NCBI GenBank assembly: GCA_963729605.1
Contig: CAVSNY010000007.1
Coordinates: 1,152,001 to 1,216,000, forward strand
Length of the DNA: 64,000 nucleotides
DNA from: an uncultured Gammaproteobacteria bacterium
GTDB taxonomy: Bacteria > Pseudomonadota > Gammaproteobacteria > DRLM01
Direction: 5' to 3'
Shown: piece by piece, positions 1 through 64,000 of the stretch
Layout of the letters: each line of letters starts with the position of its first letter
How positions within the stretch are numbered: position 1 is the first letter of the stretch
Notes under the pieces: generated by a model
Database searches by the model: none
Told to the model about the DNA's origin: nothing
What the model saw: the letters and a program-made list of their open reading frames with translations, nothing else
Program-made: the position numbers and the translations under genes

Positions 1-92
1 TAGGCAAGATGCGGGTGCTGGGCACGCCCAAGCGGCTGCACGGCCTGGCGGGTTTTGGATTGGAAGTGGTGGAATACGTAGGGGACGACTAG
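1..92 (+). CDS. ribBA: 3' end of bifunctional DHBP synthase/GTP cyclohydrolase II-like protein (partial)
   Basis: Frame from base 3 reads [29 protein letters not shown], a typical RibBA C-terminus; directly upstream of ribH. Confidence 0.85.
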
Positions 93-144
93 AATAGTCC
101 CCCTCTCTCCGGCGGGCGCCGGATTTTTTTCAGGAAGCAGCGGC

Positions 145-618
145 ATGACCAAGATCAATACCTTTTCCGGCGATTTCACCACCCGCGGCGGGCGTTACGC
201 CCTGGTCGCCGGGCGCTTCAACAGTTTTATCGTCGAGCATCTCATCAACGGCGCGGTGGACACCCTGGTGCGTCACGGCGTCGAGGCCAAGGACATCGAT
301 CTCATCCACGCGCCGGGCGCTTTCGAGATTCCATTGCTGGTGCAGAAGGCCGCCGCCAGCAAAAAATACGACGCGGTGATCGCGCTGGGCTGCGTGATCC
401 GCGGCGCCACGCCGCACTTCGAATATGTGGCCGGCGAATGCGCCAAGGGCATCGCCCAGGTGGCCTTGAAGTTCGACCTGCCGGTCGCCTTCGGCGTCTT
501 GACGGTGGACACCATCGAACAGGCGGTGGAACGCGCGGGCACCAAGGCCGGCAATAAAGGCGCGGAGGCCGCGTTGTCGGCGCTGGAAATGGTCAGCCTG
601 TTGAAACGGATGACTTGA
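145..618 (+). CDS. ribH: 6,7-dimethyl-8-ribityllumazine synthase
   Basis: [27 protein letters not shown] and [10 protein letters not shown] motifs. Confidence 0.98.
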
Positions 619-678
619 GATGATTTCATGCAGTCGGGTTTATCGTGACGTCATGCCCGCGCTTGTGGGCCGCGCTTC

Positions 679-1110
679 GTGAGCCGCGCGCGCAGCAAGG
701 CGCGGCGCTGCGCGTTGCAGGCCTTGTATTCCTGGCAACTGGGGGGCCAGGATCTGGCCGACATCGAAAGGCAGTTTTTCGCCGAACAGGACGTCGCCGG
801 CGCCGACCGCGCCTATTTCAGCGAACTGCTGCACGGCGTGCCCAAACAGACCACCGAATTGGATGCCCGCTACCGCGATTATCTCGACCGCAGCGTGGAA
901 GACCTCGATCCCATCGAGCTGGCGATATTGCGCATCGGCGTTTATGAATTGACTCAGCATCCGGAGATCCCCTTCCGGGTGATCATCAACGAGGCGGTGG
1001 AATTGGCTAAGGTCTTCGGCGCCGATCAAAGTCACCGCTACATCAACGGCGTATTGGACAAGGTGGCGCGCACCCTCCGCGCCGTCGAGGTCAAGATGAA
1101 GGCGCCGTGA
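679..1110 (+). CDS. nusB: Transcription antitermination factor NusB
   Basis: RSKARRCALQALY N-terminus, VIINEAVELAKVFG and YINGVLD; follows ribH. Confidence 0.97.
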   Translation: MSRARSKARRCALQALYSWQLGGQDLADIERQFFAEQDVAGADRAYFSELLHGVPKQTTELDARYRDYLDRSVEDLDPIELAILRIGVYELTQHPEIPFRVIINEAVELAKVFGADQSHRYINGVLDKVARTLRAVEVKMKAP

Positions 1111-1143
1111 CCGCCGCTGGACTTATCCTGAAAAAGCGATCGG

Positions 1144-1174
1144 CCACGGAGGACACGGGGTACACGGAGGAAAA
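1144..1174 (+). repeat. Short element of 9-nt units (CCACGGAGG ACACGGGGT ACACGGAGG AAAA)
   Basis: CCACGGAGGACAC (1144-1156) is the exact reverse complement of 2506-2518. Confidence 0.7.
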
Positions 1175-1447
1175 TAAGCGGAGGGTCTTTATCGAGGTCA
1201 CTCAGCCGGTAAACTCGCCCAACGCCGCAACGTTCGCTGTCACCTCCGCGGGTGGCATTCGCGATTTCAAGATTATCGCCCGGCCATTCTCCAACATGCG
1301 CAGGCTCCTGCTCTTGCGGGAACGGGGCGGGAGTAGAATATGGAAAAATCAGTGAGGCTATCGTTCCGCTTCATGTCCTTCCTCCAGGCAAGGCCTCGTG
1401 TCACGCGTTGACGGATCGATGAATCTTGAATTAACGACACCCCGATC

Positions 1448-2431
1448 ATGACCCTTTCCGAATTCGACATCATCCGCCGTTATTTCGCCGCCGCCGGCGC
1501 GCGCCGCGGCGATGTGGTGGTCGGCGTCGGCGACGACGCGGCGGTGGTGGACGTGCCGCCGGACCGGCAATTGGTCTTGGCCATGGATAGCTTGGTGAGC
1601 GGCGTCCATTTTCCCGAGGAGACCCGCGCCGAGGACATCGGCCACAAGGCCCTCGCTGTGAATTTGAGCGATCTCGCCGCCATGGGCGCCGAGCCGGCCT
1701 GGGCGACGCTGGCTTTGACCGCGCCGCGCAACGATCCTGCTTGGCTGGCGGCCTTCGCCGAGGGCTTCAGCGCCTTGGCCCGCGAGGCGGGTGTGCAGTT
1801 GATCGGCGGCGACACCACGCGCGGCCCGCTCACGGTCACGGTGCAAGTGCACGGCTTCGTGCCCCGCGGCCAGGCCGTGCTGCGCAGCGGCGCGCGGCCG
1901 GGCGATGTGATTTACGTCAGCGGCAGCCTCGGCGACGCGGGCCTGGCCTTGCGGCGCTGGCAACAGGGCATGGTTCCGAGTTCGGCCGATGAACGGTATC
2001 TGGCCACGCGTTTGAACCGTCCCGTCCCGCGTCTTCAAGAAGGCCGCGCGCTGCGCGGTCTGGCCAGCGCGATGATCGATGTCTCCGACGGCTTGGCGGC
2101 GGATTTAGGTCATATTTTGGAGGCGAGCGGGGTGGGCGCCACGCTCGAACTCGATACCTTGCCTTTATCGCCCGCCTTCCAGCGGGTGTGCGCGGCCATG
2201 GGCGAAACGCAGGGCGCGCGTCTCGCCCTCGGCGCCGGTGATGATTACGAACTGTGTTTCACCGTGCCCGCCGCGCGATGCGAACAAGTGGAGCGGGAAT
2301 TCGCGACCTTCGACTGCGGTTGTCGCGCCATCGGCGTTATCGAAGAGCGGGTGGGTTTGCGGGTGCGGCAGGCGGACGGGTCGCCGTTAGTGTTCGAGCG
2401 CGGCGGTCACGACCATTTCGCCGCGCCGTGA
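1448..2431 (+). CDS. thiL: Thiamine-monophosphate kinase
   Basis: EFDII, GDDAA, NLSDLAAMGA, GGDTT, DVSDGL and GDDYEL motifs. Confidence 0.97.
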   Translation: MTLSEFDIIRRYFAAAGARRGDVVVGVGDDAAVVDVPPDRQLVLAMDSLVSGVHFPEETRAEDIGHKALAVNLSDLAAMGAEPAWATLALTAPRNDPAWLAAFAEGFSALAREAGVQLIGGDTTRGPLTVTVQVHGFVPRGQAVLRSGARPGDVIYVSGSLGDAGLALRRWQQGMVPSSADERYLATRLNRPVPRLQEGRALRGLASAMIDVSDGLAADLGHILEASGVGATLELDTLPLSPAFQRVCAAMGETQGARLALGAGDDYELCFTVPAARCEQVEREFATFDCGCRAIGVIEERVGLRVRQADGSPLVFERGGHDHFAAP

Positions 2432-2478
2432 TGGCACTCCGCGCCGCGCCGGTTCGACCGGGATGCGCGGGCCGCTGC

Positions 2479-2518
2479 TTTTTCTCCGTGATCTCGGTGA
2501 ACCCGGTGTCCTCCGTGG
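2479..2518 (-). repeat. Inverted copy of the 9-nt-unit element, with one extra unit
   Basis: Minus strand reads CCACGGAGG ACACCGGGT TCACCGAGA TCACGGAGA AAAA. Confidence 0.7.
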
Positions 2519-2560
2519 TCAACGGCTTTTTCCGGCTAATTGCCGCTTAAATAAAAACGA

Positions 2561-3070
2561 GTGAATGAATCGGTGAAATCATCCTACCCGCCTTTGCCCG
2601 CCGGTTTTTTCCGGCGCCATCCCGCGCATATTTTCGCCTTTGGGTTTGGCGCGGGGGCCATCCCGTTCGCGCCGGGTACCTGGGGCACCTTGGTCGCGGT
2701 GCCGTTTTGCCTGCTGCTGCAATATTTGTCCGCGCCGCAGTATGTCGCCTTCCTGGTCCTGACGTTTCTCCTCGGCGTCTGGCTGTGTCAGGTGGCCGGG
2801 AAAAACTTGGGCGTGTCCGATCATCCCGGCATGGTGTGGGATGAGATGGTAGGTTATTGGATCGCGGTGGCGCTGGTGCCGCCGCACTGGACGTGGTGGC
2901 TGGCGGCATTTGTACTGTTCCGGATTTTCGACATCTGGAAACCCTGGCCCATCGGTGAATTGGACCGGCGCCTGCACGGAGGTTTGGGCGTGATGGCCGA
3001 CGATGCGGTGGCGGGGATCTTCGCCGGCGTGATTCTATTCGCCGCGCACGGCGTGCTCAGCGCGGCGTGA
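2561..3070 (+). CDS. pgpA: Phosphatidylglycerophosphatase A
   Basis: APGTWGT, DHPGMVWDE, FRIFDIWKPWPI and GVMADD motifs; follows thiL. Confidence 0.96.
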   Translation: MNESVKSSYPPLPAGFFRRHPAHIFAFGFGAGAIPFAPGTWGTLVAVPFCLLLQYLSAPQYVAFLVLTFLLGVWLCQVAGKNLGVSDHPGMVWDEMVGYWIAVALVPPHWTWWLAAFVLFRIFDIWKPWPIGELDRRLHGGLGVMADDAVAGIFAGVILFAAHGVLSAA

Positions 3071-3134
3071 AACTGCGGCGGCGTTTAAATTTTTTAATGG
3101 CCAAGACGCCAGGTGTTTATCCATCGAGATAAGC

Positions 3135-5642
3135 CTAGTTGGGAATTAACGTTGCCCGTTGGGAGTTTGGTTCGCTCAGGCGCCAGCCCGATTCCTTGAG
3201 CCAGCGGGCCAGGGCCATCGCGGTCAGCGGCCGGCTGATGAAATAACCTTGCGCCATGTCGCAGCCCATCTCGATCAGGGTGTTCAGCACCGCTTGATTC
3301 TCGACGCCTTCGGCGACCACCCGCCGGCCCATGTTGTGGGCGAGGTCCACGGTGGAACGCACGATCACCATGTCTTCGTTGTTGTCGAGCATGTCGATGA
3401 CGAAGGATTTGTCGATCTTGATTTCGTCCACCGGCAACTGCTTTAAATAAATCAGCGAGGAGTAACCGGTGCCGAAGTCGTCGATGGCGAGGCCGACGCC
3501 CATCACGTCGAGTTGGGTGAGGGTGTCCATCGCCCGCAGCGGGTTGGCCATGATCGCGCTCTCGGTGATTTCAAACTCCAGCAGCTGCGGCGCCACCCCC
3601 CATTGCTGCATGGTCGCGGCGATCTTGCCGGCCAGCTGTTCGTCTTGCAGATGGCGCGCCGACAGATTGATGGCCATTCGCAATTGGAGTCCGGCCTTTT
3701 GCCAGAGGTGGATTTGATGCAGGGCCTCGTCGAGCACGAAGAAGGTGAGCGGCCGGATCAGCCCGGTGTGCTCGGCGAGCGGGATGAATTCATCGGGCAG
3801 CAGCAGCCCGCGTTGCGGATGATCCCAGCGCACCACCGCCTCCACCGCGCTGACCAGCCCGGTCTTGAGATCGATCTTCGGTTGATAGAACAACACCAGT
3901 TGTTTGTATTCGATGGCGTGGCGCAGCTCGCCGACCAGCGACAGGCGGCTGACGCTGTGCTGATCTTCCTTGGGATCGTAGAGGGCGAAGCCGGCGCTGG
4001 CGCGCTTGGCGACGTACATGGCCACGTCGGCGTGGCGCATCAGGGTCGCGCCGTCCTCGCCGTGCTCGGGATAGAGGGCGATGCCGACGCTGGCGCCGAC
4101 ATGGAAACTCTGCTCTTCCAAAAGGATGGGCTGTTCGAGGGCGGTGATGAGTTTGCGCGCGGCGCCGACCGCGTCGGCCTCGTTTTCGATGCCGGGCAGC
4201 AGCACGGCGAATTCATCGCCGCCGAGGCGGGCGATGGTGTCGGACTCGCGCAGCGCGCCGCGCATGCGTTGCGCCACCTGTTGCAGGACCAGGTCGCCGT
4301 AATGGTGGCCGAGGGTGTCGTTGATTTCCTTGAAACGGTCGAGGTCGGTGATGAGCAGCGCCAAAGGCGCGGCTTTGCGTTGCGCGGTGAGGATGGCATG
4401 CCGCAAGCGGTCTTGTAACAACAGACGGTTGGGCAGTTCGGTCAGGCCGTCGTGCAGGGCTTGATGTTCCAATTCGCGGTTGAGCGAGGCGAGTTCCCGG
4501 GTGCGTTTTATGACCCGCCGCTCCAGGTCTTCCTGGAGGGCCTTGAGTTCGGCCTCGGCCTGTTTGCGTTCGGTGATGTCGCGCATGATGCCGATGTAGA
4601 GCATGCCCTCGCTGCGCGGCAGTTCGCTGACCGCCATTTCCATCGGGAAGCTGTGCCCGTCCTTGTGGCGACCCACGGTTTCATGCGCCGCCAGGCGGGT
4701 GATCTCGTCGATCGAGGCGGCCGGTTCGCCATCTTCACGGCCGATGACCGGGCAGGCGTAGGCTTGTCCCAGCAGCAGGTTGAGATTTTCGCCGGCTATT
4801 TCCGCCTGGCTATAACCGAAAATCTGCTCCGCGGCGTGATTCATCGATTCGATATTGCCGCGCGCGTCGATGGTGACGATGCCGTCCACCATGTTATCCA
4901 TGATGGCGCGGATGCGCCGTTCCCGCACCGCGACCGCCTCGGCGTTGTTCACCAGTTTTTCGCGCATGCGTTCCAGGTCTTCGGCGAGACCGGCGATTTC
5001 GTAGATGCTGGAACGGACGCGCAAATGCCCCACCGTATCGTTGGCGGCGATGCGACGCGCCGCATCGCGCAACTGGCGCAAGGGCCGGGTCAATTGGGGT
5101 GTAATCACCGCCACCAGCAGCAAGGAAAGCGTGACGTAGCCGATGGCCAATAACACGCCGCGCTGGTAGGCCTGGTAGATCTGCGCCCGGGTCGCCGTTT
5201 CGTCGTAGCCCACCCGCAGGGTGGCGGCGCTCCGCAGCGACGGGTTGTGAAAGGGCACCCCGATGAAATAGACGGTGTTGGCGTGTTCTCCGAAATAAAA
5301 ATCTTCGTCGAACGTCTCGTTGCGGTTTTTATTGGCTACCGAGGCGATCTCGCCGCCGGTTTCGAGTATCACTTCGGCGTAGGCCAGACGGCCCGAGAAC
5401 ACCGCGTCGTCGAGCTGGGCGCGGATCTGTTCGGCATCGGCCTGTTCGGCGAGCCGTTCCGCCAGTTGCCGCGCGTCGTGGCGGACATAGTTGATGAATT
5501 GTTCCTTGTAACCCTCGGCGACGATGAACAACACGCCGCTGAACAAGAAGGGAATCAGCAGTAAATGAATGATGACCCCGCCGAGTATGATCCGGCCGGC
5601 GAAGCTGTGCAGAAAGGCCGCTAGTTTGCCCCGTTGCGCCAT
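3135..5642 (-). CDS. Membrane sensor diguanylate cyclase/phosphodiesterase (TM-HAMP-PAS-GGDEF-EAL)
   Basis: Two TM segments, HAMP, PAS, intact GGDEF, EAV and DDFGTGYSS. Confidence 0.93.
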   Translation of the reverse strand: MAQRGKLAAFLHSFAGRIILGGVIIHLLLIPFLFSGVLFIVAEGYKEQFINYVRHDARQLAERLAEQADAEQIRAQLDDAVFSGRLAYAEVILETGGEIASVANKNRNETFDEDFYFGEHANTVYFIGVPFHNPSLRSAATLRVGYDETATRAQIYQAYQRGVLLAIGYVTLSLLLVAVITPQLTRPLRQLRDAARRIAANDTVGHLRVRSSIYEIAGLAEDLERMREKLVNNAEAVAVRERRIRAIMDNMVDGIVTIDARGNIESMNHAAEQIFGYSQAEIAGENLNLLLGQAYACPVIGREDGEPAASIDEITRLAAHETVGRHKDGHSFPMEMAVSELPRSEGMLYIGIMRDITERKQAEAELKALQEDLERRVIKRTRELASLNRELEHQALHDGLTELPNRLLLQDRLRHAILTAQRKAAPLALLITDLDRFKEINDTLGHHYGDLVLQQVAQRMRGALRESDTIARLGGDEFAVLLPGIENEADAVGAARKLITALEQPILLEEQSFHVGASVGIALYPEHGEDGATLMRHADVAMYVAKRASAGFALYDPKEDQHSVSRLSLVGELRHAIEYKQLVLFYQPKIDLKTGLVSAVEAVVRWDHPQRGLLLPDEFIPLAEHTGLIRPLTFFVLDEALHQIHLWQKAGLQLRMAINLSARHLQDEQLAGKIAATMQQWGVAPQLLEFEITESAIMANPLRAMDTLTQLDVMGVGLAIDDFGTGYSSLIYLKQLPVDEIKIDKSFVIDMLDNNEDMVIVRSTVDLAHNMGRRVVAEGVENQAVLNTLIEMGCDMAQGYFISRPLTAMALARWLKESGWRLSEPNSQRATLIPN

Positions 5643-6100
5643 AACTCACCTATCGCGACCAGGTTGGGGTAGGCGGCGATGTCCGCCTCCCACATGTAAC
5701 TTACGGTGCCCGGTTGTTTGCGCAGCCTGTCGACCAGGGCTTGTTGCTCCTTGAAGGTCGGCGGCAGTTGACCGCCCAATTGTACGACGTTGCTCAATAA
5801 ATGCAGCTCGTAGACATTGGCGGACATGAAGACCACTTTTTGCAGAAAGACCTGGTAGAGCCGCGTTTCACTCTGGTTGATTACCGCCGTCAGCTGCTGA
5901 TTTTCTTTGTTGACGGGAAAACCGAGAAACAGCCGGCGGATTTCGCTGACCGACAAACTGGAGATGCCACTGGCCTGGTCGGTGACCAGCACCAGCCGTC
6001 CGTCGTGGCCGGCGCGGGCGACGTTGATTTGCCCCAGCATGATCAAACAGCCCAGGAGCAGGTGTGACCACCTCCGCATCATGGCAAGACGGCGCTCCAT
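5621..6100 (-). CDS. Small exported protein of the phosphate-SBP-like single-domain type (start may be ~6082)
   Basis: Signal peptide, LSVSEIRRLFLG and PGTVSYM motifs; overlaps both neighbours. Confidence 0.7.
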   Translation of the reverse strand: MERRLAMMRRWSHLLLGCLIMLGQINVARAGHDGRLVLVTDQASGISSLSVSEIRRLFLGFPVNKENQQLTAVINQSETRLYQVFLQKVVFMSANVYELHLLSNVVQLGGQLPPTFKEQQALVDRLRKQPGTVSYMWEADIAAYPNLVAIGELWRNGAN

Positions 6101-7278
6101 TGCAGGGTGGCCTGACTGTAACGTTGCCCGTATTGATCCAGGTTGGCCAGTTCGAATTTGAGGGCTTGGTTATCGCTAAGCTGATAACGCGCACCGACCA
6201 AGCCGCGCTGACGGATGTAGGCCGGGATTTGTTGCAGATAGAGATTGTCCGCGGCGCCTTCGCTGGCCTCGACGCGTCCGTAAAACGATAAGTCGGCTCG
6301 TTGCCGGTATTCGGGCTGCAAGTAGGCGTAGAAAAAGGCGTCATCCGTTTGGTTGCCGTTCGATAAATCGAGATCGGTGCCGATGCGCATCAGCGAGCCG
6401 CGGACGTGCCAGCGCTCTTGAGAATAATTGCTGTAGGCGCCGAGGATGTCGAGCCGGACCTGGTCGATGCCGTTTATCGAAGACGGGATCACGACATAAC
6501 CCATAAATACCCCGCTGTCGTCGAACGGCGTTTCCATCGCATGATGGGAGAGGGCCAGGGTGACCAGGAGTTGATGGTCGCCGCGCCCCGGTTCGAGGAT
6601 GTCGAGGGCGCTCAAATGTCCCGGTGTCAATTCCGGCCCCAAGCCGAGGTCGAGGGTGTAATAAAACATGTGGCTGGCGGTGTGCCGGGTTTTTTGCAGG
6701 CTGATGCCGGTGGCGTGGGCCGGGATGGCGCCGCCTTCCTCTTCGAACTCGATGAGGCCGGGGCGGTAGATGGTGGTTTGCAGATAAGCGCCGTGGTGAT
6801 GTTTGCGGTTCCATTGATCGAGCGCGGTGTGATAACGGCCGAGCCAGAGTCGGGTGTTCTCGGCGAGGACCCAGCCCACGGCCAGGCGTTCCATTTCCCG
6901 TTCTTCCTGGTCAATGAAAAACTCCGCGAGCAGGCGCGCCTGCCCGTACTCCGCGCTGTAGAAAAAATCGACGGCGGCGGTGGAACCGTGCTGGTCGAGT
7001 GGCGCGACATCCCGGTCGTTGAAATGCAGGGTGACCAGCGGAAACGGGATGAACTCGCTTTTATATTCGGCGTGTGCCGCGTTGCCGATCAAGAACAACG
7101 CCATGCCGGCCAGGACCACGAAAAGCCCGGGGCCGCGCGGTGCAGGCGAGCGGCGGCGAGGGACCGTTCGTATCGCCGCGGCGTGGCGCGGCGCGACTTG
7201 AACCTGATGTGCCGAGTGTTCGGGAATGGCGGGCCGTTGCCGTCGTGGCTGTGGGCGAATTTTCATCGGGGACACCAT
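6079..7278 (-). CDS. Putative outer-membrane beta-barrel (porin-like); true start probably later than the ORF start
   Basis: Signal peptide ending AAHA, alternating beta-strand pattern, C-terminal ALKFE...ATLQWSAVLP. Confidence 0.7.
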   Translation of the reverse strand: MVSPMKIRPQPRRQRPAIPEHSAHQVQVAPRHAAAIRTVPRRRSPAPRGPGLFVVLAGMALFLIGNAAHAEYKSEFIPFPLVTLHFNDRDVAPLDQHGSTAAVDFFYSAEYGQARLLAEFFIDQEEREMERLAVGWVLAENTRLWLGRYHTALDQWNRKHHHGAYLQTTIYRPGLIEFEEEGGAIPAHATGISLQKTRHTASHMFYYTLDLGLGPELTPGHLSALDILEPGRGDHQLLVTLALSHHAMETPFDDSGVFMGYVVIPSSINGIDQVRLDILGAYSNYSQERWHVRGSLMRIGTDLDLSNGNQTDDAFFYAYLQPEYRQRADLSFYGRVEASEGAADNLYLQQIPAYIRQRGLVGARYQLSDNQALKFELANLDQYGQRYSQATLQWSAVLP

Positions 7279-7461
7279 CCTCGTTTCAGCTGCGGTGCTT
7301 GCCGCGCAATAGCGGGAAGCCGGCCGAATGCTGAGGATTCTAGGGTTTGTTGAGCGGATTGGCTAGCGGGCTAATCGGTTCCGGGTCGGGAAAACCGATA
7401 GTCGCCGATGAGTCCATCTCGATATGACCGAGGCGGCGCGGCGTATTGGTCCGCCGCCGGC

Positions 7462-8262
7462 TCAGCGGTCGGCGTTTTTGTCGCGGCTGATCTGGGCGTA
7501 GGCCGAGTGGTTGTGTATGGATTCGAAATTTTCCGTTTCCACCGTGTAGGCGAGGATGCGCGGGTCGGTGTTCAAACGCGCGGCGACGTCGCGCACCATG
7601 TCTTCGACGAACTTGGGATTGTCGTAGGCGCGTTCGGTGATGTATTTCTCGTCGGGGCGCTTGATGAGGCCGAAGATTTCACAGGAGGCCTCTTCTTCCA
7701 CCAGGTCGATCAGGTCTTCGATCGACACGCCTTCCGTGACGCGCGCGTTCACGGTGACGTGGGAACGCTGATTGTGCGCGCCGTAGTTGGAGATTTCCTT
7801 CGAGCACGGGCACAGGCTGGTGACCGGTACCAGCACCTTGAGCGCCACCTGGTCGGTATCGCCGCTGCGTTCACCGTACAACGTCACATCGTAATCGAGC
7901 GCGCTCGCGACCCCGGAGACCGGCGCTTTCTTGGTGATGAAATAGGGGAAGCGTATCTCGACGTGAGCGCTCTCGGCGTGGAGGCTGCGTTGTATGGTGG
8001 CGAGCAGTTGCCGTATCCCCGCCACCGACAGGGTGAGGTCGGTGGCGTTGAGTATTTCGACGAAACGCGACATATGGGTGCCGCGTTTATCGTGCGGCAG
8101 ACCGACGTACATGCCGAAGGCGGCGACGGTGTGTTGCACGCCGCCGTCGCGGCTGAGCACCCGCGCCGGGTGGCGGATGTCCTTGATGCCCACCTTGTCG
8201 ATGACGATGCGGCGGGCGTCGGCGCTGCCCTGCACATCGGCGATGGAGATGGCTTTGTTCAT
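7462..8262 (-). CDS. folE2: GTP cyclohydrolase IB
   Basis: [34 protein letters not shown] and [10 protein letters not shown] motifs. Confidence 0.97.
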
Positions 8263-8277
8263 GCCCGCATTCCTTAT

Positions 8278-8658
8278 TTACTCTTCACTGTAGCGCACGC
8301 AGGCGCGTTCGGTTTCCCACAGCGTCACCGCGCCGACCCGGGTGCGCGCGCCGTTCAGCACGCGCGACAACTCGGCATATAAATACGCGGCGATGTTCTC
8401 CGCCGTGGGGTTGATCTCGTCGAAGGGCGGAATGTCGTTGAGGTGATGGTGATCGAGCCCGGCGATGATCTCCTTCGCCGCGCGTTTGATCGCCTTGAAG
8501 TCGAGGCCCATGCCCACCTCGTCGAGCGCGGTGGCGATCACGTCGACCTCCACCTTCCAGTTGTGGCCGTGCAGGCGGCTGCATTCGCCGGGGTAGTCGC
8601 GGAGCAGATGGGCGGCGGCGAAGTCGGTGACCACTTTCAATGTGTAACGGGCTGGCAT
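8278..8658 (-). CDS. queD: 6-carboxytetrahydropterin synthase
   Basis: FAAAH, CSRLHGHNW, LDH and NPTAENIA motifs; start placed at MPARY (8658). Confidence 0.93.
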   Translation of the reverse strand: MPARYTLKVVTDFAAAHLLRDYPGECSRLHGHNWKVEVDVIATALDEVGMGLDFKAIKRAAKEIIAGLDHHHLNDIPPFDEINPTAENIAAYLYAELSRVLNGARTRVGAVTLWETERACVRYSEE

Positions 8659-8675
8659 AGTGGAGTGCTTGAGAG

Positions 8676-10580
8676 TTAGTGGGAATTTATCTGCGCGGGC
8701 AGGCCGTGGCACGCCTCACGGGCGTAGTGGGCCTTGATGCGCGCGGCGATGGCGTCGGCGGTGAGGCCGGCCTCCTTGAGTAATTCGGGGCGGCTGCCGT
8801 GGTCGAGAAAGACATCGGGCAGGCCGATCTGGATCAGCGCCGCGGTCGAGCCCTGCGCCGCGAGACACTCGCCCACCGCGCTGCCGGCGCCGCCCATCAC
8901 CGCGTTTTCCTCGACCGTGACGATCAAGTCATGCGTCTCGGCCAGGCGCGCGATCAGCCCTTCGTCCAGCGGTTTCACGAAACGCATGTTCACCACGGTG
9001 GCGTCGAGCGTGTCGCCCGCTTGCAACGCGGGCTGCACCATGCTGCCGAAGGCGAGGAGGGCGACGCGGCGGCCGTTGCGCAACACATCGGCCTTGCCGA
9101 TCGGCAGCGCGGTCATGGCTTTCTGTACCGGCACGCCGGGGCCACTGCCGCGCGGATAACGCACCGCCGCCGGCTGCTCCAGATGAAAGCCGGTGTAGAG
9201 CATCTGCCGGCATTCGTTTTCGTCGGCCGGCGCCATCACCACCATATTGGGCAGGCAGCGCAGATAGCTGAAGTCGAAGCTGCCGGCGTGGGTGGGGCCG
9301 TCGGGGCCGACCACCCCGGCGCGGTCGATGGCGAACAGCACCGGCAGATTCTGGATGGCGACGTCGTGGATGAGCTGGTCGTAGCCGCGTTGCAGAAAGG
9401 TCGAGTAGATCGCCACCACCGGTTTTTCGCCTTCGCAGGCGAGGCCCGCCGCGAGCGTGACGGCGTGCTGCTCGGCGATGCCGACGTCGAAATAACGCTT
9501 GGGGAAACGCTCGGAGTAGGCGACGAGGCCCGAGCCTTCGCGCATGGCCGGGGTGATGGCCATCAAGCGCGGGTCTTGCGCCGCCATGTCGCAGATCCAG
9601 TCGCCGAACACCTCGGTGTAGGTCGGCGCGCCGGCCTTGCCGGCGCTCAGGGTGCCGGTGCGCGGATCGAAGGCGCCGACGCCGTGATAGCCGCAGGGAT
9701 TGTCCTCCGCGGGTTTATAACCCTTGCCCTTCTTGGTGACGACGTGCAGGAACTGCGGGCCTTTGAGACCGCGCAGATTGCGCAGGGTCTTCACTAAGGT
9801 GGGCAGGTCGTGGCCGTCCACCGGTCCGATGTAGTTGAAACCGAGTTCCTCGAACAGGGTGCCGGGAATCACCATGCCCTTGACGTGTTCCTCGGCGCGG
9901 CGCGCCAGCTCCCACACCGGCGGCATGTTCTTGAGCGCCTTCTTGCCCTGTTCGCGCAGGTTCACGTAGAGCTTGCCCGACAGGATGCGCGCGAGGTGGT
10001 TGGACAGGCCGCCGACGTTGGGCGAGATCGACATGTCGTTGTCGTTGAGGATCACGAGCAGATCGGTGTGCAGATCGCCGGCGTGATTCAGCGCCTCGAA
10101 GGCCATGCCGGCCGTGAGGGCGCCGTCGCCGATCACCGCGACGACCTTGCGGTCCTCGCCCTGGCGCTCGGCGGCGATGGCCATGCCCAGCGCGGCGCTC
10201 ACCGAGGTGCTGGAGTGGCCGACGCCGAAGGCGTCATAGGGGCTTTCGCTGCGTTTGGGGAAACCGGCCAGGCCGTTCTTTTGCCGCAGGGTGGGCATGT
10301 CGCCGCGGCGGCCGGTCAGTATCTTGTGCGGGTAGCTTTGATGGCCCACGTCCCACACCAGTCGGTCGGCCGGGGTGTTGTAGATGTAGTGAAGGGCGAC
10401 GGTGAGCTCCACCACGCCGAGATTGGCGGCGAGATGGCCGCCGGTGCGACCCACCGAATCGATGAGAAAACGGCGCAATTCATCGGCGAGCGGCGCAAGC
10501 TGGCTTTCCGGCAGCGCGCGCAACTGGTCGGGGTGGTTTATAGCGTCCAGCAACGGATAAGGCATAGGGGTGGTCGTCAC
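8676..10580 (-). CDS. dxs: 1-deoxy-D-xylulose-5-phosphate synthase
   Basis: [27 protein letters not shown] and DRAG motifs. Confidence 0.98.
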
Positions 10581-10772
10581 TCACTTGACCATAAAGTGAA
10601 CAGCGCATTATCCGGGCTTGGGGGGTGGATGGCAAGCCGGCGAGAGGGGGCCGGGCGCCGTCCAAACCCTTTAATAAATAAATTGGATTGATGGGTGCGG
10701 GTGCCCGGGCTGGGGTCGTTCCGGCGGGCATGGCCGGGTATAGTGACCCCCATGGCTGGGTGAGGGGCGGGT

Positions 10773-11615
10773 ATGACTGGATGGTTGTTGAATCACGAGT
10801 TGGCGATCCGTCTCGGGGCGTTTTGCGGCGTCCTGGCGCTGATGGCGGTTTGGGAACGCGCCGCGCCGCGGCGGGGCTTGACCCTGCCCAAGGCAGGACG
10901 CTGGGCCGGCAATCTAAGCATCGTGATTCTCGATACGATAGTGGTGCGCTTGTTGTTCCCCGCCGCGGCGGTGGGCATGGCGGCCTTCGCCGCCCGCGAG
11001 GGGTGGGGGGTGTTTAATTACGTCGCCGCGCCGTCCTGGTTGGCGTTGGTGGTTTCCGTGGTGGTATTGGATTTCGCCATTTATCTCCAGCACGTGATGT
11101 TCCATGCCGTGCCCTTGTTATGGCGGCTGCACCGGGTGCACCACGCCGATCTGGATATCGACGTCACCACCGGCCTGCGGTTTCATCCCATCGAGATCGT
11201 GTTGTCGATGTTGCTCAAGTTCGCGGTGATCGCGGTGCTGGGGCCTCCGCTGATCGCGGTGGTGGTCTTCGAAGTGTTGCTCAATGCCGGTTCCATGTTC
11301 AATCACGGCAATGTGCGGTTGCCGCCGGCCTTGGACCGGGTGCTGCGCATGTTGATCGTGACGCCGGACATGCATCGTGTCCACCACTCGGTGGAGGACG
11401 ACGAGACCAACAGCAACTTCGGTTTTAATCTTGCCCTGTGGGACCGGCTGTTCGGCACCTATCGCGACCAGCCCGCCGCCGGGCACCGGGGCATGACCAT
11501 CGGCATACGCACCTTCCGCGATCCGCGGCTGTGCGCGCGTCTGCCGGGCATGTTGCGCATTCCGTTCATCGGAAAAGTGGAAGACTACGCGCTCAATCGA
11601 CGGCGTTGGCCCTGA
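10773..11615 (+). CDS. Sterol desaturase/fatty-acid hydroxylase family membrane diiron enzyme
   Basis: His boxes QHVMFH, HRVHH, FNH and HRVHHS, plus WDRLFGT. Confidence 0.9.
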   Translation: MTGWLLNHELAIRLGAFCGVLALMAVWERAAPRRGLTLPKAGRWAGNLSIVILDTIVVRLLFPAAAVGMAAFAAREGWGVFNYVAAPSWLALVVSVVVLDFAIYLQHVMFHAVPLLWRLHRVHHADLDIDVTTGLRFHPIEIVLSMLLKFAVIAVLGPPLIAVVVFEVLLNAGSMFNHGNVRLPPALDRVLRMLIVTPDMHRVHHSVEDDETNSNFGFNLALWDRLFGTYRDQPAAGHRGMTIGIRTFRDPRLCARLPGMLRIPFIGKVEDYALNRRRWP

Positions 11616-11743
11616 CTCGGCTGGTGCGAGGTTTTAACCCGGCCGCGCCGAGCGTCGCGGCGACGGTGATTCAATCCAATGTGGCGGACACGGCGGCCAT
11701 GCCGATTTGAGCTTCCTTCGCCGTGGCCGGCGGCGGACGCGGC

Positions 11744-12652
11744 TCAATGGCCGCGCGCGATGATGTAATGCGAGACCCCGCGCAGGGCATCGGCGCGCTG
11801 ATCGAAGTCCGCCAGACTCGCCAAGGCGTCTTCGTGCAGCAGGCGCGCCCGTTCTTTCGCCTCCGCCAGGCCGAGCAGGGACGGATAGGTGGGTTTGGCG
11901 AGGGCGATGTCGGCGCCCTGCCGTTTGCCCAAGGTTTCGGTGTTGGCTTCCACGTCCAGGATATCGTCGCGGATCTGAAAGGCGAGGCCGACGCATTTGG
12001 CGTAATGGTCGAGTCCCTGCAGCGTGGCGGCGTCGAGTCCGTTGCCGCACAGGGCGGCCAGGCGGACCGCGGCGCGGATCAGCGCGCCGGTTTTGTGGAT
12101 GTGCATGTCTTCCAACTGGGCGATGTCCAGTTGCCTACCGACCGCGGCGAGGTCGATGGCCTGTCCGCCGCACATGCCGCGCGAGCCGGCGGCGACGGCG
12201 AGGCTGGCGACCATCTCCACCCGCGCCGCGGGGCTGGCGGCCATGGCCTCGTTGCGGGCCAGGATCTGGAAGGCCAGGGCCTGCAGGGCGTCCCCCGCCA
12301 GGATGGCGGTGGCCTCGTCGAAGGCGCGGTGGCAGGTGGGTTTGCCGCGGCGCAGGTCGTCGTTGTCCATGGCCGGCAGGTCGTCGTGGATCAGCGAATA
12401 GGCATGGATCAATTCCACCGCGCAAGCGGGACCGTCCAAGCGTTCCTCGGGCAGGCCCAAGGCCAGGCCGGTGGCGTAGACCAGCACCGGGCGCACCCGC
12501 TTGCCGCCGCCCAGCACGGAATAGCGCATGGCCTCGTGTAAACGTGAAGGATGCAGGCCGGCGGCGGGCAGGCAACGGGCCAGGGCGTTTTCCACCCGCT
12601 CGCACCAGCCCGGCATGCGCCGGGTCAGTTCGGTGAGGGTTTTAGTCTCCAT
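11744..12652 (-). CDS. ispA: Farnesyl diphosphate synthase
   Basis: [22 protein letters not shown] and FQIRDDILD motifs. Confidence 0.96.
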
Positions 12653-12878
12653 CGGTGAAGGTTTGTACCACGGCTTGCCCGTCTTTTTCCAAGAGGATTT
12701 CCACTTTTTGTTCCGCGTCGCGCAGGGCCTGCTGGCACTGGCGGGTGAGGGCGACGCCGCGCTCGAAGTCCCCCAGCGATTCTTCGAGGCTGAGATCGCC
12801 GCGCTCCATTTTTTCCACCAGGGTTTCCAGTTCCTTGAGCGCGTCTTCGAAAGGGGCGGTCGATTTTTTCTTGGCCAA
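12642..12878 (-). CDS. xseB: Exodeoxyribonuclease VII small subunit
   Basis: [25 protein letters not shown]; overlaps the ispA start. Confidence 0.95.
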
Positions 12879-12980
12879 GGCTATGCTCCATTAACGAGGA
12901 CGCAACGTTAGCGCACCGTCTCTTGCCGGTCAACGCGTCAGGATAGGGCCGGGGGCGGGAATAAAGCTGGAAACCGAGGA

Positions 12981-13035
12981 TTGACAGGGCGCGGTCTCGG
13001 ACTTAGATTTAGGTCTCGATTAGAATTGTTCTAAA
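12981..13035 (+). promoter_or_regulatory. Sigma70 promoter of the rubrerythrin operon with a downstream ICE/Irr-box-like operator
   Basis: TTGACA (12981)-17 nt-TAGATT (13004); ATTAGAATTGTTCTAAA at 13019-13035 matches TTTRGAAYNRTTCYAAA at 16/17. Confidence 0.8.
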
Positions 13036-13099
13036 AACGACGAAAGGCTCTCGCGCTCATGGCGGGGATTTGGATAGATGTCCAGAAGGAGGAAGTATC

Positions 13100-13519
13100 A
13101 TGGCACTGAAAAACAGCAGGACCGAAGAGAATCTCAAGGCGGCCTTCGCCGGCGAATCCCAGGCCAATCGCCGTTATCTGTATTTCGCGGCCAAGGCCGA
13201 TGTGGAGGGTTATAACGACGTGGCGGCGGTGTTCCGTTCCACGGCGGAGGGCGAGACCGGGCACGCCCACGGTCATTTGGAATATCTGGAAGAAGTGGGT
13301 GACCCCGCCACCGGCCTGCCCATCGGCGGCACCGGCCTGAACCTCAAGGCGGCCATCGCCGGCGAAACCCACGAATACACCGACATGTATCCCGGCATGG
13401 CCAAGACCGCCCGTCAGGAAGGCTTCGACGAGATCGCCGATTGGTTCGAGACCCTGGCCAAGGCCGAACGCTCTCACGCCAACCGTTTCCAAAAGGCGCT
13501 GGACACCCTCGGCAGTTAA
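13100..13519 (+). CDS. rbr: Short rubrerythrin (no rubredoxin domain)
   Basis: [26 protein letters not shown] and ERSH diiron motifs; RBS AGGAGG before ATG 13100. Confidence 0.95.
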
Positions 13520-13531
13520 TGCAGGTGACGC

Positions 13532-13564
13532 CGCTGGGGATCGACGTCCCCAGCGCGATTTTTC
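13532..13564 (+). terminator. Intergenic hairpin after rbr (partial terminator or mRNA stabiliser)
   Basis: CGCTGGGGA-tcgacg-TCCCCAGCG followed by a T run. Confidence 0.55.
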
Positions 13565-13587
13565 CGCCTTGAGTCTTAAGGAACGTT

Positions 13588-14934
13588 ATGACGGAAGCGA
13601 CGACATCGCCGCGGGAAGGCAGTCTCGAGGCGCCGACCCGCCACCCGCTCGATTGGCGGAGCCCCGAGTTCTACGACGAGGGCGCCTTGTTCAAGGAATT
13701 GGCGCGGGTCTACGACATCTGCCACGGCTGCCGCCGCTGCTTCAGTCTGTGCAACGCCTTCCCCACCTTGTTCGACGCCATCGACAACTCCGACACCTTG
13801 GAATTGGATGGCGTGCCTAAGCGTGTCTACTGGGACGTGGTGGATCAGTGTTATCTCTGCGACATGTGTTACATGACCAAGTGTCCCTACGTGCCGCCTC
13901 ATCCGTGGAACGTGGACTTTCCCCATCTGATGTTGCGCGGCAAGGCGGTGAAGTTCGCCAAGGGCGAGGTCAAGCCCCGCGACAAATTGCTCACCGCCAC
14001 CGATAAAGTGGGCAGGCTGGCGAGTATTCCGGTGGTGGTGGAAGTGGTCAACGCCGCCAACAAGAACCGAACGGCGCGCAAGCTGCTCGACAAGATGCTG
14101 GGCGTGCATCCCGACGCGCTCTTGCCCGAATATCACAGCGACACGCTGGCCAACCGCCTCGCCGGCCACGCCCGGCCCGATCTCGCACCGCAGCCCGCCG
14201 AGGGCACGCGGGGCAAGGTGGCCTTGTTCGGCACCTGTTACGGCAATTACAACGAACCCCATTTGGGCGAGGATCTGGTGGCGGTGTTCGAACACAACGG
14301 CATCCCCGTCAGTTTGATCGAAAACAGCCGCTGTTGCGGCATGCCCAAATTGGAACTGGGTGATTTGGATTCGGTGGCCGCCGCCAAGGACCACAATATT
14401 CCCCTGCTCGCCGCCCTGGTGGATGAGGGTTACGACATCGTGGCGCCGGTGCCGTCTTGCGTGCTGATGTTCAAACAGGAATTGCCACTGATGTTTCCCG
14501 AGGATCCGGCGGTGGCCAAGGTGCGTGCCGCGATCTTCGATCCCTTCGAATATCTGGCGCTGCGCCACAAGGCGGGCAAGTTCAACACCCAATTCAAATC
14601 CGCGCTGGGCAAGGTCGCTTATCACGTGGCCTGCCACCTGCGGGTGCAGAACATCGGTCTCAAGACCCGCGACATTTTGAGCCTGGTGCAAGACACCCAA
14701 GTGGAGGCCATCGAACGCTGCTCGGGACACAACGGCACCTACGCGGTGAAGCGCGAATTCCACGCCGACTCGATGAAGATCGGCAAGCCGGTGGTTACCC
14801 GGGTGCAAAAGGCCGAGGCCGATCATTACAGCAGCGATTGCGCCATGGCCGGCCATCAAATCGAAAACGGCCTGGACGACGGCAGCGCGCCGACCCATCC
14901 CATGAATCTGTTGCGACTCGCCTACGGTATCTGA
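13588..14934 (+). CDS. Rubrerythrin-associated Fe-S oxidoreductase (GlpC/CCG-domain type)
   Basis: CHGCRRCFSLC and CYLCDMCYMTKCP clusters, CCG motif; lies between rbr and DUF3501. Confidence 0.9.
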   Translation: MTEATTSPREGSLEAPTRHPLDWRSPEFYDEGALFKELARVYDICHGCRRCFSLCNAFPTLFDAIDNSDTLELDGVPKRVYWDVVDQCYLCDMCYMTKCPYVPPHPWNVDFPHLMLRGKAVKFAKGEVKPRDKLLTATDKVGRLASIPVVVEVVNAANKNRTARKLLDKMLGVHPDALLPEYHSDTLANRLAGHARPDLAPQPAEGTRGKVALFGTCYGNYNEPHLGEDLVAVFEHNGIPVSLIENSRCCGMPKLELGDLDSVAAAKDHNIPLLAALVDEGYDIVAPVPSCVLMFKQELPLMFPEDPAVAKVRAAIFDPFEYLALRHKAGKFNTQFKSALGKVAYHVACHLRVQNIGLKTRDILSLVQDTQVEAIERCSGHNGTYAVKREFHADSMKIGKPVVTRVQKAEADHYSSDCAMAGHQIENGLDDGSAPTHPMNLLRLAYGI

Positions 14935-14945
14935 CGAGGAAGATC

Positions 14946-15530
14946 ATGCAAAAACTGAGACGTGAAGATCTGTTCACATTGGAAACGTATTCCGCCGAGC
15001 GCGCCGCCTTTCGCGAAAAGCTCATCGCCCACAAGAAAGACCGCCGCGTACAACTCGGCGAACACGCCACGCTCAATTTCGAGGACAGGCTCACCATCCA
15101 ATATCAAATCCAGGAGATGCTGCGCATCGAACGCATCTTCGAGGCCGCCGGCATCAACGAGGAATTGGCGGCCTACAATCCGCTGATTCCCGACGGCACC
15201 AATTGGAAGGCCACCTTCATGGTGGAATATGAAGAGGTTGAAGAACGCCGCGCCGCCCTCGAACGGCTGGTCGGTATCGAACACCGGGTGTGGGCGAGGG
15301 TGGACGATTTCCCGCCGGTGTTCGCGATCGCCGACGAGGACATGGACCGCGCGACCGCACAAAAGACCTCCGCCGTGCATTTTCTGCGTTTTGAGTTGAC
15401 CCCGCCGATGATCGCCGCCGCCAAAGAGGGCGCCGCGCTGGGTATGGGCATCGATCATCCCGCTTATCGTTGCGCGATCGAATCCCTGCCGGAGAACACC
15501 CGCGCCGCCTTGGCGCGGGACTTGGACTGA
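14946..15530 (+). CDS. DUF3501 family protein
   Basis: QIQEMLRIE, YNPLIP and KTSAVHFLRF motifs; known partner of aerobic-type rubrerythrin operons; start at MQKL. Confidence 0.9.
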   Translation: MQKLRREDLFTLETYSAERAAFREKLIAHKKDRRVQLGEHATLNFEDRLTIQYQIQEMLRIERIFEAAGINEELAAYNPLIPDGTNWKATFMVEYEEVEERRAALERLVGIEHRVWARVDDFPPVFAIADEDMDRATAQKTSAVHFLRFELTPPMIAAAKEGAALGMGIDHPAYRCAIESLPENTRAALARDLD

Positions 15531-15677
15531 TCCCATCCGCCGTTCTGCGTAACGGCAAGCCGTGCGCACGCCGTTGCCGGATTGGCGAAGACGAAATTCG
15601 CGGTCCGCTGGAACGTTGGAAACAAGACAACTACGTCGGCGCTGATCGCCGCCGCGACCTATCGGACCGCTGAAAAT

Positions 15678-17279
15678 TTATTTCGCCAGCGTGAAGTAAA
15701 AACACGCGCCCTTGTCGGGCTTGGCCTCCGCCCAGATCCGGCCGCCGTGTTTGTGAATGATGCGCTGCACGATGGCCAGCCCGACGCCGGTGCCGGGCAT
15801 TTCGGCGCTCGAATGCAGGCGCTGGAAAGGCGTGAAGAGTTTTCCGGCATAGGCCATGTCGAAACCCATGCCGTTATCGCGCAGATAATAATAGGTTCCT
15901 TCGTTGGCATCCTCGGCGCGGCCGAATTCGATCCGCGCATGCTCGCGTTTCGAAGTGAACTTCCAGGCGTTTGAGATCAGGTTCTGCAGCAGGGCGTGCA
16001 TGAGGCCGGGATCGCCTGAGACGAAGATATCTTCCGGCAGAACGAAGTCGAGATGGCGTTGCGGCGGGAGTGAGCGCAGCTCGGAAATGATTTCGCGGGC
16101 GATGACGCTGAGATTCACCTGCTCGCGGCGCACCGGCACATGGCTCATCCGCGACAAGGTCAGCAAGTCTTCGATGAGTTGTTCCATGTGGTGCACCGAC
16201 CGCTTCAGGCGTTGCAGGTATTCCCGGCCTTCTTCGCCCAGTTGGTCGGAGCAGTCCTCGAGTAAAATGTTGCTGAAACCCTGCATGTGTCTGAGCGGCG
16301 CCCGCAGGTCGTGGAATACGGCGAAGGAAAAGGCTTCCAATTCCTTGTTGGTCGCCTCCAGCTGCGCGGTCCGTTCGCTCACCCGCTGTTCGAGTTCCGA
16401 ATACAGCCGGATGTTCTCCAAGGCGATCGACGTGCTGTCGGCGAGGGCTTGCAGCAGATTGAGTTCTTCCGGCGTCGCGCGGTGGTGATTCGCCCAGTAG
16501 TTGCCGATGGCGCCGATCGCGGCCGCCGGCCGAATGGGAATCATGGCCAGGCTTTTGACAAACGTCGGACGATAGGCGTCCACCGGAATCCGCGCATCGC
16601 TATAGACGTCTTCGATCACCGCTGCTTGGCCGTTCAACATCGTCCAACCGCTGATACAGGCATTCATGGGAAAACGCCGTCCCTTCCACAGCGGGCCGAT
16701 GGCGTTTTCTTCGACGTAATGACACTGGTCTCCTTCGCGCAACACCAGGGTGGCGCCGTCGGCGCCGGTGAGTTCGCGGGCGGCGTTGCGCACGATGGAC
16801 ATCACCTCTTCAAGCGTGTGCGCCAAGGAAAGTTCCTGGATCGCGGCGATCAAGCGCGCCGATGCGGAAGAGGTATACGATGGCTGGTAATCCTGAGTCG
16901 CCTGCCGATTTTTCGCCAAGGCGTTTTGCACGGCGCTCACCAGTTCCGGCAATTGCGCCTTTGACGCGTAGGCGGTAGCCCCCGCTGCTTCGATCTGTTC
17001 GATCCCGGCCTGGTCGAGATAACCCGATACAAAAATAAAGGGAATGTCCGGGCATTGTTCGCGGGCGATGCGGAAGGCCGATAGGCCGTCGAAGCCGGGC
17101 ACTTTGCTATCCGACAAAATGATATCCATATCACCGCTTTGGATCGCCATGAGGTATTTGTCGCGGGTGTCGACGATGTTGACCGTTGAGCCAATCACGT
17201 TTTTTTTCAAGGCATTGCGGACAAGCTCGGCCTCGTTAAGATCGTCTTCCAGATAGAGAATGCGCGGGGGGTTATTCAT
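15678..17279 (-). CDS. Cytoplasmic hybrid kinase REC-GAF-HisKA-HATPase
   Basis: LEDD...DIILSD receiver, GAF, HDLRAP, NAWKF, DNGMG and GTGVGL. Confidence 0.92.
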   Translation of the reverse strand: MNNPPRILYLEDDLNEAELVRNALKKNVIGSTVNIVDTRDKYLMAIQSGDMDIILSDSKVPGFDGLSAFRIAREQCPDIPFIFVSGYLDQAGIEQIEAAGATAYASKAQLPELVSAVQNALAKNRQATQDYQPSYTSSASARLIAAIQELSLAHTLEEVMSIVRNAARELTGADGATLVLREGDQCHYVEENAIGPLWKGRRFPMNACISGWTMLNGQAAVIEDVYSDARIPVDAYRPTFVKSLAMIPIRPAAAIGAIGNYWANHHRATPEELNLLQALADSTSIALENIRLYSELEQRVSERTAQLEATNKELEAFSFAVFHDLRAPLRHMQGFSNILLEDCSDQLGEEGREYLQRLKRSVHHMEQLIEDLLTLSRMSHVPVRREQVNLSVIAREIISELRSLPPQRHLDFVLPEDIFVSGDPGLMHALLQNLISNAWKFTSKREHARIEFGRAEDANEGTYYYLRDNGMGFDMAYAGKLFTPFQRLHSSAEMPGTGVGLAIVQRIIHKHGGRIWAEAKPDKGACFYFTLAK

Positions 17280-17464
17280 GGATACTCCTAACTCCTACTG
17301 CTTACTGCTCCTGATTACGGCTAACCGACTGCTGGGGCTACTCTATAGTCATCGTCGATAAGCGAATAAACATTAATTATAGACAGACACGCATAAATGC
17401 CTACTCGTCGGCTGCGACTGCCTTTGGTAGAGCGTGTTCATTCGTTGCGGTGAAATGACGCCGC

Positions 17465-17737
17465 TTAGACGGGGATTTCACCCGGTACGATTTCATCCAC
17501 GTAACACCAGATCCAAGCCTCGCCCGGTTCCGCCGAACGGATCAGCGGGTGTCTGGTCGCTTGAAAATGCCGGGTAGCATGGCGGTTCGGCGACGAGTCG
17601 CAACAGCCGACGTGGCCGCAACTGAGGCACAGGCGCAGATGAACCCAGCTGCCGCCGGTCTTGATGCAGTCGTCGCAAAAATTTTTTTCGGTGTGGGTGA
17701 TCCTGATCTGATCCAAATGCGTGCATTGCCGGGACAT
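17465..17737 (-). CDS. UBP-type zinc-finger protein
   Basis: CTH...CDDC...HLRLCLSCGHVGCCDSSPNRHATRH; RBS GGAGGA. Confidence 0.9.
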   Translation of the reverse strand: MSRQCTHLDQIRITHTEKNFCDDCIKTGGSWVHLRLCLSCGHVGCCDSSPNRHATRHFQATRHPLIRSAEPGEAWIWCYVDEIVPGEIPV

Positions 17738-18003
17738 GATCTCCTCCAATCGCAGTCGATTGAGTTTCCTCGATCGATGGAATCCGTTCAGGAAGCGTTG
17801 GCCGGTTTAATAAAGCGGGAAGGCGGTCAGGCTATGGATGACTCCGATGACAGAAGAGTAGCCGCCGCATAGGGAATTACAAGTGCAGGAAAAAATATTC
17901 GTCGCGGCGGACAGTCTATTTCACACGCCGGCTGAAGGCGGATTTTTTCACCGGGGTGATCCGGGTGCCCTGTAAACCGCGGTGGCCGGAAGCGGCGTCC
18001 CCC

Positions 18004-18795
18004 TCAAAACGCGCTTTTGATGACGCCGCCGTCGACGCGCAACGCGGCGCCGGTGGTGGCGGAGGCCAGTGGGCTGGCGATATAAGCCACCAGCGACGCC
18101 ACCTCCTCGGTGGCGGCGAAGCGTTTGATCAGCGAGGTGGGCCGGACCTTTTCAAAAAATGCCTGTTCGAATTCCGCGAAGGATTTCCCTTCGGCCTTGG
18201 CCAAGGTATCGACGAAGTCGCCGACTCCGCGCGATTTGGTGGGACCGGGCAGGACGCTGTTCACGGTGATGCCGGTGCCGGCCACCGCCTCGGCCAGGCC
18301 GCGCGCCACGGCGATCTGCGCGGTTTTGGTCATGCCGTAGTGGATCATTTCCGCGGGGATTTGCACCGCGCTTTCGCTGGAGATGAAAATGATGCGGCCC
18401 CAGTTGCGGCGTTTCATCGCGGGGAGATACAGGCGGGCGAGGCGCACGCCGCTGAGCACGTTGACGTTGAAGAAACGTAACCAATCCTCGTCCGGGATAT
18501 CTTCGAAGGGCTTGGGCTCGAAAATCCCGAGGTTGTTGATCAATATGGCTACGTCCGGATATAAAGCCGCGAGTTGGTTGGCCGCCGCCGCCGTGCTCAG
18601 ATCGCCGGCGTAGCCGTAGATCTCGGTTCCTGTCGCGGACTTGAGCCTGGCCGCCACCTCGTCCACCGCGGCCTGTGACCGGCCGGTGATGATCACGCGC
18701 GCGCCTTCCTGTGCGAGCGCCGTCGCGATGGCGTGTCCGATCCCCGCCGTGCTGCCGGTGACCAGGGCCAGTTTGTCGGTCAATTTGAGATCCAT
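18004..18795 (-). CDS. Short-chain dehydrogenase/reductase
   Basis: TGSTAGIG, NNLG, YGMTK and VDGG motifs. Confidence 0.93.
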   Translation of the reverse strand: MDLKLTDKLALVTGSTAGIGHAIATALAQEGARVIITGRSQAAVDEVAARLKSATGTEIYGYAGDLSTAAAANQLAALYPDVAILINNLGIFEPKPFEDIPDEDWLRFFNVNVLSGVRLARLYLPAMKRRNWGRIIFISSESAVQIPAEMIHYGMTKTAQIAVARGLAEAVAGTGITVNSVLPGPTKSRGVGDFVDTLAKAEGKSFAEFEQAFFEKVRPTSLIKRFAATEEVASLVAYIASPLASATTGAALRVDGGVIKSAF

Positions 18796-19113
18796 GGTGT
18801 GCTACTTGGGTGAGGGGCCTGCACGCAAATCGCGATGAATCCCGGGGTCCGTTCATCGTCTCCGCGGACGACAAAGGCGAAATAACATTCTTGCGTCAGA
18901 AACTCGCTGAATCTCGCCGTTATTGCGTCGAGCTTGAAGTGGAAGGTATGAACGCCGGTCGCGTTCAGGATTTCGTACGGCGATTCGCCGGCCGGGGTTC
19001 CGATGTCATGCGCGGCTTCGGTCCGCGCCGGGTGGATGTCCGCGCTTATGTTTCGCCCCGAAAAAACCGCCGCTGAAAAATCCCGGGACCGGCGCATGAT
19101 GTCCGCTGACCGG

Positions 19114-20235
19114 TCAAGCCTTGCTTGCCGGCAGGGTGAAACGGAACGTTGAGCCGACGCCTTCCCGGCTTTCCACCGTCACTTTGCCGTGGTGGGCCTC
19201 GACGAAGGTCTTGACGATGGCAAGCCCCAGGCCCAATCCGCCTTCCTTATGATTGTCGGTCTCCAGTTTGTCGAAGATCTTTTCGAGACGATCGGCCGGG
19301 ATGCCCGCGCCGTTATCGCTCACCCAACACTCGACCACCGCCGCATCGGCCGACACGCGCGCGCCGATGACCACTTCGCCGCGCGGCGTGTAATTGATGG
19401 CGTTGGCGATCAAATTCTGAAAAATCCGCCGCAGCAGGCTGGCGTCCGCGTAAACGACCAGATCGTCGGGCACGTTGTTGACGAGTTGAGTACTGGCGCT
19501 GCCGCCCACCGGATGAAGGTCGTGAATCAGTGCCTCCACCAGCGGCCATAAATCCAAAAAGCGCCGTTGCAGCTTATCGCCGATTTCGCTGAGCGAGGCG
19601 GTGTTTTCCTGAATGATCTTGCTGACCAGGTCGTCGAGGTGTTGTACGTTGCGGCGCAAGGTCTTCACCATCTGGACGCTTTCAACGCGGGCGCCTTGCG
19701 CCGGCAGACTCATTTCGAGGACGCGGGCGGCCAGGGAAATGGCATTGAGCGGCGTGCGAAGATCGTGCGCCACGAACGCCAGATATTCTTCGCGGCGTTG
19801 CTGGATTTCCAAGGCGCGCTGCGTGGCGTAGGTTTGCACCGCCAGGCCGATGGAGGTGTCGAGGACGCGGTTGAGGATATGGAAGGAAGGGCCTTGCAGA
19901 GTTAAGCCGTTGGCATTGGCGAGGTCATGGATGCACCCGCGCAGGATGTTGTATTCGGCGACGACCTCGGTGATATCGAAACCGTCTTGCACCCGTTGTA
20001 TGCCATGGGCCGGCGGACTGCCTTCGCTGATCGCTTCCGGGATGGTCTCATCCGATCTCGAACGCAGGGCCTCGGCCAGTTCGTCGATCAGCATAGGGAT
20101 GTGATCGTTGAGCGTCGGCACATCGAGATGCTGGGCCGAGGGCAATTGCCGCACCTGTTCCCGCCACTGCGAGAGCAAGGTCGTGCGCTCACGTTTGATG
20201 AGCGCCGCCAGTTGGGCGAGATCGTTGCCGGCCAT
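19114..20235 (-). CDS. Cytoplasmic histidine kinase with a helical (RsbRD-N-like) sensor domain
   Basis: HGIQR...EYNILR N-domain, HDLRTP, DNGAG and GLGLGL; start placed at MAGND. Confidence 0.88.
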   Translation of the reverse strand: MAGNDLAQLAALIKRERTTLLSQWREQVRQLPSAQHLDVPTLNDHIPMLIDELAEALRSRSDETIPEAISEGSPPAHGIQRVQDGFDITEVVAEYNILRGCIHDLANANGLTLQGPSFHILNRVLDTSIGLAVQTYATQRALEIQQRREEYLAFVAHDLRTPLNAISLAARVLEMSLPAQGARVESVQMVKTLRRNVQHLDDLVSKIIQENTASLSEIGDKLQRRFLDLWPLVEALIHDLHPVGGSASTQLVNNVPDDLVVYADASLLRRIFQNLIANAINYTPRGEVVIGARVSADAAVVECWVSDNGAGIPADRLEKIFDKLETDNHKEGGLGLGLAIVKTFVEAHHGKVTVESREGVGSTFRFTLPASKA

Positions 20236-20579
20236 CTTTCCTCCAATTGCCTGTCGCTGTAGCGGGGACATGGGTGCCGTGACGCGCGGGAATTTATATC
20301 ATAAGACGCCCGCCTGTGCGCATCCCCGCCAGTTTATTCGATCCTCCGCGGTCAAGGGTTTTTTCGGTTTCCGGGCGGACCGTATCGGCATGAGATGAAC
20401 GGGGCATCGCTTTATCGGTCCGGGAGCGATTTTTTGCGTCATGGCACCCGGTAATCGGACGGTTTCGGGCCCGCGCCGGGCGGCTTGTTTTGGCCCGGTA
20501 GGGTGTGTAGCATCCAGCCCGTCAATGAAATGCCCGATGCGTGTTCGCGCACGCGCCGCCAGTCATTTAAAGGATCGCA

Positions 20580-22466
20580 ATGAGCAGTAATTACGACGCC
20601 GCCGCCATCGAGGTGCTGACCGGCCTGGACCCCGTGCGCAAGCGTCCCGGCATGTATACCGACACCGCTCGTCCCAATCACCTCGCCCAAGAGGTGATCG
20701 ACAACAGCGTGGACGAGGCCATGGCCGGCCACGCCCGCCGTATCGAGGTCATACTTTATAAAGACGGTTCGTTGGAGGTGAAGGACGATGGCCGCGGCAT
20801 GCCGGTGGACGTCCATCCCGGCGAGCGGGTGTCGGGGGTGGAGGTGATCCTCACCCGCCTGCACGCCGGCGGCAAATTCTCCAACAAGAATTATCGCTTC
20901 TCCGGCGGCCTGCACGGGGTGGGGGTCTCGGTGGTCAACGCCTTGTCGAAAGAGTTGCAAGTCCGGGTCCGGCGCGGCGGCCAGGAATACCGGATGACCT
21001 TCGCCCATGGCGAGAAAGCTTCCGACTTGGAAGTGGTGGGTCAGGTCGGCAAAAACAACACCGGCACCACGCTGCGCTTCTGGCCCGAGCCCAAATATTT
21101 CGACACGCCGAAATTCCTGGTCCCCAAACTCAAGCACATCCTGCGCGCCAAAGCGGTGTTGTGCCCCGGTCTGCACGTGAAGTTTTTCGACGAGGCCGGC
21201 GGCGAACAGGAAGAGTGGCAGTATCAGAACGGGCTCAAGGATTATCTGCTCGACGCCCTGCACGGTTTCGAGCGGTTGCCGGAAGAACCGTTTACCGGTG
21301 TCATGGAAGGCAATCACGAGGCCGCCGAATGGGCGGTGGTGTGGCTGCCGGCGGGCGGCGAACTGGTCGCCGAGAGTTACGTCAATCTGATCCCGACCCC
21401 GCAGGGCGGCACCCATGTCAACGGTCTGCGCACCGGCCTCACCGAGGCGGTGCGGGAATTTTGCGAATTCCGCAATCTGCTGCCGCGCGGCGTGCGGCTC
21501 GCGCCGGAAGACGTGTGGGAGCGTTGCGCGCACGTGTTGTCGGTGAAGATGCAGGAGCCGCAGTTCAGCGGCCAGACCAAGGACCGCTTGTCGTCGCGCG
21601 AGTGCGCGGCCTTCGTCTCCGGTGTGGTGAAGGATGCCTTCAGTCTGTGGCTCAATCAGCACATCGAGGCCGGCGAGCGCATCGCCTTGTATGCGATCAA
21701 TAACGCCCAGGCGCGGTTGCGCGCGGATAAAAAAGTGGTGCGTAAAAAAGTCACCAGCGGGCCGGCGCTGCCGGGCAAGCTGGCCGATTGCAGTTCGCAG
21801 GATTTGGCGCGCACCGAATTGTTTTTGGTGGAAGGCGATTCGGCCGGCGGTTCGGCCAAGCAGGCGCGCAACCGGGACTTCCAAGCCGTGATGCCGCTGC
21901 GCGGCAAAATTCTCAACACCTGGGAGGTCGATCCCGCCGAGGTGCTGGGTTCGCAGGAGGTACACGACATCTCGGTGGCGGTCGGCGTCGAACCCGGTTC
22001 CGATAATCTGCAAGGACTGCGTTACGGCAAGATATGCATCCTCGCCGACGCCGATTCCGACGGCGCGCATATCGCGACCCTGCTCTGCGCGCTGTTCCTG
22101 CGCCACTTCCGCGCGTTGGTGACTGCGGGCCACGTGTTCGTCGCCATGCCGCCGCTGTATCGCATCGACGTGGGCAAAGAGGTGTTCTACGCCCTCGACG
22201 ACGCCGAGAAGGTGGGTGTGCTCGATCGCATCGCGGCGGACAAATTGAAAGGCAAGATCAACGTGCAGCGCTTCAAGGGGCTGGGCGAGATGAATCCTCT
22301 GCAATTACGCGAAACCACCGTCGATCCGGACACGCGGCGTCTGGTGCAACTCACCGTCGCGGCCAGCGACGAGACCGATGCCTTGATGGATATGCTGCTC
22401 GCCAAGCGCCGCGCCAACGATCGCCGCGACTGGCTGGAGAAGAAAGGTAATCTGGCCTTGGTATAA
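20580..22466 (+). CDS. parE: DNA topoisomerase IV subunit B
   Basis: RKRPGMY, EVIDNSVDE, LHAGGKF, VEGDSAGG, DADSDG and QRFKGLGEMNP motifs. Confidence 0.98.
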   Translation: MSSNYDAAAIEVLTGLDPVRKRPGMYTDTARPNHLAQEVIDNSVDEAMAGHARRIEVILYKDGSLEVKDDGRGMPVDVHPGERVSGVEVILTRLHAGGKFSNKNYRFSGGLHGVGVSVVNALSKELQVRVRRGGQEYRMTFAHGEKASDLEVVGQVGKNNTGTTLRFWPEPKYFDTPKFLVPKLKHILRAKAVLCPGLHVKFFDEAGGEQEEWQYQNGLKDYLLDALHGFERLPEEPFTGVMEGNHEAAEWAVVWLPAGGELVAESYVNLIPTPQGGTHVNGLRTGLTEAVREFCEFRNLLPRGVRLAPEDVWERCAHVLSVKMQEPQFSGQTKDRLSSRECAAFVSGVVKDAFSLWLNQHIEAGERIALYAINNAQARLRADKKVVRKKVTSGPALPGKLADCSSQDLARTELFLVEGDSAGGSAKQARNRDFQAVMPLRGKILNTWEVDPAEVLGSQEVHDISVAVGVEPGSDNLQGLRYGKICILADADSDGAHIATLLCALFLRHFRALVTAGHVFVAMPPLYRIDVGKEVFYALDDAEKVGVLDRIAADKLKGKINVQRFKGLGEMNPLQLRETTVDPDTRRLVQLTVAASDETDALMDMLLAKRRANDRRDWLEKKGNLALV

Positions 22467-22649
22467 ATGCCGTCGGCCCGCCGGCGCGGGCTTCATTTAG
22501 CCCCCGTGGCGGCGCGCTTCTGTGGCATGTATGCCTTTATTTCAGGCCTTTTTATTGCCGACCGATCTAATCGGTTTTTCTATCTTTAAGAGTTAGTTAG
22601 CTTTTTTGTTTCCATAACCTACCATCCCCGTCATCATTCCAGCACAACG

Positions 22650-22676
22650 TAAAGGTTTAATTTCAAGGGCCGACAT
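22650..22676 (+). promoter_or_regulatory. Sigma28 (FliA)-like promoter upstream of the MCP operon
   Basis: TAAA-15 nt-GCCGACAT; a weaker TCAG-15 nt-ACCGATCT lies at 22542-22568. Confidence 0.7.
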
Positions 22677-22745
22677 CCTGTGGGGTGGAAGGGGAGATGA
22701 ACTCCCTCCATATGCCAGCGCGATGTAATATGGAAGGCTCTTAAA

Positions 22746-24368
22746 ATGATCGCAAATTTTTTATCCAATCTCAGCTGGAAGAAAAAGATTTTTGGCGTAG
22801 CCGGTTTGTTCATGCTGGGCATCATCATCGAAGCCCTGGTGGGAGGCTACACCATTATGACGCAGAACCACGCCATGCAGCAGGTTTTGCAAGCCTCGCA
22901 GAGCAAGGTTGACGCCGCCATGACCGCACGCACCGCCATTTTGGAAGTGGGGCGGGCGCAAGCCGAATTGATCAGTTACGCCGACCCCCAACAAATCCGC
23001 GCCTCGTCGGTGAACGCCATCCGCGCCTCTTCGGTATTGGAGGAAGCCGTGCAAGGTCTGACCCTGGCCTTGCCCGAGGATGCCATGGTGGCGGAGTTGG
23101 CGAAACTGGTTCAGGAAATCAAACCCGGCAAGATGGCGGTGATCAAGGCCGCCCGCGCCAATGATGATGCGCACGCCCTGGAATTGGACGCGGCGATGCG
23201 GGAACCCTTGCAGCGCATCGAAGAACTGTCGCGTAACTTGGTCGAGGCGCAGCGCAGCATGCTCGACGATTCGATGCAGCGGCAAGAGCAACAGGCGCGT
23301 TCGACGATATGGTTGTTGAGCATCTTCGTCAGCTTGGGCGTGATCGTTGGGATCATCATCAGTTTTGCCGCCGCTCATCTCATGACCAAACCGCTGGCGG
23401 TATTGGATCGCTCCATGGAGGCCTTGGCGAAAGGCGATCTATCCATTCAACTCCCCGGCGCGGGCCGGGATGAGATCGGACGCACCATCGGTTCCATGTC
23501 CAGCATGGTGCGCGATCTTCACGCGCTGGTGGAAAAAGTGTACGAGGGCGCGGGCAAGCTGTCCGTCCAAGCCGATAACGTGACCCGGACCGCCGACGAC
23601 ATCAAAGGCGGTTCGGCCACGCTGCATGAATCGGTGAAGGATATCAAACACGATGCCGAAGTGGTGCTGCAGGCGGCCGCCGCGGCCTTGGGGCAATTGG
23701 CGGCGGCCGGTAGCGCCGCTCAGTTCACCTCGGAAAATTCGACGCGGGTCGCCAAAGAAATAGACGACACGGTGGCCGGCTTTAAACGTTTCCAGGAACA
23801 GATGGCGTCCACCGCCAAGGTGACGCGCGAGTTGGCGCGTACCGCCGAAACGATCACCTCGATTACCAACACGATTCGCGATATCTCTTCGCAAACCAAT
23901 CTGCTGGCCTTAAACGCGGCCATCGAGGCCGCCCGCGCCGGCGAACAGGGCCGCGGTTTCGCGGTGGTGGCGGACGAGGTGCGTAACCTGGCCAAGCGCA
24001 CGGAAGATGCCACGGCGGAGATTTCCACCTTGGTGGAAAGCATCGGCGACAATATCGATCACACGGTGGGTTTGCTGGAAACCACCATGCAACAGGCCAA
24101 TCAAAACGTCGAACGTTTGCAAAAAGTCGCCGACGATACCACTAAGGGCAATGTGCAGGTGCGCGCCATGCAGGAAAGCATCGGCGGCATAGAGAATTTG
24201 ATGAATGATCAGGAGCAGGCCATCGCCGGTATTCATGCCGCGGTGGGTAATTTGTTCGCGCTCAGCACGGATACCAACACGCAGACCGAGTTGTTGAACG
24301 AGTTGGCCGGCAATCTGAATGTGGCGGCGGGCGAACTCAAGTTGGTGGTGGGAAAATTCAAGTTGTAG
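22746..24368 (+). CDS. Methyl-accepting chemotaxis protein
   Basis: Two TMs, helical periplasmic domain, HAMP and [29 protein letters not shown]. Confidence 0.95.
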
Positions 24369-24407
24369 CCGGTGAACGGCGTTGCTGTATTGCGAGGAGG
24401 AGTAATT

Positions 24408-25394
24408 ATGAAATCGGGAATGATGATCGCGCTGTTGGGATTGGTGATGAGTCTGACGGTGCACGCCGCTCCAAGTGATAGTTATTTGCGGCCGGAGAAG
24501 GTGCCGGCGCCGCCGAATAATCTGGTTACGCCGGAGCGCGTCGCCTTGGGCAAGGCCCTGTTTTTCGATCCGCGGCTCTCGGGCTCCAATTGGATCAGTT
24601 GCGCGACCTGTCATAACCCCGCGCTGGGCTGGTCCGACGCCCTGCCCACCGCCATCGGTCACGGCATGAAAATTCTGGGTCGCGCCACCCCCACGATATT
24701 GAATACCGCCTACCAGCGTAAACAGATGTGGGACGGCCGCTTCCGCACCCTGGAAGAACAGGCGCTCGCACCGATCGAGGCGGATGTGGAGATGAGCCAG
24801 AATTTGGATGAGGTGGTCGCGGAACTCAAGGAGATCGCCGGCTATCATGCCTTGTTCGAAAAGGCCTACCCCGGCGAAGGTATCACTAAGGACACCATCG
24901 CCAAGGCGATCGCCAGTTTTGAACGCACCATCGTCTCCAGCGACGCGCCTTTTGACCGCTGGATCAAGGGTGACGAAAAGGCCATGAGCGATTCCGCCAA
25001 ACAGGGTTTCGCGCTGTTCGAAGGCAAGGCCAATTGCACGGCCTGTCATCAAGGGTTCAATTTCATCGATGACGGGTTTCACAATATCGGTTTGAAGGGC
25101 AATCAGGATGCGGGCCGCCATGCTGTGGTACCGGTCGCCGTGATGATGGGCGCCTTCAAGACTCCGACCTTGCGTGACGTCGCGCTCACCGCGCCTTATA
25201 TGCACAACGGTATGTACAATACCCTTGCTGAAGTGGTGGCCCACTACAACCGGGGCGGCGATGTCAAAGACAATCTCGATCCCAATATGAAGCCGCTTAA
25301 TCTGACGGATCAGGAGCAAAAAGATATCGTGGAATTTTTGAAGGCGTTGACCGGTGAACAGATGGCGGTCACCGTACCGCACTTGCCGCAATAA
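24408..25394 (+). CDS. Diheme bCcP/MauG-superfamily enzyme, Tyr-ligand (MauG-like) type
   Basis: Signal peptide, LFFDPRLS, CATCH, WDGR, CTACH, FKTPTLR, PYMHNG with Tyr 14 residues after that His. Confidence 0.9.
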   Translation: MKSGMMIALLGLVMSLTVHAAPSDSYLRPEKVPAPPNNLVTPERVALGKALFFDPRLSGSNWISCATCHNPALGWSDALPTAIGHGMKILGRATPTILNTAYQRKQMWDGRFRTLEEQALAPIEADVEMSQNLDEVVAELKEIAGYHALFEKAYPGEGITKDTIAKAIASFERTIVSSDAPFDRWIKGDEKAMSDSAKQGFALFEGKANCTACHQGFNFIDDGFHNIGLKGNQDAGRHAVVPVAVMMGAFKTPTLRDVALTAPYMHNGMYNTLAEVVAHYNRGGDVKDNLDPNMKPLNLTDQEQKDIVEFLKALTGEQMAVTVPHLPQ

Positions 25395-25410
25395 ATGGAG
25401 GAGAGGTGTG

Positions 25411-25752
25411 ATGCGTGCGATGAAAGCGAAAGTGACGGTTATTTTATGCGTGATGACGCTGGCGGCGGGTGCCGCCGGTGCGGCGGAGTATACGGTATCG
25501 CAGCATAATAAGGCCTTTGAAAAAGACGGCGCCAAGATCGAAAAATTATCCATCAAGGTGGGTGACACCGTCCATTTCAAAAATCTCGATCCTTGGTTTC
25601 ACAATGTGTTTTCTTTGTCCGATATTAAGACCTTCGACTTGGGTTCCTATCCGCAGGGACAGCAAAAGTCCGTGGTGTTCGATAAGGCCGGTACGGCGGA
25701 GATCGAGTGCGCCATCCATCCGCAGATGATTCTGGAGTTGGAGGTCAAATAA
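25411..25752 (+). CDS. Exported cupredoxin (type-1 copper protein)
   Basis: Signal peptide, VGDTVHF, HNV and CAIHPQM give the His/Cys/His/Met ligand set. Confidence 0.87.
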   Translation: MRAMKAKVTVILCVMTLAAGAAGAAEYTVSQHNKAFEKDGAKIEKLSIKVGDTVHFKNLDPWFHNVFSLSDIKTFDLGSYPQGQQKSVVFDKAGTAEIECAIHPQMILELEVK

Positions 25753-26412
25753 ATGCGGGCAAGGTTGTACTTGGCAGCCGCGGCCGCCTTGCTGGCTCAG
25801 CTGGCGCTGTGCGCCGGCGCCATGGCCACCGACAGCCGCGAGAGGGTCGAGATGGAAATCTCCAAACCGGCGGTGCGCGGCGCCATCGTGTTCAAGCACT
25901 ATTGCACGTTGTGCCACGGCGAGGTGGCCGATGGCACGGCGCGCGCTTCCAAACTTTACGGCGAATTGAATTTAACCATCTCTCCACAGTCGGTCGTCGA
26001 GTACGAAAAAATCATTCGCGGCGGTGGCGTGGCGGTGGCCAGATCGCCCTTCATGCCGCCGTGGGAGGGCGAGCTGTCCGAGGAGCAGATCAGCGACGTG
26101 ATCGCTTATCTGGCCTTGGTGGGCAACCCGGTGCGGCGCGGCGAGGTGGTGTTCAAGACCAATTGCGTGTTGTGTCACGGCGTCAAGGGCGACGGCAAGG
26201 GACGCGCCTCGGTGCTCTACGATCCGCCGCCCGCCAATCTCACGCTCAGTGACAAAAACGACCTGTATAAAGAGATGATCATCACCAACGGCGGCGCGGC
26301 CATGGGCCGTTCGGCGGTGATGCCGGTGTGGGGTGAGCAATTGTCGCCGCAGGAAATCAAGGATGTGGTGGCTTATTTACGCACGATTCTGCTGGTGCCG
26401 CCGCCGGAGTGA
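25753..26412 (+). CDS. Diheme cytochrome c (two class-I domains)
   Basis: CTLCH...MPPW and CVLCH...MPVW internal repeat; signal peptide. Confidence 0.9.
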   Translation: MRARLYLAAAAALLAQLALCAGAMATDSRERVEMEISKPAVRGAIVFKHYCTLCHGEVADGTARASKLYGELNLTISPQSVVEYEKIIRGGGVAVARSPFMPPWEGELSEEQISDVIAYLALVGNPVRRGEVVFKTNCVLCHGVKGDGKGRASVLYDPPPANLTLSDKNDLYKEMIITNGGAAMGRSAVMPVWGEQLSPQEIKDVVAYLRTILLVPPPE

Positions 26413-26568
26413 AGTCCGTCCCATCGACCCGGGCCGCGGCGCGGCTCGGGTTTTTCGCGGCCAAGCCCGTCCCGCGATCCCCTCCACGCCCGTCCTGATC
26501 ATGCCGTATAATGCCGCTGCCCGCGGCCCGCCTTGAGGTCCTCGGCATAATGCGACAGGTAGTCAGAC

Positions 26569-28824
26569 ATGAGCGGCACAGATGTATTGAACGTGGAAGG
26601 CGTCGAACGCCTGCCGTTAAAAGTATTCACCGAAAAGGCGTACCTGGACTATTCCATGTACGTGATTCTCGACCGGGCCCTGCCGCACATCGGCGACGGC
26701 CTCAAACCGGTGCAGCGCCGCATCGTGTACGCCATGTCGGAGCTGGGACTGTCGGCGGCGGCGAAATATAAAAAATCCGCGCGCACCGTGGGCGACGTGC
26801 TCGGCAAGTTTCATCCCCACGGCGATTCGGCCTGTTACGAGGCCATGGTGTTGATGGCCCAGTCCTTCTCTTATCGCTATCCGCTGATCGACGGCCAAGG
26901 CAACTGGGGTTCGCCGGACGATCCGAAATCCTTCGCTGCCATGCGTTACACCGAGGCGCGTCTCGCGCCTTACGCCGAGGTGCTGCTGAGCGAACTGGGC
27001 CAGGGCACGGTGGAGTGGGTGGCCAATTTCGACGGCACCCTCGACGAGCCGGCGATGTTGCCGGCGCGCCTGCCCAATGTCCTGCTCAACGGCGCCACCG
27101 GCATCGCGGTGGGCATGGCCACCGACATCCTGCCCCACAACGCCCGCGAAATCGCGGCGGCCTGCATCCGTCTATTGGACGAGCCGCAGGCCGGCGTCGC
27201 GCAGTTATGCGAACACGTGCTGGGCCCGGATTTTCCCACCGAGGCCGAGATCATCACCGCGCGCGCCGATCTGCTGCAGATGTACGAGACCGGCAACGGT
27301 TCGGTACGGCTGCGCGCCCGTTATGAAATGGAAGACGGCGACATCGTGATCACCGCGCTGCCGTATCAAGTGTCCGGCTCGAAAATTTTGGAGCAGATCG
27401 CGGCGCAGATGACGGCCAAGAAATTGCCGATGGTGGAGGACCTGCGCGACGAATCCGATCATGAAAATCCCACGCGGCTGGTGATCGTCACCCGTTCCAA
27501 CCGGGTGGACAGCGCAGCGTTGATGGCCCATTTGTTCGCGACCACCGATTTGGAGCGCAGCTACCGGGTGAATTTCAACGTCATCGGCCTCGACGGCCGG
27601 CCGCGGGTGAAGAATTTGCGCGAGATGCTGACGGAGTGGCTGGAGTTTCGTACCAAGACCGTGCGCCGCCGTTTGCAATATCGCCTGGATAAAGTGTTGC
27701 AACGTCTGCACATCCTCGACGGCTTGTTGATCGCCTATCTCAATCTCGACGAAGTGATCCGCATCATCCGTTACGAGGACGAACCCAAGCCGGCTTTGAT
27801 GGCGCGCTTCGCTTTAAGCGAGATCCAGGCCGACGCCATTTTGGATTTGAAACTGCGCCACCTCGCCAAGCTGGAAGAGATGAAAATCCGCGGCGAACAG
27901 GCCGACCTCGCCAAGGAACGCGATGGTCTGGAACGTACCCTCGGTTCGAAGAAACGCTTGCAGGCGCTGATCCGCGCCGAGCTCGAAGCCGACGCCGAAA
28001 AATACGGCGACCCGCGCCGTTCGCCGCTGGTGGCGCGCGGCGCGGCGCAGGCCTTTTCGGCGGACAGCCTGGTGCCCAGCGAACCGACCACCGTGGTGTT
28101 GTCGCAAATGGGCTGGGTGCGCGCGGCCAAGGGCCATGATATCGATCCGGCCAGTTTGAGTTACAAGGCGGGCGACGGTTACGCGGTCGCCGCGCGCGGC
28201 CGCAGCAATCAGTTGGCGGTGTTCATCGACTCCACGGGACGTACCTATTCCTTGCCCGCCCACAGCCTGCCCTCGGCGCGCGGTCAGGGCGAGCCGCTCA
28301 CCGGCCGGCTCAACCCGCCGCCCGGCGCGGTGTTCGCGGGGCTGATGCTGGGCAATCCCGAGGATCACTACCTGCTCGCCAGCGACGCCGGTTACGGCTT
28401 CGTGGTCAAGCTGGCCGATCTCTACGCCAAGAACAAAAGCGGCAAGGCGGTGCTGGCCTTGCCCAAGGGCGCGCGGGTACTGCCGCCCACGCCGGTGCGC
28501 GACCCGGCCGGCGATGTGGTGGCGGCGGTGAACAATCTCGGCCGGATGCTGGTGGTGCCGTTGAGCGAATTGGCCGCCCTCGCCAAGGGCAAGGGCGACA
28601 AGATCATCGGTATTCCGGGGCCGAAACTGGCGGCGCGCGAAGAATACGTGGTGGCCATGACGGCGTTGCCCGCATACGGCACGCTGATCATCCATGCCGG
28701 CCAGCGTCACATGAGTTTGAAGCCGGCGGATTTGCAGGCCTACGCCGGAGAACGCGGCCGGCGCGGTACGGCCTTGCCGCGCGGTTTTCAAAAGGTCGAC
28801 CGCCTGTCGGTGGAAACGGCCTGA
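26569..28824 (+). CDS. parC: DNA topoisomerase IV subunit A
   Basis: [19 protein letters not shown] and catalytic AAMRY. Confidence 0.98.
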
Positions 28825-28898
28825 AATTTCACGCGGGCCGGCGGGATAGAATTCCTGTTTTTTCTGTCGAACCGGAGGTTTATGGGAAAAGGTGGGGG

Positions 28899-28927
28899 CT
28901 TGAAATGGCCGCCGGTCATCCCCACCT
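28899..28927 (+). promoter_or_regulatory. Sigma32-like promoter of htpX
   Basis: CTTGAAA-14 nt-CCCCACCT upstream of a heat-shock protease gene. Confidence 0.75.
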
Positions 28928-28963
28928 TGACACAAGTCCGTTATCACATTGGAGCCTTTTCAG

Positions 28964-29846
28964 ATGAAGCGCATACTGCTTTTCCTTGCCACCAACTTGG
29001 CCATCATCGTGGTGCTGAGTATTACCCTGCGTATCCTGGGGGTTGAGCGGATCCTCGATGAGCAGGGGGTCGGTTTGAACATGACTTCGCTGCTGATCTT
29101 CGCGGCGGTGTTCGGCATGGGCGGTTCGTTTCTTTCGCTGGCGATGTCCAAATGGACCGCCAAGCGGTTCACCGGTGCGCAGGTGATCGAGCAACCGCGT
29201 ACCCCGGAAGAGCGCTGGCTGGTGGAGACCGTGCAGCGCCAGGCGCGCGCCGCGGGTATCGGCATGCCGGAAGTGGCGATTTACGACGCGCCGGACATCA
29301 ACGCCTTCGCTACCGGCATGAGCCGTAACAAGGCCCTGGTGGCGGTGAGCACCGGATTGCTCCGCTCCATGAGCCGCGACGAGGCCGAGGCGGTGCTCGG
29401 TCACGAGGTGAGCCACATCGCCAACGGCGACATGATCACCCTCGCCCTGATACAGGGTGTGGTGAACACCTTCGTGATCTTCCTGTCGCGGGTCATCGGT
29501 CATTTGGTGGACCGGGTGGTGTTCAAGAATCGAGCGCGGCCACGGCCCGGCGTTTTGGGTGACCGCCATCGTCGCCGAACTGGTGCTGGGCATACTCGCC
29601 AGTATCATCGTGATGTGGTTCAGCCGCTGCCGCGAGTTCCGCGCCGATGCGGGCGGTGCCCAGTTGGCCGGGCGGCAGAAGATGATCAGCGCCTTGGAGC
29701 GCTTGGCGCAGGCGCACAGCGCGCCTTTGCCCGATCAGTTGGCGGCCTTCGGTATTTCTGGGAGCATCGCCCATGGTTTGAAGCGCTTGTTCATGACCCA
29801 TCCGCCGCTGGAAGAACGCATTGCCGCCTTGCGCGCGCAAGGCTGA
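28964..29846 (+). CDS. htpX: Protease HtpX with one apparent +1 frameshift near 29531
   Basis: [17 protein letters not shown] and HEVSH in one frame; [11 protein letters not shown] and THPPL in another. Removing one base gives [14 protein letters not shown]. Confidence 0.92.
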
Positions 29847-29879
29847 TATAGCGAGATATAACGAGATCGGCGGGACCAG

Positions 29880-29914
29880 ACGCCGCCGCCTGAAATAGGC
29901 GGCGGCGTTTTTTT
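29880..29914 (+). terminator. Intrinsic terminator between convergent htpX and fimX
   Basis: ACGCCGCCGCCT-gaaat-AGGCGGCGGCGT followed by a T run. Confidence 0.9.
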
Positions 29915-29919
29915 ATGAC

Positions 29920-32016
29920 TTATTCGTTTTCGTCGAAGTTGTAGGACAGGTCTTCGTCGGGGGCTTGCAGGAAGAAGCCGACGATGTAATCGACCTGGCA
30001 TTGCCACAGCGTGGTCATCTTGCTGGCTTCCTGAACGAAGGTGGCGATAGTTAACGTGCCGAGGTCGTGGGCCGCCTGCACCACGGTTTTAATCATCATT
30101 TCTTCTTTCGCGCCGCCGGACAGTTTGTCGACGAACGATCCCGCCAGTTTCACGAAATCGGCGCGCAATTGATCGAGATATTCCAAGGAACGCGGGTCGG
30201 CGCCGAAGTGGCCCAACGCGGTGCGGCAACGCAGTTGTTTCAAATTCAGCATCAATTGTTTCGCCGCCTCCGGATTACGCGCGGCGGCGGCCTCTTTGAT
30301 TTCGAAGATCAGCGTGTCGCCCGGCAATTGCATATCCAGCAATTGTTTGCCGATCCAGGGGGCCAAGCTTTGATCGTTCAGGCTGTCTTCCGACAGTTTG
30401 ACGATGAAGCTGGTTTCCTTGCCGCCCGCGCGTTGCTTGACCAAGACCTGCATGGTGGCCGAGATCACCCAGCGGTCGAGGGCCGGCATGAGCCCGGCCT
30501 TCTCCGCGATGGGCATGAAGTCGGCGGGCATCACTTCTTTGCCTTGCTCGTCGAGCATGCGCATCAACACGTCATAACATTGGAACGGTCCGCCGTGCAG
30601 GTTGACGATGGGTTGATAGACCAAGCGGAAACGATTGGCCGCCAGCGCGTCGCGCAGACGTTGCCGTGCGGCCAAGGCCTGGTCGTCGCCGACCGAGGTG
30701 TTGAGCGCGGGGTCGGCGATCTGCACGCGGTTGCCGCCGGCCTGTTTCGCGAATTGACAGGCGGTGTCGGCGTCGGCCAGGGCCAACATGCCTTTTTTGA
30801 CCTCGGCCGCGGGCGAGGAGACGCCGATGCTGCAAGTGGTCGTGATTTTTTGGCCGTTGCGCTGCCAGCTTTGTTGCGCCACATCCTGGCAAATCGCCCG
30901 CGCGATTTTCCCGGTCTGCTCCGCCGTAAGTTTGGGAAACAGCAGGGTGAAGGTTTGCGCCGAGTTGTGGCTGACCGTGGCGTCTTTACCCGCGCGCTTG
31001 ACGATGACGGCGGCGATGTCGCGGATGATGCCTTCCAGTTCCGCGTTGTCGGCGCCTTGCTTGATTTTGTCGAACTCGTCGATTTCCACGTAAGCGAGGG
31101 TCATCGGCGGACGTTGCGCCGCTTGCAGCGCGCCGTCCAAGCTGCTGATGAAGTCACCCGCGCTGAGCAGGCCGAGCGGATGGCGCGGCGCGGCCGGGCT
31201 GGCGGCCGGCCGGCCGATGTCGGCGGTCAATAGGATGGACAATTGTACGCACTGTTGGCCGTTAACATGAGCGCTGGAAGCTTCTACCGTGGTTTTGAAT
31301 TCGCGCCCGTCGGCGCCTAATACCCGCAAGCTTAATTGCTTGCCGTCGGCTTGTTGGCTGCTGATCTGTTTGATCAAGTCGATGAAGGCCGGACGATCGT
31401 CGCCGTGTACCAGTGTGTTGAGCGACACGGCGCCGCCTTCGGTCTGTCTTCCGGTCAGCATGTCGAAGGCCGGATTGCTGTAAATGATTTTGCCGGCCCG
31501 CACGCAGGCGATGGCGTTGCGGGAGCTTTCCAACAACGCCTGACAGCGCCGTTCGCTTTCGCGAAACATGCGTTCGTAGTAATGGCGGGCGCGGCGTTGG
31601 GTGAGGTCGCGTAATTCGCGCTCCACCACCATATGCAGTTGCTCGGTATTGCGTTTGTTGAGCAGCGCGCGCGCGCCGTTGCGCAAGGCTTCGGTGAGCT
31701 CGCGTTCATCGATCTGTTCGCAGAGGATCAGCAAGGGGATGTCGAGTTTGGCGTGTTTAAGCAGGGCGAGCGCCTGTTTGGCGGTGAATCCCGCGACCTC
31801 CTGCGGACTGAGTATGATGTCCCATTCCTGTTTCTTGAGGGCGACTTGAAATTCCAACGGCGTTTTGGCGCGCGCGGCGGTCACGGCATAACCCGCCTCG
31901 CGCAAGGGATCGATGAGCGTCTGGGCCTCCGAGGCAGATTCCTCCAAGACCAGGAGACGCAGCACGCTTTGTCCTGTTTGCGGTTTCTCAACCAATCCCG
32001 TTTGCCCCTCAGACAC
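29920..32016 (-). CDS. fimX: FimX-like c-di-GMP receptor (REC-PAS-degenerate GGDEF-degenerate EAL)
   Basis: RLLVLEES, ESERRCQALLESS; GGDEF replaced by SAQTF, EAL by DVL, DDFG by GHFG; near a FimW-like gene and psd as in Pseudomonas. Confidence 0.82.
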   Translation of the reverse strand: MSEGQTGLVEKPQTGQSVLRLLVLEESASEAQTLIDPLREAGYAVTAARAKTPLEFQVALKKQEWDIILSPQEVAGFTAKQALALLKHAKLDIPLLILCEQIDERELTEALRNGARALLNKRNTEQLHMVVERELRDLTQRRARHYYERMFRESERRCQALLESSRNAIACVRAGKIIYSNPAFDMLTGRQTEGGAVSLNTLVHGDDRPAFIDLIKQISSQQADGKQLSLRVLGADGREFKTTVEASSAHVNGQQCVQLSILLTADIGRPAASPAAPRHPLGLLSAGDFISSLDGALQAAQRPPMTLAYVEIDEFDKIKQGADNAELEGIIRDIAAVIVKRAGKDATVSHNSAQTFTLLFPKLTAEQTGKIARAICQDVAQQSWQRNGQKITTTCSIGVSSPAAEVKKGMLALADADTACQFAKQAGGNRVQIADPALNTSVGDDQALAARQRLRDALAANRFRLVYQPIVNLHGGPFQCYDVLMRMLDEQGKEVMPADFMPIAEKAGLMPALDRWVISATMQVLVKQRAGGKETSFIVKLSEDSLNDQSLAPWIGKQLLDMQLPGDTLIFEIKEAAAARNPEAAKQLMLNLKQLRCRTALGHFGADPRSLEYLDQLRADFVKLAGSFVDKLSGGAKEEMMIKTVVQAAHDLGTLTIATFVQEASKMTTLWQCQVDYIVGFFLQAPDEDLSYNFDENE

Positions 32017-32083
32017 CGGATTCTCCTATAGTTTTAACCCACTCCATGGCTATTGTTAATCCTCTCCTGATTGTTCTTCAAAA

Positions 32084-32110
32084 CTATCGGCTATATAGGA
32101 TGAAACATGA
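32084..32110 (-). promoter_or_regulatory. Sigma28-like promoter upstream of fimX
   Basis: Minus strand TCATGTTT-11 nt-GCCGATAG (consensus TAAAGTTT-N11-GCCGATAA). Confidence 0.6.
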
Positions 32111-32173
32111 GTGTTGACCGCGCCGCTATCCTTTGCTTGTATAGGAGGCCCCCGGCAGGTGTGGAGACCTATC

Positions 32174-32704
32174 ATGCAAGAAGTTAAAGTCAGACAAGAA
32201 AAACAAGGCGATGCGGAAGCGATCGCCGTGGTCAACCGCAGTGCTTTCGGCGGCGATGAAGAGGCCCAGCTGGTGGCGGCCCTGAGGGGATCGAATAGTT
32301 TCATCCCGGAGCTTTCCCTGGTCGCGGTGGTGGGAGAGCGGATCGCCGGACATATTTTATTATTCCGCGCTCAATTGGAACGGCCGACGGGCCAAGTCGT
32401 CGATGTCTTGGCCTTGGCGCCGATGGCCGTGGTGCCGTCGCAATCCCACCGCGGGATAGGTTCCACCTTGATTCACGAGGCCGCCGCGGCGGCCCGCCAT
32501 TTGGGTTATCCGGCGATCGTGGTGATCGGGCATCCGGATTATTACGGCCGTTTCGATTTCAGCGAGGCCGCCGCGTGGGGGATAGGTTGTTCCTTGCCGG
32601 TGCCGGCGAAATCCATTACGGCCCGCGAATTGGTGCCGGGGTCCTTGGCGGGCGGCGGGCAGCTGCGTTATCCGGCCGAGTTTAGCCGGCTGTTTAAGCC
32701 TTGA
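32174..32704 (+). CDS. GNAT acetyltransferase, YhbS-like
   Basis: EAQLVAALR, LAPMAV...HRGIG and VIGHPDYYGRF; start placed at MQEV. Confidence 0.88.
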   Translation: MQEVKVRQEKQGDAEAIAVVNRSAFGGDEEAQLVAALRGSNSFIPELSLVAVVGERIAGHILLFRAQLERPTGQVVDVLALAPMAVVPSQSHRGIGSTLIHEAAAAARHLGYPAIVVIGHPDYYGRFDFSEAAAWGIGCSLPVPAKSITARELVPGSLAGGGQLRYPAEFSRLFKP

Positions 32705-32707
32705 GAT

Positions 32708-34351
32708 TTACAGGCCCGACCAGACCGAATCGAAATTTTTTCTGCGTGGCGGCTCGCTGGCCTCGGTGACGGGTTCTTCCAGTGATTCCGTAAGCGGGGC
32801 GAATTGAAAGCGGGTATAGGCCTGCGTGCCCTCCACGGCGCGCACCAGCCGATAACGGCGTTCACCTTGCTCGGTATTGACCGAGACGATATCGCCGGGC
32901 CGGTAGAGGAAGGCGGGGGTGAGCAGGGTTTCGCCGACTTCGTCCCGCGGCAGGGCCGGCAACAGCAGCGCTTTGAGGTAGTCGCGATCCACCTCGCGGG
33001 CGTCGGACAGGCGTACGGTTACCGGGGTCGCGGAAGGCACCAGCATTTGTACACCGAAATCCACGTTGCCGTCGCCATGGCACTTGAGCCAGCGAATCAC
33101 GGCGATACCCACCGTTTCAACACCGCCGTCGCTGTGGTAGACCGCGATCAATTCCCCCACCCGCGCCAGCGCGGCGTTGCCGGCATCCCAGCGTAAACAG
33201 GTTCCGTTAGCGCTTTCGTTGATGATCTGACAAGTGACCTTGGGGTTATTCCGCGCGGCTTGGAACGGACGGACATTGTTGATCAGGTGCGGATACACCG
33301 CTTCATGGCTGGCGCTGAGACCGAAGGTGATCGCCCTGGTGGTGGCCTGCTCGGAACGGGAGAAACCGCGTTTGGAGGTGTAGCCCCAGGATAACAACAA
33401 GCGTTTCAATAATTCGCGTGACAGGGCGATCTCTTTGAGATCGTGGTTGTTGCGGGCGCTGGCCAAAGAAATATCCTGGTTGGCCTGCGCCAGGAGCCCG
33501 CGCAAGCCGTGGCTGAGGGCGGTGGTGTCGAGTAAGCGGGTCGATGCATGCGCTTGCACCGAATTGTAGAGGAGATAGGTCGGCGGGGTGTCGCTGCTCA
33601 GGTCCACCACGAACATCCCCGGCGGCTCGTTGAAATCCGTGACGGAATACAGCTGGCACTGACCGGCCCACTTTTCCAGCAGGGTGTAGACGGTGCTCAT
33701 CTCATGCTGGGTGAGGCGATGCGGATCGGCCAGCGCCAGCAACAGGATTTGTTTGAACATGTCGCTGACCGAGGTGTGGTTGTCGCCTTGCTTGAAGGCA
33801 TCTTTCACCACGCCGAGATGCAATGACTTGCGTTCAGCCTCAAGGTAGAGAGTGTAAATTTCCTGCCAGCGTTGTCCGCCCACCTCTTCGTACAATTCAT
33901 ATGAAGTCAGCAAGGCCTGGCCGTGATAATACAGGGCGCGATGCAGCGCGCTGATCAAAGTGTCCAAGTCCTGCCGCAAGCCGTTTTGCGCGAGGATTTG
34001 CGTGGCGACGCGTTGATAGCCCTCGGCGATTTCGAGCTGAATTTCCCGCAGCAATTGCGCGATACGATGGGCCTTTTCCGGCAGGGGAAAAGCCACTCCG
34101 GTGTAGCGGCGGCGCAAGGCATCCCGCAGATAGTGTACCGGCGCGCGGAGCGGCTCCAGCGCTTTGAAGCGTTGAGTCGCCGAGGCGTCGGTGCTATTCA
34201 TTTGAGTGAGGGAGGCGAAGATCAATCGACATGTCTCGCCAAGATTGGCGAGGGGCAGGGCCGCTACCCACTCTTCAGCGGAATCGCTGCGGATATCCAG
34301 CGCGCGGTGTGCGCTGGAGTCGAAAGTTACGCCACTGGTCGTCGTTTGCAT
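32708..34351 (-). CDS. fimW: FimW-like protein (helical N-terminal region, C-terminal PilZ-like domain)
   Basis: WVAALPLAN, ILLLALADP, RGFSR and NESANG; same strand as and upstream of fimX. Confidence 0.72.
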   Translation of the reverse strand: MQTTTSGVTFDSSAHRALDIRSDSAEEWVAALPLANLGETCRLIFASLTQMNSTDASATQRFKALEPLRAPVHYLRDALRRRYTGVAFPLPEKAHRIAQLLREIQLEIAEGYQRVATQILAQNGLRQDLDTLISALHRALYYHGQALLTSYELYEEVGGQRWQEIYTLYLEAERKSLHLGVVKDAFKQGDNHTSVSDMFKQILLLALADPHRLTQHEMSTVYTLLEKWAGQCQLYSVTDFNEPPGMFVVDLSSDTPPTYLLYNSVQAHASTRLLDTTALSHGLRGLLAQANQDISLASARNNHDLKEIALSRELLKRLLLSWGYTSKRGFSRSEQATTRAITFGLSASHEAVYPHLINNVRPFQAARNNPKVTCQIINESANGTCLRWDAGNAALARVGELIAVYHSDGGVETVGIAVIRWLKCHGDGNVDFGVQMLVPSATPVTVRLSDAREVDRDYLKALLLPALPRDEVGETLLTPAFLYRPGDIVSVNTEQGERRYRLVRAVEGTQAYTRFQFAPLTESLEEPVTEASEPPRRKNFDSVWSGL

Positions 34352-34471
34352 CGCGGGTACCCCTTGACTGCGCGGCTGGTCTTGCCGTGTACCTCGGCGC
34401 ACTTCTTAGCCGGATAGAGCGTATGCGCCACAGTTATATTATTTATTGTATTGGTTCAGAGGGGGGCCATT

Positions 34472-35479
34472 TTACACGATTGCCCGTTTGCTGGCTTCAC
34501 CTTCGATTTCCCGCACCAGGCGCGGGACCAGATAACCGGGCAGCCGATCGCGCAGGAGGGTCAACAGTCGCCGTGCTTCCACCTCGGGTACGTCGAAATG
34601 GGCGGCGCCTTGCACCTTGTCCAGGAGGTGGAGGTAATAGGGTAAAACACCAGCCTCGTATAGCGTTTCGCTGAGGTCGGTCAGGGTTTCCGCGCTATCG
34701 TTGACGCCGCGCAGCAATACCGATTGGTTGAGGAGCGTGACATCGCAGTTTTTTAGGTCGCGCAAGGCCTTAGCGGTTTCCGCGTCGATCTCGCGGGCAT
34801 GGTTGGCATGCACTACCAGCACTTTTTGCAGGGGGGAGTCGGTCAACCAGCCGGTCAATTCCTGATTGACCCGGCTGGGCAGCACGATGGGCAAACGGGT
34901 ATGGATGCGCAACCGCCGCACGTGGGGAATAGCGGCCAGTTGTTCGGCCAAGGCCGCGAGCCGGGCGTCACTGAGTGACAGCGGATCCCCCCCGCTCAAG
35001 ATGATTTCCTTGAGGCTGGGGTCGCCGGCGATATGGTCGAGGGCCGTTTGCCACTGCCCGGCGGCGGGGTTGGCCCCGCCGTAGGGAAAATGCCGGCGGA
35101 AACAATAGCGGCAATGCACGGCGCAGGCGCCGGTGGTGATGAGCAGGGCGCGGCCGCGGTATTTGTGCAGCAGGCCGGGCTGGGGCATGGCCTGCAAATC
35201 GCCCACCGGATCGGTGATGAAACCGGGCGACGGCGCGTCTTCCGCGGCGAGCGGCAATACCTGGCGCAGCAAGGGATCGTCGGGATCGCCTTTGCGCATG
35301 CGGGCGACGTAACCGCGCGGCACCCGCAGGGGAAAATCGCGGCCGGCGCGCAGCGCGGGCGCGAGCAGGTCGGGGGACAAGTCGAGCATCTGCAAGAGTT
35401 CGGCGGGATCGCGCACCGCCTCCGCCAAGTCTTGTTGCCAGCGCGGGCGCTGCCAAGTTAAAGGATTTCGCTGTAACAT
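34472..35479 (-). CDS. epmB: EF-P beta-lysylation radical SAM lysine 2,3-aminomutase
   Basis: CAVHCRYCFRR, ILSGGDPL and NQSVLLRGVND; divergent from efp. Confidence 0.96.
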   Translation of the reverse strand: MLQRNPLTWQRPRWQQDLAEAVRDPAELLQMLDLSPDLLAPALRAGRDFPLRVPRGYVARMRKGDPDDPLLRQVLPLAAEDAPSPGFITDPVGDLQAMPQPGLLHKYRGRALLITTGACAVHCRYCFRRHFPYGGANPAAGQWQTALDHIAGDPSLKEIILSGGDPLSLSDARLAALAEQLAAIPHVRRLRIHTRLPIVLPSRVNQELTGWLTDSPLQKVLVVHANHAREIDAETAKALRDLKNCDVTLLNQSVLLRGVNDSAETLTDLSETLYEAGVLPYYLHLLDKVQGAAHFDVPEVEARRLLTLLRDRLPGYLVPRLVREIEGEASKRAIV

Positions 35480-35583
35480 AGGCGCCTTTGTACGGATGGG
35501 GTGGCGTTTTTTAGCCGCCCGGCAGACCCGCTGCCGGAACTCGCGGGCCGGTATCGTGGGCAGGCATTATAAACGAGGACAGT

Positions 35584-36153
35584 ATGGCAACGTTCAGTAC
35601 CAGTGAATTTCGCGGCGGTTTAAAAGTGATGCTGGATGGCGATCCCTGCGCCATCATCGAAAACGAATTCGTCAAGCCGGGCAAGGGCCAGGCCTTCAGC
35701 CGGGTGAAGCTGCGTAATCTGAAGACGGGCCGGGTGCTGGAACGCACCTTCAAATCCGGCGAAACCTTGGAAGGCGCCGACGTGGTCGATACCGACATGC
35801 AGTACCTCTACAACGACGGCGAGTTCTTTCATTTCATGGTGCCGGACACCTTCGAACAATTCGCCGCCATGCCGGCCGTGATGGGCGATGCGGCGAAATG
35901 GCTCAAAGGCCAGGAGATGTGCATCGTGACCTTGTACAATGGCCAGCCTTTGGCCGTGGCCGCGCCCAATTTCGTCGAGTTGGCGGTGGCCGAGACCGAC
36001 CCCGGTCTGCGCGGTGATACCTCGGGCGGCGGCGGCAAACCCGCCACCTTGGAAACCGGCGCGGTGGTGCGCGTGCCCTTGTTCATCAACGTGGGCGAGG
36101 TCCTCAAGATAGATACGCGTAACGGTGAATACGTGTCGCGCGCCAAGTCGTGA
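35584..36153 (+). CDS. efp: Elongation factor P
   Basis: KPGKG loop and KPATLETG. Confidence 0.98.
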
Positions 36154-36224
36154 GGACTGCCGGTGGCGGGACGCAAGGCTAGGCTGATCGGCCCGTCCCC
36201 GGTGCGGCACACCCCTCCCCGGCC

Positions 36225-37196
36225 ATGACCGCCTGGCGGCCCAGCGCCGAGATGGCGGCCTTGCGCCAACGGGCGCAATTGCTGGCGGAGCTGCGCGGCT
36301 TTTTCGCCGCGCGGGGTGTGCTGGAAGTGGAGACGCCGGTGTTGTGCGGCGCCGGCGCCACCGATCCGCATCTGCTGAGTTTTTCCACGGAATATCTCGG
36401 GCCGGGCGCGCCGTCGGGCCACACCTTGTATCTGCAAACCTCCCCTGAATTCGCCATGAAGCGGCTGCTCGCCGCGGGCAGCGGACCGATCTATCAAATC
36501 GGCAAATCCTTCCGCAACGGCGAGACGGGCCGCCGCCACAATCCCGAATTCACCATGCTGGAATGGTACCGGCCGGGCTTGGACTATCACGCGCTGATGG
36601 ACGAAGTCGAGGCGCTGATCCGGCAGGTGTTGGCCACGCCGGCGGCGGCGCGGGTGAGTTACGGCGAGTTGTTTTTACGGCATCTGGGCGTGGATCCGCA
36701 CGGCGCCGATTTGGCGGCGTTGCGCGATGCGGCCGCCGCGCGCGGCATCGCGGCGCCCGTTGGACTGGGTAACGACCGCGACGGCTGGCTGGACTTTTTG
36801 TGGTGCCATAGTATCGAGCCCCGGCTGGGCAGTGATGGCCGGCCGCTGTTCGTGGTCGATTATCCGGCTTCGCTGGCCATGCTGGCCCGTTTGCGACCCG
36901 GCCCGCCCGCGGTGGCGGAGCGCTTCGAGCTTTATCTGCACGGCATCGAACTGGCCAACGGATTTCACGAGTTGGCGGACGGTGTTGAGCAACGCCGCCG
37001 TTTCGAACGAGACAACGCCCAGCGCCGTGCCGCGGGTTTGCCGCCCATGCCGTTCGACGAACATTTGCTCGCCGCGTTGGAACAGGGTCTGCCCGATTGC
37101 AGCGGGGTGGCCTTGGGCGTGGATCGCCTGCTGATGCTGCGCGCCGGCATCATGAATATCGGGGGCGTGTTGGCCTTTCCGTTCGATCGTTGTTGA
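36225..37196 (+). CDS. epmA: EF-P lysine aminoacylase
   Basis: LQTSPEFAMKRLL, HNPEFTMLEWY and ELANGF motifs. Confidence 0.96.
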   Translation: MTAWRPSAEMAALRQRAQLLAELRGFFAARGVLEVETPVLCGAGATDPHLLSFSTEYLGPGAPSGHTLYLQTSPEFAMKRLLAAGSGPIYQIGKSFRNGETGRRHNPEFTMLEWYRPGLDYHALMDEVEALIRQVLATPAAARVSYGELFLRHLGVDPHGADLAALRDAAAARGIAAPVGLGNDRDGWLDFLWCHSIEPRLGSDGRPLFVVDYPASLAMLARLRPGPPAVAERFELYLHGIELANGFHELADGVEQRRRFERDNAQRRAAGLPPMPFDEHLLAALEQGLPDCSGVALGVDRLLMLRAGIMNIGGVLAFPFDRC

Positions 37197-37231
37197 AACT
37201 CTATCCTATATGGATGTTTTATTACTAAATT

Positions 37232-37338
37232 ATGTCGGTTGTTTTTACGGATGGAACCCGGTAGAACGAGGCGAGCCGCGGAGATGTGATTAACATCTTG
37301 TGTTCGACAAGGATTTTCCTTGCGGCATAGGGCTTGCT
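37232..37338 (+). promoter_or_regulatory. Sigma54 promoter with a possible upstream enhancer site, before the PilZ gene
   Basis: CGGCATAGGGCTTGCT (GG-N10-GC at 37324-37337); TGT-N11-ACG at 37232-37248. Confidence 0.6.
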
Positions 37339-37484
37339 ACATTATGGATGGGGGTCATGACGCGCATCTATGCGGGCCACAAAAATAATCACGCCCGCGC
37401 GCCGTTGTGAGTGAGCTATTGTTCTCAACGGGGATTATCTATATTGTCATGTCAAGCACATTAGAGACAGAACGGGGAAGTGCT

Positions 37485-37814
37485 ATGGAGCGTCGATGGA
37501 CAACGCGCACGCGGGTCAATTTGCCTGTTGAATTATTACAGGCGGGCACACACACGGAAGGGTGCCGGACTCGTGACGTGGGTTTGGGGGGGGTATATCT
37601 TGAAGTGCCGCCCACTGTGAAACTCTTCGCGGAGTCTCACGTGGAACTTATCTTTAAGATGGGTGAGGGGGGCGAGCTGACCAAACACCGCGTCAAGGCG
37701 CGGGTGGTACGAGTGGGGGATTCGGGTGCGGGCATGATGTTTCGCGACTTCGACGCCTCTACCTTCAGGTCGCTACAAGAAATATTGCGGTTCCGCGAAG
37801 AAGCGGCGTCTTAG
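37485..37814 (+). CDS. Stand-alone PilZ domain protein
   Basis: ERRWTTR (RxxxR), DVGLGG and ARVVR...GAGMMF; start placed at MERR. Confidence 0.85.
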   Translation: MERRWTTRTRVNLPVELLQAGTHTEGCRTRDVGLGGVYLEVPPTVKLFAESHVELIFKMGEGGELTKHRVKARVVRVGDSGAGMMFRDFDASTFRSLQEILRFREEAAS

Positions 37815-37839
37815 CCCAAGCTTAGAAGTATCACGGCAT

Positions 37840-37869
37840 GCCGGTTCGTTAGCCGCGAACCGGCTTTTT
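37840..37869 (+). terminator. Intrinsic terminator
   Basis: GCCGGTTCG-ttagccg-CGAACCGGC followed by TTTTT. Confidence 0.85.
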
Positions 37870-38054
37870 GCCGTTGGCCTGCCATAGTGTGTAACAGTCG
37901 GCGCCGCAGAAATAATGTACGTATTCCGCCCCCTCATGGCTCTTGGCCACCGAGCGGGGTATCTGTTTCAAGCAGACTTCGCACTGTAATATGGGGTCTT
38001 CGTGTTTGTCCGGACGTTTGGTCATAGAGTCTCCCGCCGACTAAACCCGCTTAG

Positions 38055-38201
38055 GGAACCTCCGAAAAACCCAGGGGGGATTTTTCAGAGATGAAAAAAA
38101 CGAAAAATGTGATTTTCGTTTTCGCCCTTTTCCTATCGCTTTCATGACGGGGAAAGGGCGGTGCGTCCCCGCACGCACGAACCTCTAAAATCAGAGGTTC
38201 C
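38055..38201. mobile_element. 147-bp MITE with IS5-type ends
   Basis: Terminal IRs GGAACCTC(C/T)GA, flanked by TTAG direct repeats (38051-38054 and 38202-38205); no transposase ORF. Confidence 0.82.
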
Positions 38202-38242
38202 TTAGATTTAGCATAGCAGCTTAATCACCACTGGGCGGCGCG

Positions 38243-39160
38243 CTACGGGTCTGCGATGAGGGAGGCGAAATGTTGTCCCATCTGCACCGGCGCGCCGGGC
38301 TGGATGGTGGATGCCAGTTCGGCGCAGCCCGCGGGAAACAGCAAAATGACCGTTGAACCCATATTGAAGCGGCCGATCTCCTCACCCCGCGCAAAGCGGA
38401 GCGGCGCGGCCCGTTTGCTGTAGTCCCAGCGGCGCGGGCCGCCGCGGTGATCGACGCTCACCAATCCCGACCACACCGTTTCCATACCCGCGACGAACAT
38501 CGCCCCCACCATGATGAGCGCCATGGGGCCGCAAGCGGTATCGAAGATCATCACCAGCCGTTCGTTGCGCGCGAACAGGCCGGGAATGGTTTCCGTGGTG
38601 CGCGGGCTGACACTGAACAATTGGCCGGGTACGTACATCATCTCCCGCAACTGCCCGGCGAGGGGCATGTGGACGCGGTGATAATCTTTTGGCGACAAAT
38701 ACAGGGTGGCGAAGACGCCGTCCTCGAACGAGGCCGCGTGCTCGATGCCGCCCAGCAAGGTTTGCAAAGTGTAGTCGTGGCCCTTGGCCTGATAGAGGCG
38801 GTCTTTGGCGATGGCGCCGGCCTGGCTCACGGCGCCGTCCACCGGGCAAATGATGGCGTCCGGATCGGCGGGCAAAGGCCGCGCCTCCGGGCGCAGGGCG
38901 CGGGTAAAAAAGGTGTTGAAGTCGGGATAGGCCTCGAGATCGGGCTGTGCCGCGATGCTCATGTCCACCCCATAGCGGCGGATGAACCAGTTGATCTGCC
39001 AGCGTTTGAACCACGGCGCGCGCACCCGGGTGGCCCGGTACATCAGGCGGGTGAGCCGTCCGTGGGGGGCGAGGTACTGATCCAGCGCCGCAAGGCGATT
39101 GTCCCGCTGCCGAGGCGAGGGGCTGCCGCCGGTCGGCGGCGATATGGGTGGTTTATTCAT
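38243..39160 (-). CDS. psd: Phosphatidylserine decarboxylase proenzyme
   Basis: FFTRAL, PVDG, YLSPKDYHRVH, ARNER and GRFNMGSTV self-cleavage motif. Confidence 0.96.
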   Translation of the reverse strand: MNKPPISPPTGGSPSPRQRDNRLAALDQYLAPHGRLTRLMYRATRVRAPWFKRWQINWFIRRYGVDMSIAAQPDLEAYPDFNTFFTRALRPEARPLPADPDAIICPVDGAVSQAGAIAKDRLYQAKGHDYTLQTLLGGIEHAASFEDGVFATLYLSPKDYHRVHMPLAGQLREMMYVPGQLFSVSPRTTETIPGLFARNERLVMIFDTACGPMALIMVGAMFVAGMETVWSGLVSVDHRGGPRRWDYSKRAAPLRFARGEEIGRFNMGSTVILLFPAGCAELASTIQPGAPVQMGQHFASLIADP

Positions 39161-39330
39161 GCGTCACTGCGTAATAGCTATCGAGGAAGCAGGCGGGTGT
39201 TGGGATCATCGCCGGCGCAAAGCGCGTCATATTAACGCAGAACCGGGGTGGTGGACACCCACTCGTCTCAAGTCTGGCGGTGAGTTGGTAGTATGATTTC
39301 TGGCGGTCAGCCGGTTGACGCAACACATGC

Positions 39331-39395
39331 CGTCACGCCGGCGAACGCCGGAGTCCGGGAAGCCTCCTGGATATCGGTTTGTGTCGGTATGGCGA
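39331..39395. repeat. Degenerate REP-like inverted doublet
   Basis: CGTCACGCCGGCGAACGCCGGAGTCC paired with a decayed inverted copy ending GGTATGGCG. Confidence 0.55.
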
Positions 39396-39446
39396 CCTAT
39401 AAAGTCCATTCAAGGGACTTTTGCATCGGCTGCTTCGGAGGCGGAT

Positions 39447-39938
39447 ATGGAATTGCAAATGCTGGCGGAAAAACTGGGCGAGGTGTTGACGCGGCGTGGC
39501 CTGCAACTCGTCGTGGCGGAGTCCTGCACCGGCGGCTGGGTGGCGCAGGTGATGACCAGTGTCGCGGGTAGCTCGCGGTGGTTCGAGCGCGGCTACGTCA
39601 CCTACAGTAACGCCGCCAAAATGGAGATGCTGGGGGTGCAAGCCTCAACCCTCGGCAAACACGGCGCGGTGAGCGAGGCGACGGTGCGGGAGATGGCCGA
39701 GGGGGCCCTCACTCACAGTCACGCCCAAGTGGCGGTGGCCATCACCGGTATCGCCGGACCCGGCGGTGGCAGTTTGGAGAAACCCGTGGGCAGTGTGTGG
39801 TTGGCCTGGAGTAGACAGGATCGGCCGACCCGGACTCGGCTGGCCCATTTCGTGGGTAATCGCGACGCCGTCCGCCGCCAGGCGGTGGAGACGGCGCTGC
39901 AGGGGGTGATGGATTTATTGAGCGATGATGGAGACTGA
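39447..39938 (+). CDS. pncC: CinA C-terminal/NMN amidohydrolase
   Basis: AESCTGG, TYSNAAK, HGAVS and ITGIAGPGG; upstream of recA. Confidence 0.93.
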   Translation: MELQMLAEKLGEVLTRRGLQLVVAESCTGGWVAQVMTSVAGSSRWFERGYVTYSNAAKMEMLGVQASTLGKHGAVSEATVREMAEGALTHSHAQVAVAITGIAGPGGGSLEKPVGSVWLAWSRQDRPTRTRLAHFVGNRDAVRRQAVETALQGVMDLLSDDGD

Positions 39939-40494
39939 GCACCGCCGTTTCTTTTTCGCCCTCTGGCCGGATGAGGCGCAGCGGGCCGTTTTGACGGCCT
40001 TGACGGAGCCGCTGCCGGCGGGACTGGGCCGGCGCGTCGCGCCCGCCAACCTACACATCACCCTGGTGTTTCTCGGCGCCGTGACCAGCGCGGTGCGGGG
40101 GGATTTGGAGGCCGCGGCGGCGCGGATCGCCGCGCCGTCTTTTGTGTTGACGCTGGACCACTACGGTTATTGGCGCAAGCCGCAGGTGCTGTGGGCGGGC
40201 GGCCGAGTCGCGCCGCCGGAATTGCTCGGGCTGATCGAACAATTGCAGCGGGTCGCCTCGGCCTGCGGCTTGAGCGTGGACGGTCGTTCCTATCGGCCTC
40301 ACCTCACCCTGTGCCGCAAGGTGCGGCATCCTCCCCGGCGCCTGCCCGAGTTCGCCCCCGTCACGTGGCCGGTGGCGGGTTTCAGTTTGGTGGAATCGCA
40401 CTCCACGTCCGACGGCGTTCGCTATGAACCGCGACGCGCGTGGCCGCTGCGGGCGGCGGCGGACAGTACATCGGGAGCGCGTTCTGTGGAATAA
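39925..40494 (+). CDS. thpR: RNA 2',3'-cyclic phosphodiesterase (2H family)
   Basis: RFFFALWP and two HxT motifs (LHITL, PHLTL). Confidence 0.93.
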   Translation: MMETEHRRFFFALWPDEAQRAVLTALTEPLPAGLGRRVAPANLHITLVFLGAVTSAVRGDLEAAAARIAAPSFVLTLDHYGYWRKPQVLWAGGRVAPPELLGLIEQLQRVASACGLSVDGRSYRPHLTLCRKVRHPPRRLPEFAPVTWPVAGFSLVESHSTSDGVRYEPRRAWPLRAAADSTSGARSVE

Positions 40495-40555
40495 TTGCCC
40501 CCTTATGACGCCCGGGCGGCTGAGTTGAAATCAATCACAGAATAGGGGATAGGCG

Positions 40556-41599
40556 ATGGATGCGAACAAATCAAAGGCGTTGAGCGCGGCGCTCAGCCAG
40601 ATCGAGCGTCAATTCGGCAAGGGATCGGTGATGCGCATGGGCGACGCCGGCGCGGTGAAAGACGTCGAGGCCATTTCCACCGGTTCGCTGTCATTGGACA
40701 TTGCCTTGGGGATAGGCGGCCTGCCGCGCGGCCGGGTGGTCGAGATTTACGGACCGGAATCCTCCGGTAAAACCACGCTGACCTTGCAGGTGATCGCCGA
40801 GGTGCAAAAACTGGGCGGCACCGCCGCCTTCGTCGACGCCGAACACGCCCTCGATCCCAACTACGCGCGCAAGCTCGGCGTCAACGTCGATGACTTATTG
40901 GTCTCCCAGCCCGACACCGGCGAGCAGGCCCTGGAGATCACCGACATGCTGGTGCGTTCCGGCGCGGTGGATGTGGTGGTGGTCGACTCGGTGGCGGCGC
41001 TGACCCCGAAAGCGGAGATCGACGGCGAGATGGGCGATTCCCATGTCGGCTTGCAGGCGCGGCTGATGTCGCAGGCGCTGCGCAAACTCACCGCCAATAT
41101 CAAACGCTCCAATACTCTGGTGATCTTCATCAACCAGATCCGCATGAAGATCGGCGTGATGTTCGGTAGCCCGGAGACCACCACCGGCGGCAACGCGCTG
41201 AAGTTTTACGCCTCGGTACGGCTCGATATCCGCCGCATCGGCGCCATCAAAAAGGGCGACGAGGTGGTCGGCAACGAGACTCGCGTCAAAGTGGTGAAGA
41301 ACAAAGTCGCGCCGCCTTTCAAACAGGCGGAATTCGAAATCCTCTACGGCGAGGGCATCTCGCGCGAAGGCGAGATCATCGATCTGGGTTCGCAGGCCGG
41401 CATCATCGACAAGTCCGGCGCCTGGTATTCCTACAACGGCACGCGCATCGGCCAAGGTAAGGATAATGTCCGCGCCTATCTGAAGGAACATCCGGCGGTG
41501 GCCCGCGAGATCGAAGCGCAGATCCGCGCCAAATCCTTAGCGGTGATCACCACCACCGAGGACAGGACCGAGGAGGCCGCCGAGGTTGAGCTTGGCTGA
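40556..41599 (+). CDS. recA: Recombinase A
   Basis: [15 protein letters not shown] and [17 protein letters not shown]. Confidence 0.99.
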
Positions 41600-42059
41600 A
41601 GCCGGTACGGACGCCGATGCGAAAGTGGTGCGGACGGCGGCGCTGAATTTACTGGCCCGCCGCGAGCACAGCCGCCGGGAATTGGCGCACAAGCTCGAAG
41701 TGAAGGGCCATGCCGCGGTTTTGGTGGATAAGGTGTTGTCTTCCCTCGAAGAGGCCGGTTACCTTAGCGATACGCGTTTCGCCGAGGCTTATGTGCGCGT
41801 GCGCAGTGAGCGCGGTTACGGACCCCTGCGTATCCGCGCCGAGTTGCGCGAGCGCGGCGTGGCTGACGCGACCATCGCCGCCAGTCTCGCGCCCTACCAG
41901 GAGGCATGGCTGACGGCGTTGGCGCGTGTCCAGGCCAAACGGTTTGGACGGGCCGGCGATTTCACCGAGCGGGCGCGGCAGACGCGCTTTTTTCAGGCGC
42001 GCGGCTACACCCTGGAACAGATCAATGCGGTACTGGCCGGCGGCAAGGCACGGGCGTGA
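41586..42059 (+). CDS. recX: RecA regulator RecX
   Basis: [15 protein letters not shown] and GYGPLRI; overlaps the recA end. Confidence 0.93.
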
Positions 42060-44728
<2,669 letters not shown>

Positions 44729-44785
44729 ACGATTTGTCAGGTATTGTTTTTTAAATTAACGGGCGGCGGGTAACCGAAATTCAAG

Positions 44786-46009
44786 ATGGCATTGATCGTA
44801 CAAAAATACGGGGGCACGTCGGTGGGTAGCCCCGAACGCATCCGGCACGTCGCGGAAAAAGTGTCGGCCGCGCGCCGGCGGGGCGACGACGTGGTGGTGG
44901 TGGTGTCGGCGATGAGCGGTGAAACCGATCGTTTGGTGGGCTTGGCCCACCAGCTCGATCCGCGTCCCGAACCCCGCGAGCTGGACGTGCTGTTGTCCAC
45001 CGGCGAGCAGGTCACTATCGCACTGTTGAGCATCGCCTTGCAGAAACTCGGGTGCGCGGCGCGTTCGTATACCGGCGCGCAGGTGCGCATCCTCACCGAC
45101 AACGCCTTCAACAAGGCGCGCATCCGCGACATCGACGAGGCGGCGGTGCGCAAGGATATCAGCGCCGGGCGGGTAGTGGTGGTGGCCGGTTTCCAGGGCG
45201 TGGATGAAGACGGCAATATCACCACCCTGGGCCGCGGTGGTTCCGACACCACCGCCGTCGCGCTGGCCGCGGCCTTGAAGGCCGATGAATGCCAGATCTA
45301 CACCGACGTGGACGGGGTGTACACCACCGATCCGCGCGTCGTGCCGCAGGCGCGCCGCCTCGCCCGCATCACCTTCGAGGAGATGCTGGAGATGGCCAGT
45401 CTGGGTTCGAAGGTCTTGCAGATCCGTTCGGTGGAATTCGCCGGAAAATACAATGTCCCCTTGCGTGTCCTGTCCAGTTTTCAAGAGGGCGAGGGCACGT
45501 TGATCAGTTTTGAGGAATCCCAGATGGAACAGCCTGTCATTTCGGGTATCGCGTTCAATCGCGATGAAGCCAAGATCACCGTGGTCGGGGTGCCCGACCA
45601 GCCGGGCGTGGCCTACGGCATTTTGGGGCCGATCGCCAACGCCAATATCGAAGTGGATATGATCGTCCAGAACGTGGCGGCGGACGCCACGACGGATTTC
45701 ACGTTCACCGTTCATCGCCGCGATTACGCCCAGGCGGTGGAGATTCTGCGTGACGTGGCCACCGGCATGGGCGCGCGGGAATTGACCGGCGATAATAAGA
45801 TCGTGAAGATATCCATCGTCGGGGTAGGCATGCGTTCCCATGCCGGTATCGCCAGCAAAATGTTTCAGACCCTCTCCAAGGAAGGGATCAATATCCGCAT
45901 GATCTCCACCTCGGAGATTAAGGTTTCGGTGGTCGTGGACGAAAAATACCTCGAGCTTGGAGTGCGGGCGCTGCACGACGCCTTCGAACTCGAGCGAACG
46001 CCGAAATAG
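44786..46009 (+). CDS. lysC: Aspartate kinase
   Basis: VQKYGGTSV, TTLGRGGSD and ACT domains; alaS-lysC-csrA order. Confidence 0.96.
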   Translation: MALIVQKYGGTSVGSPERIRHVAEKVSAARRRGDDVVVVVSAMSGETDRLVGLAHQLDPRPEPRELDVLLSTGEQVTIALLSIALQKLGCAARSYTGAQVRILTDNAFNKARIRDIDEAAVRKDISAGRVVVVAGFQGVDEDGNITTLGRGGSDTTAVALAAALKADECQIYTDVDGVYTTDPRVVPQARRLARITFEEMLEMASLGSKVLQIRSVEFAGKYNVPLRVLSSFQEGEGTLISFEESQMEQPVISGIAFNRDEAKITVVGVPDQPGVAYGILGPIANANIEVDMIVQNVAADATTDFTFTVHRRDYAQAVEILRDVATGMGARELTGDNKIVKISIVGVGMRSHAGIASKMFQTLSKEGINIRMISTSEIKVSVVVDEKYLELGVRALHDAFELERTPK

Positions 46010-46134
46010 CAAACTTCCGGGTCATCATCGCGTCCAAGCTTTGAGTGAGGTGGGTTTTGGGTGATGCCGAGGCTGTTATTTCCCGGCCGTTGGTTGAAGT
46101 TAAGAGCTGTAAAACAGGGTCTTAGAGGAAGAAT

Positions 46135-46161
46135 TACAGTTTCGAAATGGCGGGCCGATAG
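46135..46161 (+). promoter_or_regulatory. Sigma28-like promoter upstream of csrA
   Basis: TACAGTTT-11 nt-GCCGATAG. Confidence 0.65.
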
Positions 46162-46249
46162 AAAAAACAGTGAGCCGTGTGACTATTCTTATCGAGGCTC
46201 CCACCTGGAATGACGAGTATGGTGACTGACCGAACAAGGAGACGAGATC

Positions 46250-46486
46250 ATGCTGATTTTAACCCGGCGTGTGGGTGAGACGCTGATCATCGGGGATGAC
46301 ATAACCGTGACGGTGTTGGGCGTTAAGGGTAACCAAGTCCGTATTGGTGTGAACGCGCCTAAACAAGTTTCTGTTCATCGCGAAGAGATCTACGAACGCA
46401 TTCAGAAAGAAAAAGAAGCCCAGGACCATTCAGGCAGTGATGATCTGGATTCCGGTACGGGGGGCGTCAAAGCGCACACTGGCTAG
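46250..46486 (+). CDS. csrA: Carbon storage regulator
   Basis: [10 protein letters not shown]...VHREEIY. Confidence 0.98.
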
Positions 46487-46715
46487 CGCGAGCACAAAAA
46501 CCATAAATACATTTTGCGATTATCGAGCTGATTAGGTATCCTTTTGCCGGGTTCAGACTTGGCGGGGGATCGCAGGGGGTAAGGCCCTGACTGCCGTGAG
46601 AGCGAATCCCCGCCAACGCATCAAGATTAACCGCGTAGGATTGTGAGGGTTCGCTCTTCGAGTATTTGCTGAGCGCATTCCCGAAAGGAAAAGCACCAGG
46701 GTCTGGGAAGACGCT

Positions 46716-46808
46716 GGAGAGATGGCCGAGTGGTCGAAGGCGCTCCCCTGCTAAGGGAGTATGGGGTCAAAAGCTCCATCGAGGGTTCGAATCCCTCTCT
46801 CTCCGCCA
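46716..46808 (+). tRNA. tRNA-Ser (GCT)
   Basis: GGAGAGA acceptor stem, anticodon loop CTGCTAA, long variable arm, GGTTCGAATCC and CCA end. Confidence 0.97.
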
Positions 46809-47069
46809 TTTATATAGCTTCATATAGATTCCTGCCCACATCCGCCAACCGTCCTTCTCCTATCGTCATGCTTTAAAGTTAACCCCCGATTGTTTCAAGC
46901 GGTGCTGCTGCACTTCTATATTCGATTGGCTAAAGCGAGCTTTTAACCCGCACGCGTCCCATCCCGAATCCGTTGCGCCGGATTGCGTCTTTTCACCATT
47001 TTATTAATCGAACCCAAGGTTTTAACCGGCCGAGCTTGGTCGTGAAAAATCTAAAAAGGGCTGTCTACA

Positions 47070-47153
47070 CGTCGGGGTTGCTTACATGATCATAAAGATG
47101 ATTAATTAAGTTATTAATAAATATATTTTATTTTTTATGGCATGAAGCGTGCT
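47070..47153 (+). promoter_or_regulatory. Sigma54 promoter of the PEP-CTERM gene with an AT-rich spacer and a candidate enhancer
   Basis: TGGCATGAAGCGTGCT (GG 47139-47140, GC 47151-47152); CGT-N11-ACA at 47070-47086. Confidence 0.75.
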
Positions 47154-47197
47154 TATGTCATACCTAACGATGTCAACCGTAGTTAGGAAGTAAAATT

Positions 47198-47824
47198 ATG
47201 TCAAGAAAAAATCTGTTTGCCGGGCTGTTCGCGGCTTTGGTAATGGTCGCCTTTTCACCGGCACAAGCCACCCCCCTCACCTTCGATATCGCCGGCGCCC
47301 CGGGATCGTCGGTCAGCGCGATGATACCTTCAAGTTTTTGCTTTGGGTGTTCCGTCAGTACTACCTTGAATCCGGGTTTAAATGACGTTGCTTTTACGCT
47401 CAATCCCGGCGAAAGCCAGACCTTCGATTTCTTCAGCATCAAGGTCAAGGGTATTGGCGCGGCCTTGATCGATGTCAATGCCGTACTGGGCTTTGATTTT
47501 CCCACCGTCACCGGCGTGTCAAGCGACGGTTCCGGCGGCTACGTGACCATTTCGGGTGTAGTCAGCGCCGGTACTCTGACCTGGATAGATCCCACGCCCA
47601 TCACCTTGCTCGATGGTTCGCAGTTCAAAGTCGAGTTTTCCGACATTATTGCCTTTGGGATTGGTAATACGGCACAGGTGACCGCCACCGTTACCGCCTT
47701 GAGCGGCGTGACGCCGAACGCGGTACCCGAGCCCGCGTCTTTAGCGTTGTTGGGTCTGGGCCTTGTCGGCCTCGTGGTGGCCCGCAGAAAGACAGCGCCG
47801 TTGCGTCCCTTGTTATTCCATTGA
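47198..47824 (+). CDS. PEP-CTERM sorting-domain surface protein
   Basis: Signal peptide ending AQA; C-terminal VPEP, TM helix and RRK. Confidence 0.93.
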   Translation: MSRKNLFAGLFAALVMVAFSPAQATPLTFDIAGAPGSSVSAMIPSSFCFGCSVSTTLNPGLNDVAFTLNPGESQTFDFFSIKVKGIGAALIDVNAVLGFDFPTVTGVSSDGSGGYVTISGVVSAGTLTWIDPTPITLLDGSQFKVEFSDIIAFGIGNTAQVTATVTALSGVTPNAVPEPASLALLGLGLVGLVVARRKTAPLRPLLFH

Positions 47825-48087
47825 TTGAGTCTGACCGTGCACGGGGGGAATCCCCGTGCCTGCTCAAGGGCGGAATCGCGCCTCCTCGTTAGGCCTCTCT
47901 CATCGCCTGATCCCCGCGCTTGCCACGGGGAGTTTTAAACGCGGTTCACCAATGGCTATCAGGTTTGGCCGGCTAATAGCCTGCTCGATAGCGATACCCG
48001 TCCCGTTAAATAAACAGTGTTAAGTCAGGCTCACCGTGGTGGCTGGATGAAAGTCCGGCCAGGCGGAAAGATTTCCGCCCTGAATTC

Positions 48088-48116
48088 TTGACACTACGGC
48101 GTTGCAACTGGATAAT
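48088..48116 (+). promoter_or_regulatory. Sigma70 promoter of tRNA-Arg
   Basis: TTGACA-17 nt-GATAAT. Confidence 0.8.
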
Positions 48117-48138
48117 CCGCAACCTTCTAAAGCAGTAT

Positions 48139-48215
48139 GCGCCCGTAGCTCAGTTGGATAGAGTACCAGGCTACGAACTTGGTGGTCGGGAGTTCGAATC
48201 TCTCCGGGCGCGCCA
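48139..48215 (+). tRNA. tRNA-Arg (ACG)
   Basis: GCGCCCG stem, anticodon loop CTACGAA, GTTCGAATC and CCA end; 77 nt. Confidence 0.97.
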
Positions 48216-48221
48216 TCTAAA

Positions 48222-48252
48222 AAAGGCTTAGGTGATCGTACCTAGGCCTTTT
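48222..48252 (+). terminator. Terminator after tRNA-Arg
   Basis: AAAAGGCTTAGGT...ACCTAGGCCTTTT hairpin. Confidence 0.75.
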
Positions 48253-48674
48253 GTGTTTTTGGTGACTTGGCCCCCGTGCAAGTTGCAATCCCATGAGCGA
48301 GCCCGCTGTGCGTCCATTCGCGGCCGCCTTGGCCGGGAAATAATTCCGGTATGGATGATGTAAACCATGGCCGCCGCTTCGGTGATCCGCAACAGACGGT
48401 TCGCCCCTCCCCCGATTCTTGGCATCGGCCTAGGTGCCGCGCCTTTCCATCCGCCTCTTTTCGAGGTGCGTGAGACTCACATAAACTTACTAAAAATAAG
48501 GCTGATTCGCGCCTATCGAGGAAATGGGGTGTTGTCCATTGACCCGATTGGCATGAAATCGGCCGTTTGCCGCTTTTCTAACCGTTCGTTGACTATACTT
48601 GCGAGTGGTGGTTGAAAAGTGGCTGTGTGTTAGGCGGCCCGCTTCACTGTAGATGCCCCAGCACAGGAGAGCGG

Positions 48675-51600
48675 ATGTTAAGGAAGTTGCTCCTGCTAAT
48701 AGTGTGTAACGTGGTCCTTAGCTGGGCCGTGCACGCCCAGGATGCCGAAATCAAAGTCGGTGTGCTGTCGCTGCGCGGTGAAGAAAATATATTGGCGGCT
48801 TGGATGGCGACCGCCGATTATCTTAGCCGGTCAGTGCCGGGCCATCATTTCACGATCCAGCCTCTCAGCCTTGATCAAGTAAAGCACGCCGTCGCCGGGG
48901 GGACGTTGGATTTCGTCATCACCAATCCCGGCCAATACGTCAGTTTGGAGGCCGAGCAGGGCGCCTCCCGCATTGCTACCGTATTGCAGTGGCATCGCCC
49001 GATCGAAGACAGATATGGCGCGGTCATCATCGTCCGTGCCGACAGCGCGATCACCCAACTGTCGGAGTTGCGCGGACGTTCATTCATGGGTTTGGCGCCC
49101 GACGCCTTCGGCGGCTTTCAAATGGCCTGGCGGGAAATGCTGAAAGCCGGCGTTGACCCGCAGCGAGACCTGGGCAAGTTGCGCTTCGCCGGGACCTCGC
49201 AAGACCTGGTGGTCTACGCGGTCCGCGATGGTGACGTGGACGCCGGTACCGTCTCGTCCTCCGTCTTCGCGGAGATGGTCGAGAAGGGGAAAATAGATAC
49301 CGCCGATTTCCGCATCTTGAATCCCCGGCAGTTTCCGGAGTTCGCTTTCCCCCTCAGCACGCCGCTTTATCCGGAATGGCCTTTCGTCAAGCTGCGAAAC
49401 ACGTCGGAAAGATTGGCGAGCGACGTGGCCATCGCCCTGTTCCGCATGCCGCCGAGTGCGGGAACGGATCCGGGCATATTCGGTTGGACCGTGCCGCTGG
49501 ATTACCAACCGGTGCATGAATTATTGCGCGAATTGCAGCTGCCGCCTTATGACGCCCGTCGTAACCCCACGCTGTTCGAGATGGCGAAATATTATTGGCC
49601 TTGGCTGCTGACATTGGGCGGCGTGTTGTTGACCCTGGCGGCCGCCAATCTATGGGGCAGGCGCATGGTAAGCGTGCGCACCGCCGAATTGAACCGGGCG
49701 AACCGCGCTTTGCAACGGGAGATCGACGCGCGCGCTCAAACCGAGGATTCCCTGCGGGAGAGCCAGCGCCTGTTCGTGACCCTGATGAGTAATTTGCCGG
49801 GCGTGGTATACCGCTGCGGCAACGACCGTCAGCGAACCTTATCGTTCGTCAGCGAAGGGGTTGTGGCGCTGACCGGTTATCAGCGCGCGGAGCTGGAGAA
49901 TAATCACCACCTCGCCTTCGGCGACATAATTCATCCCGAAGACCGCGAGCGGGTGTGGGAAGAAGTTCAGTCAGGGGTGCGCGAGGGACGGCCTTTCCAA
50001 CTGGTCTACCGGATTTGTACCGCCGCCGGCGATGAACGCTGGGTGTGGGAACAAGGGCGCGGTCCGGCGGTGAGCGGGAATCAAAAGGACGTGCTGGAAG
50101 GCTACATCACCGACATCAGTGCCTTGAAATATTCAGAAGCCGCCTTGCGCTCCATCGTGCACGGGACGGCCTCGGCGGTGGGCGAACAGTTTTTCCAAGT
50201 CCTGGTGCGCGAGCTGGCGTCGGTATTGCGAGTGCGGTGGGCCTTCGTTTGCGAGATCGTCTCTCCGGAAAAAATGCGCAACATCGCCCTGTGGAACGAC
50301 GGCCGTTACGGCGAGGCCTTTGAATTCAATCCGACCGGTACGCCCGCGGAACGGGTAGTGGGTTGGGGACTGGTGTATTACCCGAGTGACGTGGCGCGTT
50401 TGTTTCCTCATGATCCATGGCTGCGCGAACATGGCGTTGAAAGTTATCTCGCCATTCCCTTGTTCGACCCCGCCGGACTGCCCCTCGGCCATCTCGGGGT
50501 GATGCATGACGGACCGATGCACGAAGAATTGCCGGCGCGCACCCTGTTGCAGGTCTTTGCCTCGCGGGCCGGCGCCGAACTGGAGAGAAAAAGGACCGAA
50601 ATAGATAAAAGCCGTCTCACCAATCACCTCCGTTTATTATTGGACGCCACCGACGAAGGGATATACGGCATCGATCTACAAGGACACTGCACCTTCATCA
50701 ACCGGGCGGCGGCGCGCCTGATCGGTTATACACCGGTCAATGTGCTGGGCAAGAATATGCATGACCTGATTCATCATACCCGGGACGGCGGCGGCGAATA
50801 CGCCGCGCGGGATTGCCCCATCTGCGAGGTCATGCGCAGCGGCTTGGGTGCGCGGGTGGACGACGAAGTGTTCTGGCGCCGCGACGGCCGCTTCTTTCCG
50901 GTGGAATACTCCACCTATCCGATTCGTGAAAACGGCGTGATCACCGGCGCGGTGGTGATTTTCTCCGACATCAGCCGGCGCCGCGAGGCCGAGGCGGAAT
51001 TGCGTAAACACGCCACCGCGGTGGAGCAAAGCACCACCGCGGTGGTCATCACCGACGTCAACGGCAATATCGAATACGTCAACCCGCGTTTCTCGCACCT
51101 CAGCGGCTATTCCGCGCCCGAGGTGGTGGGGCGCAATCGCAGCGCGCTGCGCTCCGACGACACCAGTCCGCATCAATACGCGCTCAGCCAGCAGGATTTG
51201 TGGAACCACGGCGAGTGGCGAGGCGAGATACAGAACAAAAAGAAAAACGGCGAGCCCTACTGGGTGCGCCAGGTCATTTCCGCGGTGCGCGATCGAGATG
51301 GACGGGTGACCCATTATCTGATCCTGGAGGAAGACATCACCGAGCAAAAACGGGTCGAGGCGGAGCGCAATCAGGCCGAGAATCTGGTATGGCGGCTGGG
51401 GCGCATCCTCGATCAGTCCTTCGATGAAATCTACGTGATCGGCGCTGAGGATCTGCGTTTCGTCCAAGTTAACAAGGGCGCGATGAATAATCTCGGTTAC
51501 AGTTTCAGCGAGATCGAGGGCATGACGCCGTTGGACTTGTTACCCGACTACGATATGGCGGGCTTTTTGGGGCAGTTGGCCCCGTTGCGCACGGCGGCGG

Positions 51601-53474
51601 TCGATCATCTGGTTCTGGAAACCGAACACCGTCGCAAGGACGGCACGATTTACCCTGTGGAATTGCGTATCCAATATTCCAGACTCGAGGAGGTGCCGCT
51701 GTTCGTGGTGACCGGGCAGGACATTACCGCCCGCAAGCTGGCCGAGGAGGAACTCAAGAAAAGCCAGGCCAGCCTCGCGGCGGCGCAGCGGATCGCCCAT
51801 CTGGGCAATTGGGATTGGGATATCGTGCAGGATAAGCTTTATTGGTCGGACGAGATCTACATGATGTTCGGCGTCGATCCGCAGAGTTTCACTCCGAGTT
51901 ACGCTTCGCTCATCGGCCGGGTCCATCCTGATGAGCGGCAGTACGTGGAGGACGCGGTGCGCGCCACCATCGACGGCGGGCAACGTTACGATGTCGAACA
52001 TCGCGTGTTATTGGCGGACGGCCGCGAACGCATCGTACATGCCCAGGGCGAAGCGGTGTATAACCCCGAGGGCAAGTTGGTGCGGATGATGGGTACGGTG
52101 CAAGACATCACCGCCCGCAAACGCGCCGAGGAACGGCTCAACTTCCTGGCCTTTTACGACGATCTCACCAGCCTGCCCAATCGGGTGTTGTTCCACGACC
52201 GGTTGCGGCAGGCCTTATTGGAAGCGGAGCGCCATCAGCGCACCGTGGCGGTGATGTTCATGGATCTCGACCGCTTCAAGAACATCAACGACAGCATGGG
52301 ACATGAGGCCGGTGATTTGCTGTTGAAGGCGGTGGCGGCGCGATTGACCGCGTCGGTGCGCGAAGGCGACACCGTGGCGCGCTTGGGCGGCGATGAGTTT
52401 ACCGTGGTGCTGAACGTCATCGAGCGGGTGCAGGACGCCGCCAAGGTGGCGAACAAGATTCTGCGCAGTTTCCAAAAACCGTTTCTCATCCAGGGCCACG
52501 AGTTGTTCATCACCGCCAGCCTGGGCATCACCCTGTATCCGCACGATGACGCAGAGATCCACGGCCTGCTCAAGAATGCCGACACCGCGATGTACCACGC
52601 CAAGGAACAAGGCAGAAACAACTATCAGTTCTATTCCTCGGAAATGAGCGCGACGGCCTATGAGCGCCTGGTGATGGAAACCAATCTGCGCCAGGCCCTT
52701 GATCGCGGCGAATTCGTCTTGTATTACCAGCCGCAGGTGGGTTTGGAGAACGGCGACGTGGCCGGCGTGGAGGCATTGATCCGCTGGAAACATCCGGAAC
52801 TGGGTTTGGTCTTGCCGTATAAATTCATCCCGCTCGCCGAGGAGACCGGGTTGATCGTGCCCATCACCGAATGGGCCTTGCACGAGGCCTGCCGGCAGTT
52901 GCGGATCTGGCAGGACGCCGGGCTCGGTGAATTGCGAATCAGCGTCAACATTTCCAGCCATTATTTTCTGCAGAAGGACTTGCTGGACACGGTCGAGAGG
53001 CTGGTCAGCGATTATGGCCTGTCCAGCTGGCAACTCGAATTGGAACTGACGGAAAGCGCGATCATGCATAACATCGAGTTGGCGGTCGCCACGCTCAACA
53101 AACTCAAGTCGCTGGGGGTGCGGGTGGCGCTCGACGATTTCGGCACGGGCTATTCCAGTCTGAGCTATCTCAAACGGTTTCCCATCGACATCCTCAAAAT
53201 CGACCAGTCCTTCATTCGTGACATTCCCCACGACAAGAACGAAGCGGCGCTGACCTCCGCCATCATCACCCTCGGCCATAGCTTGGGCATCGAAATCGTC
53301 GCCGAGGGCGTGGAAAACACCGCTCAGGTCGCGTTCCTGAAAAACGGCGCTTGTGATTATGTGCAGGGCTTCTTCTTCAGCGAGCCGCTGTCGCCGGATG
53401 TCTTGTTCGAACTGCTCCGGCACGATATGAAAGTGATTCCCGGCGCGCGCGGCATGGCCGCCCGGATGCAGTGA
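48675..53474 (+). CDS. Large sensor c-di-GMP enzyme: PhnD-like periplasmic domain, TM, multiple PAS, GAF, GGDEF-EAL
   Basis: VGVLSLRG...NPGQY...YPEWPF binding-protein domain, about five PAS/PAC repeats, intact GGDEF, EAL and DDFGTGYSS; RBS AGGAG before 48675. Confidence 0.93.
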
Positions 53475-53617
53475 GTCGCGGCGATCCTATTCGCGCCGGC
53501 GCGGTTCGATAGCGGAAATATCTCATCGACCCGGCATCGAGCTTGGCGCTATCCGACTTGGATCAATCTCCCCGGCGCCATCGAACCGGCGCGGGTATGT
53601 CGGCGCTGCGACCGGGA

Positions 53618-54466
53618 TCAGTCGCCGCGGCGTGCCCTCTCCCAGGCGAGCAAGGCGAGTTTCTTGTCCGAGCCCCAGCGATATTCACCGACGGCGCCGT
53701 CTTCGCGAAGGACCCGGTGGCAGGGTACCAGCAACGCGAGCCGGTTGCGGGCGAGCGCCGAGCCAACCGCCCGCGAGGCCCGCGGCGCATCCGCCAACAC
53801 CGCGAGATCGCCGTAAGAAACCGCATGGCCGGCCGGAATACGCAGCAGGGCCTCCCATACCTTGATTTGAAAATTGGTGCCGCGCAGCAAGACACTCAGC
53901 GGCCGGGCCGCCGTCGTTACGCCGAAGATGCGTTGCGCCATGACCCGTACCGCCGCGTCGTCACGCGCCAGCCGCGCCTTCGGCCATTCCGCGCACAGCT
54001 CCGCCTCGGCTGACGCCGCCGTTTCCGCCTCGATGAATTTCAGATGGCAAACGCCCCGCGTCGTGACGGCGGCGATGATCGCGCCGAACGGCGTATCCGC
54101 GTAGCCGTAACGGATCGTCAGTCCTTCACCCAAGGCGCCGACCTCGCCGGGTGTCAGCGCTTCGCAGGCCACCATCAAATCGTGCAGCCGGCCGGGGCTG
54201 GACAAACCGGATTCCAGCGCCGCGCTCAACACGTCGCGCGAATCGCGCAACAGCGCCTTGGCGCTTTCCTTGGTCAAGAACTGCAAGAAGCGTTTCGGCG
54301 AAATACCGGCCCAGGCGCTGAACACCCGTTGCAGATGATGCGGACTCAGTCCCACATGCCCGGCTACCTCCGCCAGAGTCGGTTGCTCGCGCGAACGCGC
54401 CCGCACGAAACGAATCGCCGCCGCCACCGTCTCGTAACTCTTCGCCTGGTCGATCCCCTTCGCCAC
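53618..54466 (-). CDS. AraC-HTH/O6-methylguanine methyltransferase (Ada-like, no N-terminal Zn domain)
   Basis: LSPHHLQRVF HTH, GTNFQIKVW and PCHRV active site. Confidence 0.92.
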   Translation of the reverse strand: MAKGIDQAKSYETVAAAIRFVRARSREQPTLAEVAGHVGLSPHHLQRVFSAWAGISPKRFLQFLTKESAKALLRDSRDVLSAALESGLSSPGRLHDLMVACEALTPGEVGALGEGLTIRYGYADTPFGAIIAAVTTRGVCHLKFIEAETAASAEAELCAEWPKARLARDDAAVRVMAQRIFGVTTAARPLSVLLRGTNFQIKVWEALLRIPAGHAVSYGDLAVLADAPRASRAVGSALARNRLALLVPCHRVLREDGAVGEYRWGSDKKLALLAWERARRGD

Positions 54467-54470
54467 GTTT

Positions 54471-55388
54471 TCAACTCCTCTCCGCTTTCAAGGCGCGCCC
54501 GCCGCCCAGCACGCCATTCACCAGCGCCGTGCCCAGCAACACCAGCGCGCCGCCGGCCAGCGTCTTCCAGCCCACCGTCTCGTCGAGAAACACCACGCCC
54601 AAGGCCACGCCGAACACCGGAATCAAAAACGTCACCGACAAGGCCCGTACCGGTCCGACATCGTTTATCAACCTGAAATACAGCAGATAGGCCACGCCGG
54701 TGCACAACACCCCCAAGGCGAGGGCGGCCAGCCAATCGACGGATGTCGGCACCTGCGGCGCCGGAATCCACAGCGCGAAGGGCAACACCAGCAAGGCGGC
54801 GGCCCACATGCTGCCGTGCGCCGTGTCGGTGGGATCGGCGCCGGCCTGCGCGCGCTTGGTGTAAGAGCTGGCGATGCTATAACTCAGCGCGGCGCCGAGA
54901 CTGGCGGCCAGCGCCAACCAGCCGCCGGCGCCGTTCACCGCGACGCCGTCCCACGCCAGCGTCGCGACGCCCGCGAAACCCAGGATCAAACCCACCGCCG
55001 CCGCGCGGCTCACCGGCTGGCGCAACCAGATGGCCGCGACGATGGCGCCGAAGATCGGCGATGACGAATTGAGGATCGCCATCAGCGAGGCGCTCAAGGT
55101 CTGCGCCGCGTAGGCGAACAGCAAAAACGGCAGGGCCGAATTGAGCAGGCCGATCACCAGATAAAACCGCCAGTGCCGGCGCAGATTCAACCGGCGGCCG
55201 AGCCAAGCACACACGCCGTACAGAAACAGTGCGGCGATCCCTACTCGCAGTTCGGCGAGCAAGCCCGTGCCGAACACCGGCGCGCCGATGCGCATGAACA
55301 AAAATGATCCGCCCCAAATCGCGGCGAGGGTGAAAAGTCGGATGAGGCTGGCGATGTCCATCTGAGGTCCCGGGGCTAGTCGGGACAT
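54471..55388 (-). CDS. DMT/EamA family transporter
   Basis: AIWGGSF, ten TM helices and LIPVFG...LDE. Confidence 0.92.
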   Translation of the reverse strand: MSRLAPGPQMDIASLIRLFTLAAIWGGSFLFMRIGAPVFGTGLLAELRVGIAALFLYGVCAWLGRRLNLRRHWRFYLVIGLLNSALPFLLFAYAAQTLSASLMAILNSSSPIFGAIVAAIWLRQPVSRAAAVGLILGFAGVATLAWDGVAVNGAGGWLALAASLGAALSYSIASSYTKRAQAGADPTDTAHGSMWAAALLVLPFALWIPAPQVPTSVDWLAALALGVLCTGVAYLLYFRLINDVGPVRALSVTFLIPVFGVALGVVFLDETVGWKTLAGGALVLLGTALVNGVLGGGRALKAERS

Positions 55389-55539
55389 TCTCGCCGGAGC
55401 GGGGGATGAGCGCCACCCGATAATTGCGATTGATTGTGGGAGGATGGATAAACGGGAGGCGGGGCGTATTTCTATATTGCCCTTACCGGACGATGCGGAT
55501 GAAGGTCGCGCCCCGCATCAATCGCGAGCGATGCGGTTC

Positions 55540-55726
55540 GCGTCCTCACCGCGGGCTGAACCGGTATGGTTCCATAACGCCGCCAGTCGTTCGCCGTTCG
55601 CAGCCGCGAGGGTATCACCTTCGACCAGGCTGCGGTTTTTGACGCGGTGCACCGTTCCGGCATGAGCGGCGTGTAAAACGGCAATTACACGACTTCGCCG
55701 CTGTCCACGTCCGCGCGCCGGCCATG
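55540..55726 (-). pseudogene. Decayed duplicate of the addB 3' end
   Basis: ADVDSGEVV*LPFYTPLMP / VKNRSLVEGDTLAAANGERLAALWNH aligns with AddB ADVESGEAVQLPFYALLMP / VKSHGALEGDALAVLAAANGERLATLLDH; contains a stop, frameshifts and deletions. Confidence 0.88.
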
Positions 55727-55772
55727 CCCCGCACGTGCCCGTCATTGAAATTCGGACATCCAAGGAATAGGG

Positions 55773-57797
55773 CTACGCAGGACCCTGTTTCCCGCCCGTG
55801 TCGCCGGCATTTTCCGCCGCCTGCGCGGGCGGCAGTAGAAACTCGCGGGGCCGCTGGCGGAGGCGCTCCAGATAGGCTTTGAGCACGCGATCGAGGGCGC
55901 CGATGCGCGCGCCCCGCGCCCGCAGCGCGACGTAGAGCGCGAGCGCGAAGCTCACCCACAGGTTCACCGTGCCGATCAGCAGCACGAACACGAAATAGGG
56001 CAGCAGCGCGAACACCTGGTCGAGCTGCGTGGCGGCCACGTAACCGAGATTGGCCGAGCCGAACGCCACATGCTGGATGTCGAGCGGCAGATGCAAGAGA
56101 TAGCCGAGATAGGCGGTGCCGCCCAGCAGGATGCCGAAGAAGAAGTTGCCGGCGAGCGCGCCGTAGTTGTGGCCGATGTATTCGGCGAAGCGATGGCGGG
56201 CCCGATCCGGCAGAATGCGCACGAGCACGGGATGGACGCGCAGCCGCGCCGGCAGATCGAGATAGGCGCAGCGGTTGTCGAAGAAGCCGGAGATCAGCCC
56301 CGCGACGAACAGCCACACGCCGGCGATGGCGGCGTGAAACAGCGCGAGCCCGGCGAAGGGGCTGAGCTTGTGGAGTTGGTAGTCGGCCCGCTCCGCATCC
56401 AGCACCGGTACGCCCAGCAGCTGGGCGTACAGCCAACCCACCAGCACGGCCACCGGCAGCGCGACGCCGACGTTGCCGAGCACGGCGACGAACTGCGAGC
56501 GGCCCACCAGTATCATCAGCTCGGCGAGCTTGGCCGGCTTCGCCATGCCCTTCTCGGTCTCCTCGATCGCGGCGGCGAGCCGCGCGGCGGTCATGGCCGG
56601 CTGCTTGGTCGCCACCGTGAAATGCAGGATGTGGATCAGCACGAAGCCGAGGCCGTAGTTGAGGCTCACCCACAGCGTCTTCCAGCCCGGGCTGAGCCCC
56701 ATGGCCTCGATGTGGATCTTGATCAGCGCCATGAAGGCGATGATGAAGCCGGCGCCGGCGCCGCTGCGCAGCATGTGCAGGTATTCGCTGCGGTCGGCGG
56801 TGATGTAATGTTCGCCGGTCACGCTGGCTTGTTCGGTGACGCTGCGCGACAGCAGCTTGACGTTGTCCTGCCACAGCGACCACAGGCCGTTGCGCTCGGC
56901 GTTGGCGAACACCAGCTCGCGGAACAACTGCATGATGGCCGCGCGCTGCGCGGTGAGGTCCGCCGGGTCCAGCATAGCGAGCAGGCCGGTGATGCGCGCG
57001 AGGGTCTGATCCAGGCGTTCCAGCAGATGGGTGAGCGAGATGCTGCTGCCGCGCATCACCGCGCGCTTGCGCAGGCGCTCGATCTGCGCGCGGCACTGCT
57101 CGAGCAGCACGCGGATATGCTTGTCGTCGTGGAACTCCGCGGTGTTGTCGGTGAGCCAAGTCCGATAGATTTCCACATAACGCGCCACCTCGCGCTGCAG
57201 CGCGACGAACGCGGAATGGTGGTCGGCGATATCCGGGTCGAGGCGCAGGAACTCCGGCTCGAGCTCCTCGGCGGCCACCCACACCGCCAGCATCTCGAGT
57301 GCATAGAGCGCCTCTGCGCGGGCATGCAGCGCCACCTGCGGCGACGCGCCGGTCAGCAAGCCCTCCAACAGCCGCCACCACGCGTCGTCGGGCAGCGCGA
57401 CGACCCAGCGCACATCGTCGCGGCGATGGAACACATAGGCCAGCAGGTCCTTGAGGTTGCCGCGGTCCAAAGGCCGCGGATTGATGCGTTCGTAAAGTCG
57501 CTCGCGAAACTCGCGCAAGAAACCGCGGCGCGAGAACAGGCCGATCTCGGTGTAGAGCGCAAGATGCCGCGCCGATCCCAGCTCCGTCTCCAGTCGCTCT
57601 GCGAGCCGTTGGCGCAGCGCCGGATGTGCGTCCAGCGCCATCACCAGCGTCTCGATCTTGGCGACCACCGCCGCGACGCCGCGTTCGGCCCGCGCCGGCC
57701 GCAGCCAGTCCACGATCAGCCGCAGGATATCGGCGAGATCGAGCGTGTCGTCGCCCTCCAGCCTCGCCAGCAGCGCTTGCTCGCTCGATGCGTTCAT
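55773..57797 (-). CDS. Gcr/'SpecificRecomb' family membrane protein of uncertain function
   Basis: TGEHYIT, SLNYGLGF, FTVATKQPAMTAA, PLDIQHVAF and NLWVSF motifs; multiple C-terminal TMs. Confidence 0.85.
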   Translation of the reverse strand: MNASSEQALLARLEGDDTLDLADILRLIVDWLRPARAERGVAAVVAKIETLVMALDAHPALRQRLAERLETELGSARHLALYTEIGLFSRRGFLREFRERLYERINPRPLDRGNLKDLLAYVFHRRDDVRWVVALPDDAWWRLLEGLLTGASPQVALHARAEALYALEMLAVWVAAEELEPEFLRLDPDIADHHSAFVALQREVARYVEIYRTWLTDNTAEFHDDKHIRVLLEQCRAQIERLRKRAVMRGSSISLTHLLERLDQTLARITGLLAMLDPADLTAQRAAIMQLFRELVFANAERNGLWSLWQDNVKLLSRSVTEQASVTGEHYITADRSEYLHMLRSGAGAGFIIAFMALIKIHIEAMGLSPGWKTLWVSLNYGLGFVLIHILHFTVATKQPAMTAARLAAAIEETEKGMAKPAKLAELMILVGRSQFVAVLGNVGVALPVAVLVGWLYAQLLGVPVLDAERADYQLHKLSPFAGLALFHAAIAGVWLFVAGLISGFFDNRCAYLDLPARLRVHPVLVRILPDRARHRFAEYIGHNYGALAGNFFFGILLGGTAYLGYLLHLPLDIQHVAFGSANLGYVAATQLDQVFALLPYFVFVLLIGTVNLWVSFALALYVALRARGARIGALDRVLKAYLERLRQRPREFLLPPAQAAENAGDTGGKQGPA

Positions 57798-57886
57798 GAG
57801 CGTGTCATCGTGTGGAAGGTCCGATCGTCAATCCATGGGGTATACGCGTTGGTTTCGATACGATACATCTGGTTAATGCGCGCAAG

Positions 57887-58051
57887 GCGATCGATCTGCT
57901 GAAGGCCTTCGTCAACATGGAAGACTTCCTGGCGAAAGACAACGGCCAGGAACAGCTGATCTGGAAGGTCGGCATCCACATGGTGCTGGTGCTCTCCGGC
58001 GTGTTGTTCGCGCTGATGGACCGCATGTCGGGAGAGAACAAGCACCACTGA
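57887..58051 (+). pseudogene. 3' fragment of a YqhA/UPF0114 membrane protein gene
   Basis: AIDLLKAFVN...LIWKVGIHMVLVLSGVLFALMDR resembles the family C-terminus; the N-terminal part is absent. Confidence 0.7.
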
Positions 58052-58079
58052 GCGGCGGCGTAGGCTGGCCGAGCGGCGC

Positions 58080-58364
58080 TCAATCGAAATCGAAGATCTC
58101 GCCGAGGAAGCCGCGCTTCTTCCGCTTGCCGTGATAGCCGTGATAATCGTCGTCGTAGTCACGCCGCTCGCGCGGACGTTCGGGCTGCTGCGGCGCCTGC
58201 TGTCGCGCGGGGCTCGGCGCAGCGTTCACGGTCGCGCGCTCGATCAGTTTGTCGAGCTCGCCGCGGTCCAGCCACACGCCGCGGCACTGCGGGCAATAGT
58301 CGACCTCGATACCTTGCCGGTCGGACATCGTCAACGTGACGTCTTTACATACAGGACACTGCAT
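58080..58364 (-). CDS. zf-TFIIB-type zinc-ribbon protein
   Basis: MQCPVC...IEVDYCPQCRGVWLDRGELDK...FLGEIFDFD; RBS GAGG. Confidence 0.9.
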   Translation of the reverse strand: MQCPVCKDVTLTMSDRQGIEVDYCPQCRGVWLDRGELDKLIERATVNAAPSPARQQAPQQPERPRERRDYDDDYHGYHGKRKKRGFLGEIFDFD

Positions 58365-58550
58365 ATTTCCACCTCGAAACATTGTGCGCCCGTTCGGGCG
58401 CGCTCGCGCAATCGATCATAGCACAGGCCTGCGTGGCCGCGGAGTCTTCGTTCGCCTGCGAGCGCCGCGTGGCTGCACTCCTAGCCTATCTTGCCAAAGC
58501 CATGCGGCGGAACGCCCTTTGGGCTTCCGCCTTACCGCGCTCTCCCAAGG

Positions 58551-58575
58551 GATAAATAAATCTGTCCCGGTTTTT
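58551..58575 (+). repeat. Repeat copy A, GATAAATAAATCTGTCCCGGTTTTT
   Basis: Identical to 60176-60200; inverted 21/22 match at 60064-60085. Confidence 0.95.
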
Positions 58576-58605
58576 TGTTGTTACCTATCTCCCCGACCGG
58601 TCATG

Positions 58606-58984
58606 TCACTTCTTGAGCTGCCGCGCCTCTTCAGGGACCTGAGTTATCGGAAGCAAAAGCGGCACCGAGAACTGAATCTTGTTGGTGGCCTGCTCTTTGT
58701 TTTCAGACTTGCCGCCAGCGCCGAGGTTAAACACGCTAGCTGCAACTCCGATTTTTGCGCTTGTGTTTGTACCTTCTTCCACTGTTAGTGCCACATCAAA
58801 GCTGACGATCCGCGCGAAGTTGTTTGTGCGGTTGTCCCAAGTGGCGTTCTCCCCGATTGAGGACGTGGTGCGCATTAGGCCGCCGGGATTCAAAGGCGCC
58901 GTGCTCAGCCGTTCGCTTCTGGGCTTCAACGACGCCCTCGACGATAGAAGCCAATGTTTCGGTTATGAACTGCTTAGGTTCCAT
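58606..58984 (-). CDS. Cassette gene, Trypco2-like small protein with one frameshift (~58892)
   Basis: MEPKQFITETLASIVEGVVEAQ joins ...VSFDVALTV...KIQFSVPLLLP in another frame; RBS GAGGAGG directly after the attC. Confidence 0.7.
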
Positions 58985-59000
58985 GCAACCTCCTCAAGAA

Positions 59001-59060
59001 ACCCAACGCCAAGCTAAGAGGCGCGACGACAGGAGTGTCCGCTTGAGCGCCGTGTTAGCT
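59001..59060 (-). mobile_element. Integron attC site (60 bp)
   Basis: Minus strand AGCTAAC-5-GCTCAAGC...TCTTAGC-5-GTTGGGT; the upstream gene's stop codon lies in the R'' box. Confidence 0.92.
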
Positions 59061-59828
59061 TACAATTTTTGCGATTTGCCACTGATTACCCTGAACGACA
59101 TAATTTGTTTTGCATTTGTTGCACTTTATCCGTAGACCCTGAGTCAACTCGCTTACCAAAATTGGTTTAATCGCTTTGCATTCCGGGCAACAGAAATCAA
59201 CAGCATTTAACGTAAAACACCATCCGCCATCTGGGTTTTCCGGAATATAAGTGGCATTACAATTGATATTAGGGCAGCATACTTCCTCAAGTTCGCTAAG
59301 GGCACTGGTACAGCATGTGATTTTTTCACCACACAAATTACAATCTATGGATACTGTTTTAGCAATGTTTGAGATTAGGGTTCCGCTTTCGACTCTTTCC
59401 AACTCAGAAATCACTGTATCCAAATATTCTCTACAAGCAGCATCCGCTTTCCTTGTTTCAATTTGTAAATGTAAAAAAGAACCAAGCGTATTGTAGTTTT
59501 TATTTATCCATGAGGAGGAAATTGCCTCATGGCGTCCAATTAAATTGAACTTTTTCGCTGGCTCTCCTGGTGATTCTTCTTCGCCAATACTTAATGTGTA
59601 TGATCTATCAGCATGAGGCTCAAGTTGGCAAAGTATTTTTATAGCTTTGTTTGGTTGCCACTTTTTAAATAAAAGCTTTGTCCCATACCGCTTAGAATAA
59701 AATTCCAATTTTTTATACACATGATACTCAATAGCCATACGAAGTTCTAAACAGGCATATATAACATCACTATCATTACCCGTAGATAATAATTTTTTGG
59801 CGTTCTTTAAATGTTCAGTGCGCATCAT
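59055..59828 (-). CDS. Cassette gene: HEPN-like helical domain with C-terminal double zinc ribbon
   Basis: AT-rich; YACLELRMAIE, YNTLGSFLH, then CNLC, CPNINC, CPEC and CNKC; bounded by GTTAGCT and AGCTAAC. Confidence 0.8.
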   Translation of the reverse strand: MMRTEHLKNAKKLLSTGNDSDVIYACLELRMAIEYHVYKKLEFYSKRYGTKLLFKKWQPNKAIKILCQLEPHADRSYTLSIGEEESPGEPAKKFNLIGRHEAISSSWINKNYNTLGSFLHLQIETRKADAACREYLDTVISELERVESGTLISNIAKTVSIDCNLCGEKITCCTSALSELEEVCCPNINCNATYIPENPDGGWCFTLNAVDFCCPECKAIKPILVSELTQGLRIKCNKCKTNYVVQGNQWQIAKIVS

Positions 59829-59835
59829 TGTATTA

Positions 59836-59881
59836 AGCTAACTTAAAGTAGACATCTTAATTGACGCCTTATAAGGCGTCA
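59836..59881 (-). mobile_element. attI-like site of integron unit 1
   Basis: TGTCTAC-5 nt-GTTAGCT, with the R box complementary to the cassette R''; perfect 20-bp palindrome at 59862-59881; lies between the intI stub and the first cassette. Confidence 0.8.
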
Positions 59882-59904
59882 TCACGTGTTCTAAATCTTT
59901 TCCC

Positions 59905-59933
59905 ATGGTAAAAGTACCCTGTATTATCAGCAA
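59905..59933 (-). promoter_or_regulatory. Candidate cassette promoter Pc
   Basis: Minus strand TTGCTG-17 nt-TACCAT pointing into attI. Confidence 0.6.
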
Positions 59934-59964
59934 GAAAATAAAATTTAGGGTGTTCTAATTAGAA

Positions 59965-60063
59965 ATGGCTAATACGGCATATCATTCACCCAAGCTGCTC
60001 GATTAGGTGCGGGCGAAGATTCGCCCCGAGCGCTACCGGTATTCGAAAAATTGGAGCACGGCG
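59965..60063 (+). pseudogene. intI: N-terminal stub of an integron integrase
   Basis: MANTAYHSPKLLD*VRAKIRPERY matches the IntI start PKLLDQVRxxIRxxHYS; divergent from the cassettes; ends at repeat copy B. Confidence 0.8.
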
Positions 60064-60200
60064 AAAAATCGGGACAGATTTATTTTATTCTCTCGTCAAT
60101 CACAAACTACTACGCATTTGGCACAGCCTTCTTACTATTTCTTCCACCTTGTCTACGAAATATACTTTCCAAAGAGATAAATAAATCTGTCCCGGTTTTT
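60064..60200. mobile_element. 137-bp segment bounded by inverted repeat copies B and C (MITE-like)
   Basis: AAAAATCGGGACAGATTTATTT ... AAATAAATCTGTCCCGGTTTTT. Confidence 0.75.
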
Positions 60201-60207
60201 CGTACAT

Positions 60208-60270
60208 CCTCAACGTAAAGTTGAGGAGCGCGCCATTTTTGGCGCGCTCCTCTCGAACGTAATGTTATGT
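60208..60270 (-). mobile_element. Integron attC site (63 bp)
   Basis: Minus strand ACATAAC-5-GTTCGAGA-GGAGCGCGCC/GGCGCGCT-CCTCAAC-5-GTTGAGG; the TIR gene stop lies in R''. Confidence 0.93.
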
Positions 60271-60999
60271 TCCAATTACCCCCTCCCTCTCTAGTACCCG
60301 CCTAATCTCTTCAAATACTGCCGAGATACGCCCTCTAGGAAATCTAATTTGAGACAAGCCAACGATATTCGTAAATTCTTGGCATCCTTCCTCAAGAAGT
60401 ATTATGGCTTTTCGTGGACCCAGCTTACCTTGAAATAGACCAACCTCATGAACCACGTTTTGTCGTGCATGGGTGGTGGTATCTGAATGCTGATCTTCGG
60501 CTGTCATGATAAGAAAAGCGAAACTAGCAGCATCCAACATATTCGAAATGCGCTCGAATGTGGCTATGCCAGCGACAGCCTCTCTATTAAACTCATCCCA
60601 TGGCAACGCTAAACGGTCAGTTAGGAAGTCTTTCAGTTCCCGCCAGATAGGTGACCGGCCATGCCCAATAAAAACACGAGAACCGAGATTTCTATTTACA
60701 AAAGCACAAACCCCAATTCTTTCAATTTCGGATACATAATCTTCTAATAGACGAGCTCGTTTCGTTAGCTCTTCGGTCGCATTTATATTGTCTGGTATCT
60801 GCTTTGGATAGAGTGAGATTGGCACCTCGTGGCTCACGCCGTAGATTTTTTTCAAGTGTGACCCTACTGCGCCACTCCACATCTTGAGTTGACCTATCTT
60901 TATGTCGCCCTTCGCTAACATGAGCTTTGCGCATTCTATAAAATGTCGCAATATAGTTAACAGTGCGGTTTCTTGTGGGCTTGATGATTCCACCATCAC
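60265..60999 (-). CDS. Cassette gene with a C-terminal CAP12/Pycsar-type TIR domain
   Basis: VFIGHGRS, FAFLIMTAED and ARQNVVHEVGLFQGKLG; AT-rich; followed by attC. Confidence 0.9.
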   Translation of the reverse strand: MMVESSSPQETALLTILRHFIECAKLMLAKGDIKIGQLKMWSGAVGSHLKKIYGVSHEVPISLYPKQIPDNINATEELTKRARLLEDYVSEIERIGVCAFVNRNLGSRVFIGHGRSPIWRELKDFLTDRLALPWDEFNREAVAGIATFERISNMLDAASFAFLIMTAEDQHSDTTTHARQNVVHEVGLFQGKLGPRKAIILLEEGCQEFTNIVGLSQIRFPRGRISAVFEEIRRVLEREGVIGT

Positions 61000-61007
61000 T
61001 CCTTATT

Positions 61008-61052
61008 GAAGAACATGTATTAGACACCCTAATTAGCGTCTTTCTTTACGCC
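61008..61052 (-). mobile_element. Second attI-like site
   Basis: TGTCTAA-5 nt-GTT; aligns without gaps to 59836-59880 (AAC-N6-TAGACA-N3-TAATT-RRCGYCTT-N6-CGYCA). Confidence 0.6.
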
Positions 61053-61134
61053 AGTGTGGTGTGTAATTCCAGCATCGTCAATATGGCGCAAGGGTCTATA
61101 AGAAATGGCCAGTTTTTATGCGGCCCAGAAAGTA

Positions 61135-64000
61135 TTACACCGCCTCGTTGCCCGAGACCGTCCAAGTATCTTTGCGACAAACATAGCGCATCGCGCAATA
61201 ACCGCAGGTGCGATCGTCGCCCCAGGCCGGCAGCGGGGCGCCGGCGCTGATGTGGTCCAATAATGTAGCTAGCCGTTCGCCGTTGGCCGCCGCGAGGACG
61301 GCGAGGGCGTCGCCTTCGAGCGCGCCGTGGCTTTTGACCCGTTGGTCGAGGCCGAGATATTCGACGCGTTGCACGGGGTCGGGCATGAGCAGCGCGTAAA
61401 AAGGTAATTGCACGGCCTCGCCACTTTCCACGTCGGCGCTGCCAGCCATGATGCCGGTTTTGTAATCGATCAGCGCGACGCCGTCCGCATTGTGATCGAC
61501 GCGATCGAGACGCCCGGTGAGTGTCCAGCGGTCTTGATAACGTTGCTCGGTCTTCACTTCCACCGCGCCGACCCGCCATTCCCGTTGCCGTTCGATCTGC
61601 CAATCGACGTACTCGTCTATGCGCTCCAGCCAGCGTTGCAGCCAGCCGCGATGTACGAAGTTGTCTTCGAGGTCTTGCGCGAATACGGCGCGCGAGATTT
61701 CTTCGAGCGCGGCGACGGCCTCGCCGCGATTGGCGACGGTGAGCGGCGCGGCGTAAGGGCCGGGATAACCGGGCGCGCCGCCGTGAAAGGCCTGCAACGC
61801 TAAATGCACGCGTTCGCCGTAATCGGATTTTTCGAGGGCCTCGCGCACTACCTCCGGCGCACTGAGCCGCAGGCCGCGCGCGGCGAAGAATTGATAAGGA
61901 CAGTCCACCAGTTGTTGATAGGCACTGGCGGAGATTTTTTCCGGCAACATCTCCGCGGTCAGCGCCGGTGCGGGGCGGGTCTTCGGCGTGGGCAATTCGC
62001 GGGTGTCGGCGCGGAAGACTTGCGCCATCGGCTCGTCGACTAACGCGGCGAGTTGCGTGTCGGCGAGATCGTCGCCATAGGCCAGTTGATGAAAGCCGCT
62101 GATTATTTCCAGCCAGGGGCTGGGCAGGCGTTCTTCGCCGTTGTCTTCGCGCAGCAGCGTCAGCAATACCTGCGGCGCGCATTCGAGCAAGCGGCGGAAA
62201 TGATAAAACCGCTGGACGTAGCGTTCCCGCGAGGCGGGCAGGCCCAACTCGCGGCGCACCGCGTCGTTGAAAAACGGCGAGGGTTCGCCATTGCCGGGCA
62301 GGTGTTCGGCGTTGGCGCCGGCGATGATCAGCGCATCGCAGGTCGTCAACGCGCTTTGTTCCAGACTCAATAAAAATACCGCGGACGGCGCGGCGGGCGG
62401 CTGAAAGTTGTAGCGTTCCAAGGTGCGGCCCAGCCAGGTGCGGAAGTCGAGCCAGGTCATGGGCAGGGTGCGCCCGTGCAACGCGGCGCGCATCGCCGCC
62501 AGTTCTTGCAACACGCGCTCGCCGGCGGCGTCGCGCGAGAAGGCCTCCCGCATGCCCAGCGCTTGCAGGCTGGCTTCGAGCGCGTCGAGCAGACGGAGCG
62601 GCGCGTGGCGGTAGGGATCGCGCACGAAGGGCAGCAGCGGTTTGGCGGCGGCCTCCGCCTCGTTCAAGAGGTGTTCGACCGCGAAGCCCATGGCCTTGGA
62701 CAAGCGCGCGCGGCGGAAGGCGAGGTGGGTGCGATAACGTTGCAGGCCACGGCCGACGTTTTCGTGGATCACGATGTCCTGTTCGAAGCGATGCACCGCC
62801 GTCAGCCGCGCCGCGCGGTCTTGCCCGGGAAACACGAACGATGACTTGAGCAGATCGGTGAACGGTTGATAGGCGAAATCCTCTTCGAGGGTTTCTAGCC
62901 AGCGTTCGAGCGCCGCCGCCGCCGCGGTGGTGGAGAGGGCCCAGCCCGCGGCGTCGTGCAGGTTGACGTCGGCGCGTTCCAGCAAGGCGCGCAGCCGCCG
63001 CGCCAAGCGGCGGTCTTCGGTGACGATGCCGATGCGACGGCGGCCTTCCAGCAGCCAGCGCCGTATTTGAACGTCGATGGCGCGCGCCTCGTCCTCGGCG
63101 CCGCGCGCGCGGAATATTTTCAAGCGGTCCGCCGCGGGGCTGGCGGGAAACTCGCGGGCCCAGCGTTGCGCGCGCGCGGCCAGCAGTTGCTCATCGCCGG
63201 CGGGGGGCGCGAGTGCGCGCGGCGCGAATGCCGTATCGAGAAAACGGCTGAAGGGCGGCGCGGCGGACGGTTCGGCGGCGGCCGCGTTGGCGAAGAGCTT
63301 GCCGACCTGCGCGGGGTGGGGCAGATCATCGGCGCGGTTCGCGACAGGCGCGTGTTCGCCGTGGACGATGACGGTGAGTTCGCCGCGCTGCATCAAGGTG
63401 CGCGCCCACTGGTATTCCGCGGCGCTGAGCTGGCTATAACCCGCGAGGTAGAGCGTGTCGGATATGGGCTGTGCGAGGGAGCGGTCCAGCTGGGCGAGAT
63501 AGGCGGTCTCCGGATCGCCGCGATTTTCTTCGCGCAACTGGCGGTGCCAGGCCCGCCACAAAGTGTGAACGAGGCGCGCCTCGTCGCCGAGGGCGGCGGG
63601 CGATGTATTCAAACCGTAGGCCGTACGCAGACGGGTGAGAAAGGGGGTTATTTCGTCGGGCAATTCGACCCGGTGCAGGGTCAGCTCGGCGAATAAACGC
63701 GCGAGGTCGGCGGCCAGCCGCCAGGGATCGCCGTCGCCGAAGAGGGCGCGGTGCTGTTGCAGGCTTTCCACCAGCAGCAGTTCCCGCGCCTGCGGCGAGA
63801 GCGGGGCGGCGCCGCCGTGGCGGGCGGCCCATAGTCGCAGGCTGAGGATTTGCGGTCCCAGCAAGGCCTGCACGCCGTGGCGCGCGGCGGCGGCGAGCAG
63901 CCGGCGGCGCAGCCGCGCCGCGGCCTGGGGGTCGGGGAGCAGCACCGCGCACCGGCTGAGATCGGGCAGGGCGCGGCGCTGGCGGGTGATGATGAGGTCG
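61135..64000 (-). CDS. addB: AddB-like double-strand-break repair protein with a PD-(D/E)XK nuclease (5' end outside the window)
   Basis: SASAYQQLVDCPYQFFA, GRLDRVD, IDYKTG, QLPFYA and C-terminal CGYC...C Fe-S cysteines. Confidence 0.85.
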   Translation of the reverse strand, partial: DLIITRQRRALPDLSRCAVLLPDPQAAARLRRRLLAAAARHGVQALLGPQILSLRLWAARHGGAAPLSPQARELLLVESLQQHRALFGDGDPWRLAADLARLFAELTLHRVELPDEITPFLTRLRTAYGLNTSPAALGDEARLVHTLWRAWHRQLREENRGDPETAYLAQLDRSLAQPISDTLYLAGYSQLSAAEYQWARTLMQRGELTVIVHGEHAPVANRADDLPHPAQVGKLFANAAAAEPSAAPPFSRFLDTAFAPRALAPPAGDEQLLAARAQRWAREFPASPAADRLKIFRARGAEDEARAIDVQIRRWLLEGRRRIGIVTEDRRLARRLRALLERADVNLHDAAGWALSTTAAAAALERWLETLEEDFAYQPFTDLLKSSFVFPGQDRAARLTAVHRFEQDIVIHENVGRGLQRYRTHLAFRRARLSKAMGFAVEHLLNEAEAAAKPLLPFVRDPYRHAPLRLLDALEASLQALGMREAFSRDAAGERVLQELAAMRAALHGRTLPMTWLDFRTWLGRTLERYNFQPPAAPSAVFLLSLEQSALTTCDALIIAGANAEHLPGNGEPSPFFNDAVRRELGLPASRERYVQRFYHFRRLLECAPQVLLTLLREDNGEERLPSPWLEIISGFHQLAYGDDLADTQLAALVDEPMAQVFRADTRELPTPKTRPAPALTAEMLPEKISASAYQQLVDCPYQFFAARGLRLSAPEVVREALEKSDYGERVHLALQAFHGGAPGYPGPYAAPLTVANRGEAVAALEEISRAVFAQDLEDNFVHRGWLQRWLERIDEYVDWQIERQREWRVGAVEVKTEQRYQDRWTLTGRLDRVDHNADGVALIDYKTGIMAGSADVESGEAVQLPFYALLMPDPVQRVEYLGLDQRVKSHGALEGDALAVLAAANGERLATLLDHISAGAPLPAWGDDRTCGYCAMRYVCRKDTWTVSGNEAV

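Follow-up and report, generated by a model that had tools for sequence, protein, structure and literature searches.

Repeats at the breakpoints of a chromosomal integron fragment are likely the ends of an old, internally deleted TIRtron derivative

Introduction

The window analysed here, a stretch of 64,000 nucleotides from the genome of an uncultured gammaproteobacterium, contains an integron fragment with a copy of the same short repeat at each of three breakpoints (A, B and C, from left to right). The question raised by this locus is whether the repeats moved cassettes independently of the integrase IntI, or are traces of elements that settled in the array. The original prediction took A, B and C for three equivalent repeats bracketing the fragment, A and B for the ends of a mobile unit, and a trans-acting HUH transposase for the agent that might capture expressed cassette modules, an idea treated here as a hypothesis.

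In integron mobilisation units, small inverted-repeat elements bracket attI and cassettes, an arrangement comparable to MITE-flanked integrons. That MITE-flanked integron fragments exist, as the prediction assumed, agrees with the Acinetobacter case reported in PMC3934969, where a pair of 439-bp MITEs surrounds a Tn402-like integron. REPINs are non-autonomous inverted doublets whose spread is attributed to a Y1 transposase present in single copy (Bertels and Rainey 2011, PMC3116915). Judged by title and abstract, no relevant link between RAYTs and integrons was found among the literature matches listed, and a 14-mer of the repeat returned unrelated matches only.

Integron components of the locus

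The features between 58457 and 61172 are as follows.

58457–58543, plus strand: module R1, a GTAG-type REP hairpin doublet with blastn copies elsewhere in the genome
58540–58578, plus strand: copy A, right-end remnant of a TIRtron-derived mini-element, terminus pointing rightward; matches 141–177 of a 177-nt full copy
58580–58585, minus strand: R''-like GGTAAC plus AACA, last trace of the terminal attC, directly beside copy A
58606–58984, minus strand: last cassette, two overlapping ORFs (58796–58984, with RBS and ATG; 58606–58929)
59005–59054, minus strand: attC of the 257-aa cassette (R'' AGCTAAC ... R' CTTAGCT, read from the sequence)
59055–59828, minus strand: 257-aa cassette ORF, no family match (Pfam)
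59837–59988, minus strand: module P, attI-type site, just upstream of the 257-aa ORF
59989–60062, plus strand: intI stub, ~25 codons, with a 4-nt length difference from the copy at C7:412 kb
60062–60202, plus strand: complete mini-element (B, 60062–60085; C, 60179–60202), from repeat search, genome copies and fold
60207–60268, minus strand: attC of the TIR-domain cassette, crossover 60212–60214, hairpin z -6.4
60265–60999, minus strand: cassette encoding a predicted 244-aa TIR-domain protein (PF10137, 1.5e-21)
61012–61172, minus strand: module R3, second attI-type site, crossover 61012–61014, six further genome copies

The integron reading of the locus holds, with two attI-type modules, an intI stub and the TIR-domain cassette. 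The crossover core of module P (G|TTAGCT; 59836–59842, minus strand) is homologous to R3, and both types of module are found next to intI: one of six further genome copies of P is continuous with an IntI-like pseudogene, and an R3-like site (79% similar) lies ~120 nt upstream of the intact IntI gene of genome G001. The outer part of R3 overlaps the final codons of a 936-aa nuclease-helicase-like ORF. The stub shares 88% DNA identity with the beginning of the IntI-like pseudogene (C7:412215–412467), and its translation next to B, LLDQVRAKIRPERY, matches the integron integrase N-terminus LLDEVRERIRFKHY at 8 of 14 residues (E 0.001, single comparison). B truncates intI as predicted, abutting the IntI N-terminus, but the stub is recognisable for about 16–25 codons, with an in-frame TAG at 60004–60006, rather than for ~33. 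No intact intI was found in this genome above the TIGR02249 cut-off, only the fragments at C7:412215–412467; intact IntI genes are present in G001, G002 and G004.

The two overlapping ORFs of the last cassette are probably a single frameshifted gene, with a weak match to Trypco2 (Pfam PF19631, E 0.01, below cut-off). The attC of the 257-aa cassette folds no better than shuffled sequences (z -0.36), and similar sequences occur at four places in G001 and in metagenome contigs (X3). Module R1 was also considered as a long attC, but the GTAG-type REP doublet is preferred. Its right side is truncated at the start of copy A, the full palindrome is present at the orthologous locus in G001, and its REP type is the one adjoining the genome's own YafM-like RAYT genes, with a GTAG-tagged hairpin beside the RAYT gene at C7:5-565. 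At the place in G001 equivalent to the R''-like GGTAAC, GGCTAACAACA is followed by ~45 nt and then R1; this match to the terminal attC covers only 10 nt and is therefore weak.

Repeat copies A, B and C

The 16-mer AAATAAATCTGTCCCG has four matches in the window at up to three mismatches, three of them exact and located where the prediction had placed its repeats. The shuffle expectation is 0.31, and a count of 4 was reached in 0/100 shuffles; across the whole genome, at up to two mismatches, there are 18 matches against 0 for the reversed control, so that the three copies are real and far above chance. The repeat search of the window gave a direct repeat between A and C (58540–58578 and 60165–60203; 39 nt, 90%), an inverted repeat between B and C (60062–60085 and 60179–60202; 24 nt, 96% complementary, spacing 93 nt) and another between A and B (58554–58575 and 60064–60085; 22 nt, 95%, spacing 1488 nt).

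These are not three equivalent repeats bracketing a fragment. B and C belong to a single 141-bp element (60062–60202), of which they form the 24-nt terminal inverted repeats; A, 39 nt long, is what remains of the right end of a second copy, whose left end is deleted. The predicted distances are confirmed: A ends 28 nt from the stop codon of the last cassette ORF at 58606 (~30 bp predicted), and a gap of 5–7 nt separates the end of C from the R' core in the attC of the TIR cassette (7 bp predicted). A and B are indeed inverted around ~1.5 kb containing the intI stub, attI and two cassettes; the Pc promoter assigned to this segment is unsupported, since no sigma-70-like promoter was found on the cassette (minus) strand of the attI region.

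Copy A represents a right end, copy B a left one; the outer faces of both are directed into the 1.5-kb segment, which therefore lies between two elements and not within one, contrary to its proposed role as a mobile unit with two usable ends. Nor was the A-B unit found at other loci: its interior occurs just once in this genome and not at all in 11 other genomes of the order, and recurrence among these 12 genomes is limited to the attI module and an attC-like piece. Compared with a MITE-bounded composite transposon, A measures 39 nt and lacks a left end, and no duplication is seen at the outer flanks. Joints in metagenome contigs (X1; 58574>60063 and 58576>60065) were set aside as junction evidence, their sides being 21–23 nt in a repeat-rich metagenome.

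The mini-element in this genome

The genome contains seven full copies of the mini-element (141–177 bp) and four remnants. The copy at 60062–60202 has an internal deletion of 31–39 nt relative to the usual 159–177 bp form, and X1 contigs retain the 31–32 nt that it lacks; it folds into a single long hairpin (z -6.24). The terminal inverted repeats are about AAAAAYYGGGACAGATTTATTT, and the ends in the window read CGGGACAG, matching the motif GGGGWSAS at 7/8 positions. Copies are mutually 78–93% alike, indicating that the insertion events are old. No target-site duplications were seen at the seven full copies of the genome and no empty site was found for a complete copy, so we infer, rather than observe, transposition of the derivative itself. 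The repeats are the ends of small, gene-less mini-elements that are old and probably inert.

Two other identities for the repeats were rejected. The arms are not self-complementary and carry no GTAG tag, unlike the 20–40 nt palindromes of a classical GTAG-type REP/RAYT repeat. Ends that mimic attC cores and are moved by IntI do not fit either: GTT is present in the right end only, the left end being mostly AAT, and beyond this GTT the arms do not resemble the RYYYAAC/GTTRRRY cores.

Autonomous relatives and the transposase

A 21-nt end pattern was found in at least 120 stretches spread over many phyla. Among the matches listed, 13 units of 750–810 bp (~770) from other genomes are bounded by inverted copies of the repeat, and 12 of them encode a Y1/HUH protein of 226–256 aa (~230) with HVHL (HUH) and Y...NP motifs, which bears out the link to RAYT-type Y1/HUH transposases made in the prediction; the thirteenth (L114) has an unrelated 137-aa ORF instead. 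The two unit proteins scanned against profiles match PF01797 (1.2e-13 and 8.1e-11) and score 73–76 bits against NF047646, just below its cut-off of 80. A PDB sequence search with a TIRYT protein gave no match at E up to 0.01.

TIRtrons are small elements whose product, TIRYT, is a TIR-associated tyrosine (Y1/HUH) transposase. The ends of the full units read ...AAAAAGGGGACAGATTTATT, with the motif region GGGGACAG. TIRs flanking TIRYT genes have GGGGWSAS in common (PMC3733652, PMC6006769), and TIRYT corresponds to RAYT group 1 (PMC5581495) and to TnpA-Y1 subclass 2.1, the proteins of which have a C-terminal HTH extension and no REP hairpins (PMC6006769). These sequence features place the parent of the mini-element in the published TIRYT/TIRtron class. 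The likeness to published TIRtrons (Di Nocera et al. 2013, PMC3733652; Quentin et al. 2018, PMC6006769; Bertels et al. 2017, PMC5581495) extends to the ~230-aa Y1/HUH protein with a C-terminal extension, the long terminal inverted repeats with GGGGWSAS in place of REP hairpins, the dispersed solo and doublet TIR copies, and a wide but patchy host range. The word ‘integron’ does not occur in PMC5581495 or PMC6006769.

A tblastn search of the genome with a TIRYT protein detected 57–71% identity over 21–25 aa inside three mini-element copies (C7:1063806-68, C7:1033336-410 and C7:325676-738), corresponding to residues 202–226. The coding remnant is thus the C-terminal tail of TIRYT and, as only the last 21–25 codons are kept, the local copies are internally deleted, non-autonomous derivatives. 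Unlike the TIRtrons described in the passages cited, they are of one specific deleted form, limited to integron-derived islands and fixed in orientation. The cognate transposase assumed by the prediction was not recovered: tblastn found C-terminal remnants and no intact TIRYT gene in the assembly, which is 94.5% complete, so the gene could be absent from the assembly only. Other Y1 matches are YafM-type RAYTs with 24% identity to TIRYT; the four YafM-like RAYT genes, together with the GTAG-type REP doublets, are a system apart from the mini-elements.

Since the assembly yielded no intact TIRYT gene and the copies are only 78–93% alike, the arrangement is most likely a fossil, and the reading we consider likely is that the repeats are ends of an internally deleted TIRtron derivative left in decaying chromosomal integron arrays. 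Long ago, copies of the mini-element would have inserted into the cassette arrays of an integron system in decay. The B-C copy now separates a one-cassette array (R3 attI and the TIR-domain cassette) from a second attI module with an intI stub and two cassettes; another copy may have inserted into the terminal attC and since been reduced to the 39 nt of A. As to the order of insertion and deletion and the origin of the deletions, we infer that insertion came first and that deletion or recombination beside or between copies then removed intI and parts of attC, which would account for repeats at the breakpoints.

Placement and orientation across the genome

All 11 copies or remnants lie inside cassette islands, each a few to ~30 nt away from an attI module, an attC core or the stop codon of a cassette, and often in the space that separates the 3' end of one cassette from the following attI module on its intI side. 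All 11 are antiparallel to the cassette genes, although a single replichore has islands in either direction; random old insertions would not yield this pattern, which speaks against the fossil reading. Replication-strand bias was rejected as the cause, since the five islands on C7, all situated where GC skew rises in a single stretch, nevertheless run in both directions. The left end abuts attI modules on the intI side at about five different positions (~143, 165 and 226 in P; ~58 in R3; ~62 in G003), which looks like more than neutral decay and likewise counts against the fossil reading.

These observations bear on the possibility that blocks of mini-element, cassette(s), attI stub and mini-element were duplicated or relocated, carrying cassettes without IntI. 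This could have happened if a TIRYT supplied in trans worked on the outer ends of two copies in direct orientation, or if copies underwent homologous recombination or unequal crossing-over with one another, which includes the re-integration of a one-copy circle. In favour of it, the orientation of copies relative to cassettes is constant whatever the island direction, and tandem units of attI module, cassette(s) and mini-element occur at C7:325.6-328.5 kb (three) and in the window (two). The genome, in which the search for an intact intI found none, has seven P and seven R3 modules; the loci at C5:230 kb and C5:232 kb have an identical P/left-end junction but head different genes; and MITE-flanked integrons are known (PMC3934969). 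Against this, no two modules carry the same cassettes, the junctions fall at different positions from unit to unit, the left end of A is missing, target duplications were not seen, and the copies are old. In addition, G001 has at the same locus R3, a different cassette, an R'' remnant and R1, and no mini-element; the shared order R''-AACA...R1 suggests, over 10 nt and so weakly, that the parent of A inserted in situ. On balance such block movement is unlikely.

Distribution in other genomes

A single-strand-specific Y1 transposase might instead prefer hairpin-rich, often single-stranded attC/attI DNA and insert in one orientation with respect to the recombining strand, making the elements integron-array specialists. 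Known examples are the IS1111-attC group and the group IIC-attC introns, which are found preferentially in cassette arrays, in one orientation and at a fixed attC position. The location of every local copy and the 11/11 orientation are consistent with such targeting, as is G041 (a Pelobacter-labelled MAG), where 6/7 sites, including two full TIRYT units, lie 3.7–8.3 kb downstream of intI in the array. IntI above cut-off is present in 8/10 other repeat-bearing genomes, which were picked for the repeat and are not a random sample.

Insertion points relative to attC cores vary, however (R''+4 nt, R''+10 nt, R'+7 nt, or 5 nt past a stop codon, as read from the sequences), instead of falling at the fixed point of an attC-specific element. 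In G042 the repeat forms doublets in ordinary housekeeping intergenic DNA, no repeat site lies near intI in G043, G046 or G049, and the few near intI in G047 are at about chance level. None of the 120 stretches among the matches listed has a strong IntI match (three weak ones, 30–37% identity), although stretches of at most 8 kb give short reach for a nearby IntI. Elsewhere the repeat occurs mostly as intergenic doublets distant from intI. The link between repeat and integrons is therefore not general, and the predicted enrichment near attC, attI or intI is seen in the islands of this genome but not in most other genomes examined. Targeted insertion is also unlikely. Chance similarity or an assembly artefact, for which only the low complexity of the A/T runs speaks, has a negligible probability against the shuffles, the reversed control and the presence of the same mini-element in a congener and in metagenome contigs.

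Discussion

Several known systems resemble the fossil arrangement in part. Like the CALIN and In0-type integron remnants that Cury et al. are said to have described in 2016, the locus has cassettes with attC sites and relics of attI, and its genome yielded no working integrase; unlike them, it belongs to a set of many attI-stub modules (7 P, 7 R3), each heading one to three cassettes, in tandem with transposon-derived spacers. The likeness to IS1111-attC elements and group IIC-attC introns lies in elements inside cassette arrays in one orientation; here position is variable, and most other genomes examined show no such association. In MITE-flanked integrons, small inverted-repeat elements likewise truncate an integron and bracket attI and cassettes, but the case described in PMC3934969 has two complete, identical MITEs with target duplications, of DDE type, on plasmids and with resistance cassettes, whereas here there is one complete copy and a 39-nt remnant, no duplication, Y1-type parentage, a chromosomal location and old age. 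Compact doublets of the repeat in other genomes look REPIN-like, although, unlike in the REPIN/RAYT systems described in the source cited above, the local arm is not itself a palindrome and GTAG is absent.

With seven full copies, four remnants and datable integron junctions, the lineage is a compact natural set on the mobility of TIRYT and TIR repeats. If the modules stayed put, the locus gives a clear picture of chromosomal integron decay, with intI lost, attI stubs multiplied, and joints occupied by foreign mini-elements and REP doublets. It seems rather unlikely that ‘attI, cassette, mini-element’ modules were multiplied and re-sited as blocks via mini-element ends or recombination between them. 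Were this so, the Y1/HUH family would have given cassettes IntI-independent packaging with their own attI, and movement; the 11/11 co-orientation would reflect linkage of mini-element and module and not chance, and a single-strand (HUH) route would join the few known IntI-free ways of relocating cassettes.

The cassettes of the locus are of defence type or have no assigned function, and are not drug-resistance cassettes; from its profile match, the 244-aa protein is predicted to be a TIR of the CAP12/Pycsar effector type. Sequencing runs were compared by assembled contigs, the best run holding 0.17 of the sampled words of the stretch, and the contigs of the four runs do not cover the 257-aa and Trypco2-like cassettes. 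The TIR cassette was found in other contexts in three metagenomes, where contigs (X2, X3 and X4) cover 60211–61016 and part from the sequence of the window on either side, at the predicted crossover points; those of X3 and X4 stop fitting at 60211/60212 and diverge at 61016.

Repeat copies as the ends of a mini-element

A repeat search of the window with shuffled and reversed controls recovered all three repeat copies of the original prediction (A, B and C). A and C have 39 nt in common (90%; 58540-58578 and 60165-60203), B and C form an inverted pair of 24 nt (96% complementary, spacing 93 nt), and A and B one of 22 nt (spacing 1488 nt). A 16-mer of the repeat matched four times in the window with ≤3 mismatches (0.31 expected; 0/100 shuffles equalled this count) and, with ≤2 mismatches, 18 times genome-wide (reversed control, 0). 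G+C content is 33-46% across ~58.95-61.2 kb, compared with 60-73% in surrounding DNA.

Alignment of all genomic repeat matches with their flanks, used to define element ends, revealed two end types of one element, a left end followed by ...tattctctcgtcaatcacaaactactacgc and a right end lying after ...tgtctacgaaagatactctccaaagggat, so that B and C are the ends of a single small, gene-less mini-element. Seven full copies (78-93% alike) and four remnants are present in the genome, on the window's contig (C7) and on C5.

Mini-element copies and remnants
Window 60062-60202, full copy (B-C)
C7:325606-325778, full copy
C7:326838-326996, full copy
C7:409349-409521, full copy
C7:409843-409990, full copy
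C7:1033305-1033481, full copy
C7:1063765-1063938, full copy
A, remnant, just the final 39 nt of another copy
C7:327474-327499, remnant
C5:232671-232760, remnant
~C5:230.2 kb, remnant, 14-nt left tip

The B-C element folds into a single long hairpin (z -6.24) and is missing 31-39 nt found in the remaining copies and in metagenome contigs. Lone left-end tips at junctions, ~9 nt (aaaaattgg) within the intI stub (60046-60055) and the 14 nt at ~C5:230.2 kb, look like footprints of earlier copies lost by deletion.

Relationship to TIRtrons

A 21-nt end pattern, scanned across one genome per species, was found in at least 120 stretches from many phyla (~4 expected by chance, our own estimate from collection size). 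Among the matches listed, compact inverted doublets were the majority and 13 units of 750-810 bp were bounded by inverted copies, 12 of them encoding a protein of 226-256 aa that carries HVHL and Y...NP motifs. Both unit proteins scanned (n=2) matched Pfam Y1_Tnp (1.2e-13; 8.1e-11) and scored 73-76 bits, below the cut-off of 80, on NCBIfam REP_Tyr_transpos (NF047646). The element kind is already known, as the class of TIRtrons, which encode a Y1/HUH transposase (TIRYT). As described by Di Nocera et al. 2013 (PMC3733652) and Quentin et al. 2018 (PMC6006769), long terminal inverted repeats with a common GGGGWSAS lie on either side of TIRYT genes, which constitute subclass 2.1; a C-terminal HTH extension is present and REP hairpins are absent. 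TIRYT genes also correspond to RAYT group 1 of Bertels et al. 2017 (PMC5581495). Full units from other genomes read GGGGACAG at the GGGGWSAS position. With a TIRYT as query, tblastn identified no intact TIRYT gene in this genome; the last 21-25 TIRYT residues are encoded within three mini-elements, so the local element is a TIRtron that has undergone internal deletion.

The Y1 complement of this genome itself consists of four YafM-like RAYT genes or gene fragments, which are paired with a separate GTAG-tagged REP rather than with the mini-element repeat; module R1 (58457-58543) is a doublet of this REP type. One RAYT gene (C7:5-565; 203 bits on NF047646), which opens the contig outside the window, is complete. 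After it come a GTAG-tagged hairpin and then a compact doublet of a GGGACAG-type repeat; the gene has three paralogous matches (C7:1121447, C7:1122019 and C3:193949).

Integron components

Of the predicted integron, attI-type sites, the intI stub, cassette and attC were all found, while the cassette promoter (Pc) was not, as no cassette-strand promoter match was identified in module P (59837-60062). P has six more genomic copies (85-94% alike, except a divergent C2 copy at 69-79%), one continuing directly into an IntI-like pseudogene (model 1-45, E 4e-10; 94-135, E 3.9e-8), and the window intI stub aligns with a true IntI N-terminus (8/14 identical). Module R3 (61012-61172), also with six more genomic copies, has a core in common with P, G(A/G)CG(C/T)CAATTAGG(G/A)TGTCTA...G|TTAG, and in the congener G001 an R3-like site precedes an intact IntI (484.6 bits) by ~120 nt. 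The island thus contains two attI-type sites. The only IntI in this genome is a pseudogene (C7:412215-412467) that carries a stop and lacks an internal segment. Intact integrases are retained in two congeners (G001:C50:447-1391, G001:C15:10011-10952 and G002:C23:3044-3985), so IntI can still drive the turnover of cassettes in the genus.

The 244-aa TIR-domain protein (PF10137, 1.5e-21; CAP12/Pycsar-type; 60265-60999, minus strand) is a bona fide circulating cassette, present at ~93-99% identity but with differing flanks in contigs from three runs belonging to three studies; these contigs cease to match at 60211/60212 and 61016, the predicted crossover points. The attC of the TIR cassette forms a strong hairpin (z -6.4); the 257-aa cassette has an attC with weak folding energy (z -0.36) that recurs in G001 and metagenome run X3. 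The last cassette (58606-58984, minus strand) has two overlapping ORFs, of 62 aa (RBS and ATG) and 107 aa (weak Trypco2 match), which look like a single frameshifted gene. The outer part of R3 (61126-61172) encodes the last dozen codons and stop of a 936-aa nuclease-helicase-like ORF (61135-63945, minus strand) and recurs beside unrelated DNA at C7:328440-328487; here and in G001, this ORF seems to have exchanged its original 3′ end for an integron platform remnant. Immediately downstream of one P module, a 257-aa ORF (C5:231674-232447, minus strand) resembles a transposase by eye.

Distribution and origin of the arrangement

With ≤1 mismatch, 13/16 sites of the 14-mer core lie in the low-G+C 13.5% of the genome (binomial 1.8e-9), or 6/9 by locus (3.5e-4), with the window locus scored as a miss because A sits on the low-G+C boundary. 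All 11 copies or remnants are antiparallel to cassette genes; a single stretch of rising GC skew holds the five C7 islands, which nevertheless point in both directions. Units of an attI module, 1-3 cassettes and a mini-element occur in tandem (three at C7:325.6-328.5 kb, two in the window), and the mini-element left end adjoins the intI side of the attI module at differing positions.

Left-end junctions on attI modules
P, position ~143, 165 (twice) and 226
R3, position ~58
G003 (related genome), position ~62

The repeats probably represent the termini of dead TIRtron derivatives, located at the joints of an integron system that is both decayed and multiplied. This account deals least well with two facts, namely that orientation is fixed and that mini-elements recurrently adjoin attI on its intI side. 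That attI-cassette modules were shuffled as blocks via mini-elements appears unlikely by comparison, and that a Y1 transposase targets array DNA in a specific orientation slightly less likely again. As far as our searches show, and Figure 9 and the supplements of PMC3733652 aside, confinement of mini-elements to integron remnants in tandem modules has no published description.

The segment between A and B had been proposed as a mobile unit, but neither this genome nor 11 others of the order contain another copy of its interior (58579-60061); P and an attC-like piece are the only parts that recur. The termini of A (a right end) and B (a left end) both face the segment, which places it between two elements; to form a composite, C and the missing left end of A would both be required.

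G001 is syntenic up to window position 57898 and again from 60996, with 1.8 kb of differing low-GC DNA between (R3, one other cassette, the R''-like attC core GGCTAACAACA, ~45 nt, then R1) and no mini-element at this locus. In the window, GGTAACAACA is followed directly by A, then by R1 cut within its terminal palindrome. On the simplest reading, a mini-element copy would have inserted into the terminal attC remnant, and a deletion would then have removed its left 138 nt and the adjoining ~45 nt, leaving A; the motif common to G001 and the window is only 10 nt, and this origin is accordingly tentative. As 57898-58457 (a TFIIB-type Zn-ribbon gene and surroundings, 62-66% G+C) is not syntenic with G001, the variable region begins at 57898, not at A; part of this stretch was found on another G001 contig.

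Other genomes

The 141-bp element matches 7/41 genomes including this one, with full copies only here and in G003. IntI was above cut-off in 8/10 genomes chosen for several repeat copies, a picked and taxonomically skewed set, and no strong IntI match was present in the 120 fetched repeat-bearing stretches. Clear physical linkage of the repeat to intI was seen only in G041, where 6/7 sites are located 3.7-8.3 kb beyond intI and include two full TIRYT units. In G042, doublets of the intI-bearing contig are located between housekeeping genes, G047 has few sites near intI (about chance level), and G043, G046 and G049 have none near intI. In G041:C10 (L179), ~5080-5630, downstream of a cassette attC, resembles by eye a 5′ group II intron segment, broken up by a full TIRYT unit; the array also carries an IS3-like ORF along with another, distinct Y1-like ORF.
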